DNA of 64,000 nt from Gemmatimonadota bacterium (GCA_036336795.1 JAYZFL010000011.1:6209-70208); one strand, 5' to 3'. Positions 1 through 64,000 are shown, counted from the stretch's first letter. Translations and numbers: made by a program. The notes: generated from the letters alone by a model not told the origin.

Positions 1-1
1 T

Positions 2-385
2 CGGAGCAAGGATGTGGAGGGGGCGCCGCAGGACCATCCTGACTATCAGAAATATCTGGATGTAACGGAGAGTCTACGGGAGGCGGTGCTCGACGTGATG
101 GACGAGAACCAAGTCGATGTTTTGGTCTATCCGACCTACAATTATCCTCCACGCTTGATTGGAGACTTGAATACAACCTATGGAGCCAATAGCGGGACTC
201 TCTCGCCTCCGACCGGCTTCCCTGCGTTCAACGTTCCAATGGGCTACTCCTTCGGGGAGCTTCCGGCCGGACTGCAAATGCTTGGCCGTCCGTTCAGCGA
301 ACCCGTGCTGATCAGACTGAGTTATGCGTACGAGCAGCTTACACGACACAGGCGCCCGCCGGAAAGTACGCCGCCTCTGCGCTAG
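2..385 (+). CDS. amidase-signature (AS) family hydrolase, C-terminal fragment; 5' end lies outside the window
   Basis: The frame is open from the window edge; the track start at 14 is an internal GTG. The C-terminus TGFPAFNVPMGY..LPAGLQMLGRPFSEPVLIRLSYAYEQLTRHRRPP parallels that of the full-length amidase at 39297-40883 ([46 protein letters not shown]). Confidence 0.8.
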   Translation, partial: RSKDVEGAPQDHPDYQKYLDVTESLREAVLDVMDENQVDVLVYPTYNYPPRLIGDLNTTYGANSGTLSPPTGFPAFNVPMGYSFGELPAGLQMLGRPFSEPVLIRLSYAYEQLTRHRRPPESTPPLR

Positions 386-532
386 CGGACCACCGTGTAC
401 ACGGGTCGTCGGTGAGTACAGGTGCGCGGCCAACAGGCTTCAGAAAGGCCTTTTCTACGGGTACGCGGTTATCCCCCTAAATATCTAACTCCCCTGCTCT
501 AAGGCACCTGGAACAGGCTCAATACGGTGGTT

Positions 533-1687
533 TCAAGCTAACCGACGTAAGACGGTAGCCACGCGCTCGATCTCCTCATCCGTCTGGTAGAAGTGAGGCG
601 CCAGTCGTAAGTAGCCCGCTTGAGTGGTCGCGACGATTCTTTCGGCCTGCAATTGGTCCACGAGGCGAGCCGCGTTCGTACCTATTCGTACCGACAAGAT
701 TCCTGAGCGATGGGCCGGCGCGAACGCTAGCGGACGGATACGGTCCGTGTCGAGCGCATTGAGCAATTGGTCTTGAAGCCGAAAAACCTCCGTGGCGATC
801 GCCTCGATCCCGTATCGCAGGAAAACTTCCTCGAGCACGGTTTCGATACTCGCAAGATGTTCCCAGGGTAGGGTGCTGTACTCGAAACGACGAGTGTCCT
901 CACGTGGGTCCAATGAGTGGTTCAAGTAGTCAAGGTGGTGATTCATGGCCGCGTCGCCGGCCATCGTGATTCGAAGCTTCCGTCTAAACTCCGGTGCCAG
1001 GTAAAGTAGGCCCGCTCCCCGCGAAGCGAGGAGCCACTTCCACGCCGATGACACCACCGCAGAGATACCGTATTCCTTCGGATGGATGGGTAGGACGCCA
1101 AAACTTTGAGCGGCATCGATCACAAGGTCGATCCCCCGCTCTAGACAGAAGTGACCGAGCTGCTTTAGGTCCGCAGCGTAGCCGCTTGCGAACTGTACAT
1201 GGCTAAGGGCCACCACGCGCGTGCGCTCCGTCGTCTTGGCCTCCAGCTCTTCCATGGACCAGCCACGCGGGGCGCCGATTGGCAGGTTGCCGATCGGGTC
1301 CACGTCGGAAAGGAGAATCAGTTCGACCCCTCGCTCGGATTGAAGCGCCCAGGGGTAGTGATTGGACGGAAATTCATGAACGTAGCTTATCACCTGGTCA
1401 CCGGGCTCGAAGGGGTAGCCGTTCGCGATCAATCCGATGCCCTCAGCCGTATTGCTCACGTATGCGATGTCACCCACGTCGACCTTGAAAAAGGTAGCTA
1501 CTCGGTCACGGAAGGTCGTGAGCGCACGTCCGTACCGATCACGCAGCAATACACCTTCCTCGGAGTGAGTTTCGACAAAGTCACACGCCGCCCGCGCTGC
1601 TGGGCCATACATCGGTCCGATCGCAGAATGAGCCAGGTACACATAGTTCTTCCGGATGGGGAAAAGCGTTTCACTTTTGTCAAACAC
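533..1687 (-). CDS. class V aminotransferase-fold PLP enzyme (cysteine desulfurase / isopenicillin-N epimerase-like); specificity unknown
   Basis: 384-aa ORF. It has the N-terminal YLAHSAIGP, DAAQSFG and SSAWKWLLASRGAGLLY (PLP-lysine region) pattern typical of class V aminotransferases. Confidence 0.7.
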   Translation of the reverse strand: MFDKSETLFPIRKNYVYLAHSAIGPMYGPAARAACDFVETHSEEGVLLRDRYGRALTTFRDRVATFFKVDVGDIAYVSNTAEGIGLIANGYPFEPGDQVISYVHEFPSNHYPWALQSERGVELILLSDVDPIGNLPIGAPRGWSMEELEAKTTERTRVVALSHVQFASGYAADLKQLGHFCLERGIDLVIDAAQSFGVLPIHPKEYGISAVVSSAWKWLLASRGAGLLYLAPEFRRKLRITMAGDAAMNHHLDYLNHSLDPREDTRRFEYSTLPWEHLASIETVLEEVFLRYGIEAIATEVFRLQDQLLNALDTDRIRPLAFAPAHRSGILSVRIGTNAARLVDQLQAERIVATTQAGYLRLAPHFYQTDEEIERVATVLRRLA

Positions 1688-1872
1688 TGACTTGCCTCGT
1701 CACACGTTGCCCAACGCTCTTGGCGCTCCATGGTAATCCGGCGCGTTTGTACTATCCACCCCGGATCGCTCAGAGTAGGTTGAGTTCGGCCTGGACGTCG
1801 AGTCCCGACAAGGCAATCCGACCGTTCCGCTTTAGTCGAGCTCCTTCTGACGACATAACCGAGGCTTGAATC

Positions 1873-2133
1873 ATGCCCCAGCAAGTACCCCCGCCCGTCC
1901 CAAATGATGATGAATTGAATGCTTATATCCAAACACGATACGCTCTTCTTGGCATCGATATTTCGGTGTTGCCGGAGGTCGATCCTGAGGCGCCGATGGA
2001 TCAGGAGCGACTGCTCGCGAACGCACGATTGATCTTACGCCAGGATGCCGAGGTAGCGGCTTTCCAAATCGACCCCCAATTCAACTTACCTATGCCTTTC
2101 CCGGCGCCATTTACAGCGTGGACGCAGGAGTAG
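1873..2133 (+). CDS. small hypothetical protein (86 aa), candidate accessory subunit of the downstream amidase
   Basis: ATG at 1873 has GAGG about 8 nt upstream. The stop TAG at 2131-2133 lies 5 nt before the amidase ATG, and the amidase SD lies inside this ORF. No signal peptide; Pro-rich C-terminus. Coding status is inferred from context only. Confidence 0.45.
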   Translation: MPQQVPPPVPNDDELNAYIQTRYALLGIDISVLPEVDPEAPMDQERLLANARLILRQDAEVAAFQIDPQFNLPMPFPAPFTAWTQE

Positions 2134-2138
2134 CTTCA

Positions 2139-3680
2139 ATGTTGCCTCAAGACGAATTGGTGTCGCGGCGCTGGTTCTTGAACCGCATGGCCTGGGCTTC
2201 CTCTGCGGCCGCGGGTATAGCGTTGCCCGGCGCACCTGCAATTGCGGGTACGCGGGAGTGGGTGATCCCGGAGGAAGCCTTCACTCCTTCCGGTTCTTCT
2301 CAGGCGCTCGACGATCTAACTGAACTTACTCTTTCTGAAACCATGACACTCGTCAGAAGCGGTCGCTTGGCACCGGTCGACCTGGTCAACGCTTATGTGG
2401 ACCGTATCGAAGCCTATGACAGGGTCTATCAGGCGTACGCGGACCGGCCCACACGAGATAACCTGTTGGCCCAGGCTATGCGAAGACCTGTGGGTAGTCC
2501 TGGGGCACCACTTCGTGGCGCTTGCCTCGCTCCGAAAGATAATTTCTACACCGCAGACTTACTCACCGAGGGAGGCTCCTTGGTCTACGAGGGTTTTCGG
2601 CCCGACTACGATGCTACCGCCGTATCATTGATGCGTGCAGCAGGAGGTCTTGTGGTCGGAAAAGCGCAGATGGGTAACCTTGCGGGAGGTCGCGCGCGGC
2701 GGTACGGCACAACGATCCCTACAACGCGGAACGCGTGGACTCCGGACGATGTGCGATACAGCCCGGCGGGCTCCTCTTCCGGAACAGGCGCTGCGGTTGC
2801 AGCACGGCTAGCCGTTGCGGGGATAGGAACGCAGACCGGGGGCTCCGTGATCGGTCCCGGCAACGCGGAAGGGCTCACGTGTATCAAGCCCACCTTCGGA
2901 CGTATTTCGTTACACGGTGTAATACCGTTGAGCTACACACGAGATCACGTTGGGCCCATGGCGCGTAACGCGTTGGATGCGGCGATACTGCTCCAGGTGC
3001 TTGCCCAGCCTGATCCGAACGATCCTCGTACGCTCGGTTTGCCACCTGCGCCTAACTACATCTTGGCTGCGACTCCCTTCGGTGGTGACCGTCCACGCGT
3101 ACGTTGGCCAACCCGTGTTGGCATCTGGCCGGACTACCTGTCGGAAAATGACGAAAGAATCAAACAGCTACGCACGGCTTTTATCGCCGAGTTAGAGCGG
3201 AATCCGGGCGTACAAATTATCCCCGACGTGACACTCCCGGATCAGTGGAATGAGCTTACTTCAGACCCGCTCGGTGGGTCTCATGGGGATCCGACGGCGT
3301 TCTTCATTGAGCATCTACGCAAAGACGTGAGGAATTTTGCAGACCGCCTCCCTCGTTTCCTGAACGGTATGCTTCAGAGTGCCGATACGTATGTGAAGGT
3401 CCAGCAAGCCCGAAACCTACTTCGGCATCGGATGCTCACGCAGCTCTTCAACCAGTGCGAAGTTGTGCTCACGACATCGACAGGTGCGTTTGACGGCGCA
3501 GGCCTGCCTCTAATGTGTATGCCGATCGGCTTTGGCACGGAGCCTAACACCGGCAACCAGGTGCCGAGAGGCGTCGTGATGGCAGCGCCGCCCTTCGGGG
3601 AAGAACGGCTCTTTGCTGTAGCCGCGGCATGGCAGGCGGTCACGGACTTCCACCGACAGCGGCCGCCGGATCCGGCCTAG
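2139..3680 (+). CDS. Tat-exported amidase-signature hydrolase
   Basis: Start chosen at ATG 2139, with AGGAG at 2126-2130 (spacing 8); the track's GTG 2118 is an alternative. Twin-arginine signal SRRWFLNRMAWASSAAAGIALPGAPAIAG. AS motifs KDNF, SPAGSSSGTGAAVA and GTQTGGSVIGP are present. Confidence 0.85.
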   Translation: MLPQDELVSRRWFLNRMAWASSAAAGIALPGAPAIAGTREWVIPEEAFTPSGSSQALDDLTELTLSETMTLVRSGRLAPVDLVNAYVDRIEAYDRVYQAYADRPTRDNLLAQAMRRPVGSPGAPLRGACLAPKDNFYTADLLTEGGSLVYEGFRPDYDATAVSLMRAAGGLVVGKAQMGNLAGGRARRYGTTIPTTRNAWTPDDVRYSPAGSSSGTGAAVAARLAVAGIGTQTGGSVIGPGNAEGLTCIKPTFGRISLHGVIPLSYTRDHVGPMARNALDAAILLQVLAQPDPNDPRTLGLPPAPNYILAATPFGGDRPRVRWPTRVGIWPDYLSENDERIKQLRTAFIAELERNPGVQIIPDVTLPDQWNELTSDPLGGSHGDPTAFFIEHLRKDVRNFADRLPRFLNGMLQSADTYVKVQQARNLLRHRMLTQLFNQCEVVLTTSTGAFDGAGLPLMCMPIGFGTEPNTGNQVPRGVVMAAPPFGEERLFAVAAAWQAVTDFHRQRPPDPA

Positions 3681-3706
3681 AGATCTCTGGAGGATCCGGA
3701 GTCTTC

Positions 3707-4585
3707 TTAAGGGAGTTGTTCTTCGGTTAGCCCCTCGTAGCTTTCAGGACGTCGGTCACGGACGAAGGGCCAGATTTTACGGACCTCCAAGATGTCGTCG
3801 AGGTCAAGATCAGCGACCACAACTTCATCCCGGTCTCGTGACCCTTCGGCGACGATCTCTCCGCGCGGATCACAAAAATAGCTCTGCCCGTAGAACTCAC
3901 CGAACTCCCAAGGCTTCTCAATCCCCACCCGATTGATTGCTCCTACGAAGTATTGGTTTGCTACCGCACATGCTGGCTGCTCTAACTTCCAGAGGTATTC
4001 GGATAAACCGGAGACGGTTGCCGACGGATTGAAGACGATCTCGGCACCATTGAGCCCGAGCACACGGGCCCCCTCCGGGAAATGCCTATCGTAGCAAATA
4101 TAGACTCCGACCTTTCCATAACGTGTTTTGAACACCGGATAACCTTTGTCTCCCGGACTAAAGTAGAATTTCTCCCAGAATCCAGGGGCACAATGAGGAA
4201 TGTGGTTCTTTCGGTAGATTCCGAGCAGTGAACCGTCGGCGTCGATAACAGATGCCGTGTTGTAAAATTTGCCAGGTGCTGGTGTCTCGTAGATTGGTAG
4301 GACCATAACCATTTCGTATTTCTGCGCGATCTCTTGGAAGATGGCTGTCGTGGGCCCCGGGATCGGCTCAGCGATGGCTTTCCAGCGTGCGTCCTCCTCG
4401 CAACAGAAGTAGGGACCGTAAAAAATCTCTTGAAGGCAAAGAATCTTTACTGCATCACGCGCCGCCTGCTCCACTAGGTCTACATGCTTGGCGATCATTA
4501 ACCGCTTAATCTCAGTGATATCAAACTCTACTGGTGACCAATCGCAGGACGATTGGATTAAGCCACAACGAATATTTCTTGCCAC
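3707..4585 (-). CDS. carbon-nitrogen hydrolase (nitrilase superfamily), beta-ureidopropionase / N-carbamoyl amidohydrolase-like
   Basis: Shows LCLQEIF (catalytic Glu region), YRKNHIP (Lys) and VYICYDRHFPE (Cys), plus a SATVSGLSEYLW pattern like beta-alanine synthases. Start set at GTG 4585, which has a perfect AGGAGG 9 nt upstream; the longer track ORF (to 4732) is probably an over-extension. Confidence 0.8.
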   Translation of the reverse strand: MARNIRCGLIQSSCDWSPVEFDITEIKRLMIAKHVDLVEQAARDAVKILCLQEIFYGPYFCCEEDARWKAIAEPIPGPTTAIFQEIAQKYEMVMVLPIYETPAPGKFYNTASVIDADGSLLGIYRKNHIPHCAPGFWEKFYFSPGDKGYPVFKTRYGKVGVYICYDRHFPEGARVLGLNGAEIVFNPSATVSGLSEYLWKLEQPACAVANQYFVGAINRVGIEKPWEFGEFYGQSYFCDPRGEIVAEGSRDRDEVVVADLDLDDILEVRKIWPFVRDRRPESYEGLTEEQLP

Positions 4586-4813
4586 GTTCTGGTACCTCCT
4601 GAAAATAAAAGGGCAAATTGAACACTTCATACCCACGGTATTCTTGCTCGAAAGGTAGTGTGAACTTATCGACCGATCGGGCAAGTACTCAGTCGCGTTG
4701 GGCATCTGGTCTATTGCGTAGGGGCGAACCACTTGCCAGGCCGGGGGAGGCTGATCAGGATGAGTGCGAGCACCGCAGAGTTTTCCCTCGGTCCTAAGTA
4801 TTTTGGAGTGACC

Positions 4814-6496
4814 ATGAACGAAGAGCGGTTTCGCGAACTACTCAGAAAACGTGGAGTTCTCTATCCGGCGAACCACCCCCTTAGGGACGACATCAGTGGA
4901 ATTGACCGTAGAGAGTTCGTGAGAATCACCGGAGCCGCTGGGGCCGCGCTCGCGATGGGTGGAGGAAGCCTCGGTTGTCTGCCCGGGGATTCTCCTATGC
5001 GCGGGAGAGGTCCTGCTCCGGATCCGGTAGAGCGGGAACTTGCGCTACTAGCTCTCGACGAAGCCCGATCGGCGGGAGCGAGTTATGCGGATGTGCGTGT
5101 TTCGCGGCATTGGAACGAATCAGTCAGCACTCGTGAGCAACAGATCACCAACGTCAGCAAGAGTGATTCCTACGGCATTGGTGTGCGTGCGCTCGTAGGT
5201 GGATCATGGGGATTCTCCGCGACACGGGACCTGAATCGAGACGCCGTTGCCTCAGTGGCTCGCGAAGCGACCGCGATCGCTTCCGCGAACGACCGAGTTG
5301 CACCGAGCACAACGGTACTCGCTCCGGTTGAGCCTATCCCGGATGGACGTTGGGTGACCCCTCACACGATTGATCCATTCGATGTCTCGGTTGAGGAAAA
5401 GTCTGATCTTCTGTTCCGTGCCAATGAAGCGGCCCTGAGAGTAGCTGGCGTGCAGTTTGTATCTTCAAGCATCGGTTCAGTGAAGGAAAGTCGTTTAGTA
5501 GCTACGAGCGAGGGATCGGTCATCCAGCAGACTTCCATTCGCATGAATCCGAGCATGAACATCACGGCGGTGTCGTCGGATCGCTCGGATTTTCAGAGTC
5601 GGGGTGCGGTCGCGGAACCAGCGGGTCGAGGTTGGGAATATGTGGCGGGGCTGGACTTTCCGGGTAACGCTCCGCACTGGGCAGAAGAAGCCGTAATGAA
5701 GTTGAGTGCGGCTCCGGTCGACGCAGGCACGTGGGATTTGATCCTTCACCCGTCTAACCTCTGGCTCACCATCCACGAGTCAATCGCGCATCCGACGGAG
5801 CTCGACCGGACTCTAGGATACGAAGCTAACTATGCTGGTACGTCGTTCATCTTTCCTCCGGAGGAGGCGCTCAATAACCTCCGGCTTGGCCAGGATTTCA
5901 TGACGTTCATGGGTAATCGGACCGAGGAGGGCGGATGTGCCACGATCGGTTGGGACGACGAGGGTGTGCCGGCCACGTCTTGGCCCATCATCAAGGATGG
6001 TATTTTCGTCAACTACCAAACCACCCGAGAGCAAGCCGCTTGGATCGCCGACGAGACGGGTGTGACGAACAGCCTCGGCTGCTCGTACGGAATGAACTGG
6101 GCGAATATCCCGTTTCAGAGAATGCCCAACGTCAGTCTGATGCCCGGAGACCAAGACCTGAGTGAAGATGATGTTATCGCCGCGACCGACCGTGCCATCA
6201 TGGTAGAAGGGCGAGGTTCCTACTCCATTGACCAGCAGCGATACAATTTCCAGTTCGCGGGACAGGTGTTCTGGGAGATCCGAGACGGAAAGAAATACCG
6301 GATGCTGCGGGATGTCGCATACCAAGGGCGAACACCGGAATTCTGGAACTCTATGTCCGTGATCGGTGGGCCGAGCACCTATTACCTAGGTGCCACGTTC
6401 GGCGATGCCAAGGGTCAGCCCGGTCAGTCGAACGCCGTTTCTCATGGGTGTCCCATGGCGCTTTTTCGCGACGTCAAAATCCTTAACACCGCCTGA
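4814..6496 (+). CDS. TldD-family metallopeptidase with twin-arginine (Tat) signal
   Basis: ATG 4814 has GGAG 5 nt upstream. Tat motif DRREFVRITGAAGAALAMGG. HESIAHPTELD matches the TldD HExxxH-type zinc site. Length is about 560 aa. Confidence 0.85.
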   Translation: MNEERFRELLRKRGVLYPANHPLRDDISGIDRREFVRITGAAGAALAMGGGSLGCLPGDSPMRGRGPAPDPVERELALLALDEARSAGASYADVRVSRHWNESVSTREQQITNVSKSDSYGIGVRALVGGSWGFSATRDLNRDAVASVAREATAIASANDRVAPSTTVLAPVEPIPDGRWVTPHTIDPFDVSVEEKSDLLFRANEAALRVAGVQFVSSSIGSVKESRLVATSEGSVIQQTSIRMNPSMNITAVSSDRSDFQSRGAVAEPAGRGWEYVAGLDFPGNAPHWAEEAVMKLSAAPVDAGTWDLILHPSNLWLTIHESIAHPTELDRTLGYEANYAGTSFIFPPEEALNNLRLGQDFMTFMGNRTEEGGCATIGWDDEGVPATSWPIIKDGIFVNYQTTREQAAWIADETGVTNSLGCSYGMNWANIPFQRMPNVSLMPGDQDLSEDDVIAATDRAIMVEGRGSYSIDQQRYNFQFAGQVFWEIRDGKKYRMLRDVAYQGRTPEFWNSMSVIGGPSTYYLGATFGDAKGQPGQSNAVSHGCPMALFRDVKILNTA

Positions 6497-6506
6497 GGAG
6501 CGAGAA

Positions 6507-7880
6507 ATGAAACTTCATCACTCCCAGGAGGTGTCCTCCCGCCGTGGCTTGTCCTCGGATGAAGTGCGAGAGCTTTGTGAGCTCGTGCTGAGCTTTGCCC
6601 AGGCCGACCACACTCGGGTGAGTGTTAATTCAGGCTGGCGCGGGTTCACCAGGACGGCGACTAACCGTATTACTACGGCCGGTGGAAGCACAAATACCAC
6701 TGTCCGAGTCATGAGCGTCTTCGGTCAGCGTGTCGCGAGTGTCACGACCAACAACCTGGATCGGAGCGGTCTGGAGCAGACTGTCAGAGATGCCGAAGCA
6801 CTCGCCAGGCTCTCACCTGAGGATCCGGAATATTTGCCTGAGCTCGGACAGCAGGAATACGGGAGTGTCGAGGGGTATTACTCGAGTACCGGCGACCTGG
6901 CTCCCGCAACACGTGCGGAGGCTATGGTGCTGGCTCTAGATGCGGCGAGAGAGTCCAATACGGTCGCGGCTGGCTTCATGGATGTTCAAGCGGGTGTCCA
7001 GGCCCTGGCGACCTCCAAGGGTCTGTTCGCTTATTACCCGTCGACTGGAGTTGCTTCCACGCTGACGGTGCGGACGCCTGATGGTCAGTCATCCGGTTGG
7101 GCGGGGGACGAAGCTGCGGATTGGACGTCCATCGAATCGCAGCGAATCTCAGCGGCTGCAGTTCGAAAATGCCTGGATTGGCGAGGAAAAGGGGTGCTCG
7201 ATCCTGGAGAATACGAGGTGGTGTTGGAACCTACGGCAGTTGGCATGCTAATGCGGAACATGCGGAGCACGTTCGATGCGCGGACGGCGGATGAGGGACG
7301 ATCCTACTTTTCCAGGAGCGGAGGTACTCGTGTCGGGGAAAAGGTCTTCGATGAAAAGATAACCATTAGGAGTGACCCTGGAGCTCGAGATGCCGAGACA
7401 AGCCCGTTCATCGGGGACGGGTCCTCCGTGCGCCCTGAAGTGTGGGTCGAGAACGGAGTTCTGAAAGCACTGTCGTACAGCCGCTCCTGGGCTGATCGTC
7501 GGGGCGTCGAGCCCAGACCGCCCCCACAGAACCTGATTATGTCGGGAGGTGATGCGACCGTTCAGGAGATGATCGAGTCAACCCGCCGGGGGGTATTGAT
7601 CACCCGATTTTGGTATATCCGAGGGTTGAATCCGAGGACAATGTCATATACGGGGCTCACCCGGGACGGAACTTTTCTGATTGAGAACGGCCGGATCAGC
7701 CGACCGGTTACGAACTTCCGGTTCAATCAATCTATGGTATCGTTCTTACAGAACGTCGAGATGTTAGGTCTCCCTACACGGGTCGCGGCGAGTGAAAATA
7801 GCTCGGTATCGGCGCCCATCGTGGTTCCGGCGTTGAAGGTCAGAGGATTCAATCTCGCAAGCGTGAGCGACGCGATTTAA
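6507..7880 (+). CDS. TldE/PmbA-family protein (non-catalytic partner type), no recognisable signal peptide
   Basis: ATG 6507 has GAGGAG at 6495-6500 and lies 11 nt after the TldD stop. It has the TldD/PmbA fold pattern without an HExxxH motif. The N-terminus MKLHHSQEVSSRRGLSSDEVREL is hydrophilic. Confidence 0.8.
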   Translation: MKLHHSQEVSSRRGLSSDEVRELCELVLSFAQADHTRVSVNSGWRGFTRTATNRITTAGGSTNTTVRVMSVFGQRVASVTTNNLDRSGLEQTVRDAEALARLSPEDPEYLPELGQQEYGSVEGYYSSTGDLAPATRAEAMVLALDAARESNTVAAGFMDVQAGVQALATSKGLFAYYPSTGVASTLTVRTPDGQSSGWAGDEAADWTSIESQRISAAAVRKCLDWRGKGVLDPGEYEVVLEPTAVGMLMRNMRSTFDARTADEGRSYFSRSGGTRVGEKVFDEKITIRSDPGARDAETSPFIGDGSSVRPEVWVENGVLKALSYSRSWADRRGVEPRPPPQNLIMSGGDATVQEMIESTRRGVLITRFWYIRGLNPRTMSYTGLTRDGTFLIENGRISRPVTNFRFNQSMVSFLQNVEMLGLPTRVAASENSSVSAPIVVPALKVRGFNLASVSDAI

Positions 7881-7948
7881 CGGACGGTGTCAAGCTGTCG
7901 GGAAAGGGTCGGATCTCTCAACCCAGCACCGTTTATCCCACCTTAGGA

Positions 7949-8611
7949 TCAGGGTCTGTGTCGCGTGACTGGCAAAGAGATATGGAGATGATTGGCTGTG
8001 CCCACACGGTGGAGATTTTGGAATCCCATTAACTGGAAATACATTACGGTCAAGCGGTTTCTCCATTCGCTGCGATCAATAGTGCGGATGTCCATGGCGT
8101 GAACGTACCGGTCTTCCAGCCTGAAGTGGAGCAAAGCTTCATTGACTGGGACACCGATTCTCAAGTAGTCCTCTACTGTTCGCTCTGGGTCTGTAACCAC
8201 GCCGTCACGATCGAAGAGCAGGTAGGTGCTTGCCCCCATTCTCATGAGCGGATGGAGAGACGAATAGTACTCTTTGAGTTCGGGATTGTTGGCGTTTGCA
8301 GGGGAAAGATAAAGAAGCCCGTACCCACTGTACCCGACGACGGCGACGGCAAGTACGCGTTGCATCACCATGCTTCCTCGGTGTTTCTCTGTGGCCCACT
8401 TCCGCAGCCACGCGGTATACGCCAAGAACGCGAACGCAGTGGCGGATACGCCTACCGTCAGTGAAGGCCACGTGTCCCAGCCCCACTGCTGGTAGGCGTA
8501 CATTGATCCCTGCACCAAGACGATGAATAGGAAGGTCAGAGCTGTGATCCACTTCAAGGAGATCCAGGTGAAGTGAACTGCCAGACCCAGAGTCTTCAAT
8601 TGTGGGTACAT
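7949..8611 (-). CDS. hypothetical integral membrane protein
   Basis: Several hydrophobic segments (ALTFLFIVLV, VGVSATAFAFLAYTAWL, VLAVAVVGYSGYGLLYL) are followed by a soluble C-terminal domain of about 100 aa. Start is uncertain (ATG 8611 or TTG 8641). Confidence 0.5.
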   Translation of the reverse strand: MYPQLKTLGLAVHFTWISLKWITALTFLFIVLVQGSMYAYQQWGWDTWPSLTVGVSATAFAFLAYTAWLRKWATEKHRGSMVMQRVLAVAVVGYSGYGLLYLSPANANNPELKEYYSSLHPLMRMGASTYLLFDRDGVVTDPERTVEDYLRIGVPVNEALLHFRLEDRYVHAMDIRTIDRSEWRNRLTVMYFQLMGFQNLHRVGTANHLHISLPVTRHRP

Positions 8612-8894
8612 TTTTCTCGCCCGAAGACTCAATAAGTTCAAATTCAGAATGCCCTCCCGCTCTCGATCTATGTCGATCTCCCCTCGCCCGAAAACTCTTC
8701 TGCCGAAGGTCGGCAGGTGCCGCGAGCCGCACCTCGTTGTACGATTCTAACTCGGAGAGGCTCAAAGGTGGAGGGAGGCGATCCACATCACGCATACCCT
8801 GAAGCCGAACTTCGGGTATCCTGACCGGCCTATTGGAAAAGTGTTTGGGAATACTCGTAGATAGGGTTGGAAGATCAAAACTGAGGATAACATC

Positions 8895-10196
8895 ATGCGC
8901 ATAACTCGTACCGTTCACCTGGTCCTTACCGTGGGACTGATCCTCGCGTTCGCTACGTGTACTGGCAGGTCATCGGACGACACCGATGTAGGTGGACTGA
9001 CAGCCGTCGTGGGCGCCCGTATTTGGGACGGTACGGGTGCCGATGTAATCCCAGACGGGGTACTCTTGATTCGCGATGGACGGATCATGGGGGTCGCGCC
9101 CGCGGATGAACTTGACATTCCGTCCGGAGCTGACGTTGTGGATTTGCAGGGCGGTACGGTCGTTCCTGGGCTCATAAATACTCATGGCCATGTAGGAGAT
9201 GTTCTCGGTTTGGAGGGAGGGCACTACGACCGAGACAATTTGATCAGGCAGCTTCGGCTTTACGCGGAGTATGGAGTAACGTCTGTGAACAGCCTCGGGG
9301 GAGACGGTCCTGCCGGGATCCTTTTACGAGATGAGCAAACGGCCCCTGGACTCAATCGAGCTCGCATTTTTGTTGCCGGTTCTGTGGTTACGGGAGCGAC
9401 TGAAGAGGCGGCGCTCTCCATGGTCCAAGAGAACGCGGACATGGGTGTCGATTGGATGAAGATTCGTGTGGATGACAACTTGGGTTCCACACGCAAAATG
9501 TCCCCAGAGATTTTCTCTGCGGTGATCGAGCGTAGTCACGATTTAGGAATACGCCTCGCGTCTCACCTCTTCTATCAAGATGACGCGAAGGCTCTACTGA
9601 GGGCGGGTAGCGACTTTATCGCTCATAGCGTTCGCGATGAAGATGTTGACGAGGAGTTCCTCGGCCTCCTGCGAGAGACGGGTGTCTGTTACTCACCGAC
9701 TCTAACGCGTGAGGTTTCCACTTTTATCTATGAAGATCGACCGGACTTCTTCGACGATCCGTTCTTTCTGGCGCATGCCGAGCTGGCCATATTGGATCTC
9801 CTCCAAGAACCGGATCGGCAGGCCAGGGTTCGAGCGAGTGCTAGTGCCCAACAGTACAAGGAGGCCTTACAGGTAGCTATGAGGAATGTGAAGAGGGTTG
9901 CCGATGCCGGTTTGCCCGTGGCATTCGGTACCGATACGGGGCCGGCTGGTCGCTTTCAGGGCTACTTCGAGCACATGGAGATGGCACTGATGGCTGACGC
10001 CGGCCTTGTTCCCGAACAGATTCTTCGTTCCGCGACGAGGGATGCTGCTAACTGCCTTGGCCTTGAGGATGAGATCGGCACGTTACTCCCCGGTCGGTGG
10101 GCCGATTTCCTTGTCGTAAGAGACGATCCGCTTATAGACATTGATAACCTGCGGAGCATGGAGTCCGTCTGGATCGCGGGAGAGCCACTGCGCTGA
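8895..10196 (+). CDS. amidohydrolase-superfamily metallohydrolase, lipoprotein
   Basis: Lipobox LILAFATC. The LINTHGHVG metal-binding HxH motif, later AHS and the GTDTG region are typical of the imidazolonepropionase/prolidase-like amidohydrolase family. Confidence 0.8.
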   Translation: MRITRTVHLVLTVGLILAFATCTGRSSDDTDVGGLTAVVGARIWDGTGADVIPDGVLLIRDGRIMGVAPADELDIPSGADVVDLQGGTVVPGLINTHGHVGDVLGLEGGHYDRDNLIRQLRLYAEYGVTSVNSLGGDGPAGILLRDEQTAPGLNRARIFVAGSVVTGATEEAALSMVQENADMGVDWMKIRVDDNLGSTRKMSPEIFSAVIERSHDLGIRLASHLFYQDDAKALLRAGSDFIAHSVRDEDVDEEFLGLLRETGVCYSPTLTREVSTFIYEDRPDFFDDPFFLAHAELAILDLLQEPDRQARVRASASAQQYKEALQVAMRNVKRVADAGLPVAFGTDTGPAGRFQGYFEHMEMALMADAGLVPEQILRSATRDAANCLGLEDEIGTLLPGRWADFLVVRDDPLIDIDNLRSMESVWIAGEPLR

Positions 10197-10304
10197 GGTC
10201 GGTTTGCTATACAGCCCGAGAGCCTTGCTATCCGGGTGGGGTTTGAATCTATTCCGCCGCCGCATCGGTGCGTCCACAACATTGGCATCTTGAGCACAGG
10301 ATTT

Positions 10305-11288
10305 ATGGAAACGAAGCGCCCCACCAGTCCGGCCGCCGAGGAGATTCTCGGAGGTTACTTTCCGGTTCTGGACCACGGATTTGTGGCTCTTGTCGACTAC
10401 ATGGGAACCGATGAGGACATTGAACGGGCAGCCCGGGTGAGCTACGGGTACGGGACTCGCAAGACAAGCCTAACACGTGGCCTCGTCCGGTACTTGAGAC
10501 GGCACCAGCACACGACACCCAGCGAGATGGTGGAGCTGAAATTTCACTGTGCAATGCCGATGTTCGTGGCTCGACAGTGGATACGTCACCGGACGGCCTC
10601 GGTGAATGAGTACAGTGGCCGTTATTCGCTAATGCCTCTCCTTTTTTACAAGCCTGATCTTGACCACTTCGCCCTTCAAAGTTCGGATAATCGCCAAGGG
10701 AGGGCGTCTGAGCCTGCTCCTGCAGCGCTGTACGAGAAGACCTTACGTCGCTGGGAAAAAGTCCGCGATGAGGCCTCACGTGGTTATCGTTGGATGGTGG
10801 AGGAGAACGTGGCTCGCGAGTTGGCCCGCATTGACCTTCCGCTCTCCACTTATACCCAGTGGTACTGGAAGATCGATCTCCACAACCTTTTCCACTTCTT
10901 AACGCTCCGGGTGGACCAACATGCACAGTGGGAGATCCAAGAATTCGCCCGGGTAATGGCTGGAATGTTGAAGAGAGTGGCCCCACTGAGTTACGAAGCC
11001 TGGATCGACTACAATGTCTGTGCCCACTCGATGAGTCGAGTTGAGATGGCGGCGTTGCGTCGATTGCTGGAAGCTGACGTCGACGGGATTCGGCCTAAAG
11101 AAGATGCAGGAGCCCTCGAACCCGAGGAACTCAAGGTGTTAGGCCTTTCCGGGCGTGAGATGCGCGAATTTGTCGACAAGCTCCAGCCTGTCAATATTCC
11201 GGATTACGAATTAGATATTTCAGTCATGCGGCGAGCTGAGGACGTGGCTGCGGAACTCGAGGAGGCAGTTCCTGGCTTATTCGAATAG
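10305..11288 (+). CDS. thyX: FAD-dependent thymidylate synthase
   Basis: ThyX signature ARQWIRHRTASVNEYSGRY (RHRxxS motif). N-terminal LDHGFVALVDYMGTDEDIERAARVSY matches ThyX. Start taken at ATG 10305. Carries a C-terminal extension of about 90 aa. Confidence 0.9.
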   Translation: METKRPTSPAAEEILGGYFPVLDHGFVALVDYMGTDEDIERAARVSYGYGTRKTSLTRGLVRYLRRHQHTTPSEMVELKFHCAMPMFVARQWIRHRTASVNEYSGRYSLMPLLFYKPDLDHFALQSSDNRQGRASEPAPAALYEKTLRRWEKVRDEASRGYRWMVEENVARELARIDLPLSTYTQWYWKIDLHNLFHFLTLRVDQHAQWEIQEFARVMAGMLKRVAPLSYEAWIDYNVCAHSMSRVEMAALRRLLEADVDGIRPKEDAGALEPEELKVLGLSGREMREFVDKLQPVNIPDYELDISVMRRAEDVAAELEEAVPGLFE

Positions 11289-11390
11289 TGGTTGGGAACT
11301 CTATCGGCCAAAGCTGTCGATGAGGGCGCGAGGTTCTCTTCGGATTTCTACATCCACACAGTTTTTTCAATCATCTCCTTCAGCTAGACG

Positions 11391-11927
11391 ATGAAAGAAC
11401 GGGCTGGTTACGGTAGAGAGGATTCCGCCGACGCGGCTCGCAAGACTCTTGTGACATTGATCATCCTGGTCTTAGCCATCTTCACTGCCTCGCTCTTTTT
11501 TATGGTCCTCGAGGGTGGCCAACGGATGCCGGAAGGCAGGCGGGTCCTCGCGATATTTCCGGTGGAAAGCTCAATGTCCGGGACGGCGTTGAGTCGATAT
11601 GCCGGCTTCGGCCAGGGCCTAGCGAGTTACTTCTCCCGGACCGATCCAATGGTCCTAGGTGTTTTGGGACCGGTTAGTACAGCTCCTTCCACGGTTCCTG
11701 GTTCGGACCCGTTAGCTGTGGGGATGGATTTGGGGGCTGATATCGTCCTAATCGGTCATGAGATTACTGGCGATTCCGATTCTATGTTTGTGGCGGAACT
11801 CTTCCGTGTCGACGATGGTGCCTCGTTGTGGAAAGGAGAGTTCGAGGTCGGGCAGGGGACGGATTTACGAGCGCTTCAAATACGGATTGGGGCAGAGGTA
11901 ACGGAGGTGCTCGACCTCCCCAGATAA
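11391..11927 (+). CDS. membrane-anchored hypothetical protein
   Basis: One N-terminal TM helix (LVTLIILVLAIFTASLFFMVL). The soluble part has an RVLAIFPVE...LGADIVLIGHE...LFRVDDGASLW pattern, loosely like TolB-N/FlgO-type domains. This is an eye-level impression only. Confidence 0.5.
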   Translation: MKERAGYGREDSADAARKTLVTLIILVLAIFTASLFFMVLEGGQRMPEGRRVLAIFPVESSMSGTALSRYAGFGQGLASYFSRTDPMVLGVLGPVSTAPSTVPGSDPLAVGMDLGADIVLIGHEITGDSDSMFVAELFRVDDGASLWKGEFEVGQGTDLRALQIRIGAEVTEVLDLPR

Positions 11928-11988
11928 TAAGCTGAGTCTAGGCTTCCCCACGTTGAATTATAACCACTCCGGGTGCCTCTGCTTCGGT

Positions 11989-12894
11989 TTAGGCAAGGGC
12001 CGCTCGCACCGTCCCACAGTGGATCTCTACGGTGTCGGATGGATTGATAGCGTACCCTCCGGCGAGAGTGACGGCCACGCCCGAGCCGCAGTCGGCCGCA
12101 GATTTCATGACGAAGTCGTCACGCTGCCTTAGGCCGCAGAGGGACAAACCCAGGCCTCCGAGTTGGTCGATCTCGTAAGGGTCAGCTCCAGCTAAATAGA
12201 TGACGAGCTGAGGTTGATGGTCCTCCAGAATGCGCGGAAGGTGCTCCGTTAGGATGGCCAAGTACTCGTCATCTCCTACACCGTTCTCAAGGCCGACATC
12301 GAGATCTCCCGGTGGCTTTATGCTGGGATAGTTCCGTTGCTGATGCATGGAAAACGTAAAGATCCGCGGTTCATCGGCAAAAATGGCGGCCGTGCCGTTT
12401 CCGTGGTGAACGTCGAGATCGACGATGGTGATCCTCTCGACGGTTTTTTCGGTCAACAGGCTCGCAGCTGCTATCGCTACGTCGTTGAGAAGGCAGAAGC
12501 CTTCTCCGTGATCTGCGAAGGCGTGATGGAAGCCGCCACCCAGATGCACAGCTCGTCCGTGATTGAGGGCGAGTCTCCCTGCTAGGGTTGTGCCGGCCGC
12601 ACAGAAAAGGGAGGCCTCACGAACTGCATCGGAAAATGGAATCTCCAAGATGCCCTCCTCCTGCGGTGTGAATCTGCCCTTGAGCACCTTCTGCCAATAT
12701 GAGGGCGTATGGACCCGAAGTACGTCTTGGGAAGAAGCTGACCTGGGAGAGTGCAGGGTCAGGTTGCTCAATAAGCCCTCGGCCTCCAAGCGCTCTTTGA
12801 CGAGCCGGTATTTTTCTACCTGGAAGACGTGCTGGCCGATGTCGACCTCGTAGAAGGGGCACCAGACGACGGGAACCCCCCCGACTTCACTCAT
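11989..12894 (-). CDS. histone deacetylase-family amidohydrolase (AcuC / acetylpolyamine amidohydrolase-like)
   Basis: GGGFHHAFADHGEGFCLLNDVAIAA and DLDVHHGNGT are the classical HDAC zinc and active-site motifs. Confidence 0.85.
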   Translation of the reverse strand: MSEVGGVPVVWCPFYEVDIGQHVFQVEKYRLVKERLEAEGLLSNLTLHSPRSASSQDVLRVHTPSYWQKVLKGRFTPQEEGILEIPFSDAVREASLFCAAGTTLAGRLALNHGRAVHLGGGFHHAFADHGEGFCLLNDVAIAAASLLTEKTVERITIVDLDVHHGNGTAAIFADEPRIFTFSMHQQRNYPSIKPPGDLDVGLENGVGDDEYLAILTEHLPRILEDHQPQLVIYLAGADPYEIDQLGGLGLSLCGLRQRDDFVMKSAADCGSGVAVTLAGGYAINPSDTVEIHCGTVRAALA

Positions 12895-13088
12895 GGTTCA
12901 GTTTTCCTTTAACGGTTGTCGTAGTTCCGGTAACGCGTACCCCGAAACGGTTAGGCATGTCCATAAGTACCTTGAAGAGTCAGGCGTAAGTTCCAACTTG
13001 TGGATCTTGTGCACTTTGATCGCAGCTTGCTCGATACCCAGCCCATGCCTACCATCGCCCATCACCTATCACCACTGGGGAGTCAGAT

Positions 13089-13553
13089 ATGGGAGACGTC
13101 GTCTACACGTCGAAGATTGGGGTTGAGCGGATTAGGGGCCCTCTGCGGAAAGCTCGCCTTCCTGCGACGGAAGAGCCGGTGATGTTCGGTGTGCACGGTG
13201 CTATTGCTGAGCACTATGGTGTGGAAGGAGGAACGGAGACCACCACCACACTAGATTATGTGATCGCGGCTACGGGTGGCTGACTGACTGGGACCCTCGG
13301 TGGCGCGCTGGAGGCGCGTGGGATTTCAGCAAGTGAGGGTCGTCTCACAGCGGCCGTGACAGGTGAAGTGGAAAAAGAAGACGAAGTCCTAGTGATTCGG
13401 CGAATCCATGTCCGTTATCGGTTACTTGGTGCTCCTCAGAACGAGGTCACTGCTCGTCGAGTACACGACATACATCGCTCACGCTGTCCCGTCTACCGGT
13501 CTATCTCTGGATGTATCGATGTCTCGACGGAGCTTGAATTTGAGACAGATTAG
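13089..13553 (+). CDS. OsmC/Ohr-family protein read through an in-frame UGA (13281-13283): candidate selenoprotein; alternatively a nonsense pseudogene
   Basis: Track ORFs 13089..13283 and 13356..13553 are in the same frame, with no other stop between them. The joined 154-codon product has the OsmC pattern, IAATGG-[UGA]-LTGTLGGALEARGI ... RSRCPVYRS. The UGA aligns with the first conserved Cys of the OsmC paralogue at 44079-44513. GGGGAG lies 6 nt upstream of ATG 13089. Confidence 0.6.
13292..13341 (+). promoter_or_regulatory. candidate bacterial SECIS-like hairpin downstream of the in-frame UGA
   Basis: The GC stem 13304-13308/13314-13318 carries the loop UGGAG, which lies 26-30 nt 3' of the UGA. 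A possible outer 7-bp helix pairs 13292-13298 with 13335-13341. Folded by eye only. Confidence 0.35.
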
Positions 13554-14917
13554 GCCACCCAGACCGTCTTGACGTTTACGAACTCCCGGATACCCATCGG
13601 AGAGAGTTCTCGTCCGTAGCCACTCTGTTTTATTCCGCCGAAAGGAAGCCTCGGGTCGGACCGGACGAAAGAGTTCACGAAACACGCTCCGGCCTCCAGC
13701 CACTCTGACGCGAGTCTTTCACCCTTCTCCACGTCGCTCGTGTAGATGGATGCTCCGAGACCGTACACGGTTGTGTTCGCGACCCGGAGAGCCTCGTCCT
13801 CGTCGGCGACCGGGATAATTGACACCACGGGCCCGAAGAGCTCTTCGTCGTATGCTGGCATTCCTGGTCCGACGTCCGTGAGTACCGTAGGCGGATAGAA
13901 GAAACCCGGGCCTTCGGGTAGTTCCCCACCGAGCACTACTCGGGCACCGTGAGCTACACTGATTGTTACCTGACGGTGGAGGTTTTCACGGAGATCGAAT
14001 CGGGCGATAGGTCCCAAGGTTGTAGCGGGTTCGGTGGGATCTCCTGGAACCACTTCGGACATCCGGTTAACCACACGGGCCTGGAAGGCGTCCCGAACGC
14101 TTTGTACAACGATGAGTCGCTTCGCCGCAATGCAGCTCTGGCCAGAGTTATTGAGCCGACTTTCGACACATGCGTCAGCGGCGACATCGAGATCAGCGTC
14201 AGCCAGGATCACACTGGGATCACTCCCCCCGAGCTCGAGCACGCTCTTCTTGATCACCGAACCGGCCGCTGCGGCTACCGCTCGTCCGGCCGTTGTGGAG
14301 CCGGTAAGCGTCACCGCTTTAATTCGATCGTCTCGAATGATGGTATCCACCTCCGGCACGTCAACCACCAAGGTACGAAAGAGATGCTCCGGATATCCTG
14401 CTGTCCGGAATAGTTCCTCAAGGGCGAGGCCACATCCGGTGACATTGGGAGCGTGCTTTAGGATCGCCGCATTTCCTGCCGTCAGGGTAGGAGCGGCGAA
14501 GCGGACGACTTGCCAAAAGGGAAAATTCCAGGGCATGATCGCCAGAATGATCCCGAGCGGCTGGAAGGTTACCAAGCTCCGTGAAGCATCACTTTCTACG
14601 ATTTGGTCGGCCAATGACTCCGGAGCGCTTTCCGAATAGTAATCACACACCCAGGCACACTTGTGGATCTCCTGTTCGGCTGCGTTCAGGGGCTTGCCCA
14701 TCTCCTCGGCCATGAGTTCGGCGTATTCACTCGCTCGGGTTCGCAAATGATCTGCTAGCCTCCGCAGAGGTTCGATGCGCTCCGATAGATCGAATCTCCT
14801 CCACGATTGAAAGGTGTCCTCGGTGGCCCTGAGTACTTCCTCGATCTGGGCAGAGGACATTTCCGAGTAGTTCGCGATTCTTTTACCGGTGGAGGGATTA
14901 ACCGTCGTAATAGCCAT
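13550..14917 (-). CDS. NAD(P)+-dependent aldehyde dehydrogenase, succinate-semialdehyde dehydrogenase-like
   Basis: 455 aa. The ALDH motifs ELGGSDP (Glu region) and NSGQSCIAAKR (catalytic Cys) are present. The N-terminus TVNPSTGKRIANY resembles Sad/GabD-type enzymes. Confidence 0.85.
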   Translation of the reverse strand: MAITTVNPSTGKRIANYSEMSSAQIEEVLRATEDTFQSWRRFDLSERIEPLRRLADHLRTRASEYAELMAEEMGKPLNAAEQEIHKCAWVCDYYSESAPESLADQIVESDASRSLVTFQPLGIILAIMPWNFPFWQVVRFAAPTLTAGNAAILKHAPNVTGCGLALEELFRTAGYPEHLFRTLVVDVPEVDTIIRDDRIKAVTLTGSTTAGRAVAAAAGSVIKKSVLELGGSDPSVILADADLDVAADACVESRLNNSGQSCIAAKRLIVVQSVRDAFQARVVNRMSEVVPGDPTEPATTLGPIARFDLRENLHRQVTISVAHGARVVLGGELPEGPGFFYPPTVLTDVGPGMPAYDEELFGPVVSIIPVADEDEALRVANTTVYGLGASIYTSDVEKGERLASEWLEAGACFVNSFVRSDPRLPFGGIKQSGYGRELSPMGIREFVNVKTVWVA

Positions 14918-15117
14918 GGAACTGGTTCCTCACCGTGACTCTGGAAAAAGTGAAGAGGAAGGATGGGGATCCCGCTGGAAGATCGCTAGGAGTTAAACCC
15001 GCCGAGCTGTGAGAGTCTATTCAGGCGGGTTCGTACTCGTGACTCGGTGCTTGCTATTCACGGCTCCTTAATAGCCGGATGCATTGCACGGGTCTCCAAT
15101 AGCTCCGATCTTGAACC

Positions 15118-16938
15118 ATGCAGATCGGATATATTGACGGTGCGCGTCTACGCCGTGCGCTGACTGCCGCTTGCCAGTGGGCCCGGGAACAGCGAAGCGA
15201 GCTGAACCGGATCAACGTTTTCCCTGTGCCGGATGGGGATACGGGGACGAATCTGGCTCTTACCGTCCAGGCGATCACCGATCATCTCAAAGATAGTAGA
15301 GATCGATCCGTGGGTATCGTGGCGTCGGAGGCGGCACGAGCTGCGGTCTTGGGTGCCCGTGGGAACTGTGGAATGATGCTCTCTCAGTTCTTGCTCGGAT
15401 TTGCACGTAATCTGGAAGGGCGGGATCGGATCAACGCTCGTGATTTCGGCACGGCGCTAGGGGCCGGTGTGGAGAACCTGTACGGTTCTCTGGAAGACCC
15501 GGTGGAGGGGACCATTGTCACAGTCATGCGCGAGACGGCGGATGCCGTGTCACAGACGGAAACCAGGGACATCGCTACTTTGATCGAGTTCATGCTCGAG
15601 AGTGCTCGCCGTTCGTTGGATCGGACTCCAGATCTGCTTCCCGTTCTAAAGTCTGCCGGAGTAGTGGACGCAGGAGGAAAGGGATTTGTAAGCCTTCTGG
15701 AGGGTGTGTCGTTGTTTCTGAGAGGAGAGCCCTTGTCGCAGAATCCCAGAGCGGAGTCTCCGGTGGGAACACCCGTGTTGGGTGCGGTTGAGTATCCGGA
15801 CAGGGTGGAGCAGTACCGCTTTTGTACTGAGGCGCTCGTTCGCGGAGATAAGCTTCCAACACAAGATCGTGTGCGGGGTCATCTCAGGGAGCATGGTGAT
15901 TCAGTAATCGTTATCCGGTCCGAAGATGTGCTCAAGGTTCACATCCACACGGACGTTCCCGAGGACATTTTCAGTTACCTGGGGGCGCTCGGCACACTCG
16001 TCACTCACAAGGCTGAGGACATGAGGGTTCAGCATGAGGTGGCCGCACGCGCCTCTGGTACTCATCTGTCACTCGTTCGCCGCCCAGTCGGAATCTTGAC
16101 TGACAGTGGCTGTGATCTTTCCAAGGAGATTATACGGGCACACGGCATTGAAGTCGTACCGTTGATGCTGATGGACGGTGAGAAAGCCTACAGGGATGGC
16201 GTTGACGTCACACCAGAAGAGTTCCACGAGATGATGGCGTCCCAAGACACCCTACCCACTACCTCGCAGCCTTCGCCGGGCGCATTCTTGGAGGGGTACC
16301 AGCGGGCGGCGCAGGACTCTGAACAGGTAATTGCTGTCGTGCTCAGCTCCAGTCTTTCTGGGACCTTTGCCTCAGCGGAGTCCGCGGTCGCAGAGGCGCC
16401 AAACCTTCCTGTCCACCTCGCAGATTCTCTGGGTACATCGCTCCTTCACGGACTTTTGGTTTTGAAGGCCGCAGAGCTGGCGGAATTAGCCATGCCTCCT
16501 GCTGAGATCGTGAGCGAGTTGACACGGATCCGTAGTCGGTCCGGTATGCTTTTTACAGTCGATACCTTCGATCGGATCCTGGCGTCAGGACGGGTGGGAA
16601 AGGGTAAGGCATTCCTCGGAACACTCCTCAATCTCAAACCGATCTTGTGTCTGGACCGGCAAGGCACGGTACTCCCCCGAGGGAAGGCTATGGGTCGGAA
16701 GCGCGTCATAAGGGCGTTGTTGGATGCGATGCAGGAAGATATGGGCAGTGTGCCCCAAACGGTGCGCTTCGGGATCGTTCACGTAGGGATCCCGGAGATC
16801 ATCCCGGAAGTGAGTGAGATGTTAGTGGAGCGCTATGGTGAAGTCGAAATCCTTACGGCTCCGGCTACTCCGGTTATCTCCACGCACTTGGGGATTGGCG
16901 CGTGGGGATTGGCCTACATGGTGGAAGATTCACCGTAA
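15118..16938 (+). CDS. fusion protein: DhaL/Dak2 (FakA N-terminal and central domains) + DegV (FakB-like fatty-acid-binding) domain
   Basis: The N-terminus has VFPVPDGDTGTNL (Dak2/DhaL nucleotide-binding motif), and YRFCTEALV...LKVHIHTDVPE resembles the YloV/FakA central domain. The C-terminal 280 aa has the DegV hallmarks ILTDSGCDL, TSQPSPGAF and LSSSLSGTFASA. Confidence 0.8.
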   Translation: MQIGYIDGARLRRALTAACQWAREQRSELNRINVFPVPDGDTGTNLALTVQAITDHLKDSRDRSVGIVASEAARAAVLGARGNCGMMLSQFLLGFARNLEGRDRINARDFGTALGAGVENLYGSLEDPVEGTIVTVMRETADAVSQTETRDIATLIEFMLESARRSLDRTPDLLPVLKSAGVVDAGGKGFVSLLEGVSLFLRGEPLSQNPRAESPVGTPVLGAVEYPDRVEQYRFCTEALVRGDKLPTQDRVRGHLREHGDSVIVIRSEDVLKVHIHTDVPEDIFSYLGALGTLVTHKAEDMRVQHEVAARASGTHLSLVRRPVGILTDSGCDLSKEIIRAHGIEVVPLMLMDGEKAYRDGVDVTPEEFHEMMASQDTLPTTSQPSPGAFLEGYQRAAQDSEQVIAVVLSSSLSGTFASAESAVAEAPNLPVHLADSLGTSLLHGLLVLKAAELAELAMPPAEIVSELTRIRSRSGMLFTVDTFDRILASGRVGKGKAFLGTLLNLKPILCLDRQGTVLPRGKAMGRKRVIRALLDAMQEDMGSVPQTVRFGIVHVGIPEIIPEVSEMLVERYGEVEILTAPATPVISTHLGIGAWGLAYMVEDSP

Positions 16939-16954
16939 TCGGTTCCGAAGGGCT

Positions 16955-17236
16955 CTACGGCAGTTCCTCCCCTATCGCTACAACAGCCTGTTCCGGGACG
17001 AGATGTAGGTCGTCTTCGACTAGGCGTGCGGCCTCGTGCAAGATGATAACTAGCGTACCAGCATTGAGCCCGTCGTCCTGACCTGGGATGTCGTAGTCGT
17101 CACTTGGCGTATGTAAAACGATCTCACCTCTCCGGAGAGAACGGTCTGCGCAGGTCCCCACGAGGCGTACAGTAGCCCATCCGGGGCGAGGTGCCCACAT
17201 GAGATTCGTCGGTGTCCTCATCCGCTCATCCGTCAC
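16955..17236 (-). CDS. hypothetical protein (93 aa)
   Basis: Its start overlaps the stop of the upstream ORF by 4 nt (ATGA at 17233-17236). No recognisable motif. Confidence 0.4.
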   Translation of the reverse strand: MTDERMRTPTNLMWAPRPGWATVRLVGTCADRSLRRGEIVLHTPSDDYDIPGQDDGLNAGTLVIILHEAARLVEDDLHLVPEQAVVAIGEELP

Positions 17237-17694
17237 AGCGTCCCTCCTTGCTCTCGTAGTCTTTTCCTACCCGACACGAGTAGGTCGTAAGTGGCTCGTT
17301 GAGCCGAAGAAAGCTCGGCGGGTAGTCCCACGACGAGCGCGTGCCCTTTGGTTTCATCGGGAATGTGAAGAACCATGCGGTCCTTGGGGGCGGGCGGATT
17401 ATAGTTATACATCCGACCCGTAGTATCTATTTCAACCGGATTGCCCGGCGTCGTCAACTCAGCGATACGGCATCCGTATTGCTGCCAAGCGATCAGAGGG
17501 TCGGCACCGGAGTCGACGATGGATGGGATGAGTAGATTCTGATGGTAATCGACCGCTTCGTGGTAGGCATCCGGATCTTCGGCTTTCATCTGTCGTAGCC
17601 GATCCCTATAGAATTCCCTCGGGTCCTTGGCGCTGGTCCGCTCCAAGGCCTCTTCAAAGAGTCGGTCAGCGCGTTTCTGAATTTCTTGATCCAT
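17233..17694 (-). CDS. hypothetical protein (153 aa)
   Basis: ATG-initiated ORF downstream of rho on the same strand. Charged helical N-terminus. No recognisable family. Confidence 0.5.
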   Translation of the reverse strand: MDQEIQKRADRLFEEALERTSAKDPREFYRDRLRQMKAEDPDAYHEAVDYHQNLLIPSIVDSGADPLIAWQQYGCRIAELTTPGNPVEIDTTGRMYNYNPPAPKDRMVLHIPDETKGHALVVGLPAELSSAQRATYDLLVSGRKRLREQGGTL

Positions 17695-17907
17695 GGTTCC
17701 ACACCCAAGCTACGTTTGCTACATTCACGATGCCTAACTAAAAGGTGTCGGTCAACGGGGCTTGGCACCGAGCTTGCCATGAAGCTGTCGCCTGCTTCGA
17801 CAATCCAAACAAACTCTCCGGGACGCCCCTCAAGAACAGCTGGGCAAGCCTGGTTTGTAGAGATACGGACCCATCAATCATCGGGAGAGCTTATCCAGGA
17901 TGGCACG

Positions 17908-19164
17908 TTATTCTCCGGCGGCCATCGAGTCCATGAACTCCTGGTTCGACTCGGTCCGATTCATACGCTCCAGAAGGAACTCGATGGCTTCCGTGGGCGG
18001 CATATCGGCGAGAAAATTTCGGAGCAAATAGACACGATTCAGTTCGTTTGCGGAAAGGAGGAGTTCTTCCTTACGTGTGCCCGATCGGTTGATGTCAATC
18101 GCCGGGAACGTCCGTCTGTCGGATATGTGTCGATCCAGAAGCAACTCCATATTTCCAGTTCCTTTAAACTCTTCAAAAATAACTTCATCCATTCGACTGC
18201 CGGTGTCGACTAGAGCCGTAGCGATGATCGTAAGCGACCCACCGTCTTCGATGTTTCTGGCGGCTCCAAAGAAGCGTTTGGGCTTGTGAAGGGCGTTGGC
18301 GTCCACTCCACCTGAGAGGATCTTTCCCGAATGTGGCATGGTGACATTGTATGCTCTGGCGAGTCGCGTAATCGAATCGAGAAGGATTACGACGTCTTCT
18401 CCATGCTCGACTAGGCGCTTCGCTTTCTCAAGGACCATTTCGGCCACTTGGGCGTGACGGTCTGCGGGCTCGTCAAATGTAGAGGAGATCACCTCACCGG
18501 TGACGTGTTCCTCCATATCTGTCACCTCCTCCGGACGCTCGTCGATTAAGAGCACGATGAGACGTACCTCCGGATGATTCGTACTGAAAGAATTGGCGAT
18601 TTTCTGAAGCAGCATGGTCTTTCCGGCTTTCGGAGGTGACACGATCAATCCACGCTGTCCTCTCCCGACTGGAGCGACCAAGTCCATGACCCTCATGGAC
18701 AGATCGGCGTCGCCGGCCACTTCGAGTGCCATACGATCTTCGGGATAACGGGGTCGAAGAGTGTCGAAGGACACCCGCTGCTTAGCTTTGTCGGGGTCAT
18801 CTTCGTTGATACTCTCTACCCTGAGGAGGGCGAGGTATCGTTCACCGTCTTTGGGTGGGCGTACTTGGCCTAACACCGTGTCCCCAGTCCTCAGGTCGAA
18901 CCGTTTAATCTGAGAGGGACTGACATAAATGTCATCGGGCCCATACAAGTAATTCCAGTCTTGTAAGCGCAAGAAACCATACCCCTCGGACAGAATTTCG
19001 AGAACCCCTTCACTGCGCAGAACCACTTCGTTGTCCAACAGGCTTTGCTCAATCCGAAAAATCAGGTCTTGCTTACGAAGGCCTGAATAGTTGAAGATCT
19101 TGAGTTCCTCCGCCAAGTCGTGGAGTTCTCCGACACCCTTGCCCCTCAACTGCGCGATATCCAC
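17908..19164 (-). CDS. rho: transcription termination factor Rho
   Basis: Rho N-terminal [22 protein letters not shown], Walker [13 protein letters not shown], and the C-terminal [30 protein letters not shown] are all present. Start set at GTG 19164 (GGAGG 4 nt upstream), giving 418 aa. The 65-codon extension in the track has no Rho homology. Confidence 0.9.
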
Positions 19165-20112
19165 TTCTCCTCCGGCTCTAACGATCAGATGGCTTAAGGG
19201 ACAAAACGACGGGATCTGGGTTCTGTGGTTTACGGGGAGTGATGCGAAAGAAAAGGCTGACAACGTACTGGGGGCTCCGCGCCCGCTCGACACGGAGGAA
19301 ACATGTGGGATTCCTGAGTAGATTAACTCGATTCTAATTGGCGCAAGGGAGAGGGTCAAGAGGCCCCTCGGCTTCTGGACGACCTTTCTGAGCCTCTATT
19401 CCATAGATGTCGTGGGTGACAGCGACTTCGTCTGCGGCTTGATCATGATCATATTCTTGCCAGCTTTAGCCCCCATTGTCCTGCCTTCTCTGAAGACCTG
19501 CCATTACCACCTTGAGGACCCGCTGATAGGGCCTTGAAAAAAGGCTTTTACGAAATTTCTCTCCACAATGAGATTGACAATCCAATCCCACAGAACCGAC
19601 ATTCGTCTCCCTTTCGTTTTTCGCAATTTTCCGGAGGGGCAATGGGCCAGCACAACCGGGAGGGTAGGGGTACCGATCAGCAGGGTTTTGATTATAAGAT
19701 TAGCTATCAACCTAGTTGGCTCAAGTTTGTCAAAGTTACGCGAGACCTTGACAGCGGGCGGCAATCTACGAAGATGCTCTTCCGTAACCCGATGAACAAA
19801 AAGAAGGGTACGTCTAGCGGGCGGACAAGAACACGAATCGTGTCCCCAAGCCAAGAGTTGGACTTGGAAGTTTCGGTCTTGGACCGAAAGAATTTTGTAG
19901 AGCGCGTGGAGGTGACCTGTGTCGTCCCCACGACGGATGGCCGAGCCGAACGAGTGGTCTATACCCTAGAAGACGGGCTTCTTTCTTCCCCCACGCGTCG
20001 GTGAGACGTAAGCACCCCAAGGTGGGGGCCACGGGCCCCACTCTCTAACTTGGCAGCTCTTGCTGGGGCTAACATCTTTTCCTTGAAAATTGCCGATTGA
20101 ACCCAAGAAAGC

Positions 20113-20604
20113 ATGCCCGCCTTTCGATTTTCTCATACGAGGCCCGTAGCGGTTCCCGAGTCTGACGCCAGAGTCGAGCGGAGTTCAGGTGGTGTCGTAG
20201 CTCGACGAATGGAGGGCTCGATTCATTTCCTCGTGATCCGTGATCCCTACGGAATTTGGGCGCTGCCGAAAGGTCATATTGAGGACGGTGAAACCACGGA
20301 GGAAGCGGCACTCCGTGAAGTTCATGAAGAGACTGGCCTAAAACGGATTGAGCTTGGTCCCTGGCTCGGCACTATCGATTGGTGCTTCGAGCAGAAGGGC
20401 GAACTTGTGCATAAACACTGCGATTACTTCTTGATGGTCTCCCCTGAGGGTGACATTACTCCACAGATTACAGAAGGGATCACGGAATGCAGGTGGCTTA
20501 CGGTCGAGGAAGCCATTGCCATCGTCGGGTACAACAATACCCGCCGGATCGTGCAGCTAGCGGAGAAGCTCTTGCGATCAACTGACGGGACTAAACTGTT
20601 GTGA
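20113..20604 (+). CDS. NUDIX hydrolase
   Basis: Nudix box GHIEDGETTEEAALREVHEETGL (GX5EX7REUXEEXGU). Confidence 0.85.
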   Translation: MPAFRFSHTRPVAVPESDARVERSSGGVVARRMEGSIHFLVIRDPYGIWALPKGHIEDGETTEEAALREVHEETGLKRIELGPWLGTIDWCFEQKGELVHKHCDYFLMVSPEGDITPQITEGITECRWLTVEEAIAIVGYNNTRRIVQLAEKLLRSTDGTKLL

Positions 20605-20873
20605 CGACGGGAGATCTCTTGATGAGACGAATGCTACAGGTGGTGGTGGCACTCGGAGTCCTTGACCTGTTTCTGGGGAGCGTGCAAAGCTTTATGCATC
20701 CGTTTGGAGGTCTCTCAATGGAGCGTTATTCTTTCTAGCTGATTCGAAAGTCGTTGCTTGGCACATCGTCACCCGCACTATTGATCATCTCTATGGTGGT
20801 GACCCGAGGGCTTCTGAAAGGGTTGGGTGCGTGGAGTTTGTTACATACAAATCAGAGTTGAGAACCATTCGAA

Positions 20874-21875
20874 ATGTCTAAGCGGCAACGAGAAGAAACG
20901 GTCATCATTGGATCGGGACCCGCCGCATGGACAGCGGCCATCTATGCTGCCCGAGCCAATCTCCAGCCACTTGTCGTGGAGGGCGCAGGAAGCCGTACGA
21001 TGATTCCGGGTGGACAACTCATGTTTACCACGGATGTAGAAAATTATCCAGGTTTTCCTGCGGGCATCACAGGGCAGGAGATGATGGCAGCGTTCAAGGC
21101 GCAGGCACTCCGATTTGATACGAGAGTGCTCACCGAGGATGTCGTCGAGGTGGACTTGTCCCTGCGGCCACTCTTGATGAGAACAAGTAGTGGTACAGAG
21201 ATCGAAAGTGACACGGTCATCATTGCAACGGGGGCGAATGCGAACTGGATAGGGCTCCCCAACGAACAGCGCTTAGCCCAGAGTGGTGGTGGGGTATCCG
21301 CGTGTGCCGTCTGTGACGGAGCCTTGCCTCACTTTCGGGACCAGGTGGTGGCGGTCGTAGGGGGTGGGGACAGCGCCATGGAGGATGCTTTATACATGGC
21401 TAAGTTTGCAGGTGAAGTTGTCGTGATCCACCGTCGGGACGAGTTACGGGCGTCGAAGATCATGCAGGAGCGTGCTTTCAAAGAGGAGAAGGTCCGCTTC
21501 GAGTGGAATCAGCTCGTGACCGACGTCCGAGGCGACGACGTGATTACAGGAGTGATGCTTCGTGACACGATCTCCGGGGAGGAGAGGGAATTGGAAGTTG
21601 GGGGACTTTTCGTCGCGATCGGGCACTCCCCCAACGTCGATTTTCTGAAGGGACAGGTCGCCCTGAAGCCGAATGGTTTCATCGAAACGCCCACTGCGTG
21701 GCGCACGGCCACCTCCGTTCCCGGCGTGTTCGCTGCAGGAGACGTCATAGACGACCACTATAAGCAGGCGATAACGGCCGCTGGCACTGGCTGCATGGCT
21801 GCGCTCGAAGCCGAGCGGTGGATCGCTCACGGTGGTGTGGAGAGCCTAGTCTTAGTACCTGGAGTGGAGGGCTAG
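20874..21875 (+). CDS. trxB: thioredoxin-disulfide reductase
   Basis: IIGSGPAAWTAAIYAAR FAD motif, redox-active CAVCDG and VVGGGDSAMEDA NADPH motif. 333 aa. Confidence 0.9.
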   Translation: MSKRQREETVIIGSGPAAWTAAIYAARANLQPLVVEGAGSRTMIPGGQLMFTTDVENYPGFPAGITGQEMMAAFKAQALRFDTRVLTEDVVEVDLSLRPLLMRTSSGTEIESDTVIIATGANANWIGLPNEQRLAQSGGGVSACAVCDGALPHFRDQVVAVVGGGDSAMEDALYMAKFAGEVVVIHRRDELRASKIMQERAFKEEKVRFEWNQLVTDVRGDDVITGVMLRDTISGEERELEVGGLFVAIGHSPNVDFLKGQVALKPNGFIETPTAWRTATSVPGVFAAGDVIDDHYKQAITAAGTGCMAALEAERWIAHGGVESLVLVPGVEG

Positions 21876-22615
21876 GAATTTCGGTGGGATAACCCTCCGG
21901 GCACACTTGCTCCGCCATCTACGATGACTGTCTGACCGGTCATATATGGGGATTGTACGAGGAAAAGAACCGTGTGCACTACGTCCTCGACCGTTCCCAT
22001 GCGCTTGAGAAGAGTCGCTTTAATCTCACTACCAAGTCGGGATTTTCCCATTCCTTCCGGCGCTAAGACCAGACCAGGTGCTACCGCATTCACGCGAACC
22101 TTGGGCGCCAGAGCCATTGCTTGGATCCGCGTTAGATGCATAAGTGCGGCTTTGGCGACCGAGTGATGGGCGTAGTGCACAAGAGGTTGTAGCCCCATGT
22201 AATCGGCTATGTTCACAACGCAACCGGAAGATTCCTTCAGGAGTGGGGCGAATTCTCGAACGGTCAGGTGGGATGCCTTTAAGTTCGAGTCTAAGACGTA
22301 GTCCCATTCTTCGGAATCAATATCCAACAAGGACGTGGAAAAGAAACTCGAAGCGTTGTTCACCAGAACGTCGAGGCGACCGAACCGCTTCTTAACGGAT
22401 TGACTAATCTTCTCGATCGCTTCTTGTGTGGAGATGTCACCATGTGCCAGAAGGACCTCGCGGCCTTGTTCGGTGAGCGTGGCCTCTAGGTCCCTGGCGG
22501 CTTTCTCTGAGGTGTGGTAATTCACGACCACGTCGTACCCGCACTTGGCTAAGCCGATTGTGATAGCACGACCAATGCGTACGGCGCCGCCAGTGACAAG
22601 GGCAATGGGTGACAT
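21872..22615 (-). CDS. short-chain dehydrogenase/reductase, pteridine reductase (PTR1/FolM)-like
   Basis: Start at ATG 22615 (MSPIALVTGGAVRIGRAITIGLAKCGYDVVVNYHTSEKAA). The GGxxRIG + NYH/HYH-S pattern is characteristic of pteridine/dihydromonapterin reductases. The YxxxK is in YAHHSVAKAA. Confidence 0.65.
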   Translation of the reverse strand: MSPIALVTGGAVRIGRAITIGLAKCGYDVVVNYHTSEKAARDLEATLTEQGREVLLAHGDISTQEAIEKISQSVKKRFGRLDVLVNNASSFFSTSLLDIDSEEWDYVLDSNLKASHLTVREFAPLLKESSGCVVNIADYMGLQPLVHYAHHSVAKAALMHLTRIQAMALAPKVRVNAVAPGLVLAPEGMGKSRLGSEIKATLLKRMGTVEDVVHTVLFLVQSPYMTGQTVIVDGGASVPGGLSHRNS

Positions 22616-22683
22616 GCGCCGGAAGCTACGAATCACCGCCGCTGTAGCAAGACGGACATTACTTGTGAGACGGAGATGGGAAG

Positions 22684-23400
22684 ATGGACTTACAAGGCAG
22701 AGCATGCATTGTTACGGGAAGTACTAGAGGTATAGGATTTGCGGTGGCCGACAGCTTGGTACGGGCTGGAGCTCATGTTGTGGTCAACTCTCGGAGTGCG
22801 CCGGACGTCGAAAGAGTTTCCGAGGAATTGAATTCTTTGAATGAAGGGCGTGTTACAGGGATCGCGGCGGACGTAAGCAAGGCTGAAGACTGCGTCAGAT
22901 TAGTCGAATCATCAGTTGGTGAACTCGGCCGACTAGACGTTCTGGTAAACAACGCCGGGGTGGGGATCTTTGCGTCCATCGAAGATCTTTCTGTTGACGA
23001 ATGGCAGACGCAGCTGGATACCAATCTTCTCGGAGTGTTCGCATGTTCAAAGGCGGGTGCTCCTCATCTGAAGGCCACGAAGGGATGGATTATCAACGTT
23101 GGTTCGCTTGCTTGTCGTAATCCCTTTGCAGGTGGCACAGGTTACAATGCTAGCAAGTTTGGGCTTCTGGGGATGACCGAGGCCATGATGCTGGATCTTC
23201 GGCAATCTGGAATCCGTGTGAGTATAATCATGCCGGGCAGTGTAAACACTTACTTTGCAGGACAAGAGATGGTTTCCGATCGTGCGTGGGCACTCGGGCC
23301 AGGAGATGTAGCGTCAGCGACTCTTCATCTTCTGACTTATCGCGACGACGCTCACGTCAGCCGGGTGGAGATGCGACCGAGCCGCCCGCCCGCTCGTTAG
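22684..23400 (+). CDS. short-chain dehydrogenase/reductase
   Basis: TGSTRGIGFAVA (TGxxxGIG), NNAG and YNASK catalytic motifs. Divergent from the SDR at 21872-22615, with a 68-bp shared promoter region. Confidence 0.8.
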   Translation: MDLQGRACIVTGSTRGIGFAVADSLVRAGAHVVVNSRSAPDVERVSEELNSLNEGRVTGIAADVSKAEDCVRLVESSVGELGRLDVLVNNAGVGIFASIEDLSVDEWQTQLDTNLLGVFACSKAGAPHLKATKGWIINVGSLACRNPFAGGTGYNASKFGLLGMTEAMMLDLRQSGIRVSIIMPGSVNTYFAGQEMVSDRAWALGPGDVASATLHLLTYRDDAHVSRVEMRPSRPPAR

Positions 23401-23490
23401 TGAGTACATATACAGATCCGAAAGGAGTCGGGTCGAGACTTCTTGGGCATTTGAACTTAGGGGTATTGAGAACACAACCATGAGGTGGGC

Positions 23491-24885
23491 ATGACAGATG
23501 GTTACCGTGTAGAGAGGGATTCCCTCGGCGAAGTTCAGGTTCCCGACGACGCTCTTTATGGTGCTCAGACCCAACGAGCCGTCGAGAATTTTCCGATCAG
23601 TGGTCAGCGCTTCGGGCGAGGCTTTATCCGGGCCCTTGCCCTAATCAAGAAGGTTGCGGCTCGCACGAATAAGGAGCTGAGCAATCTGGAAGCGGATATC
23701 GCTGATGCAGTCGTGGAAGCGGCCGGAGAAGTTGCGGAGGGCAAGTGGGACGATGAGTTCGTACTGGACATCTATCAAACCGGCTCAGGAACGTCCACTA
23801 ATATGAATGCCAACGAAGTGATGGCGAGACGGGCAAGTCAGATTCTCGGGAAGGATGGTGGCGTCCATCCTAATGACCACGTCAACTTCGGCCAGTCGTC
23901 GAACGATGTAATCCCGTCGGCGATCCACGTTTCGGCGAGAGTGGCTTTGGAGAGGGATCTTCTTCCGGCCCTCATACATCTCAGGAATGCTTTGTCGGCG
24001 AAGGCGGTAGCGTTCGACCATATTGTCAAGTCTGGGCGAACTCACCTGATGGATGCCACCCCTGTTCGACTCGGACAACAATTCGGGGGGTACTCCCAGC
24101 AGCTCACAAAAGGTATAGATCGGGTGAGTCGAGCCTCGAAGGAACTCATTGAGCTAGCATTGGGTGGAACGGCCGTAGGCACGGGAATCAACACACACCC
24201 CGAGTTTGCCGCTCGCGCTATCGCATTCTTGTCTGAAGAGCTTGAGTTGGAGTTTCGGGAGGCGGAAGATCACTTCGAGGCCCAGGCGGCGAAGGACGGG
24301 GTCGTAAGCACCGCTGGTGCTTTAAATACAATTGCCACGAGCTTCTTCAAGATCGCAGATGACGTGCGGTGGTTGGCGAGCGGACCCACGTCAGGGCTCC
24401 ACGAAATCCGGATTCCAGCTATTCAACCTGGTAGCTCGATCATGCCCGGAAAGGTGAATCCGGTGATGTCGGAAGCGATGATGATGGTGGCAGCACGCGT
24501 GATGGGAAACCACACGACGGTGACGATCGCCGGTCAGCGTGGAAACTTCGAGTTGAATGTAATGATGCCGGTGATGGCTCACGCGCTGCTGGAGTCGATC
24601 ACCCTCCTTGCAAACATGGCAAGGACCTTCGCCGACCGGTGTGTTTTGGGCATTGAGGCTAATGAAGAGCGAGCTAAGGAGTTGTTGGAGAAAAACCCAG
24701 CCATCGCAACTGCTTTGAATCCCTACATCGGGTACGACGAGGCTGCGAATGTGGCCAAAGAGGCTGCACAGAAGGGGTTATCGGTTCGGGACATCGTGGA
24801 GAGGAGAGGTCTATTGCCGTCGGCGGAGGTGGATACTGCTCTCGATGTGCGAAATATGACTAAACCCGGCTTACCGGACACGTAG
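23491..24885 (+). CDS. fumC: class II fumarate hydratase
   Basis: GSSIMPGKVNP signature, QSSNDVIPSA and the N-terminal RVERDSLGEVQVPDDALYGAQTQRA. About 464 aa. Confidence 0.9.
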   Translation: MTDGYRVERDSLGEVQVPDDALYGAQTQRAVENFPISGQRFGRGFIRALALIKKVAARTNKELSNLEADIADAVVEAAGEVAEGKWDDEFVLDIYQTGSGTSTNMNANEVMARRASQILGKDGGVHPNDHVNFGQSSNDVIPSAIHVSARVALERDLLPALIHLRNALSAKAVAFDHIVKSGRTHLMDATPVRLGQQFGGYSQQLTKGIDRVSRASKELIELALGGTAVGTGINTHPEFAARAIAFLSEELELEFREAEDHFEAQAAKDGVVSTAGALNTIATSFFKIADDVRWLASGPTSGLHEIRIPAIQPGSSIMPGKVNPVMSEAMMMVAARVMGNHTTVTIAGQRGNFELNVMMPVMAHALLESITLLANMARTFADRCVLGIEANEERAKELLEKNPAIATALNPYIGYDEAANVAKEAAQKGLSVRDIVERRGLLPSAEVDTALDVRNMTKPGLPDT

Positions 24886-24982
24886 TCCAAAGACGACCTG
24901 TCACCCAACGCGTCGGAGCCCTAGGGTGAGCGGGTAGACCTTTCCTGACCAAAGCGGATAAAAAAATGCCCAAGGGTATAAA

Positions 24983-25891
24983 TTGGTGAAAGTCACTGGG
25001 TCCCGTTCCGACGGCCACAGCCCGGGCTTTACGACTGGAGATGAACTCGGTGCTCATGTTTCGGCTTCGGGTGGTGTAGATCGAGCCCCCGAGCGGGCTA
25101 AGGCGATCGAGTCGGTGGTTCTACAGCTCTTCACGAAGCAACCGAGCCGGTGGGCTGAACCGGTCATCGCTTCGGATATTTGTGAGTCTTTTCGAAGGGA
25201 ACGCGGTGACGCCGAGATCGAAACCACGGTAGCCCACGACTCCTATCTCATCAACTTGTCCTCTCCTGATACGGCCTTGTGGGAAAGATCGGTCTCCTGC
25301 TTTATCGGTGAATTACAGCGCTCGACTGAGATCGGCCTTGATTTCGTAGTGACCCATCCGGGAAACGCGACGGATGGAGATCTGGCAAGTGGGATCGCCC
25401 GTAATGCTGACGGTGTGCAGCGTGCCCTTGAACTTGTGGAAGAGGGACCGGGCGTGCTCTTGGAGCTCACGGCGGGCTCGGGCACTTCCGTTGGGGGAAG
25501 CTTCGAAAACCTTCGCGCGATCATTGATCGAGTAACTCCGAATGTTCGCTCACGTTTGGGAATCTGCTTCGATACCTGCCATGCCTATGCCACAGGTTAC
25601 GATCTAGTGGAGGACTTCTACGGTGTTTTCCGAGCGTTTGACGATACGCTGGAATTGGAACAATTACGCCTCTTTCACCTGAATGATTCAAAGGGAGGCT
25701 TGGGATCCAAACGTGACCGCCATGCCCACATCGGAGAGGGTACTCTCGGCGAAGGTCCTTTCCGCAAGATCATGAACGATGAGCGCTTCATCGAGATCCC
25801 GAAGATTCTTGAGACACCTAAGGACGACGATTCAGTGAGGGCGGACCTCCGCAATTTGGGGCTCCTCAGGTCTTTTCGTACTGGAGGTTAA
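24983..25891 (+). CDS. nfo: deoxyribonuclease IV (endonuclease IV)
   Basis: GAHVSASGG, VTHPG, ICFDTCHAYA and FHLNDSK...DRHAHIGEG motifs of the Nfo/AP endonuclease 2 family. The start (TTG 24983 or GTG 24986) is uncertain. Confidence 0.85.
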   Translation: MVKVTGSRSDGHSPGFTTGDELGAHVSASGGVDRAPERAKAIESVVLQLFTKQPSRWAEPVIASDICESFRRERGDAEIETTVAHDSYLINLSSPDTALWERSVSCFIGELQRSTEIGLDFVVTHPGNATDGDLASGIARNADGVQRALELVEEGPGVLLELTAGSGTSVGGSFENLRAIIDRVTPNVRSRLGICFDTCHAYATGYDLVEDFYGVFRAFDDTLELEQLRLFHLNDSKGGLGSKRDRHAHIGEGTLGEGPFRKIMNDERFIEIPKILETPKDDDSVRADLRNLGLLRSFRTGG

Positions 25892-26165
25892 CCCGTGCAG
25901 TTTGCCTGACTTACTTGGGAAGCTTGTGTAACTCACGAGATATCTTGACCTGTAGCTACTGGCTTTCTTGGGAGTGGACAGGTGAGGAGAACGCCGCCTA
26001 TATTGGATGTCAGCGTGCTGGAGGGTTCATCTATTGAGCCAACACAAGTGAAGCTGGGATCGACTCTTCCGGTCAACGTCAGGCCCCGTGAGGGGAAGAC
26101 GAACCCCGGAAGGTGGTCAACCAAAAGTGTCCCTGGGCTTCAATAATTCCCCTCTTGTGCGCTTT

Positions 26166-26210
26166 GAGAGGCCGAGACCCCACGTGGTTTCGGCCTCTCT
26201 AGCTTTTGTG
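26166..26210 (+). terminator. possible intrinsic terminator / stable hairpin in the nfo 3' region
   Basis: A perfect 10-bp inverted repeat pairs GAGAGGCCGA (26166-26175) with TCGGCCTCTC (26190-26199). The loop contains the palindrome CCACGTGG. The hairpin is followed by TAGCTTTTGTG. The U-tract is short, and the element lies about 275 nt after the nfo stop. Confidence 0.45.
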
Positions 26211-26402
26211 AAGGCTTAGTGAACGTTTCAAATGGAAAGTCGCGGGGCCGGGTTGACTAATTCGACAGTGAAGAGAAGGGGAGGCCCTTCTGATCACATG
26301 CCTATCTTCACTAGTCCGAGGATCCTGATCTGTTAGCAAGGGGTAGAGCATTCCTTGAATGCTATGTCCAGTGGACGACCGAACTATCAAGGGGAGTCGA
26401 TT

Positions 26403-26843
26403 GTGCAGGTACTTCGTTGGACGATGGCAGTAGCTTTGGGGGGATCGGTGCTTGTCGCTTGTGGGGGAGACAGCCCCACAGACACGGGCGGTAACATCGG
26501 TGGCGGAAACACGCGTGAGATCCTTACGAGTCCGAAGTTCGGTGCTAATATCCAGGAAATTTTCAACCGTCGCGATTGTACGTCGTCGAACTGCCACGGT
26601 ACATCAGCTCAGGGGAGCTTGACCCTCACTGGTGGATCTTCCCATGCGGATCTCGTCAGTGTCGACGCCATTGGTGACCCTTCTAAGAAACGGGTCACTC
26701 CGAACGATGCCCAGAACAGCTACTTGGTGATGAAACTTGAAGGCCGTGCAGGCGACCGAATGCCACTGGGGTTGGGTACGCTAGACAACGTCGACATAAC
26801 GAACATCAGGAATTGGATCGACACTGGCGCCCCAAATAACTGA
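26403..26843 (+). CDS. lipoprotein with PSCyt1-like (planctomycete cytochrome c-like) domain carrying CX4CH instead of CXXCH
   Basis: Start set at GTG 26403 (GGGGAG 6 nt upstream), giving the signal MQVLRWTMAVALGGSVLVAC (lipobox). The domain pattern is CTSSNCHG..GSLTL....SYLVMKL...MPLG...NIRNWIDTGAP. Confidence 0.6.
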   Translation: MQVLRWTMAVALGGSVLVACGGDSPTDTGGNIGGGNTREILTSPKFGANIQEIFNRRDCTSSNCHGTSAQGSLTLTGGSSHADLVSVDAIGDPSKKRVTPNDAQNSYLVMKLEGRAGDRMPLGLGTLDNVDITNIRNWIDTGAPNN

Positions 26844-26855
26844 CGGACCAGCAAG

Positions 26856-27470
26856 ATGAGGTGTCCGGTTCTATTTGAAGCCGTGACCGTGGCTATGGTG
26901 GTGGTCGCCCTCCACGGTGATGCCAATTATGTGATTGCCCAGGAATTTCACGTCGACTTGGACGCGGACAACACTGTCCTTTTCATCTCTCACACGGCGA
27001 TCGAAGTGGTCGAGGGGCGTACCAAGCAGATCGACGGTTACGTCGTATTCGACGGTGAGGGGCTTGCACCGGGGAAGCCGTCGGGCCCGACTGGGTTCTA
27101 CCTCGAAGTTGACTTGGCTAGCCTCGACACGGGCCTTGGCCTCCGCAATCGGCACATGCGAAACAGGTACCTCGAAGTGGAGGAGTTTCGTTACGCGTTT
27201 TTCGAGGGGACGATTCAAGAAGTTGAGGAGGTCTCGGACGAGCTTCTTCGCGTCTGGGGTATTGGTGCAATGGAAATCCACGGTGTGAGCCGGAACCTAC
27301 GAATACCATGCGACCTATCCGCCAGAGGTGATGGTTACCAGGTCGAATGCTCGTTTGAAGTGTTGCTTTCCGATTTCGACATAAGCATTCCGCGGATCAT
27401 GTTCCTGAAGCTGGCCAACGAGATTCAGCTGGAGCTGGATTTCTCCGTGCGGCTCGCCCACGATCCCTAG
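26856..27470 (+). CDS. YceI-like domain protein
   Basis: Signal-like N-terminus. The body matches the YceI pattern (...VLFISHTAIEVVEGRTKQIDGYVVFD..., HGVSRNLRIPCDL) by eye. It starts 12 nt after the preceding gene. Confidence 0.65.
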   Translation: MRCPVLFEAVTVAMVVVALHGDANYVIAQEFHVDLDADNTVLFISHTAIEVVEGRTKQIDGYVVFDGEGLAPGKPSGPTGFYLEVDLASLDTGLGLRNRHMRNRYLEVEEFRYAFFEGTIQEVEEVSDELLRVWGIGAMEIHGVSRNLRIPCDLSARGDGYQVECSFEVLLSDFDISIPRIMFLKLANEIQLELDFSVRLAHDP

Positions 27471-27480
27471 GAGGGTCGAC

Positions 27481-28389
27481 ATGCTGCTCCGTTCTTTCGT
27501 TTTCGTCTCCGGGTGTTTCGCGTTCGCGGTAAGCTTCTGCAATCCCGCGATCGTGCTAATCGGATCAGCTGTGGTGCTGTTCGCTCCAGGGGTCATGGAA
27601 GCTCAAGTTCGTTCAGTGAGATGGCAGCGATCATTGGAGAGCACCGCTATTCCGATCACCGTATTCCACTCTCCTCAGTCTGCCAACCTTCCTACGGCAG
27701 AAACTCTTCAGCGGGGAGAGTTACAGTTCGAAATCTCGCACCGATTCCTACCAGCCTTCTCGGACGGTGTCGATGCCTTTTGGGGTCTGGATGGACCCGT
27801 ATATAATCGATTTGGGTTGGCATTCGCTTTTCAGGATCGGGGGATGGTCACGCTTCAAAGAAGTAACCTCGAAGACAATCTGGACCTGAGTGTGAAATTC
27901 CGGCTTTTCGAGACCGGACGCGGATCCATGCCGTTCATGGTTGCGATTGTGAGTGGGCTGGCCGGAAACGACGCTCCACAACTGCCTGATGGGAGTACGC
28001 GCCCCCGACAGTATTACGGCCAGTTGATCTTGAATGCGTTTCTGGGAAATAATGTGGCATTGGGTGTGGTGCCGTCCGTACTGAGGAATCCTAGGCTCGA
28101 TGTTCCAGACGCCGAGACTGCGTTCTCCTTGGGCTTGACGGGTCAGGTCTACGTCGCCCAGCATGTCAGTGTCTTGGCGGAGTGGAATCTGAGCAAAGAA
28201 CGCGCGGGACTAGAACACGACGCAGGCTCACTTGGCATCGAATTAGAAACTGGTGGCCACTTTTTTAAGCTCCTACTTACGAACGCTGTCCGCATGAACC
28301 CGGCGCAATTTTTGGGTGGCACGGAATTCCAATTCGAGCCCGGTGAATGGCGTTTTGGATTCAACGTGACCCGGTTGCTTCATCTATAG
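27481..28389 (+). CDS. putative outer-membrane beta-barrel protein (DUF5777-like)
   Basis: N-terminal signal. Alternating hydrophobic beta-strand pattern with a terminal aromatic-rich strand WRFGFNVTRLLHL. Starts 10 nt after the YceI gene. Family assignment is from memory of similar gene neighbourhoods. Confidence 0.5.
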   Translation: MLLRSFVFVSGCFAFAVSFCNPAIVLIGSAVVLFAPGVMEAQVRSVRWQRSLESTAIPITVFHSPQSANLPTAETLQRGELQFEISHRFLPAFSDGVDAFWGLDGPVYNRFGLAFAFQDRGMVTLQRSNLEDNLDLSVKFRLFETGRGSMPFMVAIVSGLAGNDAPQLPDGSTRPRQYYGQLILNAFLGNNVALGVVPSVLRNPRLDVPDAETAFSLGLTGQVYVAQHVSVLAEWNLSKERAGLEHDAGSLGIELETGGHFFKLLLTNAVRMNPAQFLGGTEFQFEPGEWRFGFNVTRLLHL

Positions 28390-28401
28390 AGGGCTTTCTG
28401 T

Positions 28402-29571
28402 ATGAGAACGTTTGCTGTTGTCATCACATCCCTGCTTGTCGCAGGAGGCGCGCGAGGTCAGGACGTCCACATGGACAGGGCTCATCGGGTGCTCGAGCAC
28501 ACACCACTTTTTGACGGCCACAACGATCTTCCCTGGGTCATTCGGGGACGGGAGGATGCCCCACACGACGTCGAAGCGTACGATTTACGGAGGGCCACAT
28601 CGGGGCATACCGATATCCCTCGATTGAGATCGGGCGTGGTCGGCGCCCAGTTCTGGTCGGTGTATATCCCAATGGAGGCTGTGGCAGAAGGTGCGGCTCG
28701 CTATCAGCTTGAGCAGATTGATATTGCCCGGCAGGTTATCCGAAAATACCCGGACGTTTTCGAGCAAGCCTATTCGATGTCAGACGTCGAGCGGATCTTC
28801 GGAGCCCGCAAGATCGCATCCGTCCTGGGCATGGAGGGTGGCCACGCGATCGAGAACTCCCTAGGGGCTCTACGGGGGTATTTTGATCTAGGTGCACGCT
28901 ACATGACGCTCACACACTCGGGGAATAATGACTGGGCGGACTCAGGCACGGATGAACCCGACCACGGCGGTCTCACAGAATTCGGCAAAGAAGTTGTCCG
29001 AGAGATGAATCGTCTAGGGATGCTAGTTGACCTGTCCCACACGTCTCCGGAGACAATGAACGACGCTTTGGACGTCGCAGAGGCTCCTGTGATTTTCTCC
29101 CACTCCTCGGCGCGGGCTGTTACGGACCACCCTCGTAACGTGCCTGATCGGGTTCTCCGGAGGCTGCCGGATAATGGCGGTGTCGTTATGGTGACATTCG
29201 TCCCCGCATTCATATCGGATGCGGTACGTTTGTACACCAACTCCGGCAATCCACCGAGAGCGACCCTCGCCGACGTCGCTGATCACGTAGAACACATCCG
29301 TGATGTGGCGGGTGTGGACCACGTGGGTATCGGATCTGACTTTGACGGCATCACCGATACGCCGATTGGCTTGGAGGACGTGTCAATGTTTCCAGCCCTC
29401 CTAGCGGAGCTATCCCGTCGCGGATGGAGTGAGAATGACCTTGCGAAGCTGGCGGGCGGCAACGTCATGCGTGTATGGCATGAAGCTGAGACAGCGGCGA
29501 GTCAGATTCGGCGTACCAGACCACCTTCGACTGCAACTATCGAAGAGCTTGACGGACGACCCGTTTCCTAA
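28402..29571 (+). CDS. membrane dipeptidase (peptidase M19, renal dipeptidase family), secreted
   Basis: Signal MRTFAVVITSLLVAGGARG. M19 motifs DGHNDLPW, GMEGGH, DLSH and FSHSSARA..HPRNV are present. Confidence 0.85.
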   Translation: MRTFAVVITSLLVAGGARGQDVHMDRAHRVLEHTPLFDGHNDLPWVIRGREDAPHDVEAYDLRRATSGHTDIPRLRSGVVGAQFWSVYIPMEAVAEGAARYQLEQIDIARQVIRKYPDVFEQAYSMSDVERIFGARKIASVLGMEGGHAIENSLGALRGYFDLGARYMTLTHSGNNDWADSGTDEPDHGGLTEFGKEVVREMNRLGMLVDLSHTSPETMNDALDVAEAPVIFSHSSARAVTDHPRNVPDRVLRRLPDNGGVVMVTFVPAFISDAVRLYTNSGNPPRATLADVADHVEHIRDVAGVDHVGIGSDFDGITDTPIGLEDVSMFPALLAELSRRGWSENDLAKLAGGNVMRVWHEAETAASQIRRTRPPSTATIEELDGRPVS

Positions 29572-29610
29572 AGGTTGTCTTCCGGCAGAGAGAGATCAAC
29601 TCTGATCGGA

Positions 29611-30240
29611 TTAGTTCAGTTCGATCTCTCCTCGTGGAGTGCTGAGGAGCGCAGTTAAGCCTGGAGTTGACCCAACCGAAATCGACAGGTTGGCTCCAAG
29701 AGCGTCGAGAGCTGGTTGGAGACGGTCAGAATCAGGGTGCCTTCCCTTGAAGTGTACGAGGGTGCAGGGAGAAGGTAAGAGGCTCGATGGGTGGGGTGTT
29801 GCTCCCCAATCGATGAGAAACGGGATGACACCATCACCCACGAGTGGTTGAGGCTCGGTCAGCGCCCAACTGAGACTTGTACCGTCTGGACGTGTACGAC
29901 TCTTCGAGCGAACCGGACCGAGCTGGATGCCGAGAGTCATGAGGATCTCATGAGCCTGTTCTGGATCGGGATGGCGGTACGCCCAGGTCACCAGCCGTGC
30001 CTTCTTCAGGTCGTCAATCAAAAACGGTCTCGGCCCCAGAGGCTCGGGTTGATGGGGGTCCGGCCCAATAATCTCGAAGTAGGTACCGATTCCCAAGCCG
30101 ACGAGTGCGTTACGTGTTCCCCAGCCCGGGTGCGAACCTCCTTTTTCGATCGGTGCTCCTGTTAATTCGGCTAAAGTATCAACCGAAAAGTCTAGATCGG
30201 GCGTAGCGTATACGAGGTGATCCAAGCCGTACCTTTTCAT
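29611..30240 (-). CDS. VOC-superfamily (glyoxalase-like domain) protein
   Basis: LDHLVYATPDLD...GSHPGWGTRNALVGLG..YFEIIGPDP is typical of the Glyoxalase_3-type family. Its start overlaps the upstream gene stop (ATGA). Confidence 0.65.
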   Translation of the reverse strand: MKRYGLDHLVYATPDLDFSVDTLAELTGAPIEKGGSHPGWGTRNALVGLGIGTYFEIIGPDPHQPEPLGPRPFLIDDLKKARLVTWAYRHPDPEQAHEILMTLGIQLGPVRSKSRTRPDGTSLSWALTEPQPLVGDGVIPFLIDWGATPHPSSLLPSPCTLVHFKGRHPDSDRLQPALDALGANLSISVGSTPGLTALLSTPRGEIELN

Positions 30241-30989
30241 CGTCGGCGGGACGAGTTGCGTGAGATGGCCATATTCATGAGTCGCCGAAGTTCGACGAAC
30301 GGTGTTGGGCTATCGTCGACTCTAACGTCAACCCAACGATCTGTGCTCCGGTTGGAATCCCCAATGGGCTTCACGACAAGAATTCCACCCGCCTGTTTGC
30401 CCCTGGCGTCGCCGCCGGCTGCCTGACCGGCGTCGAGTGCTGCCATGAGCCTCTCTGCCAGCTCACCCTCGGTAGACTCGAAAGCACGTGCCATTTCTCG
30501 GACGACCTCCTCACCGACGAGGATGTTGCCCTGCACGGAGTAATCCACTCCTTCGATGTGACCTGCCCAGTCGCTGGTCCCAGAGCCCGTGTACGCTCGA
30601 ACTCGGCCCTGAGCGTCGATTACCGCCAGTTGTCTCCGGTCTCGACCCGAATCGGCCTCCGTCAGCTGTCGAACAACTTCTTCGGGGGAGAATCCTTGCT
30701 CGAGGAGTTCCAGGCCCCGAGGACCGTATGATTGGTTCGCTGAGGCTTGCGTGGCGATCGCGCCGACACCCGCTTTGGCATACGACACGATCGCACCGGC
30801 TCGGAACGCCCTCGATTGGACGGCGACGCCAAGCTCTTGGGTTGTGGGATCACGAGCCACAATGGAAAAAGTCGCGACGATCTCCTCTCCCTCTTCGTCC
30901 AAAATTGGACCCCACGCCGGGGCTTGGGTTAATGCGGCGGCAGGAGTTACCCAGATGGTGGCGAAAGTCATACAAATGATTCGATTCAT
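30237..30989 (-). CDS. DUF1028-family (Ntn-hydrolase fold) secreted protein
   Basis: Signal peptide, then TFSIVARDPTTQELGVAVQSRAFRAGAIV, the characteristic DUF1028 N-terminus with its T/S nucleophile position. Confidence 0.7.
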   Translation of the reverse strand: MNRIICMTFATIWVTPAAALTQAPAWGPILDEEGEEIVATFSIVARDPTTQELGVAVQSRAFRAGAIVSYAKAGVGAIATQASANQSYGPRGLELLEQGFSPEEVVRQLTEADSGRDRRQLAVIDAQGRVRAYTGSGTSDWAGHIEGVDYSVQGNILVGEEVVREMARAFESTEGELAERLMAALDAGQAAGGDARGKQAGGILVVKPIGDSNRSTDRWVDVRVDDSPTPFVELRRLMNMAISRNSSRRR

Positions 30990-31198
30990 GGCCTCGGTCG
31001 CTCCTTTACGTCGAGTCGGGGCGAATGCAGAGTGGTGCCTTGGGTCGACCCAAGATCCTCTCGCTTTCTTGGGGATTGTCCGGGGTCAATCTGCCCGAGC
31101 GGAAAAGCGGCCGCAAGCGACGTTGGCGGTGGTCCGAATTTTTCCCCAAATTAACAGGCCACCTAATAGTGGGAACCGAGAAATGTTTCGCCTTTGCC

Positions 31199-33616
31199 AT
31201 GAGAGATAGAATGATGCGGATTGTCCATGCGTTGTCGATATTTCTGCTCGCCTTGTGGAGCGGGAAACTCCCTGGAGTGGCCCAATCGATGCCGGCTGGG
31301 GGGGCGTCGGGAGCGGCCACGCCAGGATTCGGGCGTGCAGTGGCGGTTGGCGACGGAGAAGTGTTCGTGGCTGAGTCCGGCAACGTGATCGTTCCAGGGA
31401 CGGTTTATGTTTTTCGTCGCCAATCCGAGTCATGGGAAGAGGTGGCTCGCCTTCGAGCCTCTGACGGCTTCGGAGGTGACGGCTTCGGTACTGCCATCGC
31501 GGTGGATGGTGGAACGATGCTTATCAGCGCTACTGCCCAGGGTGACGGTGGCGCCGTCTATGTGTTTGGGCGGTCATCAACAGGCGACTGGGTGGAGGTG
31601 GGAGAACTGCCCTCGGTAGATATCGACTTTAGTAATGGCTACGGAACTACCCTGGCCGTGGCCGGAGATCTCGCTATGGTCGGGGCTCCCGCAACAGGAG
31701 TGATAGGCTCCGGCCCCGTGGAATCACCGCCGGTGGGCGCAGTTTACATCTTTGAGCGGTCCAATGGAGCCTGGGCTGCAGAGGCCATTTTGTCGGAGGG
31801 CGATGCCGGCAACGGATTCGGGGCAGCGATCGCGCTTCGGCCGGGCATGCTTCTGGTGGGAGCGCCGCGGGCCAACGGCACAGGAGCTGCTTACTCGTTC
31901 AGTCTTGATGATGGCAGTTGGCAGTTGGGTGCTATGCTCGGATTTCAAGGGGTGACGGGTAACGATCGCTTTGGAGAATCCCTGAGCCTGGATGGAGACC
32001 AAGCTCTAATCACCGCACCTGGACGGAATGAGAACGAGGGGATGGTTTTTGCGTTCCGGTACAATCCTGACATGGGTGAGTGGATTCCAGCCGGTCGCCT
32101 GACGCCTTTCGACGGATTCCAGGGAGACGAATTCGGTGGTAGTCTCGCGCTGGGAATGGACGAGGTGTGGGTTGGTTCTCCGCGGGCGGTGGGCCGGGTG
32201 GGTGCCGCCTACGTCTTCTCGGGTGGCATCGCGGGAGGGTGGGATAAGGCCACAAGAATCCTGGATCCCACCTTCAGCTCCGGCGACGAGTTCGCTTCGA
32301 CGCTTGACGTCAAGGATGATGTGGCAGTGTTGGGCGTGTCGGGAGCGGACTATGGGGTGGGTTCCGCCGTCATCTTCGAACGGGGTGAGGCGGGTTGGGA
32401 GCCGGTGAGTACGGTGAGGGGAAACATGGAGGGGTACGCCTCTGTGCTGGGCGGGCAAATAGACTGCACTGAAGACTCAGCGTCCGGTTTCGAATGTGCG
32501 GGCTACGATTTGGTGTCCTTCCTTTCCGTAGGTGAGATGGGTGTCCCCAGGGGTGTCAACCTGAACGACATCTGGGGTTGGACGGATTTGGAAACTGGAC
32601 GTGAGTACGCTTTGGCTGCCCGTCGCGACGGCGTATCCTTCGTGGACGTCAGTGATCCGCTCAATCCGCGCTACCTGGGTCAGCTTCTCAGGACCGAGGG
32701 ATCACCTCTGGCCGCATGGAGAGACATCAAGGTTTATAAGAACCACGCGTACATCGTGGCCGATGGCTCAGGCCTTCACGGTATCCAGATCTTCGATCTC
32801 ACCCAACTTCGAGACGTGACTGAGCCGGTGACGTTTGAGGAGACCGCCCACTATAGTGGTGTGGCCAGCGTGCACAATATTGCCATCAACGAGGAGGCCG
32901 GTTTCGGTTACAGTGTCGGCAACAGTTCGGGAGGTGAGACGTGTGGTGGAGGGATCCACATCATCGACCTTGAGGAGCCCGCGAGCCCCACGTTCGCCGG
33001 TTGCTTCTCCCAGCCCGGGACAGGACGGAATGGCACGGGCTACACGCATGATGCCCAGTGTTTAACCTACCGGGGCCCTGATGAAGAGCACCAAGGCAAA
33101 CAGATCTGCCTGGGTTCCAATGAGACGGCCTTCAGTATCGCCGACGTGACGGACCCGACTAACACAATCGCTCTTTCCCTGGCTAGCTACCCCAACGTGG
33201 CCTACACCCATCAGGGCTGGCTTACCGAGGACCAGCGGTATTTCTACCAGGGAGACGAGCTGGACGAGGGGGACGGCCGAAAGACCCGGACGCTCATATG
33301 GGATGTCTCGGACCTAGATGACCCGCAACTTGTGAAAGAGTTTTACGGTACACATGAGTCGACGGACCACAACATGTACGTGTTGGGCAACTTGATGTAC
33401 CAGTCCAACAATCGTGCAGGCCTTCGGGTGCTGGACATCAGCAACCCTGAGGACCCGGTGGAGATCGGTTACTTCGACACCGTGCCACATGGAGACAACG
33501 GTCCCGGCAGCGGAGGTTCGTGGAGCAATTATCCGTATTTCGAAAGTGGAATTGTCCTGGTTAGCAGTAGATTCGAAGGTCTCTTCATACTCAAGAAAAG
33601 ACAGCCGATCACGTGA
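31199..33616 (+). CDS. secreted protein: seven FG-GAP-like propeller repeats fused to a choice-of-anchor-B / LVIVD-repeat domain
   Basis: Start taken at ATG 31199 (signal MRDRMMRIVHALSIFLLALWSG). Seven repeats of the type GFGxAxAxxGxxxxxGAP. The C-terminal half has NDIWGWTD..GREYAL, VSFVDVSDPLNP, YKNHAYIV and LRVLDISNPEDP, as in choice-of-anchor B/LVIVD proteins. Confidence 0.7.
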   Translation: MRDRMMRIVHALSIFLLALWSGKLPGVAQSMPAGGASGAATPGFGRAVAVGDGEVFVAESGNVIVPGTVYVFRRQSESWEEVARLRASDGFGGDGFGTAIAVDGGTMLISATAQGDGGAVYVFGRSSTGDWVEVGELPSVDIDFSNGYGTTLAVAGDLAMVGAPATGVIGSGPVESPPVGAVYIFERSNGAWAAEAILSEGDAGNGFGAAIALRPGMLLVGAPRANGTGAAYSFSLDDGSWQLGAMLGFQGVTGNDRFGESLSLDGDQALITAPGRNENEGMVFAFRYNPDMGEWIPAGRLTPFDGFQGDEFGGSLALGMDEVWVGSPRAVGRVGAAYVFSGGIAGGWDKATRILDPTFSSGDEFASTLDVKDDVAVLGVSGADYGVGSAVIFERGEAGWEPVSTVRGNMEGYASVLGGQIDCTEDSASGFECAGYDLVSFLSVGEMGVPRGVNLNDIWGWTDLETGREYALAARRDGVSFVDVSDPLNPRYLGQLLRTEGSPLAAWRDIKVYKNHAYIVADGSGLHGIQIFDLTQLRDVTEPVTFEETAHYSGVASVHNIAINEEAGFGYSVGNSSGGETCGGGIHIIDLEEPASPTFAGCFSQPGTGRNGTGYTHDAQCLTYRGPDEEHQGKQICLGSNETAFSIADVTDPTNTIALSLASYPNVAYTHQGWLTEDQRYFYQGDELDEGDGRKTRTLIWDVSDLDDPQLVKEFYGTHESTDHNMYVLGNLMYQSNNRAGLRVLDISNPEDPVEIGYFDTVPHGDNGPGSGGSWSNYPYFESGIVLVSSRFEGLFILKKRQPIT

Positions 33617-33683
33617 CCGGGGCGTGAAAGATCTACCCTCTGTCTTCCGTGCGATGGCTAGGACTATATCAGAGGAGAAGGAA

Positions 33684-34856
33684 ATGAGACTGACCTTAGA
33701 CGGTTTCCAGATCGAAGCTTCGACGGAAGTTCGCCAATGGGCACTCACGCTGGCTACGATCCTCGCCACGGCGATTGCTCCTCTGCGGACGTCTGCCCAG
33801 TTCACACCTTTCGAGCTGGAGCTTGCCCGGTTTGACGCTGAGGTGGCCTTTAATGTTCTGGAGGACGCCGGTGGGGCGGTCTCGGTGGCCGTCTTCTCAG
33901 GTACCGAGGTGATCTGGACTAAGGGATACGGGTGGGCGGACATCGACGGGCGGGTTGCCGCCGATGCCAGAACAATTGGCCGCACTGGCTCGATCTCCAA
34001 GTCCTTCACAGCCGTTTTGATGATGCAACTCGTCGAGCGCGGCATTATTGAACTTGACGATCGGGTGAACGACTACTTTCCCGAGATCGAAGGGCTTGTG
34101 AAGCGTCCGGTGGGGGCGGAACCCATCACTTTCAGAATGCTGGGCAGTCATACCGCTGGCCTGGTACGTGAGCCGGAATTAGAGGGTGCTGCGGTAGGGT
34201 CGATCTACAGTTGGGAGGAGAAGGTCCTATCCTCGATCCCCACGACGGCATACCAGACCAAGCCCCTCACCGAGTATTCGTACTCCAACATCGGTTTCGG
34301 TATACTCGGCCTGGCCCTTTCTCGAGCTTCTGGCGTCCCGTTCATGGAATTGATAGAGACGCTGATCATCCGACCATTAGGAATGGAGAGCACTACTTTC
34401 ATCTTGGACTCTCCCGAACTTCTCACCCGCATGTCGGTGGGATATAGCCGTGACCGGATGACCGGTGAGCTTTCTGCGGAGCAGGCGACTCGAGAGCATT
34501 TCGGTCGAGGATATAAGGTGCCCAATGGGGGTATCTACTCGACGGTGCATGACCTGGCTAAACTAGGGGCCGCGCTCATGGGTGAGGGTGATGTGCAAAT
34601 CCTGAGTGAGGAGAGTCGCTCAGAGATGTTCAGCCCTCAAGCTCCAGCCACCACATACGGTCTCGGCCTGTTCCTGTATGACAGCGAGGAAGGTCCTTTA
34701 TTAGTCGGGCACAGCGGCTCGGTAGCAGGCTACAACGCCTATCTTGCGTTTGATCCGCGAACCAAGCTCGGTGTGTCCATGTTTCGTACGACGACCTACA
34801 ACCCACCCGTGTCCGATCTCTTACGCCAACTTACGCGTACGGTGTCCTCTGGTTAA
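33684..34856 (+). CDS. serine hydrolase of the beta-lactamase / PBP (class C-like) family, secreted
   Basis: ATG 33684 is preceded by AGGAGAAGGAA. Has a signal peptide, the SxxK motif GSISKSF and a YSN motif (YSYSNIGFG). Confidence 0.85.
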   Translation: MRLTLDGFQIEASTEVRQWALTLATILATAIAPLRTSAQFTPFELELARFDAEVAFNVLEDAGGAVSVAVFSGTEVIWTKGYGWADIDGRVAADARTIGRTGSISKSFTAVLMMQLVERGIIELDDRVNDYFPEIEGLVKRPVGAEPITFRMLGSHTAGLVREPELEGAAVGSIYSWEEKVLSSIPTTAYQTKPLTEYSYSNIGFGILGLALSRASGVPFMELIETLIIRPLGMESTTFILDSPELLTRMSVGYSRDRMTGELSAEQATREHFGRGYKVPNGGIYSTVHDLAKLGAALMGEGDVQILSEESRSEMFSPQAPATTYGLGLFLYDSEEGPLLVGHSGSVAGYNAYLAFDPRTKLGVSMFRTTTYNPPVSDLLRQLTRTVSSG

Positions 34857-34934
34857 GAAACCCACAGTCCACTTGCGTGCTGGTTGTGTCGGCACCACCA
34901 TCTTTGGTACACCCCGAACCGAGAAGGAGGAACT

Positions 34935-36092
34935 ATGGCGTTCAGGAGATTTGTATGTGGGACAGTCTTGCTCACGATCGTTCTTGGGTGCGGTGGCCAG
35001 ACGACGGACATGTCGGCCGAGGGTTCCGCACCGTTGTTCGAGGTGGATCCGTTCTGGCCGAAGCCCTTGCCGAATCACTGGCTCCTCGGCTCAACCATCG
35101 GTGTGGCGGTGGACTCGAGGGATCATGTTTGGATCATCCACCGTGGAAACCTGGCGCCCAACGAAATACCTGCGGCACTCGATCCTCCTATGAGCGAAGA
35201 ATGCTGTTTCCCCGCGCCTCCCGTCCTAGAGTTCGATCCCGACGGCAACCTAGTTGGATCTTGGGGTGGCCCGGGTAACGGATATGATTGGCCCACCTCG
35301 AACCATGGGATCATTGTTGATCACATGGACAACGTCTGGATTGGCGGAAATGGTGCCGGCGACTCTCACGTCCTAAAGTTCAGCCGAAGTGGTGATTTCC
35401 TGATGCAAGTCGGAGACCCGGGTCATGAGGAACCGAACAGCAATGCCCAAGACCACTTTTCCCGGGTTGCCAAACTCACGTTCGACGCCGAAGCCAATGA
35501 GATGTACCTGGCCGACGGTTACGGTAACAAGCGTGTCGCAGTTATCGATGCAAACACGGGCGAGCTAAAACGCTACTGGGGTGCGTACGGGAATGTTCCC
35601 AGCGATGAGGATCTGGGACCCTACGATCCGAGTGAACCGCCAGCACAGCAGTTCCGTAATCCCGTGCATTGTGCCGACGCGACGAACGACGGGCTCGTCT
35701 ACGTTTGTGATCGTCCGGGTAACCGCATTCAGGTATTCCAGAAGGACGGCACGTATGTGGATGAGATTTTCATCGCACCAAATACCTTGGGTTCCGGATC
35801 GGCGTGGGATGTCGCATTTTCGCGCGATTCGGAGCAGTCGTTCATCTATATGACGGACGGCTTGAACGAGAAAATCCATGTCATAAGGCGCGATGGACTC
35901 GAATATCTGTATAATTTCGGCGATGGTGGACGAAATCCCGGCCAGTTCTTCGGAGCTCACAGTATCGCGACCGACTCGCAGGGAAACATCTACGTCACCG
36001 AAACGTACGAGGGTAAAAGGCTCCAGAAGTTCGTCTACAAGGGAATGGGCCCATCACCGAGCGGCTCAGTGGGAGTTGTGTGGCCACAGTAA
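34935..36092 (+). CDS. NHL-repeat / six-bladed beta-propeller lipoprotein (peptidyl-hydroxyglycine lyase-like)
   Basis: ATG 34935 has GAAGGAGG upstream. Lipobox LTIVLGCGG. Repeated VAVDSRDHVWI, GIIVDHMDNVWI, MYLADGYGNKRV, LVYVCDRPGNRIQVF and NIYVTETYEGKRLQKF are NHL-type blades. Confidence 0.7.
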   Translation: MAFRRFVCGTVLLTIVLGCGGQTTDMSAEGSAPLFEVDPFWPKPLPNHWLLGSTIGVAVDSRDHVWIIHRGNLAPNEIPAALDPPMSEECCFPAPPVLEFDPDGNLVGSWGGPGNGYDWPTSNHGIIVDHMDNVWIGGNGAGDSHVLKFSRSGDFLMQVGDPGHEEPNSNAQDHFSRVAKLTFDAEANEMYLADGYGNKRVAVIDANTGELKRYWGAYGNVPSDEDLGPYDPSEPPAQQFRNPVHCADATNDGLVYVCDRPGNRIQVFQKDGTYVDEIFIAPNTLGSGSAWDVAFSRDSEQSFIYMTDGLNEKIHVIRRDGLEYLYNFGDGGRNPGQFFGAHSIATDSQGNIYVTETYEGKRLQKFVYKGMGPSPSGSVGVVWPQ

Positions 36093-36231
36093 GATTGTAA
36101 TCAACAACCGGGTTTTTCCCTGACGAGACCGGTAAAGGATTTTTCGGCGAAATGGGTTAGGTGCACATTATTCTGGGCGTCCTGACTTTGGGATTGAAGA
36201 AAAGAGGACACCGAGAAGATCTAAGCTAAGG

Positions 36232-36265
36232 GGTTCGGCCCGTGACGGACCGGACCTCTTTTTTT
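36232..36265 (+). terminator. rho-independent terminator
   Basis: An 11-bp GC-rich stem pairs GGTTCGGCCCG (36232-36242) with CGGACCGGACC (36246-36256), with one mismatch and one G-U pair. The loop is TGA. TCTTTTTTT (36257-36265) follows immediately. Confidence 0.75.
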
Positions 36266-36317
36266 CGAGTGGTCACGGAACGACTGTCAAATCGAACGAT
36301 CTTCCAGACAGGTAGCG

Positions 36318-37292
36318 ATGTTGAGCCTGCGTCTCACAGGAACCCTACTGGTGTCGATATGCGCCGTGGGGTGTACCGTTCCGAGCGATCGCAGTGTGAC
36401 GGAGTGCATCGCGCCGGCCGCTCCAGGGGGTGGTTGGGATCTGACGTGTCGGTCGGTGGGGCGTGTTCTATCGGAGATGGGCCTAGTCAATGGTACTGTC
36501 CAGGTGACCAACATTCCTGGTGCCGGTGGCGGCATCGCATTAGCGCACACGGTGACTCAGCGTGGCCGGGACGCCAACCTTTTGGTGGCCGCCAGCCCGA
36601 GCATCACTCTCGGTTTATCTCAGAAGCGTTTTGGAACCCTTACGGAGCGTTCGGTAAGGTGGGTAGCCGCCATCGGCAGCGAAGCTGGGGCCTTGGTCGT
36701 GAGGTCGGACGCTCCTTGGGAAACACTGACGGATCTGATGGAGCACTGGCAAGACGATCCCGGCGCAATAACCGTCAGTGGAGGGAGCGCTGTCGCAAGC
36801 CAGGACCACATGAAGGTACTGCTTGTAGCGCGTGAGGCGGGGATTCCTCCACGTGCCGTACGGTATATTCCGTTCGACGGAGGAGGTGAGGCGTTGACTG
36901 CGATGTTGGGAGGCTTCGTGGATCTTTTTTCCGGAGAAGTATCGGAGATCACCGGACACCTCGAGGCCGGTGCAGTGCGTGTCATCGCTGTGCTTTCCCC
37001 GGAGCGTTTGGGCGGCGATTTAGGCCACATACCGACAGCACGGGAGTCGGGATACGATGTAGAGTGGGTCACCTGGCGGGGGTTCTACGCTCCTGCGGAG
37101 ACTGCGGACACGACGTACGAGCGTTGGGTGGATACCCTGACGCGCTTGGAGAGCTCACAGGAATGGGCCGCAGTTCGCACGACTAACCGCCTCGAGCCAT
37201 TCTTTATCGCGGGAGAAGACTTCACTCGATTCATAAACAGGCAGGTAGTGGAGTTCCAGAGCATTTCCAGGGAGATCGGACTCATTCCGTGA
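36318..37292 (+). CDS. tctC: tripartite tricarboxylate transporter, substrate-binding protein (Bug/TctC family)
   Basis: Lipoprotein-type signal. PGGGWDLTCR...VTNIPGAGGGIALAH is typical of TctC. It is followed by tctB and tctA. Confidence 0.85.
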   Translation: MLSLRLTGTLLVSICAVGCTVPSDRSVTECIAPAAPGGGWDLTCRSVGRVLSEMGLVNGTVQVTNIPGAGGGIALAHTVTQRGRDANLLVAASPSITLGLSQKRFGTLTERSVRWVAAIGSEAGALVVRSDAPWETLTDLMEHWQDDPGAITVSGGSAVASQDHMKVLLVAREAGIPPRAVRYIPFDGGGEALTAMLGGFVDLFSGEVSEITGHLEAGAVRVIAVLSPERLGGDLGHIPTARESGYDVEWVTWRGFYAPAETADTTYERWVDTLTRLESSQEWAAVRTTNRLEPFFIAGEDFTRFINRQVVEFQSISREIGLIP

Positions 37293-37738
37293 CATCGGTA
37301 GGCGATCGGGTCGCTGGGGTCGTCGCGTGTGTCTTGGCGATAGCGTTGGCCTTGGGGGCAACTAGCTTTAGAGGTGGGTTCTACACGGACCCATTGGGTC
37401 CGGGTGGATTGCCCTGGCTCGCGGCCACATTAATCGGTATTGGGGGTCTCGCGCTCGCCATATCGCCCTGTGATGGACGCACTTGGCCAGACACCATCAT
37501 CACCCAAAGAATGGCCATCGTTTTTGCCTCGCTCGTGTCTTACACGTTCGTGCTTCCTCTATTAGGGTTCTTCCTTTCGACCGTTGCGATCCTGTTGATC
37601 ATGTCGCGTGCCTTCGGCGGGCCATTCCTTCGGAGTGCGATCCTCTCTTTCCTTTACGCTGCTACCCTTTTTCTGGTATTCGCCGGCCTACTCGGCCTGT
37701 CACTTCCGGTTGGCAGCTTCTTCCTGATCTCCCCGTAG
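37289..37738 (+). CDS. tctB: tripartite tricarboxylate transporter small membrane subunit (TctB family)
   Basis: 149 aa with four hydrophobic helices. Overlaps the tctC stop by 4 nt and ends 2 nt before tctA. Confidence 0.7.
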   Translation: MTSVGDRVAGVVACVLAIALALGATSFRGGFYTDPLGPGGLPWLAATLIGIGGLALAISPCDGRTWPDTIITQRMAIVFASLVSYTFVLPLLGFFLSTVAILLIMSRAFGGPFLRSAILSFLYAATLFLVFAGLLGLSLPVGSFFLISP

Positions 37739-37740
37739 CA

Positions 37741-39252
37741 ATGGACACGATGAGTTTTGTCTTGGACGGATTTCTCGTCGTACTTCAGCCGCTTAACCTC
37801 GCTCTGGTTCTGTCCGGCGTCTTCGTCGGTACGGTCGTCGGTATGCTACCCGGGGTGGGACCCATCAATGCTATCGCGCTCCTGCTTCCGATGGTTTTCG
37901 CGTCAGGCTTGGCTGCCGCGTCAGCACTGATCTTGTTGGTCGGCATCTACTACGGCTCTCAGTACGGAAACGCGATCAGCACCATTCTGCTTAACGTTCC
38001 AGGAACGGCGTCGGCGGTGGTCACAGCCCTCGATGGATATGAGATGACTAAAAAGGGCCGTGCGGGCCCGGCCCTGGCGATATCTGCGATTGCGTCCTTC
38101 GTCGGAGGAACTCTTTCCATCTTCGGTCTGGTGCTGTTCGCACCTCTGTTGGCGAAGTGGGCGATTCGTTTTGGCCCTGCGGAATATTTTGCACTCATGC
38201 TTTTCACTTTTGCGGCCTTGGCCGGAGTGACAGATCGAAGTCGGTCCAAGGTGTTTATTGCTATCGGAATCGGACTCTTTCTTGCTGCCGTAGGTATCGA
38301 CCCCAATTCTGCGGTCCCCCGCTTCACCTTCGGACAGCTCGAGCTACTAGACGGGATGGATTTCGTGGTGGTGACAATCGGACTCTTCGCCGTCAGTGAA
38401 GTTTTCCTTGAGCTGGAAAAGAGTGAGGCTAGCCAAGCCATTGCAGCTACCTTGGATTCGGTCAGGGTCACGGCCAAGGAGGTCTTCGACATTGGCTGGA
38501 CGATGATCCGTGCAAGCGTTGTGGGTTTCCTTGTCGGAGTGCTTCCGGGCGCTGGAGGTACGATCGCTAGCTTTCTGGCGTACTCCACCGAGAAGCGTCT
38601 GGCTGACAGGGACAACACGTTTGGAACTGGTGCGATTCGCGGCGTGGCTGCTCCCGAAGCTGCGAACAACGCTGCTGCCACCGGTGCCATGATCCCTCTT
38701 CTCACCCTGGGTGTGCCCGGTAGTGCGACGACGGCCGTTCTCCTCGGGGCCCTGGTCTCACTGGGAGTGACACCCGGTCCGTTGCTCATCCAGAACAGTC
38801 CCGAGGTGTTCTGGGGGCTGGCGGCATCCATGTACGTGGGCAATGTGTTCCTCCTGTTGCTGAATTTGCCCTTGGTCAGATTCTTCGTCCGCATTCTGGA
38901 GGTTCCGCGCTGGTTCTTATTCCCGGCCGTCACGGCACTTAGCTTGGTCGCGGTCTACGCTGTGAACCAAAGTGCGTTTGATCTTCTCTTGATGACGATC
39001 TTCGGAGTGATCGGATACGGACTTCGCAAAATGGCCATACCGTTGGCACCCGTCATTCTGGGATTGGTTCTCGGACCACTGATGGAGAGGAATGTCCGGC
39101 GTGCGCTCCTGCTGAGTGACGGCGAGTGGAGCGTACTGTTCTCGAGTCCGATCTCGGTTACCTTTTGGGCGCTCACCTTCGCGAGCTTAATGGCTCCAAC
39201 ACTCGTGTGGTGGATTCAACGACGACAGAAGGGCAGCGAACCGATCAAGTAG
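37741..39252 (+). CDS. tctA: tripartite tricarboxylate transporter large permease (TctA family)
   Basis: Start at ATG 37741 (MDTMSFVLDGF...GMLPGVGP). The GAIRGVAAPEAANNAA motif is typical of TctA. The track's longer ORF (from 37483) overlaps tctB and is an over-extension. Confidence 0.9.
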   Translation: MDTMSFVLDGFLVVLQPLNLALVLSGVFVGTVVGMLPGVGPINAIALLLPMVFASGLAAASALILLVGIYYGSQYGNAISTILLNVPGTASAVVTALDGYEMTKKGRAGPALAISAIASFVGGTLSIFGLVLFAPLLAKWAIRFGPAEYFALMLFTFAALAGVTDRSRSKVFIAIGIGLFLAAVGIDPNSAVPRFTFGQLELLDGMDFVVVTIGLFAVSEVFLELEKSEASQAIAATLDSVRVTAKEVFDIGWTMIRASVVGFLVGVLPGAGGTIASFLAYSTEKRLADRDNTFGTGAIRGVAAPEAANNAAATGAMIPLLTLGVPGSATTAVLLGALVSLGVTPGPLLIQNSPEVFWGLAASMYVGNVFLLLLNLPLVRFFVRILEVPRWFLFPAVTALSLVAVYAVNQSAFDLLLMTIFGVIGYGLRKMAIPLAPVILGLVLGPLMERNVRRALLLSDGEWSVLFSSPISVTFWALTFASLMAPTLVWWIQRRQKGSEPIK

Positions 39253-39296
39253 GCAATCCGACTACGAGTGTGGTTGATGTTAGCAGGCGTATATCC

Positions 39297-40883
39297 CTAG
39301 CGCCGGCTAGTTAGCCTAGGTGTAGTGGGTGGTGGACGGCGGTGATGTGTCGCCTGTTCGTACGCGTAACCGAAGCCGAAAAGCATTTCCTCGGTGAAAG
39401 GTCTACCAAGGAACTCAAGCCCCACAGGGAGTTGGTCGGTCGTAAACCCGGCCGGTACCGTCAGTGCAGGGAACCCAGTCGCAGGGCTTAAGCCCCGATT
39501 GTCGCCTCGCCCGTACTCGTCTGCCGGGGATGGATTTGTTTCAACATCGGGCTTGATCAGTGTGGGTTGGTGATCGAATGTCGCGTAAACGATCGCGTCG
39601 AGTGCCTGGTCTGCCATGACCTTCAAAACGTTCCGTCGGAGTGTCTGCCTTTTCCGGATGACTTCCAGATAACCTGGATCGTTTGTGGTCTTTCCGACTG
39701 ACTCCATCATGCTCCGTGCGCGCCAGGGGATTACGACGCCCGACAACAGAATCTCTTTGAGTGTGGTAACTGGTGCGTTCGAAAGCTTCGACAGATAGTC
39801 ATCCATGGCGCGTTCAGTCTCGAAGTTGTTTCCAATGGTTTGTAGGGTTTTGAGTTCTGGAACAACCAAGGGGTCGACGACCAGCGCACCGAGGGAGACC
39901 AGGTCACGAATGGCCCGGTCGATCTGGATTTTCACCTTTTGGTAGTCATCGGACGAAGTGTCTGTACTCGCGTCCATTGGTTCGCGCACGACACCGATAC
40001 GAGCCCCACGCAGTCGATCAAGATTGAGTGAAGCCGTATACGTCTCGGGGATTCGTCCTTCTGCATAGGCGGTGATTGGGTCTTCAGGATCGTAGCCGGT
40101 GATCACGTCCAAGAGGATTGCCGCGTCCCTAACAGTTCGTGTGATCGGTCCCATCGTGTCCTGGGTTGGATTCGCCGGCATCATCCCATGTCGACTCACT
40201 AGCTGGAGCGTCGGTCGCAGCCCAACGAGGTTCAGCACAGCGGCTGGGCCACGCACGGAGCCTCCCGTGTCCTCACCGATGCCGACCATGCCGAAGTTCG
40301 CAGCAATGCCCGTAGCGGTTCCGCCTGATGAGCCGCTTGGATTCCGGTCGGGATCGTATGCGTTCCGGATTACACCGAACGCGGAACCTACATAGCGAGA
40401 CGCGAACTCCCCCATTGTCGTCTTAGCGAGGATGATCGCCCCTGCGTTCTTCATCCGGGCGGTAATGGTGGCATCTTGATCGGGGAGAAAGTCCTGGAAG
40501 AGTGCTGACCCGTATGTGGTCGGCATGTCCGCAGTCTCCACTTGATCTTTTAGGAGCACAGGGATGCAGTGCAGAGGACCTGAGATTCCGGCAGATTTCA
40601 TGGACACGTCTAACGCGTCAGCTTCTTCGAGAGCTCGCTCGTTGAGGTGTTGAACCGCGTTGAGATACGGATCCCTTTGGTCAAAGGCTTCGATGCGGTT
40701 GATATACCCCTGCACCAATGATCGACAAGTGAGGTGCCCATTCTCCAACGCTGAATGAACATCCTCGATAGTGGCTTCTAGAAGCTCGAAGCTTTGCCCT
40801 CCGAGCGAGGTCGGGCTGACGACAATGAGGGCAACCGCAATTAGCCGCAGGCAAAGAACTCCCGACGAATGCTCCGTTCGCAT
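39297..40883 (-). CDS. secreted amidase-signature hydrolase
   Basis: Start at ATG 40883, giving the signal MRTEHSSGVLCLRLIAVALIVVSPTSLGG. AS motifs LKDQ, NPSGSSGGTATGIAA and GEDTGGSVRGPA are present. Confidence 0.85.
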   Translation of the reverse strand: MRTEHSSGVLCLRLIAVALIVVSPTSLGGQSFELLEATIEDVHSALENGHLTCRSLVQGYINRIEAFDQRDPYLNAVQHLNERALEEADALDVSMKSAGISGPLHCIPVLLKDQVETADMPTTYGSALFQDFLPDQDATITARMKNAGAIILAKTTMGEFASRYVGSAFGVIRNAYDPDRNPSGSSGGTATGIAANFGMVGIGEDTGGSVRGPAAVLNLVGLRPTLQLVSRHGMMPANPTQDTMGPITRTVRDAAILLDVITGYDPEDPITAYAEGRIPETYTASLNLDRLRGARIGVVREPMDASTDTSSDDYQKVKIQIDRAIRDLVSLGALVVDPLVVPELKTLQTIGNNFETERAMDDYLSKLSNAPVTTLKEILLSGVVIPWRARSMMESVGKTTNDPGYLEVIRKRQTLRRNVLKVMADQALDAIVYATFDHQPTLIKPDVETNPSPADEYGRGDNRGLSPATGFPALTVPAGFTTDQLPVGLEFLGRPFTEEMLFGFGYAYEQATHHRRPPPTTPRLTSRR

Positions 40884-41133
40884 AGATACCTCACTTACGA
40901 TCAAGTTTGGCCAATCGAATACTGGCCTGCGCAGATTACGCAAAGGGACTTTAATCCGCCATCGGTCGGTGCTTTCCGGGTGGAGACATCTGACCCCTGG
41001 GCGTATGAGTAGCTCCTCACTATTGTATTGCCTCGCTGTAACCGCTTGCGCGACGCGGGTTTTCAACGCCTGATAGCTACCGTTCAGTCTCGTCCTGCTA
41101 GGGAACCATAAAGAGGCTGCTACTGAGGAAATT

Positions 41134-41550
41134 ATGCCCCGAGTTCAAATTACGAGAGAGTTACACTTTAGCGCCGCTCACCGCGTCTTCAAGCCGGAGT
41201 GGTCCGACGAGCGGAACCTTGAGGTGTTCGGTGCATGCGCCAATCCGAATTGGCACGGTCACGACTACGTGCTCTATGTAACGGTGGAAGGTGAACTGGA
41301 CAGGGAAAGCGGATTCGTGATCGATTTTAAGGATTTGAAATCCCTCGTAGAATCTCGAGTGGTCGATGATCTAGATCACCGTAACGTCAACCTAGATGTG
41401 ACGTGGATGGAGGGGGTCATCACTTCAGCCGAGAACATTGTCGTCGCAATCTGGGGCCGACTTGTGGACCGTTTGCCAGATGGAGTGACACTGAGGAAGC
41501 TCACGCTTTGGGAGACACCGAGGCATTACGTCGAGTATTCCGGTGAGTAG
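41134..41550 (+). CDS. 6-pyruvoyl-tetrahydropterin synthase (PTPS-I type; QueD superfamily)
   Basis: FSAAHR...[35 protein letters not shown]...[10 protein letters not shown]...[11 protein letters not shown]. The CxNPNxHGH motif and overall pattern are closer to animal PTPS than to E. coli-type QueD, as far as I recall. Confidence 0.8.
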
Positions 41551-42133
41551 CGGTCTTTCGGGAGCTACGTTTGAAGAACTTGTCGCGGAGATGATCCGTC
41601 GACTAGGTGATGACCCCGGTCGTGAGGGCCTGAAACAGACACCGGAGAGAGTGGCAGAATCCATGGCATTTCTCACTCGTGGTTACGAAATGAAGCCCGA
41701 GGACCAGGTCAACGGAGCGATTTTTGAAGAAACGCATCGCAATATGGTGTTAGTCAAAGACATCGAGATGTATTCACTGTGCGAGCACCATCTCCTTCCT
41801 TTTTTCGGGAAGGTACACGTCGCCTATATCCCGGACGGAAGCATTATCGGTCTGTCCAAGATGGCCCGTCTCGTCGAGACTTACGCGCGTCGATTCCAAG
41901 TGCAGGAACGTTTGACCGATCAGGTCGCCCAGGCACTCTGGGATCTTGTGGCGCCCGAAGGCGTCGGAGTGGTCGTCGAGGCGCATCATCTCTGCATGAT
42001 GATGCGCGGTGTGCAAAAGCAGAACTCGAAGACTATCACGTCGGCAATGCGCGGATCATTTTTGGACGATCAGATGACTCGTAACGAATTCCTACGTCTT
42101 TGTATTACGGACCATACCCCTATCTCCCAGTGA
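41543..42133 (+). CDS. folE: GTP cyclohydrolase I (type 1)
   Basis: Motifs [22 protein letters not shown] and HLCMMMRGV. The GTG start overlaps the PTPS gene by 8 nt. Confidence 0.9.
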
Positions 42134-42876
42134 GCGAATCGACGAGTTCAGGGGAAGCGCTCCCGCACCCGGTGTTGCACGGAGCGTCGGCTCTGGTAGT
42201 TGGGGCCAGTCGAGGTATCGGGGAAGCTGTTGCTCGGTCACTGGCGGCTGCGGGTGCGAGAGTCTACGTGGCGGCGCGGTCAATCGATATTCTCCGGGGT
42301 ATTGCAGAGGATATTGGCGGCAAAGCTCTATCGATGGATCTCCTGAACCCATCGTCGGTCAGCACTGCCCTGGACCAACTGACAGACGATCTCGCTTCCG
42401 CACCGGACATCGTAGTCAACGCAGCGGGGATCTTTCAGATAGCTTCGGTTACAGATACCCCCCTAAAGGTGTTCGAGGAGGCGTGGGCCACTAATCTCCG
42501 AGGTCCGTTCATGGTCCTTAGGACCCTTTTGCCCTCCATGATCGCCAGGGGCTCCGGCACCGTGGTAACTGTTGGGTCAGTGGCGGACAGTAAGCCCTTT
42601 CCGGGGAACGCTGCTTATTCATCCGCGAAGTATGGTCTACGGGGCTTTCACGAGGTGATGGTCGAAGAACTGCGTGGCTCGGGTGTTCGGTCATGTCTCA
42701 TCGCTCCTGCGGCCACCGACACGGCGCTTTGGGATCCGATCGACCCGGATGCCAACCCGAAGCTACCGGACCGTGCACAGATGTTGCGCCCAGTGGATAT
42801 CGCTAAAGCCGTGGTTTTCGTTTGCAGCCTACCCACAGATGTTCAGGTGCCGGTCCTGGCTATTGAACGGTGTTAA
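42130..42876 (+). CDS. short-chain dehydrogenase/reductase, sepiapterin reductase-like by context
   Basis: GTG 42130 overlaps the folE stop (GTGA). [13 protein letters not shown] (the GASRGxG form found in sepiapterin reductases) and YSSAKYG catalytic motif. Confidence 0.65.
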
Positions 42877-42891
42877 GATTTACACTTTCAC

Positions 42892-43515
42892 ATGCATATT
42901 CTTTTGACGGACCGCCTGACGTGCCCCCGCTGCGGCCCAGATTTCGGGCTCATTCTCCTCTCCGATCGAATGACAAAAAGGAGAGTTCTCGAAGGATCGC
43001 TCGGCTGTCCAAACTGTCGAGACCGGTTTCCGATTCGTGCTGGCTTCGGAGACCTCCGTCCACCCCCAAGAGGTGAGCTCGCCGACTCAAGGAGCCTTGA
43101 GCCGCACAGTTCACCCAGCCCGGTCGAGATTGCGGCACTTCTTGGGGTTACCGAGGGACCTGGCCAACTTGCTCTACTTAATCAAATGGCTGGTCACGCA
43201 GAGGCGCTTGCTGGGTTAGTACCAAGTGTTGAGGTTGTGGCCATCGCCCCGGAACTCCAGGGTGCGAGGGAAACGGACGGAGTGAGTCGTCTCATGACTG
43301 GTTCCCGGTTACCCTTCCGTACGCAAGCTCTGCGGGGTGTGGCTCTCTTCGGCACCGAAGAGCCAGAACGAGCGGTGGAGGTCGCAAGGGTTGTGGCACG
43401 CTTCGGCCGGATAGTCGTCTGGGGTGACAGAGAGAGATGGGGCAAGGCCCTGGAGATGGAGGGACTGGAAGTCCTAGTCTCCGAAGAGGAGGCCGTGGTG
43501 GCTACTCGGACTTAA
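42892..43515 (+). CDS. hypothetical protein with N-terminal Trm112-like CPxCG zinc ribbon
   Basis: LTCPRCG....LGCPNCRDRFPI forms a four-Cys ribbon. The C-terminal region is vaguely methyltransferase-like but has no clear GxGxG. Confidence 0.5.
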   Translation: MHILLTDRLTCPRCGPDFGLILLSDRMTKRRVLEGSLGCPNCRDRFPIRAGFGDLRPPPRGELADSRSLEPHSSPSPVEIAALLGVTEGPGQLALLNQMAGHAEALAGLVPSVEVVAIAPELQGARETDGVSRLMTGSRLPFRTQALRGVALFGTEEPERAVEVARVVARFGRIVVWGDRERWGKALEMEGLEVLVSEEEAVVATRT

Positions 43516-43633
43516 CGGCGTCGTTGCGTTGGGTTTACGCCTCCTCTACTTTCGTCATGGGTGTTGACTGAGTGCTTCGGGACGGTTCTTGAGTTCGTTA
43601 CGCCGCACAATCCTTGCGACCGAGCTTCCCTGA

Positions 43634-44113
43634 ATGGCCTGGTGGACAAAGCTTTTTGGCGGATCGGCAGGTGTTAGACGTGTCGCCTACTACGACGAAG
43701 GCCTCGAGCTGTTGGGAGAGAGCAAGTTCCATGAGGCGCTCACGTCGTTTCGCTTGGCGCTCAAAGAGTCCCCCGGCGACACAGTGGTTCTTCAACAGAT
43801 CGCGATCGCGTACACGCGCATCGGCATGACCGAAGAGGCTGTAAAAACATATCGGCACGTTCTTCAAAAGACTCCCGAAGCAGCTGGTGCACACTATGGA
43901 TTGGCGTTCCTGCTCGTCCGAAGTGGCCAAGAACCGGCCGCAATCCCCCACCTCCGGGCCTTCTTAGAAAACGCACCTGTAGGACAGGAGGCCGGTGACC
44001 ACGTATCACACGCGCGTGATATGTTGGCGAAGCTCACTGGAGAGGGAGGTGGTGAAGGAGGTGCTGCCCCGGTATCCGATGGACCTCGACATACACAGGA
44101 TGACCTCTTTTAA
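43634..44113 (+). CDS. tetratricopeptide-repeat protein
   Basis: Repeated A/L/Y helical-pair pattern (YYDEGLELLGESKFHEALTSFRLAL, AIAYTRIGMTEEAVKTYRHVL, HYGLAFLLVRSGQEPAAIPHLRAFL). Confidence 0.6.
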   Translation: MAWWTKLFGGSAGVRRVAYYDEGLELLGESKFHEALTSFRLALKESPGDTVVLQQIAIAYTRIGMTEEAVKTYRHVLQKTPEAAGAHYGLAFLLVRSGQEPAAIPHLRAFLENAPVGQEAGDHVSHARDMLAKLTGEGGGEGGAAPVSDGPRHTQDDLF

Positions 44114-44513
44114 GGACGCGACCCTGAAGTGGACCGGAGAAGGTAAGACCTTCATTGGCCATGCTGGCTCTGGACCTGAGGTGACCATCGACGGTGACGG
44201 AAAGACCGGGGCGTCATCGACAGATTCCGTGCTCATGGGGCTCATGGGTTGCATGAGTATCGATGTCCTCATGGTTCTCCAGAAGTCACGTGTGAAGGTG
44301 ACCTCGCTCATCGTAAAAGCGGAAGCCGAGCGGGCGCCCAAGCCCCCCCAGTATTTTACTCGGGTTCGCCTCACATTCGTCCTGGACGGTCCCGACTCGG
44401 ATGCGCGCCCCAAGATCGATCGGGCAATTCAACTCTCTAGAGAGAAGTATTGTAGTGTCCTACACTCTCTTCGAGGAGATCTCGAACTGGAAACCTCGGT
44501 GGAGGGTGTGTGA
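44079..44513 (+). CDS. OsmC-family protein (Cys form)
   Basis: Has LMGLMGCMSIDVL (first conserved Cys) and REKYCSVLHSL (second conserved Cys). Start uncertain (ATG 44079 or 44100). Overlaps the end of the TPR gene. Confidence 0.75.
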   Translation: MDLDIHRMTSFKDATLKWTGEGKTFIGHAGSGPEVTIDGDGKTGASSTDSVLMGLMGCMSIDVLMVLQKSRVKVTSLIVKAEAERAPKPPQYFTRVRLTFVLDGPDSDARPKIDRAIQLSREKYCSVLHSLRGDLELETSVEGV

Positions 44514-44583
44514 AGAATATTTAGAGTTAGACATCACCGCCGGGCGACTTAGTGAACTAACATAAGAAAGCGGAACGAGCCGC

Positions 44584-46428
44584 ATGGATCGAATCTCCAA
44601 TCCCGCAGATCTTCCTGAGAGTACTCTTACCGATCTATTCTTGGGTGCGATTGATCGTCACGGTGACCACCTGGCGTACCGCTACTTCGCTGATTCAGGG
44701 GATGACCTCACCGATCTGGGTTTCCGTGATATCTATCAATTCGTGAGGGCTGCCACGGCGGGACTCACTGCCCTCGGACTGTCCCGTGGGGACAAGGTGG
44801 CGATCCTCTCGGAAAACCGATGGGAGTGGGCCGTATCCGACTTCGCTTGCCTTTGCTCCGGTGTGCTTGACGTCCCCATCTACAGTACGCTGACTGTATC
44901 CCAGACTGCGTATATCGTCGACAACTCCCAGGCTCGGCTGCTGTTCGTCTCCACGAGCGAGCAGGTAAAGAAGGCTAAAGCCGTCAGGCGCCAGCTTGGT
45001 GCAGACATCAAGATCGTGGCTTACGACAGATTGGAGTTTCCTTCGGAAGGGGTCATCTCGTGGGAGGAGTTCCTGGCCCCGGGCTGGGTAATCACAGAGA
45101 CTGACGAAGAGCACTTCAGAGTCACGGCCGGTCAAGCTCGTCCCGATGATGTCGCCACTATTCTCTACACGTCTGGGACGACTGGCGATCCGAAAGGTGT
45201 AATGCTCACTCACAACAATCTTGCGAGCAATGTGACGGCGGTTCGGCGTGTGATTCCGTCGATGGAAGACGACATTTCTCTCGTTTTCCTGCCCCTGTCC
45301 CACGTGCTTCAGCGGATGGTCTCCTACCTACACTTCGCGGAAGGTACAACCCAGGATTTTGCACATTCGATGGACACTGTCGCGCACGACCTCACAGTCG
45401 TGAGACCCAGTGTCGTTACATCGGTGCCACGCCTCTATGAGAAAGTGTACAACAGGGTAATGGGGGCAGAGGGGCTCAAGAAGAAGCTTGTACAGTGGTC
45501 CCGAAAAGTGGGTGACGAATGGGCGGAGGAGACGTTGGCGGGACATTCGCTCAGCGTTGTGCTGAGGTTAAAATACGGCATCGCAGATTTGCTGGTGTTC
45601 AGAAAAATTCGTAAGGCTGTCGGTGGGCGCATCCGATATTTCGTGAGCGGAGGTGCCCCCCTTGCTCCGGATATCAACCTCTTCTTCTTCTCCGCCGGAG
45701 TCTGGATTTTCGAAGGTTACGGCCTCACGGAAACCAGCCCGGTGACTAATTGCAACACCTTCGAAGATTTCAAGATCGGGACCGTGGGGAAGCCCATCCC
45801 GGGCACGGAGATCGGTATCGGGGAAAACGGAGAAATTCTAGTTCGAGGGCCCCAGGTCATGAAGGGGTACTACAACCTTCATGAACAGACTGCGAAGGTG
45901 TTGGATCCGGGGGGCTGGTTCCACACTGGGGATGTGGGAGAGATCGATGAGGACGGGTTTCTCACGATAACGGATCGAATCAAGGACATCATCGTCACTG
46001 CCGGGGGGAAGAATGTGGCTCCCCAACCTATCGAGAATCTCCTGAAGACCAATAACTACATTGAGCAGGCGGTGATGATCGGGGATCGCAGACCTTTTTG
46101 CGTCCTGCTAGTGGTCCCGAGTTTTACGAATATTGAGTCATGGGCCCGCAAGGTCGGACTCGACGTGACTGATCGGACGGCGCTCCTGGGTCAAAGAGAA
46201 GTACAAGATTTGATGGAGGGACAGATTCTCGATCAACTGGAGGAGTTGGCCCGTTATGAGACCCCGAAAAAAATCGGCCTTCTAGAATCTCCTTTCACGA
46301 TCGAAAACGGTGCGCTCACACCGACTCAAAAGGTGAAAAGAAGTACCGTTGAGAGTCAGTACAGGAAGATTATCGATGCCTTCTATCTCAGGGAAAACAT
46401 GGATCAGACGGTCTTCGTCGAGCCATGA
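44584..46428 (+). CDS. long-chain fatty acid-CoA ligase (AMP-forming)
   Basis: AMP-binding signature ILYTSGTTGDPKGVML, plus GYGLTETS, TGDVGEIDEDGFLTITDRIKD and the C-terminal TPTQKVKR. Confidence 0.9.
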   Translation: MDRISNPADLPESTLTDLFLGAIDRHGDHLAYRYFADSGDDLTDLGFRDIYQFVRAATAGLTALGLSRGDKVAILSENRWEWAVSDFACLCSGVLDVPIYSTLTVSQTAYIVDNSQARLLFVSTSEQVKKAKAVRRQLGADIKIVAYDRLEFPSEGVISWEEFLAPGWVITETDEEHFRVTAGQARPDDVATILYTSGTTGDPKGVMLTHNNLASNVTAVRRVIPSMEDDISLVFLPLSHVLQRMVSYLHFAEGTTQDFAHSMDTVAHDLTVVRPSVVTSVPRLYEKVYNRVMGAEGLKKKLVQWSRKVGDEWAEETLAGHSLSVVLRLKYGIADLLVFRKIRKAVGGRIRYFVSGGAPLAPDINLFFFSAGVWIFEGYGLTETSPVTNCNTFEDFKIGTVGKPIPGTEIGIGENGEILVRGPQVMKGYYNLHEQTAKVLDPGGWFHTGDVGEIDEDGFLTITDRIKDIIVTAGGKNVAPQPIENLLKTNNYIEQAVMIGDRRPFCVLLVVPSFTNIESWARKVGLDVTDRTALLGQREVQDLMEGQILDQLEELARYETPKKIGLLESPFTIENGALTPTQKVKRSTVESQYRKIIDAFYLRENMDQTVFVEP

Positions 46429-46781
46429 GTGAAGCCACAGACATCGTCTCCGTCTTCGTCACGGCGCCGGATAAGGAGATGGCTATTAGACTGGCGCGCC
46501 GCGTTGTCGAGGAGCGGATCGCAGCTTGTGGAAATGTGATTCCCCATGTCACTTCGGTTTATGAGTGGAACGAGGAAATTAGGGAAGATGAGGAGGTTCT
46601 ACTTATCCTGAAGACAAGCGGGAGTTGCGTGGCGTCACTCATAACGCGACTTGCTGAACTTCACTCGTATGAGACTCCTGAAATCTTGGTCCTTCCCGTC
46701 GAAGGAGGAAGTGAAGCCTACCTGACGTGGGTCAGTGAATGCACTTCAGTGGAGGCTGCCGATAACCGAACAGAATGCTAA
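46425..46781 (+). CDS. cutA: divalent-cation tolerance protein CutA
   Basis: VFVTAP..IAACGNVIP.VTSVYEWNEEI...LHSYETPEILVLPVEGGSEAYLTWV is the CutA1 pattern. Its ATG overlaps the ligase stop (ATGA). Confidence 0.8.
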   Translation: MSEATDIVSVFVTAPDKEMAIRLARRVVEERIAACGNVIPHVTSVYEWNEEIREDEEVLLILKTSGSCVASLITRLAELHSYETPEILVLPVEGGSEAYLTWVSECTSVEAADNRTEC

Positions 46782-46901
46782 GCGGCCTTCGGATAGAGCA
46801 CCCGAGAGTCTGCCCGATGTTCAGGGGCCCTGGGAAGATCTGGGATCCTCTATACCACAATAATGCGCTGATCTACCAGAACTGAGCCGAAGAGTTATCC
46901 A

Positions 46902-47390
46902 TTGCTTAATGCCATAAAATCTTTTTTTGGAGCCACCATGGTTCCAGTGTCCCAGGAGGATACGATCGACGATGCGGAAGTACGCCTCGCCGCGTGCGCG
47001 CTACTCATCGAGATTGCCCATGCGGACGAAGATTTTACGGAGGACGAGAGGCAGCACCTCGCGTCTGCTATTCGCAGGCAATACGGTTTGGACGGAGAGC
47101 AGGCCGAAGAGCTGATCAGCTTGGCGGAAGAAGCCCAATCGACTGCTGTAGACCTCTGGCAGTTTACTAAACTCATCAAATCAACTTACTCAATCGGCCA
47201 GAAGATGGTTCTGTTAGAGGTCATGTGGGGCCTTGTATATTCGGACGGAGAGCTGTCGAGTCACGAGGAATCACTAATGCGACGGGTTTGTGGTCTTTTG
47301 GACCTCGCACCCGGGTTCCTGGCAGACGTGAGAAAGAGAGTGCAGGGCACGGGCGACGAGGGAGAGGGGAGGGATGTTGGGAGAGATTAG
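46902..47390 (+). CDS. TerB-family (tellurite-resistance-like) protein
   Basis: LAACALLIEIAHADEDFTEDERQHL and LLEVMWGLVYSDGELSSHEESLMRRV are the paired TerB helices. The TTG start is uncertain; ATG 46938 is an alternative. Confidence 0.7.
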   Translation: MLNAIKSFFGATMVPVSQEDTIDDAEVRLAACALLIEIAHADEDFTEDERQHLASAIRRQYGLDGEQAEELISLAEEAQSTAVDLWQFTKLIKSTYSIGQKMVLLEVMWGLVYSDGELSSHEESLMRRVCGLLDLAPGFLADVRKRVQGTGDEGEGRDVGRD

Positions 47391-47473
47391 CTTCGGCCCC
47401 TATTGTAGGCGCACCGACTGGAGGACATATTGAGCCGGTCCGACATAATGACAACCTAAAGAACCCGGGGCTC

Positions 47474-47620
47474 ATGGATTTTCTTCCAGGTGGCTACAAC
47501 TTCATCCACGTCGTGTTCTGGTCCGTTGTCGGACTCGTTGCTGTGGGTACTAACGCGGTGGCAATAATCCTTGCCACCGGATTGGCTCTCCTGTTATTCG
47601 AGTCCGTCGGGAAGGAATAG
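47474..47620 (+). CDS. possible small membrane protein (48 aa)
   Basis: Only the distal ATG-initiated part of track ORF 47225..47620 looks protein-like (FIHVVFWSVVGLVAVGTNAVAIILATGLALLLF). No clear SD. Confidence 0.3.
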   Translation: MDFLPGGYNFIHVVFWSVVGLVAVGTNAVAIILATGLALLLFESVGKE

Positions 47621-47666
47621 GGAGCCACCCAGGTCCCGAGCTAACACTCTTGGCTGTCGAATAGGC

Positions 47667-47948
47667 ATGGTCCTCTTTCTCAAGATTGTCGGTGGGTTAG
47701 CAGCCCTGGTACTTGGTATCTATCTGGGAATGGGGCGTTACACGCAGACCAACGACGAGATTGCGGCACGCCTCGGAAGTGGTAAGCCCCGGAAAGCCAA
47801 GCGACACTTCATTTGGCTAAATTTCCTCAAGACGGATGAACGAGCTTCGGATCGTCGACGAGGGCAGCGAGGATCTAGGTTCAAGACCGCTGTGGCTCGT
47901 GACTCCGAGAGCGATTCAGTAACTGAACCGGGCGGCGAGTCTCACTAA
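47667..47948 (+). CDS. possible small membrane protein (93 aa)
   Basis: ATG 47667 gives MVLFLKIVGGLAALVLGIYLGM (one TM helix) followed by a basic tail. The longer track ORF is probably over-extended. Confidence 0.4.
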   Translation: MVLFLKIVGGLAALVLGIYLGMGRYTQTNDEIAARLGSGKPRKAKRHFIWLNFLKTDERASDRRRGQRGSRFKTAVARDSESDSVTEPGGESH

Positions 47949-49513
47949 GGTAGAATCGTGTTAAGGATCACGAGTACGACGCCGATGAATCCGCCTAAAA
48001 TATAACCCAGTCGTACTATGATGCGGAGTTCTTTGTGAGTGACCCTCCGCACCAACTCCTCCATCTTCTCTGGTGGGAACTCTAGGACCTTCCGCTCTAC
48101 TCGTCCTGCCACGTCGATTTGCTGAATGACCGAAGGCATTTGCGTTTGTAGCCATTCCCAGACGGGGTCACCGAGGGCTTCCTCAAGCTTGTGAGCAGCT
48201 TCCTCTGGGAGCCAATTCGCAGGAATTCCCACGGGTCGGTCCATCAGGGAGGAAGAAAGCCGATCGGCCACCTCGCGGAAGAGGGTGCTGGCGGCCTCGG
48301 TCCTCGCGCTGCTCACAAGCCATTCCGTCACCCTTTCAGGAGGGATCCGTTCGAATATTTCGCCCCAAGTGCGAGCTCCAACCTCCTCCAAGCCGATCTC
48401 TAACTTCTCCACCAAGAACCCTCGTGAAATCGGGTCTTGGGCTAGGTCAACGATCCAAGTAGAGATCGTTCGCCGAGCCGAAACAACACTTTCGTCATCC
48501 GGCTCTCCCAGTACGGACGCTACGGGTCGTCGAAGGAAGTCGACGATAGCATCGTTGATGCCCCGGGCCATCGCATCCTGCATCGCGGGGTCCTGAAGCA
48601 TCTCCGATAGCTTTTCCGCACCCTCTTCCTCGATGGTGTCAAGAACCTTATCCACAGACGATTCGGTGATGATGAGCTTCGCGACGACGCGTTGATGGAA
48701 TTTCAGATCCCCAAGAAATTGATGAATGAGGTCATGGATGAAGACCTCGAACTTGGAGCGTGCCTCATCGTCCTCAAGGATCGATCCAAGGCGTTGAATC
48801 GCGAGAGGAAGGTAGGCTGCGGTACCCTTTTCTACGGCGCCAACAAGGCCGAGCGGAAGCACTTCTTCGAACGTGCGGCTGGGGTCCAACAACTTCAGCG
48901 TCGCACGTCGCAGATAGTCATCGATCGCCTGACTGAAATCATTACTATTCAGGCCATCGGAGAGCCATTCCTCGACTGCTTCGGAAATAGCACTTTCACG
49001 AGCCGGGGTTAGTATACCGGCGACGGGCTCCTGGGTGATGGACTGGACGATCTCACCGGTCCGGTGGGAGAGCGTCTCGGCAAACCGGTCTGAGTGCAAA
49101 TATTCGTGAAAACGCGCCAGTGCGAACTCTTGTACATTTTCCAGCACGTCCTCGGTCTGAGCACGCATTCGATCAGGAATGAGGTCCCGCAGAGCACCGC
49201 GCTCGGTATTCAGAATTCCGTCCAGAAACCCTGAAAGTCGTTTATCGAATGCTGTCCGAAAGGTTTGATCCCGGAACATTTGCTTAAGGTCTTCAGGAGT
49301 CAGGAGACGTGTGCCGACCGTTCGCCCGATCGTTGCTGCCAAACGGTTTTGATTCTTAGGGATTGCTCCTTGGAGAAACTTGATGCTTCGTTTTCCCAAG
49401 CGAGGGGGTTCATAGGGATGAAAGAGCATCCAGATGGCGACCGAGTTGGTAACCCCCCCTGCCATAGCTCCAAATATTATGGTGACGATGGCGCGGATCA
49501 GTTCGTCGGGCAT
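47945..49513 (-). CDS. DUF445-family membrane protein (YheB-like)
   Basis: The N-terminal GAMAGGVTNSVAIWMLFHPYEP and C-terminal RLGYILGGFIGVVL helices flank a long helical region, as in DUF445 proteins. Confidence 0.7.
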   Translation of the reverse strand: MPDELIRAIVTIIFGAMAGGVTNSVAIWMLFHPYEPPRLGKRSIKFLQGAIPKNQNRLAATIGRTVGTRLLTPEDLKQMFRDQTFRTAFDKRLSGFLDGILNTERGALRDLIPDRMRAQTEDVLENVQEFALARFHEYLHSDRFAETLSHRTGEIVQSITQEPVAGILTPARESAISEAVEEWLSDGLNSNDFSQAIDDYLRRATLKLLDPSRTFEEVLPLGLVGAVEKGTAAYLPLAIQRLGSILEDDEARSKFEVFIHDLIHQFLGDLKFHQRVVAKLIITESSVDKVLDTIEEEGAEKLSEMLQDPAMQDAMARGINDAIVDFLRRPVASVLGEPDDESVVSARRTISTWIVDLAQDPISRGFLVEKLEIGLEEVGARTWGEIFERIPPERVTEWLVSSARTEAASTLFREVADRLSSSLMDRPVGIPANWLPEEAAHKLEEALGDPVWEWLQTQMPSVIQQIDVAGRVERKVLEFPPEKMEELVRRVTHKELRIIVRLGYILGGFIGVVLVILNTILP

Positions 49514-49527
49514 AACTTCGTCCCCGC

Positions 49528-50460
49528 TCAGTGCTGTACGTAGCGCACGAGTCCTCTCACATCGAGCGTGTCTCCACTTATGACAAGTAGTCCGGCGACC
49601 TGGAAGAGACCATTGACGGGGAATAGCGGCCCTTCACTCTCGCCGACTTGGAGATCCATTCCGATACTGCGGAGTGTAATTTGGAGGCCTCCGTGGGTGG
49701 ACCGGATCCTCCAGCCTACCGGAATATCTTGGTGAGCCTCCTCGGAGAATCGCAACGAGGTCCACTCTAAATTTACTTCAGGCCATCGAAACTCCTCGTC
49801 CCCTCTCCGTCCCCATGCGGTATGGTTGGGCGACACGCCTGTGGATTCGATGACAATTGCCAAACGTTCCGGGCCCGTGAGGAACATCCATTCTCCGGGG
49901 CGCGGACTGTCTTTGAGTTGGACTCGATTCATGTCCATGACCATACCCTCGACACGGAGATTTCCGAAGAGAGCAGTTCCTCGGTGCACACGGAATGTCT
50001 CTCCATGGCTTCCACTCCAATCGGACATTCCTTCACCGAGGATCACCTCCAGTTGCCTAGTTCCTTCCTCGAAGACAATTCGCTCGAGGAGGTCGCCGGG
50101 ACCAATCACGAGATTCATGGGATCTCTCGGGTGGACACGAAACGGAGTCCGAGTGGGTGGAGAATCCCAACGGTCGGTGAAAAACAGTTCCCAGAGTCCG
50201 GCGCGAGCGAGCCAGCCTTCCGCGGTTCGCTCTACCCCTTTTTCTAATGTTGAGGCCCGAAAGAGCCATGGGACTAGGATTAGGCTGTCCGTGCCCGTTG
50301 TCATGAACACAATGTTGCGTTCGTATAATCGGTTATCGGGCTGCGGATCGGGAATCGTATTGAGTTGTGGACGGGATGTGGAAATACTTTGAGGTTGCAC
50401 CTGCCTGTCGCAGGCGACAACAACTGTTATCAGGACGACCAGAATCGTTGCGGCCCTCAT
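49528..50460 (-). CDS. hypothetical lipoprotein
   Basis: Lipobox LITVVVAC. Beta-rich body. No motif I can name. Confidence 0.55.
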   Translation of the reverse strand: MRAATILVVLITVVVACDRQVQPQSISTSRPQLNTIPDPQPDNRLYERNIVFMTTGTDSLILVPWLFRASTLEKGVERTAEGWLARAGLWELFFTDRWDSPPTRTPFRVHPRDPMNLVIGPGDLLERIVFEEGTRQLEVILGEGMSDWSGSHGETFRVHRGTALFGNLRVEGMVMDMNRVQLKDSPRPGEWMFLTGPERLAIVIESTGVSPNHTAWGRRGDEEFRWPEVNLEWTSLRFSEEAHQDIPVGWRIRSTHGGLQITLRSIGMDLQVGESEGPLFPVNGLFQVAGLLVISGDTLDVRGLVRYVQH

Positions 50461-50894
50461 CGGTGACCTAAAGTCAATGCCACCGCATCTTTCGGGTCGA
50501 TGATAGTTCCTTTTCCCGCTCCGAGTAGCTTGTCTAGGCGAACGAGGAAGCGTCCGATGCGACGGGTGTTCACACCGAGATCATAACGATTCTTGATGGA
50601 TTGAGACTGTAGATCCACGCGAGTCAAAGCGTTCTCGTCCAAAAGAACTCTAATTTCGACGTCATCCTTGAATCGGAACACCGCAGTAGTACAACGAACT
50701 TGGATAAGTCCTTCTATATCATCGGTTTGGAGTAGCTCCCAACGATTCCAAGTTGTGACCAACTCTAAGCAGGCAAGCCAAACTTGATTAAATGGAATGG
50801 CGTAGGTTCGGCCCAACAGACGGGGGTCGTCGGACCATGGATCTGTCTCGGTCCGGTTTCGGGTAGTGGCTGACCCGGCGCGTTCGTCTCGCAA
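50457..50894 (-). CDS. DUF1499-like protein
   Basis: FRFKDDVEIRV...DLQSQSIKNRYDLGVNTRRIGRFLVRL resembles the DUF1499 pattern (DDvE ... S.S..G.sDlGvNr.Ri). Its stop overlaps the next gene's start (ATGA). Confidence 0.55.
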   Translation of the reverse strand: MRDERAGSATTRNRTETDPWSDDPRLLGRTYAIPFNQVWLACLELVTTWNRWELLQTDDIEGLIQVRCTTAVFRFKDDVEIRVLLDENALTRVDLQSQSIKNRYDLGVNTRRIGRFLVRLDKLLGAGKGTIIDPKDAVALTLGHR

Positions 50895-51167
50895 GCGGTC
50901 AGCACCCCGGCTTATATCGGATGACGACCGTGGTTTGAATTGTGCTGACCACGTTGAACCGAGGGGTCCCCACCAAGGTCTGAGCCTCCATTTCGACGGC
51001 AGAGCTTGCTTCTGCCTCGTCCGACGCCACCAGCGTCGTGAGAAAGCAGCGGATCACATTCCCTCTCAATGCAGATAGAGGAGTTGTTCGGCAGCGAATG
51101 TCTTGACCCGCGCCCGAGGCTAGTGTTCCACGGTTGCCAATTGCCGGTGGTTGACCGGTTCGGTAAT

Positions 51168-52184
51168 GTGCGTTCCGTGAAAGCGATAATCCCTCTTGCC
51201 GGAAAAGGCACCCGACTACGACCCCATACGCTCCTTACCCCTAAACCGTTGATTCGCGTGGCAGGCCGGCCCCTCATCAGTTACATACTTGATGACCTCA
51301 TCCAATTTGGAGTCGGCGAAATAGTGTTCGTCGTCGGCTATTTACGTGGGACGATCGAAAGTTACGTGGCGGAAGCCTACCCGAGTGTTCGGGCTCACTA
51401 TGTAGTGCAGGAGGTGCAGAACGGCACGGCCGGGGCTGTGAAGATGGCGGAGCCATACGTCAATGAAGACATTCTGATTCTTTTCCCCGATACACTCTTT
51501 GATGCCGACCTTACTCTAATAAAGAGTGCGTCAGAGACTACCTCGGGAATCATCTGGGCGAAGGAGGTTGAGGACTACCAACGCTATGGAGTGATTCTCA
51601 CGGATGACAATGGTCACATGATCAGAATCGTCGAAAAGCCATCCGAGCCCGTTTCGAAGCTTGCCAACATCGGACTCTATTACATGAATGATTGGCGCGG
51701 GCTATTCGAAGGGATCCATCACACGCTCGCTGTGGCACCTGGGCCAGCGGGCGAGTTTTATCTGACCGATGCATTCCAATACATGGTGGATTCAGGTGCG
51801 AAGATACAAGTGGCGCCGGTGGAATCCTGGCATGACTGCGGAAAGCTAGAGACTCTTCTGGAGACCAATCATCATCTTCTGGAAAAAGGAAGAAGCGGCG
51901 TCTCGGACTCGGCACTTATGGAAAACTCTACGCTGAATGGCAGGGTCCGAATTGAGGATGGAGCTGTGGTTCGGAACTCGCTGCTGGGTCCAAATGTCAC
52001 CGTCGAAAAAGGAGCTACCGTGGAGCGCTCGACCCTTGTGGATACTATTGCGGCCTCGGATACGGTCATCGAGGATTCGGAACTACACCACTCGCTTTTG
52101 GGTTCGGAGTCGAAGGTCCGGGGTTATCGTGGGCAACTCAGCGTAGGCGACCACTCGATAGTTGTCGGCAACGAGGACCGATAA
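51168..52184 (+). CDS. sugar-phosphate nucleotidyltransferase with C-terminal left-handed beta-helix
   Basis: AIIPLAGKGTRLRPHTLLTPKPLI is the NTP-transferase G-rich loop. The C-terminus has hexapeptide-like repeats (RIEDGAVVRNSLLGPNVTVEKGATVERS). Start is GTG 51168 or 51177; the longer track ORF is unlikely. Confidence 0.8.
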   Translation: MRSVKAIIPLAGKGTRLRPHTLLTPKPLIRVAGRPLISYILDDLIQFGVGEIVFVVGYLRGTIESYVAEAYPSVRAHYVVQEVQNGTAGAVKMAEPYVNEDILILFPDTLFDADLTLIKSASETTSGIIWAKEVEDYQRYGVILTDDNGHMIRIVEKPSEPVSKLANIGLYYMNDWRGLFEGIHHTLAVAPGPAGEFYLTDAFQYMVDSGAKIQVAPVESWHDCGKLETLLETNHHLLEKGRSGVSDSALMENSTLNGRVRIEDGAVVRNSLLGPNVTVEKGATVERSTLVDTIAASDTVIEDSELHHSLLGSESKVRGYRGQLSVGDHSIVVGNEDR

Positions 52185-52290
52185 GGCCCACCGTCGCTGC
52201 ACCTTTGGCAACGCTCCGTTGTAAGCTTACCTTTGATCCCACTAGTTCAAGTAGCTTAGCAGTACGTCAGAGGCCCTCGGACGGGCGACC

Positions 52291-53526
52291 ATGGACGAGC
52301 AGGACCTCATCCACGACTGGAACAAAGAGGGCGCAGACGCGTTCGAGTGGGATTCCCTTTCCGGGATCCAGCTAAACGACGAGACGCTCCGCGACGGACT
52401 CCAGAACCCATCCGTCGTAGATCCCCGTATCGAAGACAAGATCGAACTCCTCCACCTCATGGACGAGCTAGGGATTCATACCGCCAACGTGGGGCTTCCT
52501 GGCGCGGGTCCGAGAGCTGTCGATTCTGCCGTGGCCCTGGTCCGAGAAATAGTCGATTCCGGGCTGTCGATCTCGGCGAACTGTGCGGCGAGGACTCTTG
52601 TAGCCGACGTGCGTCCGATTGTAGAAATTTCACAGGACGCAGGAATCCCGATCGAGGCATGCACCTTCATCGGCAGCTCACCGATCCGGCAGTTCGCTGA
52701 GGGCTGGACCCTCGAGGATCTACTTCAGATATCCGAGAAGGCTGTCACATTTGCTGTGGCGGAAGAACTCCCCGTAATGTTTGTGACCGAAGACACGGTG
52801 AGAGCTCGACCTGATACCCTTAAAGCCCTCTATGGCCACGCGATCGAGTGGGGAGTGGGTCGTCTTTGCGTGGCAGACACCGTGGGACATGCGACTCCCG
52901 ACGGTGTTACGGCACTTATTAGGTTTGTGATCGACGAGATCATCAAGCCGTCGGGCGCGGCGGTCGGAGTGGATTGGCACGGTCACCGAGATCGGGGATT
53001 AGGGCTCCCGAACGCACTCGCCGCAGTTAAGGCGGGCGCCACGCGCATCCATGGAACTGCTCTCGGCGTCGGAGAACGTGTGGGTAACGTCGAGATGGAT
53101 CTGCTCCTCGTAAACCTCAAACTTTTGGGTGTCCACGATGCTGATCTCACGCGACTGCCGGACTACTGCAGTTTAGCAGCTGATGCTTGTCAAATACCGA
53201 TTGCGAGTAGCTATCCGGTAGTGGGTCGCGATGCCTTCCGGACGGGGAGTGGAGTCCATGCCTCTGCCATCGTCAAGGCCAAGGCGAAGGGTCATTCGTG
53301 GCTGGCTGACCGGATCTACTCGGGGATACCGGCTGCAATGGTGGGCCGTGTGCAAGAGATCGAGGTCGGTCCGTTTTCCGGCCTCTCGAACGTAAAGGCT
53401 TGGCTCGGGTCGCACGGCTACGACCCTACGGATCCGGAGGCCTGTCGTATCCTCTACGACGCGGCAAAGTTGGCGGATCACACGCTGACTCACGACGAGA
53501 TTCAATCTCTCCTCGAAGGAAGTTGA
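52291..53526 (+). CDS. LeuA-family / HMGL-like (DRE-TIM) synthase, lacking the LeuA regulatory domain
   Basis: NDETLRDGLQNPS, ADTVGHATP and WHGHRDRGLGLPNALAAVKAGA are the metal and substrate motifs of the 2-isopropylmalate/homocitrate synthase-type aldolase fold. 411 aa. Confidence 0.75.
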   Translation: MDEQDLIHDWNKEGADAFEWDSLSGIQLNDETLRDGLQNPSVVDPRIEDKIELLHLMDELGIHTANVGLPGAGPRAVDSAVALVREIVDSGLSISANCAARTLVADVRPIVEISQDAGIPIEACTFIGSSPIRQFAEGWTLEDLLQISEKAVTFAVAEELPVMFVTEDTVRARPDTLKALYGHAIEWGVGRLCVADTVGHATPDGVTALIRFVIDEIIKPSGAAVGVDWHGHRDRGLGLPNALAAVKAGATRIHGTALGVGERVGNVEMDLLLVNLKLLGVHDADLTRLPDYCSLAADACQIPIASSYPVVGRDAFRTGSGVHASAIVKAKAKGHSWLADRIYSGIPAAMVGRVQEIEVGPFSGLSNVKAWLGSHGYDPTDPEACRILYDAAKLADHTLTHDEIQSLLEGS

Positions 53527-53654
53527 GGGAAATGGACGATCTTTTGGCTACGATGCTAACATCGAAAATCGCTGAGTAACCTAGTGAGAAACGGACGCTT
53601 CCGGCGCTGAGCCGACAGGCGAACTGATCTCCCCACAGCAAGTCTGACCGACAT

Positions 53655-54575
53655 ATGTTTGATCAACGAGATGATAAAGCATTCTCCAGCTCCGAAGATC
53701 AGGCAGCCGACCAGGAGCAGGTGGGAACTGCGGATCCCGGAGAGGTTGAGGATGTGGTTGAGCGACTTCTTGACGAAGTGGGGACTCAGACCCAGCCGCG
53801 GCCGCTCTTGAATCTTGGGGAACTCCGGGGCAAGGTGGCTATAATCAGTGGTGGCTCTAGCGGGATTGGTCGTGCAATCGCCATGGATTTCGCTCGGTCC
53901 GGAGTCCACATAGCCTTCTGTTACTTGGACACTGGAGAGGAGTCCCGGGCGGAAGCTCACGAAGCCGCGCAATGTCTTCGGGGGCTGGAAGTCCGAGTTG
54001 TGTTTGCTGGGTGCGATGTTCGTGAACCGACAGAGGTAGACGGATTCGTCAGGGAAGCCACCACCGAATTGGGCGGCATCCACATCTTGGTCAACAATGC
54101 TGGTGTCGGTCGAGATCGATCCCTCTGGAATATGACGGACGAGGAATGGACCACGGTGTTAGATACAAATCTCAGTGGCGCATTCTATCTTACGAGAGCT
54201 GTCGCCCCCCATCTCCGGGAACAAGAGTGGGGGAAAATCGTTAACCTGACCTCGGTTCATGGGATTCGAAGCGAGTTCGGAATTTCGAACTACACGGCGT
54301 CAAAGGCTGGAGTAATCGGCCTAACGCGTAGCGCTGCCGTTGAGCTTGGCCCGAAGAATATCAACGTCAATGCGGTTGCGCCGGGGTATATTCGCACGAC
54401 ACGATTGACCGCGGGGGTTCCTGCCGAGGTTCTGGATTCCGCGCGGGAACAGAGCGTGTTAGGGCGGCTAGGAGATCCTCAGGACGTGGCCGGAGTGGTT
54501 CTCTTCCTCTGCTCGGAGGCTGCCCGGCATATCACGGGTGCTGTGATTCCGATCGACGGTGGTTATCTGCTTTGA
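53655..54575 (+). CDS. short-chain dehydrogenase/reductase (FabG-like)
   Basis: GKVAIISGGSSGIGRAIA, NNAG and YTASKAG motifs. The 50-aa acidic N-terminal extension may not be translated; an in-frame TTG at 53808 would give a canonical MNLGELRGKVAIISGG start. Confidence 0.8.
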   Translation: MFDQRDDKAFSSSEDQAADQEQVGTADPGEVEDVVERLLDEVGTQTQPRPLLNLGELRGKVAIISGGSSGIGRAIAMDFARSGVHIAFCYLDTGEESRAEAHEAAQCLRGLEVRVVFAGCDVREPTEVDGFVREATTELGGIHILVNNAGVGRDRSLWNMTDEEWTTVLDTNLSGAFYLTRAVAPHLREQEWGKIVNLTSVHGIRSEFGISNYTASKAGVIGLTRSAAVELGPKNINVNAVAPGYIRTTRLTAGVPAEVLDSAREQSVLGRLGDPQDVAGVVLFLCSEAARHITGAVIPIDGGYLL

Positions 54576-54786
54576 TGCCTGAGAGCCGACCTGCCCATGG
54601 CCAGAGGGTTTGATTCCTGGTGTTCGTATCGCGTTTAGACAATAGGTCGGTCAGCCGGTGCTTTCGCAGACATCATAATGTACATTCTCCGAGTGCGGCC
54701 CACTTTAAACTTGTATCAGGACTGAATCGCAAAGGATTCCTATACCCGGAATTCTGACGTGTAATCCGTAAGGTAGGGAAAACCTG

Positions 54787-56535
54787 ATGATCAACCATCG
54801 ACACTTCTTAGCATTCTTCACTCTGTGCTCTCTCTGGTTGGGCACCACGGTACTGAGTAGTACGGGACCGGTTTCCACGCTCGGTGCGTCTGCCACTGTC
54901 GGTCCCGATACCATCCAGCCAGTACGTGCACCGAATGGGATGGTCGTATCCGCGAGCACGCGAGCTAGCCAAGTCGGCTCGGACGTTCTGGCGGCTGGAG
55001 GGAACGCTGTGGACGCCGCAATCGCGACCGGACTTGCTTTGGCCGTGACTCATCCTTCTGCCGGGAACATCGGTGGGGGTGGTTTCATGGTGATTCGCTT
55101 TCCCGACGGAACTAGTACGGCGGTCGACTTTCGGGAAAAGGCACCACTGGCTTCGCATCCGGAGATGTGGCTAGACGATTCAGGTGAATATTCTCGTACA
55201 ACCCACCACAACAGCTACCTCGCGGTAGGCGTGCCTGGTACGGTCGCCGGATTTTGGAAAGCCCACCAGCTCTACGGAGATCAGGATTGGGAGCGGCTCG
55301 TGAAACCCGCGGTCACTTTGGCCCGAGATGGCTTCAAGATTACGGAGCGGCTCGCGGGTGGACTAGAGCGACTCATTGAGGGACGCGGATCGAGTTTTCC
55401 GGGCACGGTCCAGTCGTTCTCGAAAGATGGATATCCCTATAGTTCCGGTGAGATGCTTGTGCAGACAGACCTCGGTCGGACGCTCGAGCGGATCGCGGCC
55501 GATGGGCGAGATGGTTTTTATGCCGGCGAAACCGCTCGGCTCTTGGTCGCGGAGATGGAGCGAGGCGGAGGGATTATCACACTGGAGGACCTAGTCCGGT
55601 ATCAGGCGCGCGAGCGCACTCCGATCCATGGCACATATAACGGATACGACATCATCTCCATGGCGCCTCCTTCCAGTGGGGGAATCGCCATAGTCCAGAT
55701 GTTCAACATCCTTGAGGGATATGATTTGGCTGCGATGGGTCACAATTCAGCCGACTACATCCACCACCTAGCTGAAGTAATGCGGCGAGCGTTTCGGGAT
55801 CGGGCTCATCTCGTGGCGGATGTAGATTTCGTGGATGTCCCGCTCCACCACCTTACGAGCAAGGTATATGCGGAGAGCTTGCGGGCCGGTATCGCCTCGC
55901 GCGCCGCAGGTGTTTCGGCGCCCTCCGATATCACAGAACCCTATGAGAGTCCTGAAACCACGCACTATTCTGTGGTGGACAGTGACGGAATGGCGGTCTC
56001 GGTCACTTACACGCTAGAGAGCGGATACGGGTCGGCAGTCACGGTCGAAGGTGGCGGATTCCTGCTCAATAATGAGATGGGGGATTTCAACGCAGGTCCC
56101 GGGTGGACGAATGATCAGGGACTTATCGGGACCGAGCCAAACCTGGCGCGTCCCGAGCAGCGGATGTTGTCGAGTATGAGCCCAAGTATTGTCGCGAAGG
56201 ACGGTGAGCTAGTTGCCGTTGTGGGCAGCCCAGGAGGTCGGACCATCATTAACACCGTTCTTCAAGTGATCTTAAACGTGATTGAGTTCGACATGAACAT
56301 CCAGGAGGCGGTGAACGCTGCGCGGCTCCATCATCAATGGCTGCCTGATGTCATCCGTATTGAGCAGGATGGAGTTACGACGCCCACTGTGACTAAGCTC
56401 GAGCAGTTTGGGCATAGGGTGTCGGTAGGGGGAGGACAGGGACGTGCCAACTCGATCATGATCGACCCCGTGACAGGTGACCGATTGGGTGCAGCGGACC
56501 CGCGGAATGAAGATGCGGGGGCATCGGGAAACTAA
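54787..56535 (+). CDS. ggt: gamma-glutamyltranspeptidase, secreted
   Basis: Has a signal peptide, the autoprocessing and nucleophile site ETTHYSVVD, and the GSPGGRTIINTV and LHHQWLPD motifs. Confidence 0.9.
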   Translation: MINHRHFLAFFTLCSLWLGTTVLSSTGPVSTLGASATVGPDTIQPVRAPNGMVVSASTRASQVGSDVLAAGGNAVDAAIATGLALAVTHPSAGNIGGGGFMVIRFPDGTSTAVDFREKAPLASHPEMWLDDSGEYSRTTHHNSYLAVGVPGTVAGFWKAHQLYGDQDWERLVKPAVTLARDGFKITERLAGGLERLIEGRGSSFPGTVQSFSKDGYPYSSGEMLVQTDLGRTLERIAADGRDGFYAGETARLLVAEMERGGGIITLEDLVRYQARERTPIHGTYNGYDIISMAPPSSGGIAIVQMFNILEGYDLAAMGHNSADYIHHLAEVMRRAFRDRAHLVADVDFVDVPLHHLTSKVYAESLRAGIASRAAGVSAPSDITEPYESPETTHYSVVDSDGMAVSVTYTLESGYGSAVTVEGGGFLLNNEMGDFNAGPGWTNDQGLIGTEPNLARPEQRMLSSMSPSIVAKDGELVAVVGSPGGRTIINTVLQVILNVIEFDMNIQEAVNAARLHHQWLPDVIRIEQDGVTTPTVTKLEQFGHRVSVGGGQGRANSIMIDPVTGDRLGAADPRNEDAGASGN

Positions 56536-56557
56536 CTCTCGGTCGGTGCGTCTAGAG

Positions 56558-57484
56558 TCAGACCAGGGTCCGCCAGCCGTGAGGGTCTTCGGCTTCGCCC
56601 CTGACGATAGCCAAGAAGCGTTCCTGAATCTGTGCCGTCACTGGGCCCATTTTCCCGTCGCCGATTGTGATGCGGTCCACACTACGGATCGGTGTCACTT
56701 CTGACGCCGTGCCCGTAAAAAACAGCTCGTCCGCTGTGTAGAGGTCTTCCCGCGGGATAGGCTGCTCTCGGGACTTCAGACCCATATCGTCAGCGAGGGT
56801 CAAGATCGCGTCTCGCGTGATACCCTGAAGTAAGGTCCCGTCCAATTCGGGTGTCACCACAACTCCGTCCTGAATCAAGAAAAGGTTTTGGCCACCTCCC
56901 TCGCTGACACGACCGTGTGTTCCGAGGACGATGGCTTCCGCGTACCCGTTCGCGATCGCTTCCATCTTAATGAGTTGAGCGTTGTTATAGTGACCGGCCG
57001 CCTTTGCATGGGAAGGAAAGGTGTTGGGTGCGGGTCTGTTCCAAGTCGACACACATACGTCGACTCCGAACTTGAGTGCATCCTCGCCCAGATAGGCTCC
57101 CCACGGCCACGCGGCGATCGCTGTTTCGATCGGACTTTCGGTGGGATCGAGACCGGCAGCACCATATCCTCGCAACACCATCGGACGGATGTAGCAGTCA
57201 CCCAAATCATTCTTACGGACAGTCTCACTACATGCTTCCGCGATAGTTTTATGAGTGTGCTTTGGCTCCATCCGGTAAATCTTACAGGAGTGGATCAGGC
57301 GACGGATGTGCGCATCCAACCGAAAGATGCTTGGTCCGGCTGATGTGTCATAGCAACGTATCCCTTCGAACAGGGAGGATCCGAACTGTACCGCCAGGCT
57401 AAGCAAGTGAACGGTGGCGTTTTCCCATTGGATGAACTTTCCGTCGCTCCAGATCCAATCAGAGCCTTCGAGTTTTCCCGCCAT
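56558..57484 (-). CDS. ilvE: branched-chain amino acid aminotransferase
   Basis: 308 aa. Shows the fold-type IV pattern: HLLSLAVQFGSSLFEGIRCY, KAAGHYNN (PLP Lys region), EGGGQNLF, GITRD and FFTGTASEVTPI. Confidence 0.9.
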   Translation of the reverse strand: MAGKLEGSDWIWSDGKFIQWENATVHLLSLAVQFGSSLFEGIRCYDTSAGPSIFRLDAHIRRLIHSCKIYRMEPKHTHKTIAEACSETVRKNDLGDCYIRPMVLRGYGAAGLDPTESPIETAIAAWPWGAYLGEDALKFGVDVCVSTWNRPAPNTFPSHAKAAGHYNNAQLIKMEAIANGYAEAIVLGTHGRVSEGGGQNLFLIQDGVVVTPELDGTLLQGITRDAILTLADDMGLKSREQPIPREDLYTADELFFTGTASEVTPIRSVDRITIGDGKMGPVTAQIQERFLAIVRGEAEDPHGWRTLV

Positions 57485-57510
57485 GTTGATCCTCCCCGGC
57501 TGTCCGAATC

Positions 57511-58302
57511 CTAAAAGAGTGAGCGAATGGAGCCGCCGTCTACTTGAACCGATACGCCCGTGATGTAACTCGCCCGCTCGGAGGCCAGAAAAGCTACCAT
57601 GGCTGCGAACTCTCTAGGCGACCCGATACGTCCCATAGGAATTTGGCTTTCCCACTGCGCGACGGTTTCGTCGATGCTGGTCCCTGAACGGCCAGCGATA
57701 TCCGCCGCTAATTGGTCTAGGCGCTCTGTCTTAGTATAGCCGGGCATCACGTTGTTGACGGTCACACCAAAACCGGCCACTTCGTTTGAAAGTGTCTTTG
57801 CGAAACCGGTTACGGCTGCCCTCACACTGTTTGACAAGATGAGACCGTCCACGGGCTGCTTGACAGCGACGGAAGTGATGTTGACGATTCGCCCCCATCC
57901 GGCCTGCTTCATCTCCGGAAGAACTGCACGTGTCAACCGGAGGACGCTGTACAGATTTTGGTGAACGGCATCACTCCATGCCTCGGAGGAATGGCTTTCA
58001 AACGGGCCCGGTGGTGGGCCTCCGGTGTTGGTGATCAGGATGTCGATGTCACCAAATGCGGCCTTCGCTGTCTTTAGCAGTCGCTCAGTATCTTTGGGTT
58101 CGCTCAGGTTTGCAGGTACGGCGATCACTTCGGTGCCAGTCTTCTCAGCGATCTCTTGTCCCGCCTCTTCCAGCGGGCCCGCAGTGCGCGCACAGATTAC
58201 GAGATTAGCACCCTCGTTGCCGAGTTCGTCGGCAACGGCTCGACCGAGTCCGCGACTCGACGCTGCCACTAGTGCTGTCTTCCCCTTAAGACCTAAATCC
58301 AT
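57511..58302 (-). CDS. short-chain dehydrogenase/reductase
   Basis: Has the GKTALVAASSRGLGRAVA and NTGGPPPG motifs. Resembles classical SDRs with an atypical active-site region. Forms an operon with the cupin gene (2-nt gap). Confidence 0.8.
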   Translation of the reverse strand: MDLGLKGKTALVAASSRGLGRAVADELGNEGANLVICARTAGPLEEAGQEIAEKTGTEVIAVPANLSEPKDTERLLKTAKAAFGDIDILITNTGGPPPGPFESHSSEAWSDAVHQNLYSVLRLTRAVLPEMKQAGWGRIVNITSVAVKQPVDGLILSNSVRAAVTGFAKTLSNEVAGFGVTVNNVMPGYTKTERLDQLAADIAGRSGTSIDETVAQWESQIPMGRIGSPREFAAMVAFLASERASYITGVSVQVDGGSIRSLF

Positions 58303-58304
58303 TT

Positions 58305-58679
58305 TTACTGCTCCCGAAGATAATCGTCGGTCCCGGAAAGCCAGTCTTCTCGGGGTGGCACGAACACGTCAAGGTCCAAGGTGTCTTCCAGGGCTTCAGC
58401 CTTATGGGGCACGTGGGAGGGGAGGTGCAGCACCTCCCCGGCGCGCACCACGATTTCTTCCGATTCGTCCTCACCAATCCAAAAGTGCAATGCGCCTTCT
58501 AGAATATAGGTAAACTGCTCGTTCTCATGGGAATGACGCGGGACGATGGCCCCTTTCGTGAGGTACACGTGGGCGAGCATACCCTTGGATCCCGTGACAA
58601 GCCGTCGGCGGAGCAGCGGATTAAGTTCCTCCATCGGGATGCTATCCCAGGGAATGTGTCGGACGGTGGAATCAGTCAT
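58305..58679 (-). CDS. cupin-domain protein
   Basis: The HSHENEQFTYILEGAL....GEVLHLPSHVPH two-motif cupin signature is present. Confidence 0.75.
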   Translation of the reverse strand: MTDSTVRHIPWDSIPMEELNPLLRRRLVTGSKGMLAHVYLTKGAIVPRHSHENEQFTYILEGALHFWIGEDESEEIVVRAGEVLHLPSHVPHKAEALEDTLDLDVFVPPREDWLSGTDDYLREQ

Positions 58680-58925
58680 TTCAGAGACTCACGTCGGAGG
58701 GTTGAGTTACGGCGAACGCTCAAGAGATCACATCGGTCTCGGCGTAGCAATATTCTGCTTAATCTTATATGCAAGGGAACGAGTCCTAATCGGAGTGGGT
58801 TTCGTGTTGAAAGTCCACGAGCTTTGGGCCGCCTACGGGTGCTCTACGTAGAAACGTAAGTATGGAGTGGAAAACAACTCTGATGTTAGCTTATTCCTTT
58901 CCATCTCGGAACCGGGGAGACGAGG

Positions 58926-59339
58926 GTGTCTGGTAAGTTGAAGAAGACTGAATCCGATTGGCAGGAAGTCCTTACGGAGGAGCAATTTGAGGTTCTCAGG
59001 AAGAAAGGTACTGAGCCTGCATTTACAGGCCGCTATTGGGACACAAAGGATCTAGGGGTATATCGATGTGCTGGCTGTGGTGAGTTCCTGTTCGATTCGA
59101 AGACCAAGTTCGATTCTGGGACTGGCTGGCCCAGCTTCTCCGATGTGGTGAGAAGTGGGTGTGTGCGGACAGAAGAGGATCGGGGCCTATCCTTGCAGCG
59201 GACAGAGGTGCTCTGCGCTTCTTGTGACGGGCATCTAGGCCACGTCTTTCCGGATGGTCCCGCGCCGACGGGTCAGCGTTATTGCATAAATTCTGTAGCG
59301 CTGAGTCTGGATTTGGCGAGTTCCGAAAGCAAGGAATAA
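58926..59339 (+). CDS. msrB: peptide-methionine (R)-S-oxide reductase
   Basis: Zinc CxxC pairs CAGCG and CASCDGHLGHVF, GTGWPSF, and the catalytic RYCINS. GTG start with GGGGAGACGAGG upstream. Confidence 0.9.
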   Translation: MSGKLKKTESDWQEVLTEEQFEVLRKKGTEPAFTGRYWDTKDLGVYRCAGCGEFLFDSKTKFDSGTGWPSFSDVVRSGCVRTEEDRGLSLQRTEVLCASCDGHLGHVFPDGPAPTGQRYCINSVALSLDLASSESKE

Positions 59340-59497
59340 GCACGGTGTCAGGGATGTCTTCGTATCTGAACTCACATAGGATGATGGGCACGATGCTTGC
59401 ATTTACAAGCGTGTGGCGGTGAAACCGTGACGGATCCGGAAGTCGGAAGTTCCCAAAGGATGGCATTTAATGGCAAGAGCGGAGAATACATAACGAA

Positions 59498-60016
59498 ATG
59501 GTGAACGTGTTCTTGAATCGAGGGTTGAGAATCGGGCTGGCGTTGAGCCTGTTGTTTGGACCAATTGCCTGCCAATCCAGGGATCTTTCTGTGCCCTCTG
59601 GAGAGGAAGCCCGAGCCCGGTTCCGGGCCTCTTCCACCGTAAGCGTTGGGGTGACTGGTAACGTTATTGAGGTCAACGTAAATCAGCCGTTTCAGCAAAT
59701 TCGCCGAGGTGGAGTACTCTGGGCTAAGGTTGGTCCCTACGTATACCTTTTCACCGAGGAGGCCGAGACGCTACTCCGAGACTATCCGGGTGTCTCCGGG
59801 ATACGGGTTATCACCCGGACGAGTCGTCGGAATACAGAGGTCGCTCGTGCTTTTCTTCGTCGGGACGCGCTGAACGAAATCACCTGGAAGAGGGCGAGGA
59901 ACATTGCCGGGCGGGCTCGACGGGACGGAACGCGGCGGCCGGTACTCCTTGAAGAACTCATCGAGTGGGGACAAGATCACACCGAGTTCACCTACAGTGA
60001 CCAATTCGTAGGATAA
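59498..60016 (+). CDS. hypothetical lipoprotein
   Basis: Lipobox LLFGPIAC. No recognisable family. Confidence 0.5.
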   Translation: MVNVFLNRGLRIGLALSLLFGPIACQSRDLSVPSGEEARARFRASSTVSVGVTGNVIEVNVNQPFQQIRRGGVLWAKVGPYVYLFTEEAETLLRDYPGVSGIRVITRTSRRNTEVARAFLRRDALNEITWKRARNIAGRARRDGTRRPVLLEELIEWGQDHTEFTYSDQFVG

Positions 60017-60174
60017 TCCGGGACCTACGGATCTTGTTTCTTGGCAGCCGTCTTCGGCCGTGATGATCGTGGCTCGTGTAGGATAGAGCGGCACCATACG
60101 TTGGAGCTTGGCCTAACGGGGGAATCGCACGGACGTGACAAGATGGGCCCCACGCATGACGCTAACACTCTGAA

Positions 60175-60534
60175 ATGCACAAAGTGAGCCGACCGGTAGA
60201 CGACTCGGATCAGGACACCTGTGTTTGCTGTCTTGAGGTGAAGCCCAGACAGAACTTGGATCGAATGCTCTGGTGCGCCGAGTGCAACAAGGTGGCGAGA
60301 GGTCGGGCGGCGTCCCGGGGGTGGTTGGTCGGTGTCTTGGTCGCTGGGGTCCTCTCCTCGTGGATTTGGTTGTTCATCCAGCCATCTAACCTAGTTATCG
60401 GTGGATGGGTAGGAACTGTTCTGGCGGCCTTCTATGTCAGTGCTAGAGTAGCTCGAGAGGTTCTCTACGCCGTTGCTCGAATGCAGAGTCGACCAGTGGC
60501 GGAAGCCGTTCCCCCGGAGCGGTGCCCGGATTAG
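60175..60534 (+). CDS. hypothetical membrane protein with N-terminal zinc-ribbon-like CxxC...CxxC
   Basis: The CVCC...CAEC ribbon is followed by two hydrophobic helices (LVGVLVAGVLSSWIWLFI, IGGWVGTVLAAFYV). Confidence 0.45.
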   Translation: MHKVSRPVDDSDQDTCVCCLEVKPRQNLDRMLWCAECNKVARGRAASRGWLVGVLVAGVLSSWIWLFIQPSNLVIGGWVGTVLAAFYVSARVAREVLYAVARMQSRPVAEAVPPERCPD

Positions 60535-60587
60535 TTTCTGTCTTGATTTTTCAAGGCGATCCAAAATAATGAGGATGAGGCTCACGA

Positions 60588-61772
60588 ATGGCGGGTAAGT
60601 TTGAGGGTGTAGACTTCTACGAGGTTGATTCCCTCCTCAGCGAAGAGGAACGGATGATTCGCGACATGGTCCGGGAGTGGGTCGAGGATAGGCTCATGCC
60701 GGTGATCGGGAAAGCGTATATCGAGCGGCGCTTCCCGAAAGAGATCATCCCTGAGCTTGGGGAACTGGGCATGCTCGGCGCGAACCTCCCGGAGGAGTAT
60801 GGGTGTGCGGGGCTGAATAACGTAGCCTATGGTCTGATCAATCAGGAGCTCGAGAGGGGTGATTCCGGAGTTCGCTCATTTGCGTCTGTGCAGGGCGCTC
60901 TGGTCATGTACCCGATCTACGCGTTTGGGAGCGAGGAACAGAAGCGGGAATGGCTCCCGAAGCTTGCTGCCGCAGAAAAGATAGGTTGTTTCGGTCTTAC
61001 TGAGCCGGATTTTGGATCCAACCCGGCGGGAATGATCACGACTGCTAAAAAGACTGATGACGGCTGGCTTCTGAATGGCACTAAAATGTGGATCACGAAT
61101 GGGTCCATGGCGGACGTGGCGATTGTCTGGGCGCAGATTGCTGAGATCGGTGATGTGGATGGGATACGAGGTTTTGTCGTTCCTACCGAAACGCCAGGGT
61201 TTTCCGCTCGTGATCAAAAGGGGAAGCTGTCCTTGTTGGCGTCTGATACCAGCGAACTCCACCTAGAAGATGTCCGCCTTCCCGACAGTGCGCTCCTCCC
61301 CGAAACGATTGGAATAAAGAATCCGCTAATGTGCCTCACTCAAGCACGATACGGGATCTCGTTCGGGGCCGTGGGAGCAGCCATGGCATGTTTCGATGAA
61401 GCTCGGAGCTATGCTAAAGAGCGAGTTATGTTCGACGGCCCCATTGGGGGCAAGCAGATCCAGCAGATTCGTTTGGCCGACATGCTGACCAAGATCACAC
61501 AGGCCCAGCTTCTCTGCCTTCAGCTCGGACGACTCAAGGACGCCGGTACGATGACACCTCAACAAGTATCTCTGGCCAAGCGGGCCAACTGTGACATGGC
61601 CTGTGACATCGCTCGCGAGGCACGCCGCCTGCTTGGTGCCAACGGCATTCTCGTTGAGTACCACTCGATGAGGCATATGGCCAACCTTGAGTCCGTTTAC
61701 ACGTACGAGGGTACGCACGACATACACGGACTCGTTCTCGGTCAGGCCGTCACGGGGATTTCTGCGTTCTGA
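60588..61772 (+). CDS. gcdH: glutaryl-CoA dehydrogenase (acyl-CoA dehydrogenase family)
   Basis: GCFGLTEPDFGSNPAGM, WITNGSMADVAIVWA and YTYEGTHDIHGLVLG (catalytic Glu region). The N-terminal FYEVDSLLSEEERMIRD is typical of GCDH. Confidence 0.85.
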   Translation: MAGKFEGVDFYEVDSLLSEEERMIRDMVREWVEDRLMPVIGKAYIERRFPKEIIPELGELGMLGANLPEEYGCAGLNNVAYGLINQELERGDSGVRSFASVQGALVMYPIYAFGSEEQKREWLPKLAAAEKIGCFGLTEPDFGSNPAGMITTAKKTDDGWLLNGTKMWITNGSMADVAIVWAQIAEIGDVDGIRGFVVPTETPGFSARDQKGKLSLLASDTSELHLEDVRLPDSALLPETIGIKNPLMCLTQARYGISFGAVGAAMACFDEARSYAKERVMFDGPIGGKQIQQIRLADMLTKITQAQLLCLQLGRLKDAGTMTPQQVSLAKRANCDMACDIAREARRLLGANGILVEYHSMRHMANLESVYTYEGTHDIHGLVLGQAVTGISAF

Positions 61773-61786
61773 ACTAGGTTGAACTG

Positions 61787-63118
61787 ATGGCCCGACAGAT
61801 GCGATCCCGTGGAGAGCACGAGCTAACCTGTAAGGCGGCTTGTGACGTGCTTGAGTTGGCATTGAAGGGCAATTTCCGTGGTGACCTTGTCGATGACGCG
61901 TTAAGCTCCGGTAGTTGTAGAAAAGCTGTGCGGTTGCTGCGCTCCAATATGCGCTCCCATTCCTTCAAGACCTCTTCACATCGAATCGCTCTGGGCGATT
62001 TTGTCAGGAAGTTCGATGGCCTTTCTCGAGAAGAGGGTTTCGAGGTACTGCACACGTGGGACCACGGAGCGCATGTCTTCCTCGAAGAGATCACTCCGGT
62101 CCTCATGCTCGACCATTTCCAGAAGCTCGAAACAACTTCGCGTTCAGAGCGAGCGTCACTTTTCATCCTGCTGGACTTCTACTTCCTGCAGGTGCTGATC
62201 CTGTGTGCCATGCGGGCATGGGACGAAGGCGATCCAGACGGTGTCCTTGACCGCGTGACCGGCCTCCTTCGCGTACTTCAGGGGCCCGATGGCAGTGGCC
62301 ATCGGTTCGTGGATGACGCGGAGACTCTTCTCATGCTCGCAGTGTCGCAGTTTCACCCGCGGGATCATGCCTACGACCGCTTCGTCGAGAAGATTTGGTC
62401 GATGAATCGAGAGCACTTGAGGAACTTCGCCCGAATCAGCACAGCCGTGCTCGGGGCCCATTTACGATGGGGATTCGGAGTCATGTACAGGAGGGATGTA
62501 ACACGGATGCGTGACGACAACGTCGGAGATTACCCCTGGCTGTTGTGCGCACTGTGGACGTTGATGCGCGAGTACGCACTTTTACAGGATGCGGACGTGC
62601 AGGGGGCAGAACGAGGTGAGATTGTCGAAGGTTTACTGAACGGTCTGACTTCCGACCCGTGGGCCTTTGTCGGCAAGGTTCCGGAAGCGCTTTCAGGCTA
62701 CTCGGAGCAATACTCCAACTTTTGTGATCTCCTCAAGCGGTATGGCGAGGACCTTCTCGAGGACTTCGGGGAGCATCGACCTGCAACCGAAGGTTTCTCC
62801 CCCTTGGCGTTCCATTTCAACTTCCCTCACAATGTCTTGATGGGGACTCTCATGATTGCCCTGGATCAGGGAAAAGCTCGCAATCTATCCATGAACGCTC
62901 TCTTGCTGGGCAGACATGACGGCATGGTGACCGAGCAATCGCCGGATGATTTTGCCAGGGAGCTTACAGCCTTCGCGGGATCGAGTCCCGACAAGCTGGA
63001 CTCCCACGGCGCCCGGTTGATCATTTATGACAGACACGCAGGGCACGGCTACTGCAACATGGTTTCGACGGCGATCGGAAAATACCTAGCGGAAACGAAC
63101 GAGGAATCCCTGTCGTGA
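61787..63118 (+). CDS. conserved-looking hypothetical protein (443 aa), function unknown
   Basis: Long ATG-initiated ORF, predicted helical and His-rich in places (HTWDHGAH, FHPRDHAYDRF, HFNFPHN, RHAGHGYC). Its stop overlaps the start of the downstream amidase (GTGA). Confidence 0.6.
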   Translation: MARQMRSRGEHELTCKAACDVLELALKGNFRGDLVDDALSSGSCRKAVRLLRSNMRSHSFKTSSHRIALGDFVRKFDGLSREEGFEVLHTWDHGAHVFLEEITPVLMLDHFQKLETTSRSERASLFILLDFYFLQVLILCAMRAWDEGDPDGVLDRVTGLLRVLQGPDGSGHRFVDDAETLLMLAVSQFHPRDHAYDRFVEKIWSMNREHLRNFARISTAVLGAHLRWGFGVMYRRDVTRMRDDNVGDYPWLLCALWTLMREYALLQDADVQGAERGEIVEGLLNGLTSDPWAFVGKVPEALSGYSEQYSNFCDLLKRYGEDLLEDFGEHRPATEGFSPLAFHFNFPHNVLMGTLMIALDQGKARNLSMNALLLGRHDGMVTEQSPDDFARELTAFAGSSPDKLDSHGARLIIYDRHAGHGYCNMVSTAIGKYLAETNEESLS

Positions 63119-64000
63119 AGTACCTCGACTTCTTCTGCGGAGTCTCGTTCGGACTTGTAGCGATTGGTGGTTGCACGGTGACACGGGCTGTTCCGGAGGA
63201 TTTTTCGGTTGTTGAAGTCGGTATTCTAGAGATGCAGGAGTTGATGGAGCGAGGGAAACTTACGTCACGCGAACTGGTGGCTCAGTACCTCATGCGCATT
63301 GCTCTCTATGAGGGTGGACTGAATGCTGCGGTCTCCGTCAACCACAATGCGCTCCGGGAGGCGGAGGAATTGGATGCCGAACGCGCGCGCGGCAGAGTGC
63401 GGGGGCCACTTCACGGTATTCCGGTCGCACTAAAAGACAACATCCAGACGACTCACCTACCCACGACGGGAGGCGCCTTGGCATTTGCCGGGTTCGTGCC
63501 ACCCTACGAAGCTACGCTCACGGGGAATCTGCGCGACGCCGGTGCAATCATCATCGCCAAAGCGGGCCTCACTGAGTTTGCGAATTTCATGGCCGGGACT
63601 CCCAATGCTATGCCTGGGAATTACAATGCGCTCACCGGCTTCGGTTTCAATCCCTATGACCCGAGGCGGGATCCGAGATCCGGCACCTTTGATGGCAGGC
63701 CGGCTTTGGGAACCGGGGGCTCGAGTTCAGGTATCGGAACTGCGGCCAGCTTTTGGGCGGCCAACGTGGGTACGGATACAGGCGGGTCGGTCATCAGTCC
63801 GTCGAACGCGAATATGCTAGTGGGCATTCGTGCCACCTTGGGGCGGATCAGCCGTTGGGGTATCGCGCCTGTAACCCTTGACCACGACATGGCGGGTCCG
63901 ATGGCACGGACTGTCTCCGACGCGGTGATCTTGCTGGGTGCAATGGAGAGCCGTGTTCCCGATGTCAATGACCCGGCCACAGGTGTTTGTGAACCCCCTC
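63115..64000 (+). CDS. amidase-signature hydrolase lipoprotein, N-terminal part (runs off the 3' end of the window; absent from the ORF track)
   Basis: GTG 63115 has GAGGA 9 nt upstream. Lipobox LVAIGGC. AS motifs LKDNI, GTGGSSSGIGTAAS and GTDTGGSVISPS. The frame is open to position 64000. Confidence 0.8.
   Translation, partial: MKYLDFFCGVSFGLVAIGGCTVTRAVPEDFSVVEVGILEMQELMERGKLTSRELVAQYLMRIALYEGGLNAAVSVNHNALREAEELDAERARGRVRGPLHGIPVALKDNIQTTHLPTTGGALAFAGFVPPYEATLTGNLRDAGAIIIAKAGLTEFANFMAGTPNAMPGNYNALTGFGFNPYDPRRDPRSGTFDGRPALGTGGSSSGIGTAASFWAANVGTDTGGSVISPSNANMLVGIRATLGRISRWGIAPVTLDHDMAGPMARTVSDAVILLGAMESRVPDVNDPATGVCEPP

What the first reader, a model, noticed from the sequence alone, without database searches (positions are those of the whole stretch)
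13089..13553. OsmC-family gene with one in-frame UGA exactly at the catalytic-cysteine position: candidate selenocysteine recoding missed by ORF calling
Seen in the sequence: the track splits this locus into 13089..13283 and 13356..13553. Both pieces are in the same frame, and the only stop between them is TGA at 13281-13283. Reading through it gives one 154-codon OsmC-like protein of normal family length. The junction reads ...TLDYVIAATGG-[UGA]-LTGTLGGALEARGI.... It lines up with ...STDSVLMGLMG-C-MSIDVLMVLQKSRV... of the Cys-containing OsmC paralogue at 44079-44513, so the UGA replaces the first conserved (peroxidatic) Cys. The second conserved Cys is retained (RSRCPVYRS versus EKYCSVLHS). 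The UGA is followed by C, and the gene has a good SD (GGGGAG, 6 nt) before its ATG. Established knowledge: bacterial selenoproteins almost always carry Sec where homologues have a redox-active Cys, and OsmC/Ohr proteins are thiol peroxidases. As far as I recall, OsmC-like selenoproteins have been predicted in marine metagenome surveys, so the family may not be new. Even so, standard gene callers would mis-annotate this instance as two fragments or a pseudogene. The alternative explanation is a recent nonsense mutation, since TGC/TGT to TGA is a single change.
Basis: partly seen in the sequence, partly recalled or inferred. Interest (0 to 1): 0.8.

Follow-up and report, generated by a model that had tools for sequence, protein, structure and literature searches.

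The report
Selenocysteine-encoding OsmC-family peroxidase gene
What gene callers split into two fragments is one intact antioxidant-enzyme gene whose internal UGA "stop" almost certainly encodes selenocysteine at the catalytic position; this type of selenoprotein has been known since 2005, but this widespread branch of it is routinely mis-annotated.

Summary
Window 13089-13553 (+) is one 154-codon OsmC-family reading frame with a single in-frame TGA at 13281-13283. That TGA sits on the family's first conserved (peroxidatic) Cys.

It is not a nonsense mutation. In the 80 best orthologous loci, from at least 10 bacterial phyla, the codon is TGA in 80/80. Both halves of the protein are equally conserved, and codons on each side show purifying selection.

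Nineteen nt after the UGA lies a 7-bp hairpin, GCGCGCU-GGA-GGCGCGU (13303-13319). It meets every criterion of the published bacterial SECIS model. Its synonymous sites are frozen across phyla but relaxed in Cys-form homologues that keep the same peptide.

UGA is an ordinary stop elsewhere in the window. SelA/B/D and tRNA-Sec are not in the 64 kb, so Sec machinery in this genome is untested.

"OsmC-like" selenoproteins were described in 2005 (Sargasso Sea). The published members are a different subfamily (23% identity over 40 aa, motif UxxT, different SECIS), with Sec at the homologous position. So this is a new member, in a distinct clade, of a known kind.

Public databases hold this clade as C-terminal fragments or as code-4 "Trp" mistranslations.

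The parts
13077..13082 (+). Shine-Dalgarno-like GGGGAG, 6 nt upstream of the ATG
   Evidence: Read directly from the sequence. No sigma-70-like promoter was found in 12700-13800.
13089..13553 (+). Complete selenoprotein CDS: 154 codons (Sec at codon 65) plus TAG stop. It belongs to the OsmC/Ohr superfamily.
   Evidence: Translation. Pfam OsmC across residues 50-148. Orthologues are 155-160 aa with the same N terminus, M..VVY.S.
13281..13283 (+). In-frame UGA, inferred to encode selenocysteine (U65); followed by C
   Evidence: TGA in 80/80 orthologous loci. It aligns with the first conserved Cys of solved OsmC-family structures 1ukk, 2onf and 1ml8, of the window's paralogue and of Cys-form homologues.
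13303..13319 (+). bSECIS-type hairpin GCGCGCU-GGA-GGCGCGU (7 bp; apical loop GGA at 13310-13312). It is embedded in codons +7..+12 (G-A-L-E-A-R).
   Evidence: RNAalifold consensus over 81 sequences, 99.5% of cells paired, with only pair-preserving changes. Folds at -11.3 kcal/mol alone. Synonymous sites are frozen. Unique in the window, 0.04 expected by chance. Codon choice is relaxed in Cys forms with the same peptide.
13485..13487 (+). Codon for Cys133 (TGT) in the CPVYRS motif, the second (resolving-type) Cys of the OsmC/Ohr active site
   Evidence: Invariant column in the 47-sequence family alignment. Aligns with EGCPVSR of T. thermophilus OsmC 1ukk and with the paralogue's second Cys.
44079..44513 (+). 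Cys-containing OsmC-family paralogue (YhfA-like). It is context only and not part of the selenoprotein gene.
   Evidence: Pfam OsmC E = 7.8e-18; NCBIfam NF008009 at 84 bits, below its cut-off of 138. Profile alignment to the Sec family.

Best explanation
Window 13089-13553 encodes one 154-residue OsmC/Ohr-superfamily protein. Codon 65 (UGA, 13281-13283) is inferred to be decoded as selenocysteine. The proposed mechanism is that SelB carrying Sec-tRNA(Sec) is recruited by the in-frame hairpin GCGCGCU-GGA-GGCGCGU. The hairpin starts 19 nt after the UGA, and its apical loop starts 26 nt after it.

Sec occupies the position of the peroxidatic Cys on the long active-site helix. Cys133 (CPVYRS) occupies the resolving-Cys position. 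By analogy with OsmC/Ohr, the protein would reduce hydroperoxides through a selenenic-acid and selenenylsulfide cycle and would be recycled by a thiol reductant.

**Shown here:** the single frame, family and fold membership, positional equivalence of UGA with Cys, pan-phylum conservation of the UGA and of both protein halves, and the conserved hairpin with its nucleotide-level constraint.

**Inferred:** that the inserted residue is Sec, that SelB reads the hairpin, and the peroxidase chemistry and its reductant.
For: 1. **One frame and one domain.** The frame is continuous and the OsmC domain spans the UGA.
2. **Conserved UGA.** The codon is TGA in 80/80 best loci out of 574 confirmed in GTDB species genomes. 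Phyla include Gemmatimonadota, Chloroflexota, Dormibacterota, Acidobacteriota, Desulfobacterota, Nitrospirota, Actinomycetota, NC10/Rokubacteria, KSB1 and Clostridia. The upstream half is conserved in 79/80, and the downstream frame stays open for 87-95 codons.
3. **Both halves under selection.** Identity to the window is 57.6% for the N half and 59.5% for the C half. Codon-position divergence shows purifying selection on both sides.
4. **Synteny.** The gene lies in a block (amidohydrolase-ThyX-hyp-HDAC-gene-ALDH) shared with Longimicrobiales and other Gemmatimonadota loci that also carry TGA.
5. **The hairpin meets all four bSECIS criteria** quoted in PMC13188914: 7-bp stem; loop U-GGA-G, which fits N1-G-[G|U]-N-N2; 26 nt from the UGA; -11.3 kcal/mol.
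6. **Frozen synonymous sites in the hairpin codons.** GGC 76/79, GCG 81/81, CUG 81/81, GCG 81/81, CGY 81/81. Flanking four-fold sites carry 1.3-1.9 bits of entropy. Third-position divergence is 0.15 inside the hairpin and 0.58 outside.
7. **Control.** Three of four Cys-form homologues with the same GGALEA peptide use CTC at the loop codon and show GGT, GCT or CGG variants. A distant Cys form has neither the peptide nor the hairpin.
8. **UGA is a normal stop here.** It ends 16 of the 41 long ORFs in the window.
9. **Active-site position.** The Sec column aligns with the first Cys, and C133 with the second Cys, of solved OsmC structures. An AF2 model of a Cys-form orthologue (pLDDT 96.3) matches OsmC/Ohr structures at TM 0.6-0.8.
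10. **Precedent.** OsmC-like selenoproteins have Sec at the homologous position (PMC1088965).
Against: - No selA, selB, selD or tRNA-Sec was found in the 64-kb window or in 556 kb of held sequence. The genome's ability to decode Sec is assumed, not shown.
- The hairpin stem never shows a double compensatory change. It is nearly invariant, so support comes from frozen synonymous sites and pair-preserving single changes rather than classical covariation.
- A lower stem seen in the window's own fold is not conserved: 62% paired, no better than shuffles.
- The 76-nt region as a whole does not fold better than shuffled sequence (z = 0.13).
- Peroxidase activity and the roles of catalytic Arg/Glu equivalents were not tested.
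- There is no experimental evidence of selenium incorporation.
Confidence: 0.88

Rival explanations
1. Recent nonsense mutation or pseudogene: a TGC/TGT to TGA change killed an ordinary Cys-type OsmC gene, and the downstream part is no longer translated.
For: TGA is one step from TGC/TGT. Gene callers split the locus. No Sec machinery is visible in the window.
Against: - TGA is present at the same column in 80/80 orthologues from at least 10 phyla.
- The downstream half is as conserved as the upstream half and shows the codon-position signature of purifying selection.
- All family-invariant residues, including C133, are present.
- The syntenic Gemmatimonadota orthologues carry the same TGA.
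Confidence: 0.01
2. Split gene: the UGA is a true stop, and the two halves are made as separate polypeptides (64 aa plus a re-initiated C-terminal piece) that assemble non-covalently.
For: Databases hold many C-terminal 'proteins' of 84-98 aa that start just after the UGA.
Against: - The codon after the UGA is a CTN Leu codon in 80/81 sequences, which is not a start codon.
- In the window the first in-frame start is GTG at 13356, 25 codons downstream. Starting there would delete the most conserved segment.
- The break would fall inside one continuous active-site helix, residues 56-78 of the model, exactly at the catalytic residue.
- The database 'starts' are gene-caller choices of TTG/ATG/GTG near the UGA.
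Confidence: 0.02
3. The UGA is recoded but not to Sec. One route is SECIS-dependent delivery of Cys by a SelB/tRNA variant; selC*-type tRNA-Cys(UCA) has been proposed in some soil and sediment bacteria (my recollection of Mukai et al. 2017 NAR, not re-read here). The other is near-cognate read-through inserting Trp, Cys or Arg.
For: - The inserted residue was not observed.
- The lineages carrying this gene overlap those in which unusual tRNA-Sec-like species were reported (from memory).
- UGA-C is a leaky termination context (established knowledge for E. coli).
Against: - The hairpin fits the SelB-type bSECIS model in all four criteria.
- The site is a redox-active Cys position, the standard location for Sec (PMC1088965).
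- Simple read-through would not require a hairpin conserved at nucleotide level.
Confidence: 0.06
4. Genome-wide reassignment of UGA (genetic code 4 or 25), so that UGA is simply Trp or Gly here.
For: 55 of the 120 best database homologues show W at this column.
Against: - Those W residues are gene-calling artefacts. The DNA has TGA, and the same translation also reads through the gene's true TGA stop, 'FIN*CC*'.
- UGA terminates 16 of the 41 long ORFs in the window.
- The carriers are ordinary code-11 phyla.
Confidence: 0.005

Closest known systems
OsmC-like selenoprotein family of Zhang, Fomenko & Gladyshev 2005 (Sargasso Sea; also GOS 2008; listed in the 2022 and 2026 reviews as PF02566/COG1765, motif UxxT)
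   Same: - Same Pfam superfamily.
- Sec replaces the first conserved, peroxidatic-position Cys; BLASTP aligns Sec on Sec.
- A second Cys is retained.
- An in-frame hairpin SECIS follows the UGA at a similar distance, with a 7-bp upper stem and a 3-nt G-containing loop.
   Different: - All three published sequences are of the 'GIGF-U-LLTQ...GCFAE' type.
- Identity to the window protein is only 23% over 40 residues, E = 0.02.
- The window's motif is U-L-T-G-T, not UxxT.
- The second-Cys motif is CPVYRS, not GCFAE.
- The SECIS sequence is unrelated (GGCGCGCUGGAGGCGCG against GAAGCGGUACGCUUC).
- The published genes are low-GC marine sequences. This clade sits in Gemmatimonadota, Chloroflexota, Acidobacteriota and other phyla.
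OsmC and Ohr thiol peroxidases (E. coli OsmC 1nye/1qwi, T. thermophilus OsmC 1ukk, Ohr 1usp/1zb9/6eb4) and YhfA-like proteins (1ml8)
   Same: - Same fold, TM 0.6-0.8 for a Cys-form orthologue model.
- Both active-site Cys positions are conserved, the first as Sec.
- The 'CP(V)' context of the second Cys is as in OsmC.
   Different: - Sequence identity is about 11-18%.
- Profile-to-PDB E-values are only 0.002-0.5.
- The TIGR03562 OsmC subfamily model scores 18.8 bits against a cut-off of 85.8.
- The N-terminal region (aa 1-50) carries its own conserved motifs, VVY.S...FGVHG.IAEHY.
- Sec replaces Cys.
Other bacterial Sec-containing peroxide-detoxifying proteins (Sec-peroxiredoxin, Prx-like, AhpD-like, GPx; PMC1088965 Table 3)
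   Same: Sec sits at a redox-active Cys position of an antioxidant enzyme and is decoded through an in-frame bSECIS.
   Different: The folds are unrelated: thioredoxin-fold or AhpD-fold against the OsmC fold.

Membership tests
Bacterial selenoprotein gene (Sec-UGA + bSECIS) | In-frame UGA aligned with Cys in homologues (Sec/Cys pair) | tested here: met
   TGT/TGC appear in Cys-form homologues at the same column. The column holds Cys in solved OsmC structures and in the window's paralogue.
Bacterial selenoprotein gene (Sec-UGA + bSECIS) | UGA-containing orthologues in other organisms, with protein conservation on both sides of the UGA | tested here: met
   80/80 loci carry TGA. N half 57.6% and C half 59.5% identity to the window, with a purifying codon-position pattern on both sides.
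Bacterial selenoprotein gene (Sec-UGA + bSECIS) | bSECIS model: 3-9 nt apical loop, 4-16 bp upper stem, G in the first two loop positions, 16-37 nt from the UGA, MFE <= -7.5 kcal/mol (PMC13188914, Fig. 2 legend) | tested here: met
   7-bp stem; loop GGA (or U-GGA-G = N1 G G N N2); 26 nt between the UGA and the loop; -11.3 kcal/mol. Conserved in 81/81 sequences.
Bacterial selenoprotein gene (Sec-UGA + bSECIS) | selA, selB, selC (tRNA-Sec) and selD present in the same genome | not testable with these tools
   None in the 64-kb window (ARAGORN; Pfam on 51 ORFs; tblastn with E. coli SelA/B/D). The rest of the genome is not available, and the source contig was not found by exact look-up.
Bacterial selenoprotein gene (Sec-UGA + bSECIS) | Selenium shown in the protein (75Se labelling or mass spectrometry) | not testable with these tools
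   Requires an experiment.
OsmC/Ohr superfamily (Pfam PF02566) | Domain match above the curated threshold | tested here: met
   46.8 bits against 27.5, residues 50-148.
OsmC/Ohr superfamily (Pfam PF02566) | OsmC fold | tested here: met
   AF2 model of the 56%-identical Cys-form orthologue P0015, pLDDT 96.3. Foldseek top hits are 2onf, 1ukk, 1lql, 1nye and Ohr structures at prob 1.00. The window protein itself could not be submitted.
OsmC/Ohr superfamily (Pfam PF02566) | Two conserved active-site Cys (peroxidatic and resolving) | tested here: met
   The first is Sec/UGA. The second is C133, which is invariant.
OsmC/Ohr superfamily (Pfam PF02566) | Hydroperoxide reductase activity and a catalytic Arg/Glu network | not tested
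   No coordinates or assay were available. Candidate conserved residues (R20, E41, R105, R137) were not mapped.
Published OsmC-like selenoprotein subfamily (Sargasso/GOS type) | Redox motif UxxT | tested here: not met
   The window has U-L-T-G-T, with T at +2 and +4 and G at +3. The published motif is U-L-L-T.
Published OsmC-like selenoprotein subfamily (Sargasso/GOS type) | Sequence similarity to the published members | tested here: not met
   23% identity over 40 aa, E = 0.02, with no other alignable segment.
Published OsmC-like selenoprotein subfamily (Sargasso/GOS type) | Sec at the first conserved Cys of the OsmC domain | tested here: met
   The one alignable segment puts Sec on Sec.
OsmC subfamily proper (NCBIfam TIGR03562) / YhfA (NF008009) | Score above the curated cut-off | tested here: not met
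   TIGR03562 scores 18.8 bits against 85.8. There is no YhfA hit.

The most novel reading that the evidence does not exclude
This gene may represent a second clade of OsmC-superfamily selenoproteins that curated lists do not include. The clade is found in at least 574 species-level genomes across at least 10 phyla, and its SECIS is essentially invariant at nucleotide level between phyla.

Some close relatives carry TTA, TCA, GGA or TGT at the Sec column while keeping the SECIS intact. On the most novel reading, these are not dead or Cys enzymes but cases of sense-codon recoding to Sec by variant tRNA-Sec species.
Probability: 0.07. Interest if true: 0.8.

Novelty: new member of a known kind. 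Interest (0 to 1): 0.45.

Why it matters
**Annotation.** The locus should be annotated as one selenoprotein, not as two fragments or a pseudogene.

**Scale of the annotation problem.** Among the 120 best database homologues, about 40 are C-terminal fragments labelled "OsmC family protein", "OsmC family peroxiredoxin" or "hypothetical protein". Another 55 are full-length only because TGA was read as Trp. No NCBIfam model captures the clade. A dedicated model with the Sec position flagged would correct hundreds of annotations. It would also add a marker of Sec use in Gemmatimonadota, Chloroflexota, Dormibacterota, Acidobacteriota and other poorly studied soil and sediment phyla.

**Dual coding.** The peptide GGALEAR is held constant largely because its codons form the SECIS. 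In distant Cys forms both the peptide and the hairpin change.

**Limits.** This does not open a new kind of biology. Sec replacing the peroxidatic Cys in OsmC-like proteins has been known since 2005.

Tried and rejected
I used the C-terminal alignment A2 instead.
- **Rfam at gathering threshold** found no family in the window.
- **ARAGORN** found no tRNA or tRNA-Sec in the window or in the flanks of L001-L060. It gave one odd tRNA-??? call in L009.
- **Exact-sequence look-up of the neighbouring ALDH**, meant to identify the source contig, found nothing on record.
- **Single-sequence PDB search** returned only spurious MurC hits. The family profile worked.
I used the natural Cys-form orthologue P0015.
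- **A lower SECIS stem** appears in the window's own fold but is not conserved: 62% paired, no better than shuffles. Rejected.
- **Whole-region folding energy** is not better than shuffled sequence (z = 0.13). Only the short hairpin stands out (z = -2.55).
- **Conserved gene neighbourhood across phyla:** none. The large clusters were alternative-frame ORFs over the gene itself. Only Gemmatimonadota share synteny.
- **tblastn with E. coli SelA/SelB/SelD** against the window and all held loci (556 kb) gave no hits.
- **Other split-by-TGA candidates in the window:** 62 mechanical candidates. I judged the long ones by position against the ORF list and the Pfam-annotated genes, not individually. 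They are adjacent genes in the same frame or ORFs opposite real genes.
- **Literature search** for "Sec-decoding" plus "Gemmatimonadetes" found no paper.
- **Promoter and terminator scan** of 12700-13800 found nothing.
- **P0023 (Cys form):** its DNA could not be fetched.

Full report
**1.
- Window 13089-13553 (+) translates as a single frame of 154 sense codons. It has one internal stop, TGA at 13281-13283, and a terminal TAG.
- The sequence shows GGGGAG at 13077-13082, 6 nt before the ATG, and a C immediately after the TGA.
- With Cys substituted at the stop, Pfam OsmC (PF02566) matches residues 50-148 at 46.8 bits against a cut-off of 27.5. One domain therefore runs across the UGA.
- The gene at 44079-44513 is a genuine Cys-containing OsmC-family paralogue of the YhfA type.
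- Pairwise BLAST cannot align the two proteins. A profile comparison does (E = 2.6e-4, 129 columns).

**2. It is not a private nonsense mutation.**
- A protein search returned 2,820 homologues.
- Among the best 120, about 40 are fragments of 84-98 aa that begin one to five codons after the UGA column. Another 55 are "full-length" proteins with Trp at that column.
- The DNA of one Trp form (P0012) has TGA there. The same translation also reads through the gene's real TGA stop ("FIN*CC*"). I infer that the other W forms are the same code-4 gene-calling artefact, since only P0012 was checked at DNA level.
- A scan of one genome per GTDB species, using the C-terminal half as query, confirmed 574 loci and kept the best 80.
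- In all 80 the codon aligned with 13281-13283 is TGA. In 79 the upstream frame encodes the conserved N-terminal half (...ATTLDYVVAAAAG-TGA-LTGTFGGALEAR...). In all 80 the downstream frame stays open for 87-95 codons.
- The carriers include Gemmatimonadota, Chloroflexota, Dormibacterota, Acidobacteriota, Desulfobacterota, Nitrospirota, Actinomycetota, NC10/Rokubacteria, KSB1 and Clostridia.
- Relative to the window, the N half is 57.6% identical on average and the C half 59.5%.
- Per-site divergence at codon positions 1/2/3 is 0.15/0.04/0.58 in the 12 codons before the UGA and 0.13/0.02/0.59 in the 6 codons after it. Both sides are translated and under purifying selection.
- The window shares the gene order amidohydrolase-ThyX-hypothetical-(HDAC-like)-this gene-ALDH with Longimicrobiales and other Gemmatimonadota loci at 55-76% amino-acid identity. 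The source is therefore a Gemmatimonadota-like genome and the TGA-bearing gene is a positional orthologue.

**3. A conserved SECIS-type hairpin follows the UGA.**
- RNAalifold on the window plus 80 loci predicts a single consensus element. It is a 7-bp hairpin at alignment columns 29-35/39-45, which is window 13303-13319 (GCGCGCU-GGA-GGCGCGU).
- 99.5% of pair cells are standard pairs. The only variation preserves pairing: G-C to G·U in 21 sequences and U·G to U-A in 25.
- The hairpin lies in codons +7..+12 (Gly-Ala-Leu-Glu-Ala-Arg), and its synonymous sites are frozen:
  - GGC 76/79
  - GCG 81/81
  - CUG 81/81
  - GAG 56 / GAA 25
  - GCG 81/81
  - CGC 60 / CGU 21, never CGG, CGA or AGR
- Neighbouring four-fold sites have 1.3-1.9 bits of entropy.
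- Third-position pairwise divergence is 0.15 in the hairpin against about 0.58 outside it.
- The published consensus bSECIS model requires a 3-9 nt apical loop, a 4-16 bp upper stem, a G in the first two loop positions (pattern N1 G [G|U] N N2), 16-37 nt between UGA and loop, and MFE <= -7.5 kcal/mol (PMC13188914).
- The window element has a 7-bp stem, the loop U-GGA-G, 26 nt of spacing and -11.3 kcal/mol. All four criteria are met.
- The 17-nt motif occurs once in the window, against 0.04 expected by chance.
- A lower stem predicted for the window alone is not conserved.

**4. The decisive control: the frozen codons go with the UGA, not with the peptide.**
- Cys-form homologues that keep the same GGALEA(R) peptide show relaxed codon choice:
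  - L092 (TGC): GGT GCG CTC GAA GCG CGG
  - L093 (TGC): GGC GCG CTC GAA GCG CGT
  - L094 (TGC): GGC GCT CTC GAG GCT CTC
- The loop codon is CTG in 81/81 TGA forms and in 1/4 of these Cys forms. My hypergeometric calculation gives p = 4/98,770, about 4e-5, ignoring phylogenetic non-independence.
- A distant Cys form (Streptosporangium, TGC) has neither the peptide nor the hairpin. The more distant Cys clade has variable residues where Sec forms have GGALEAR.
- One Cys form (Pyrinomonadaceae, TGT) still has the intact hairpin, consistent with a recent Sec-to-Cys conversion.
- The codon after the UGA is CTN in 80/81 sequences and never TTR, although other Leu positions in the gene do use TTR. This keeps a C after the UGA. 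I regard that as suggestive only.

**5. Alternative decodings.**
- UGA terminates 16 of the 41 longest ORFs in the window, so there is no global reassignment.
- A split two-polypeptide arrangement is unlikely. There is no start codon after the UGA in 80/81 sequences. The first in-frame start in the window is 25 codons downstream. The break would fall inside one continuous helix, residues 56-78 in the model.
- SECIS-dependent insertion of something other than Sec cannot be excluded computationally.

**6. What the protein is.**
- A family profile aligns the Sec column with the first Cys of solved OsmC-family structures: 1ukk "AAHAGC", 2onf and 1ml8. It aligns C133 with the second Cys, 1ukk "EGCPVSR".
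- C133 is invariant in a 47-sequence alignment.
- An AlphaFold model of the natural Cys-form orthologue P0015 (56% identical) has pLDDT 96.3. Its best PDB matches are OsmC, OsmC-like and Ohr structures at TM 0.6-0.8.
- The inferred chemistry is a Sec-based hydroperoxide reductase with a Sec65-Cys133 selenenylsulfide intermediate. This rests on analogy with OsmC/Ohr (established knowledge) and was not tested.
- The subfamily is remote from OsmC proper (TIGR03562 at 18.8 bits against 85.8). It has its own conserved N-terminal motifs.

**7. Sec machinery.**
- The 64-kb window has no tRNA gene and no Rfam hit.
- Pfam annotation of 51 ORFs found no SelA, SelB or SelD domain.
- tblastn with E. coli SelA, SelB and SelD found nothing in the window or in any held locus, 556 kb in total.
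- The source contig could not be identified by exact look-up.
- This defining feature therefore remains untested for this genome.

**8. Comparison with what is known.**
- "OsmC-like protein" is an established predicted selenoprotein family:
  - three Sargasso Sea sequences in 2005 (COG1765, motif UxxT; PMC1088965)
  - five in GOS (PMC2398784)
  - listed in the 2022 and 2026 reviews
- The supplement of the 2005 paper gives the sequences. All three are of the type "GIGF-U-LLTQ...GCFAE", with a SECIS around GAAGCGGUACGCUUC or GCGCGGUACGCGC.
- Against the window protein they share only 23% identity over 40 residues (E = 0.02), but that segment aligns Sec with Sec.
- So the window gene works like the known family: same superfamily, same catalytic position, same recoding mechanism. 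It fails the subfamily's motif and similarity tests.
- I found no paper in the searchable library that describes this clade specifically. No NCBIfam model captures it. Source names in the database are "OsmC family protein/peroxiredoxin" or "hypothetical protein" for fragments.
- I rate it a new member, in a distinct clade, of a known kind.

**9. Verdict.**
- Confidence that this is a translated, UGA-recoded gene with a functional SECIS is very high. Confidence that the residue is Sec is high but indirect (about 0.88 overall).
- Interest is moderate at 0.45. The biology is expected for the family. The practical value lies in correcting a systematic annotation error across many phyla, and in a clear example of an RNA element constraining a protein motif.

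Noticed in passing
L083/L084 (gene 5001-5474), L087 (1001-1468), L088 (1001-1498), L089 (436-894), L085 (3001-3474): Some homologues carry a sense codon one nucleotide from TGA at the Sec column while keeping the SECIS hairpin.
- TTA/Leu occurs in two different lineages. One is a 73% GC locus. The other is a 64% GC genome stretch where TTA is 1 of 2,637 neighbouring codons.
- TCA/Ser occurs in L088.
- GGA/Gly occurs in L089, with the loop mutated from CUG to CUA.
- TGT/Cys occurs in L085.

Possible readings are recent Sec loss, sequencing error, or sense-codon recoding to Sec.
   Followed up: partly
Protein database hits P0001-P0092 (e.g. P0012 = L081 579-1061): 55 of the 120 best homologues are 'full-length' only because the gene caller translated TGA as Trp (code 4). 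In P0012, the one checked at DNA level, the true TGA stop is also read through, giving a spurious C-terminal 'WCC'. About 40 more hits are C-terminal fragments. This is a systematic artefact in public protein sets for this family.
   Followed up: yes
window 15118-16938 (+): A single 606-aa ORF combines Dak2 and FakA-like middle domains with a complete DegV domain. These are the kinase (FakA) and fatty-acid-binding (FakB/DegV) components of fatty acid kinase, and as far as I recall they are usually separate proteins.
   Followed up: no
window 13550-13553: The selenoprotein gene (stop TAG 13551-13553) and the convergent aldehyde dehydrogenase gene (stop TAA on the minus strand, 13550-13552) overlap at their stop codons. 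No terminator-like structure lies between them.
   Followed up: no
L017 (Nitrospirota MAG), upstream of 2998: This is the only one of the 80 loci whose upstream frame does not encode the conserved N-terminal half, although TGA, hairpin and C half are intact. A frameshift or assembly error upstream is likely.
   Followed up: no
window 20874-21875 (+), 46902-47390 (+), 54787-56535 (+), 536-1687 (-): Other redox- or chalcogen-related genes lie in the window: a thioredoxin-reductase-like Pyr_redox_2 protein (333 aa), a TerB tellurite-resistance domain protein, a gamma-glutamyltranspeptidase and a class-V aminotransferase (the family of cysteine desulfurases and selenocysteine lyases). None is adjacent to the selenoprotein gene.
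   Followed up: no
L009 1999-2093 (+): ARAGORN reports a 95-nt 'tRNA-???' with a four-base anticodon (gccg), about 1 kb upstream of the selenoprotein gene in a Chloroflexi MAG. It could be a false positive or an unusual tRNA-like element.
   Followed up: no
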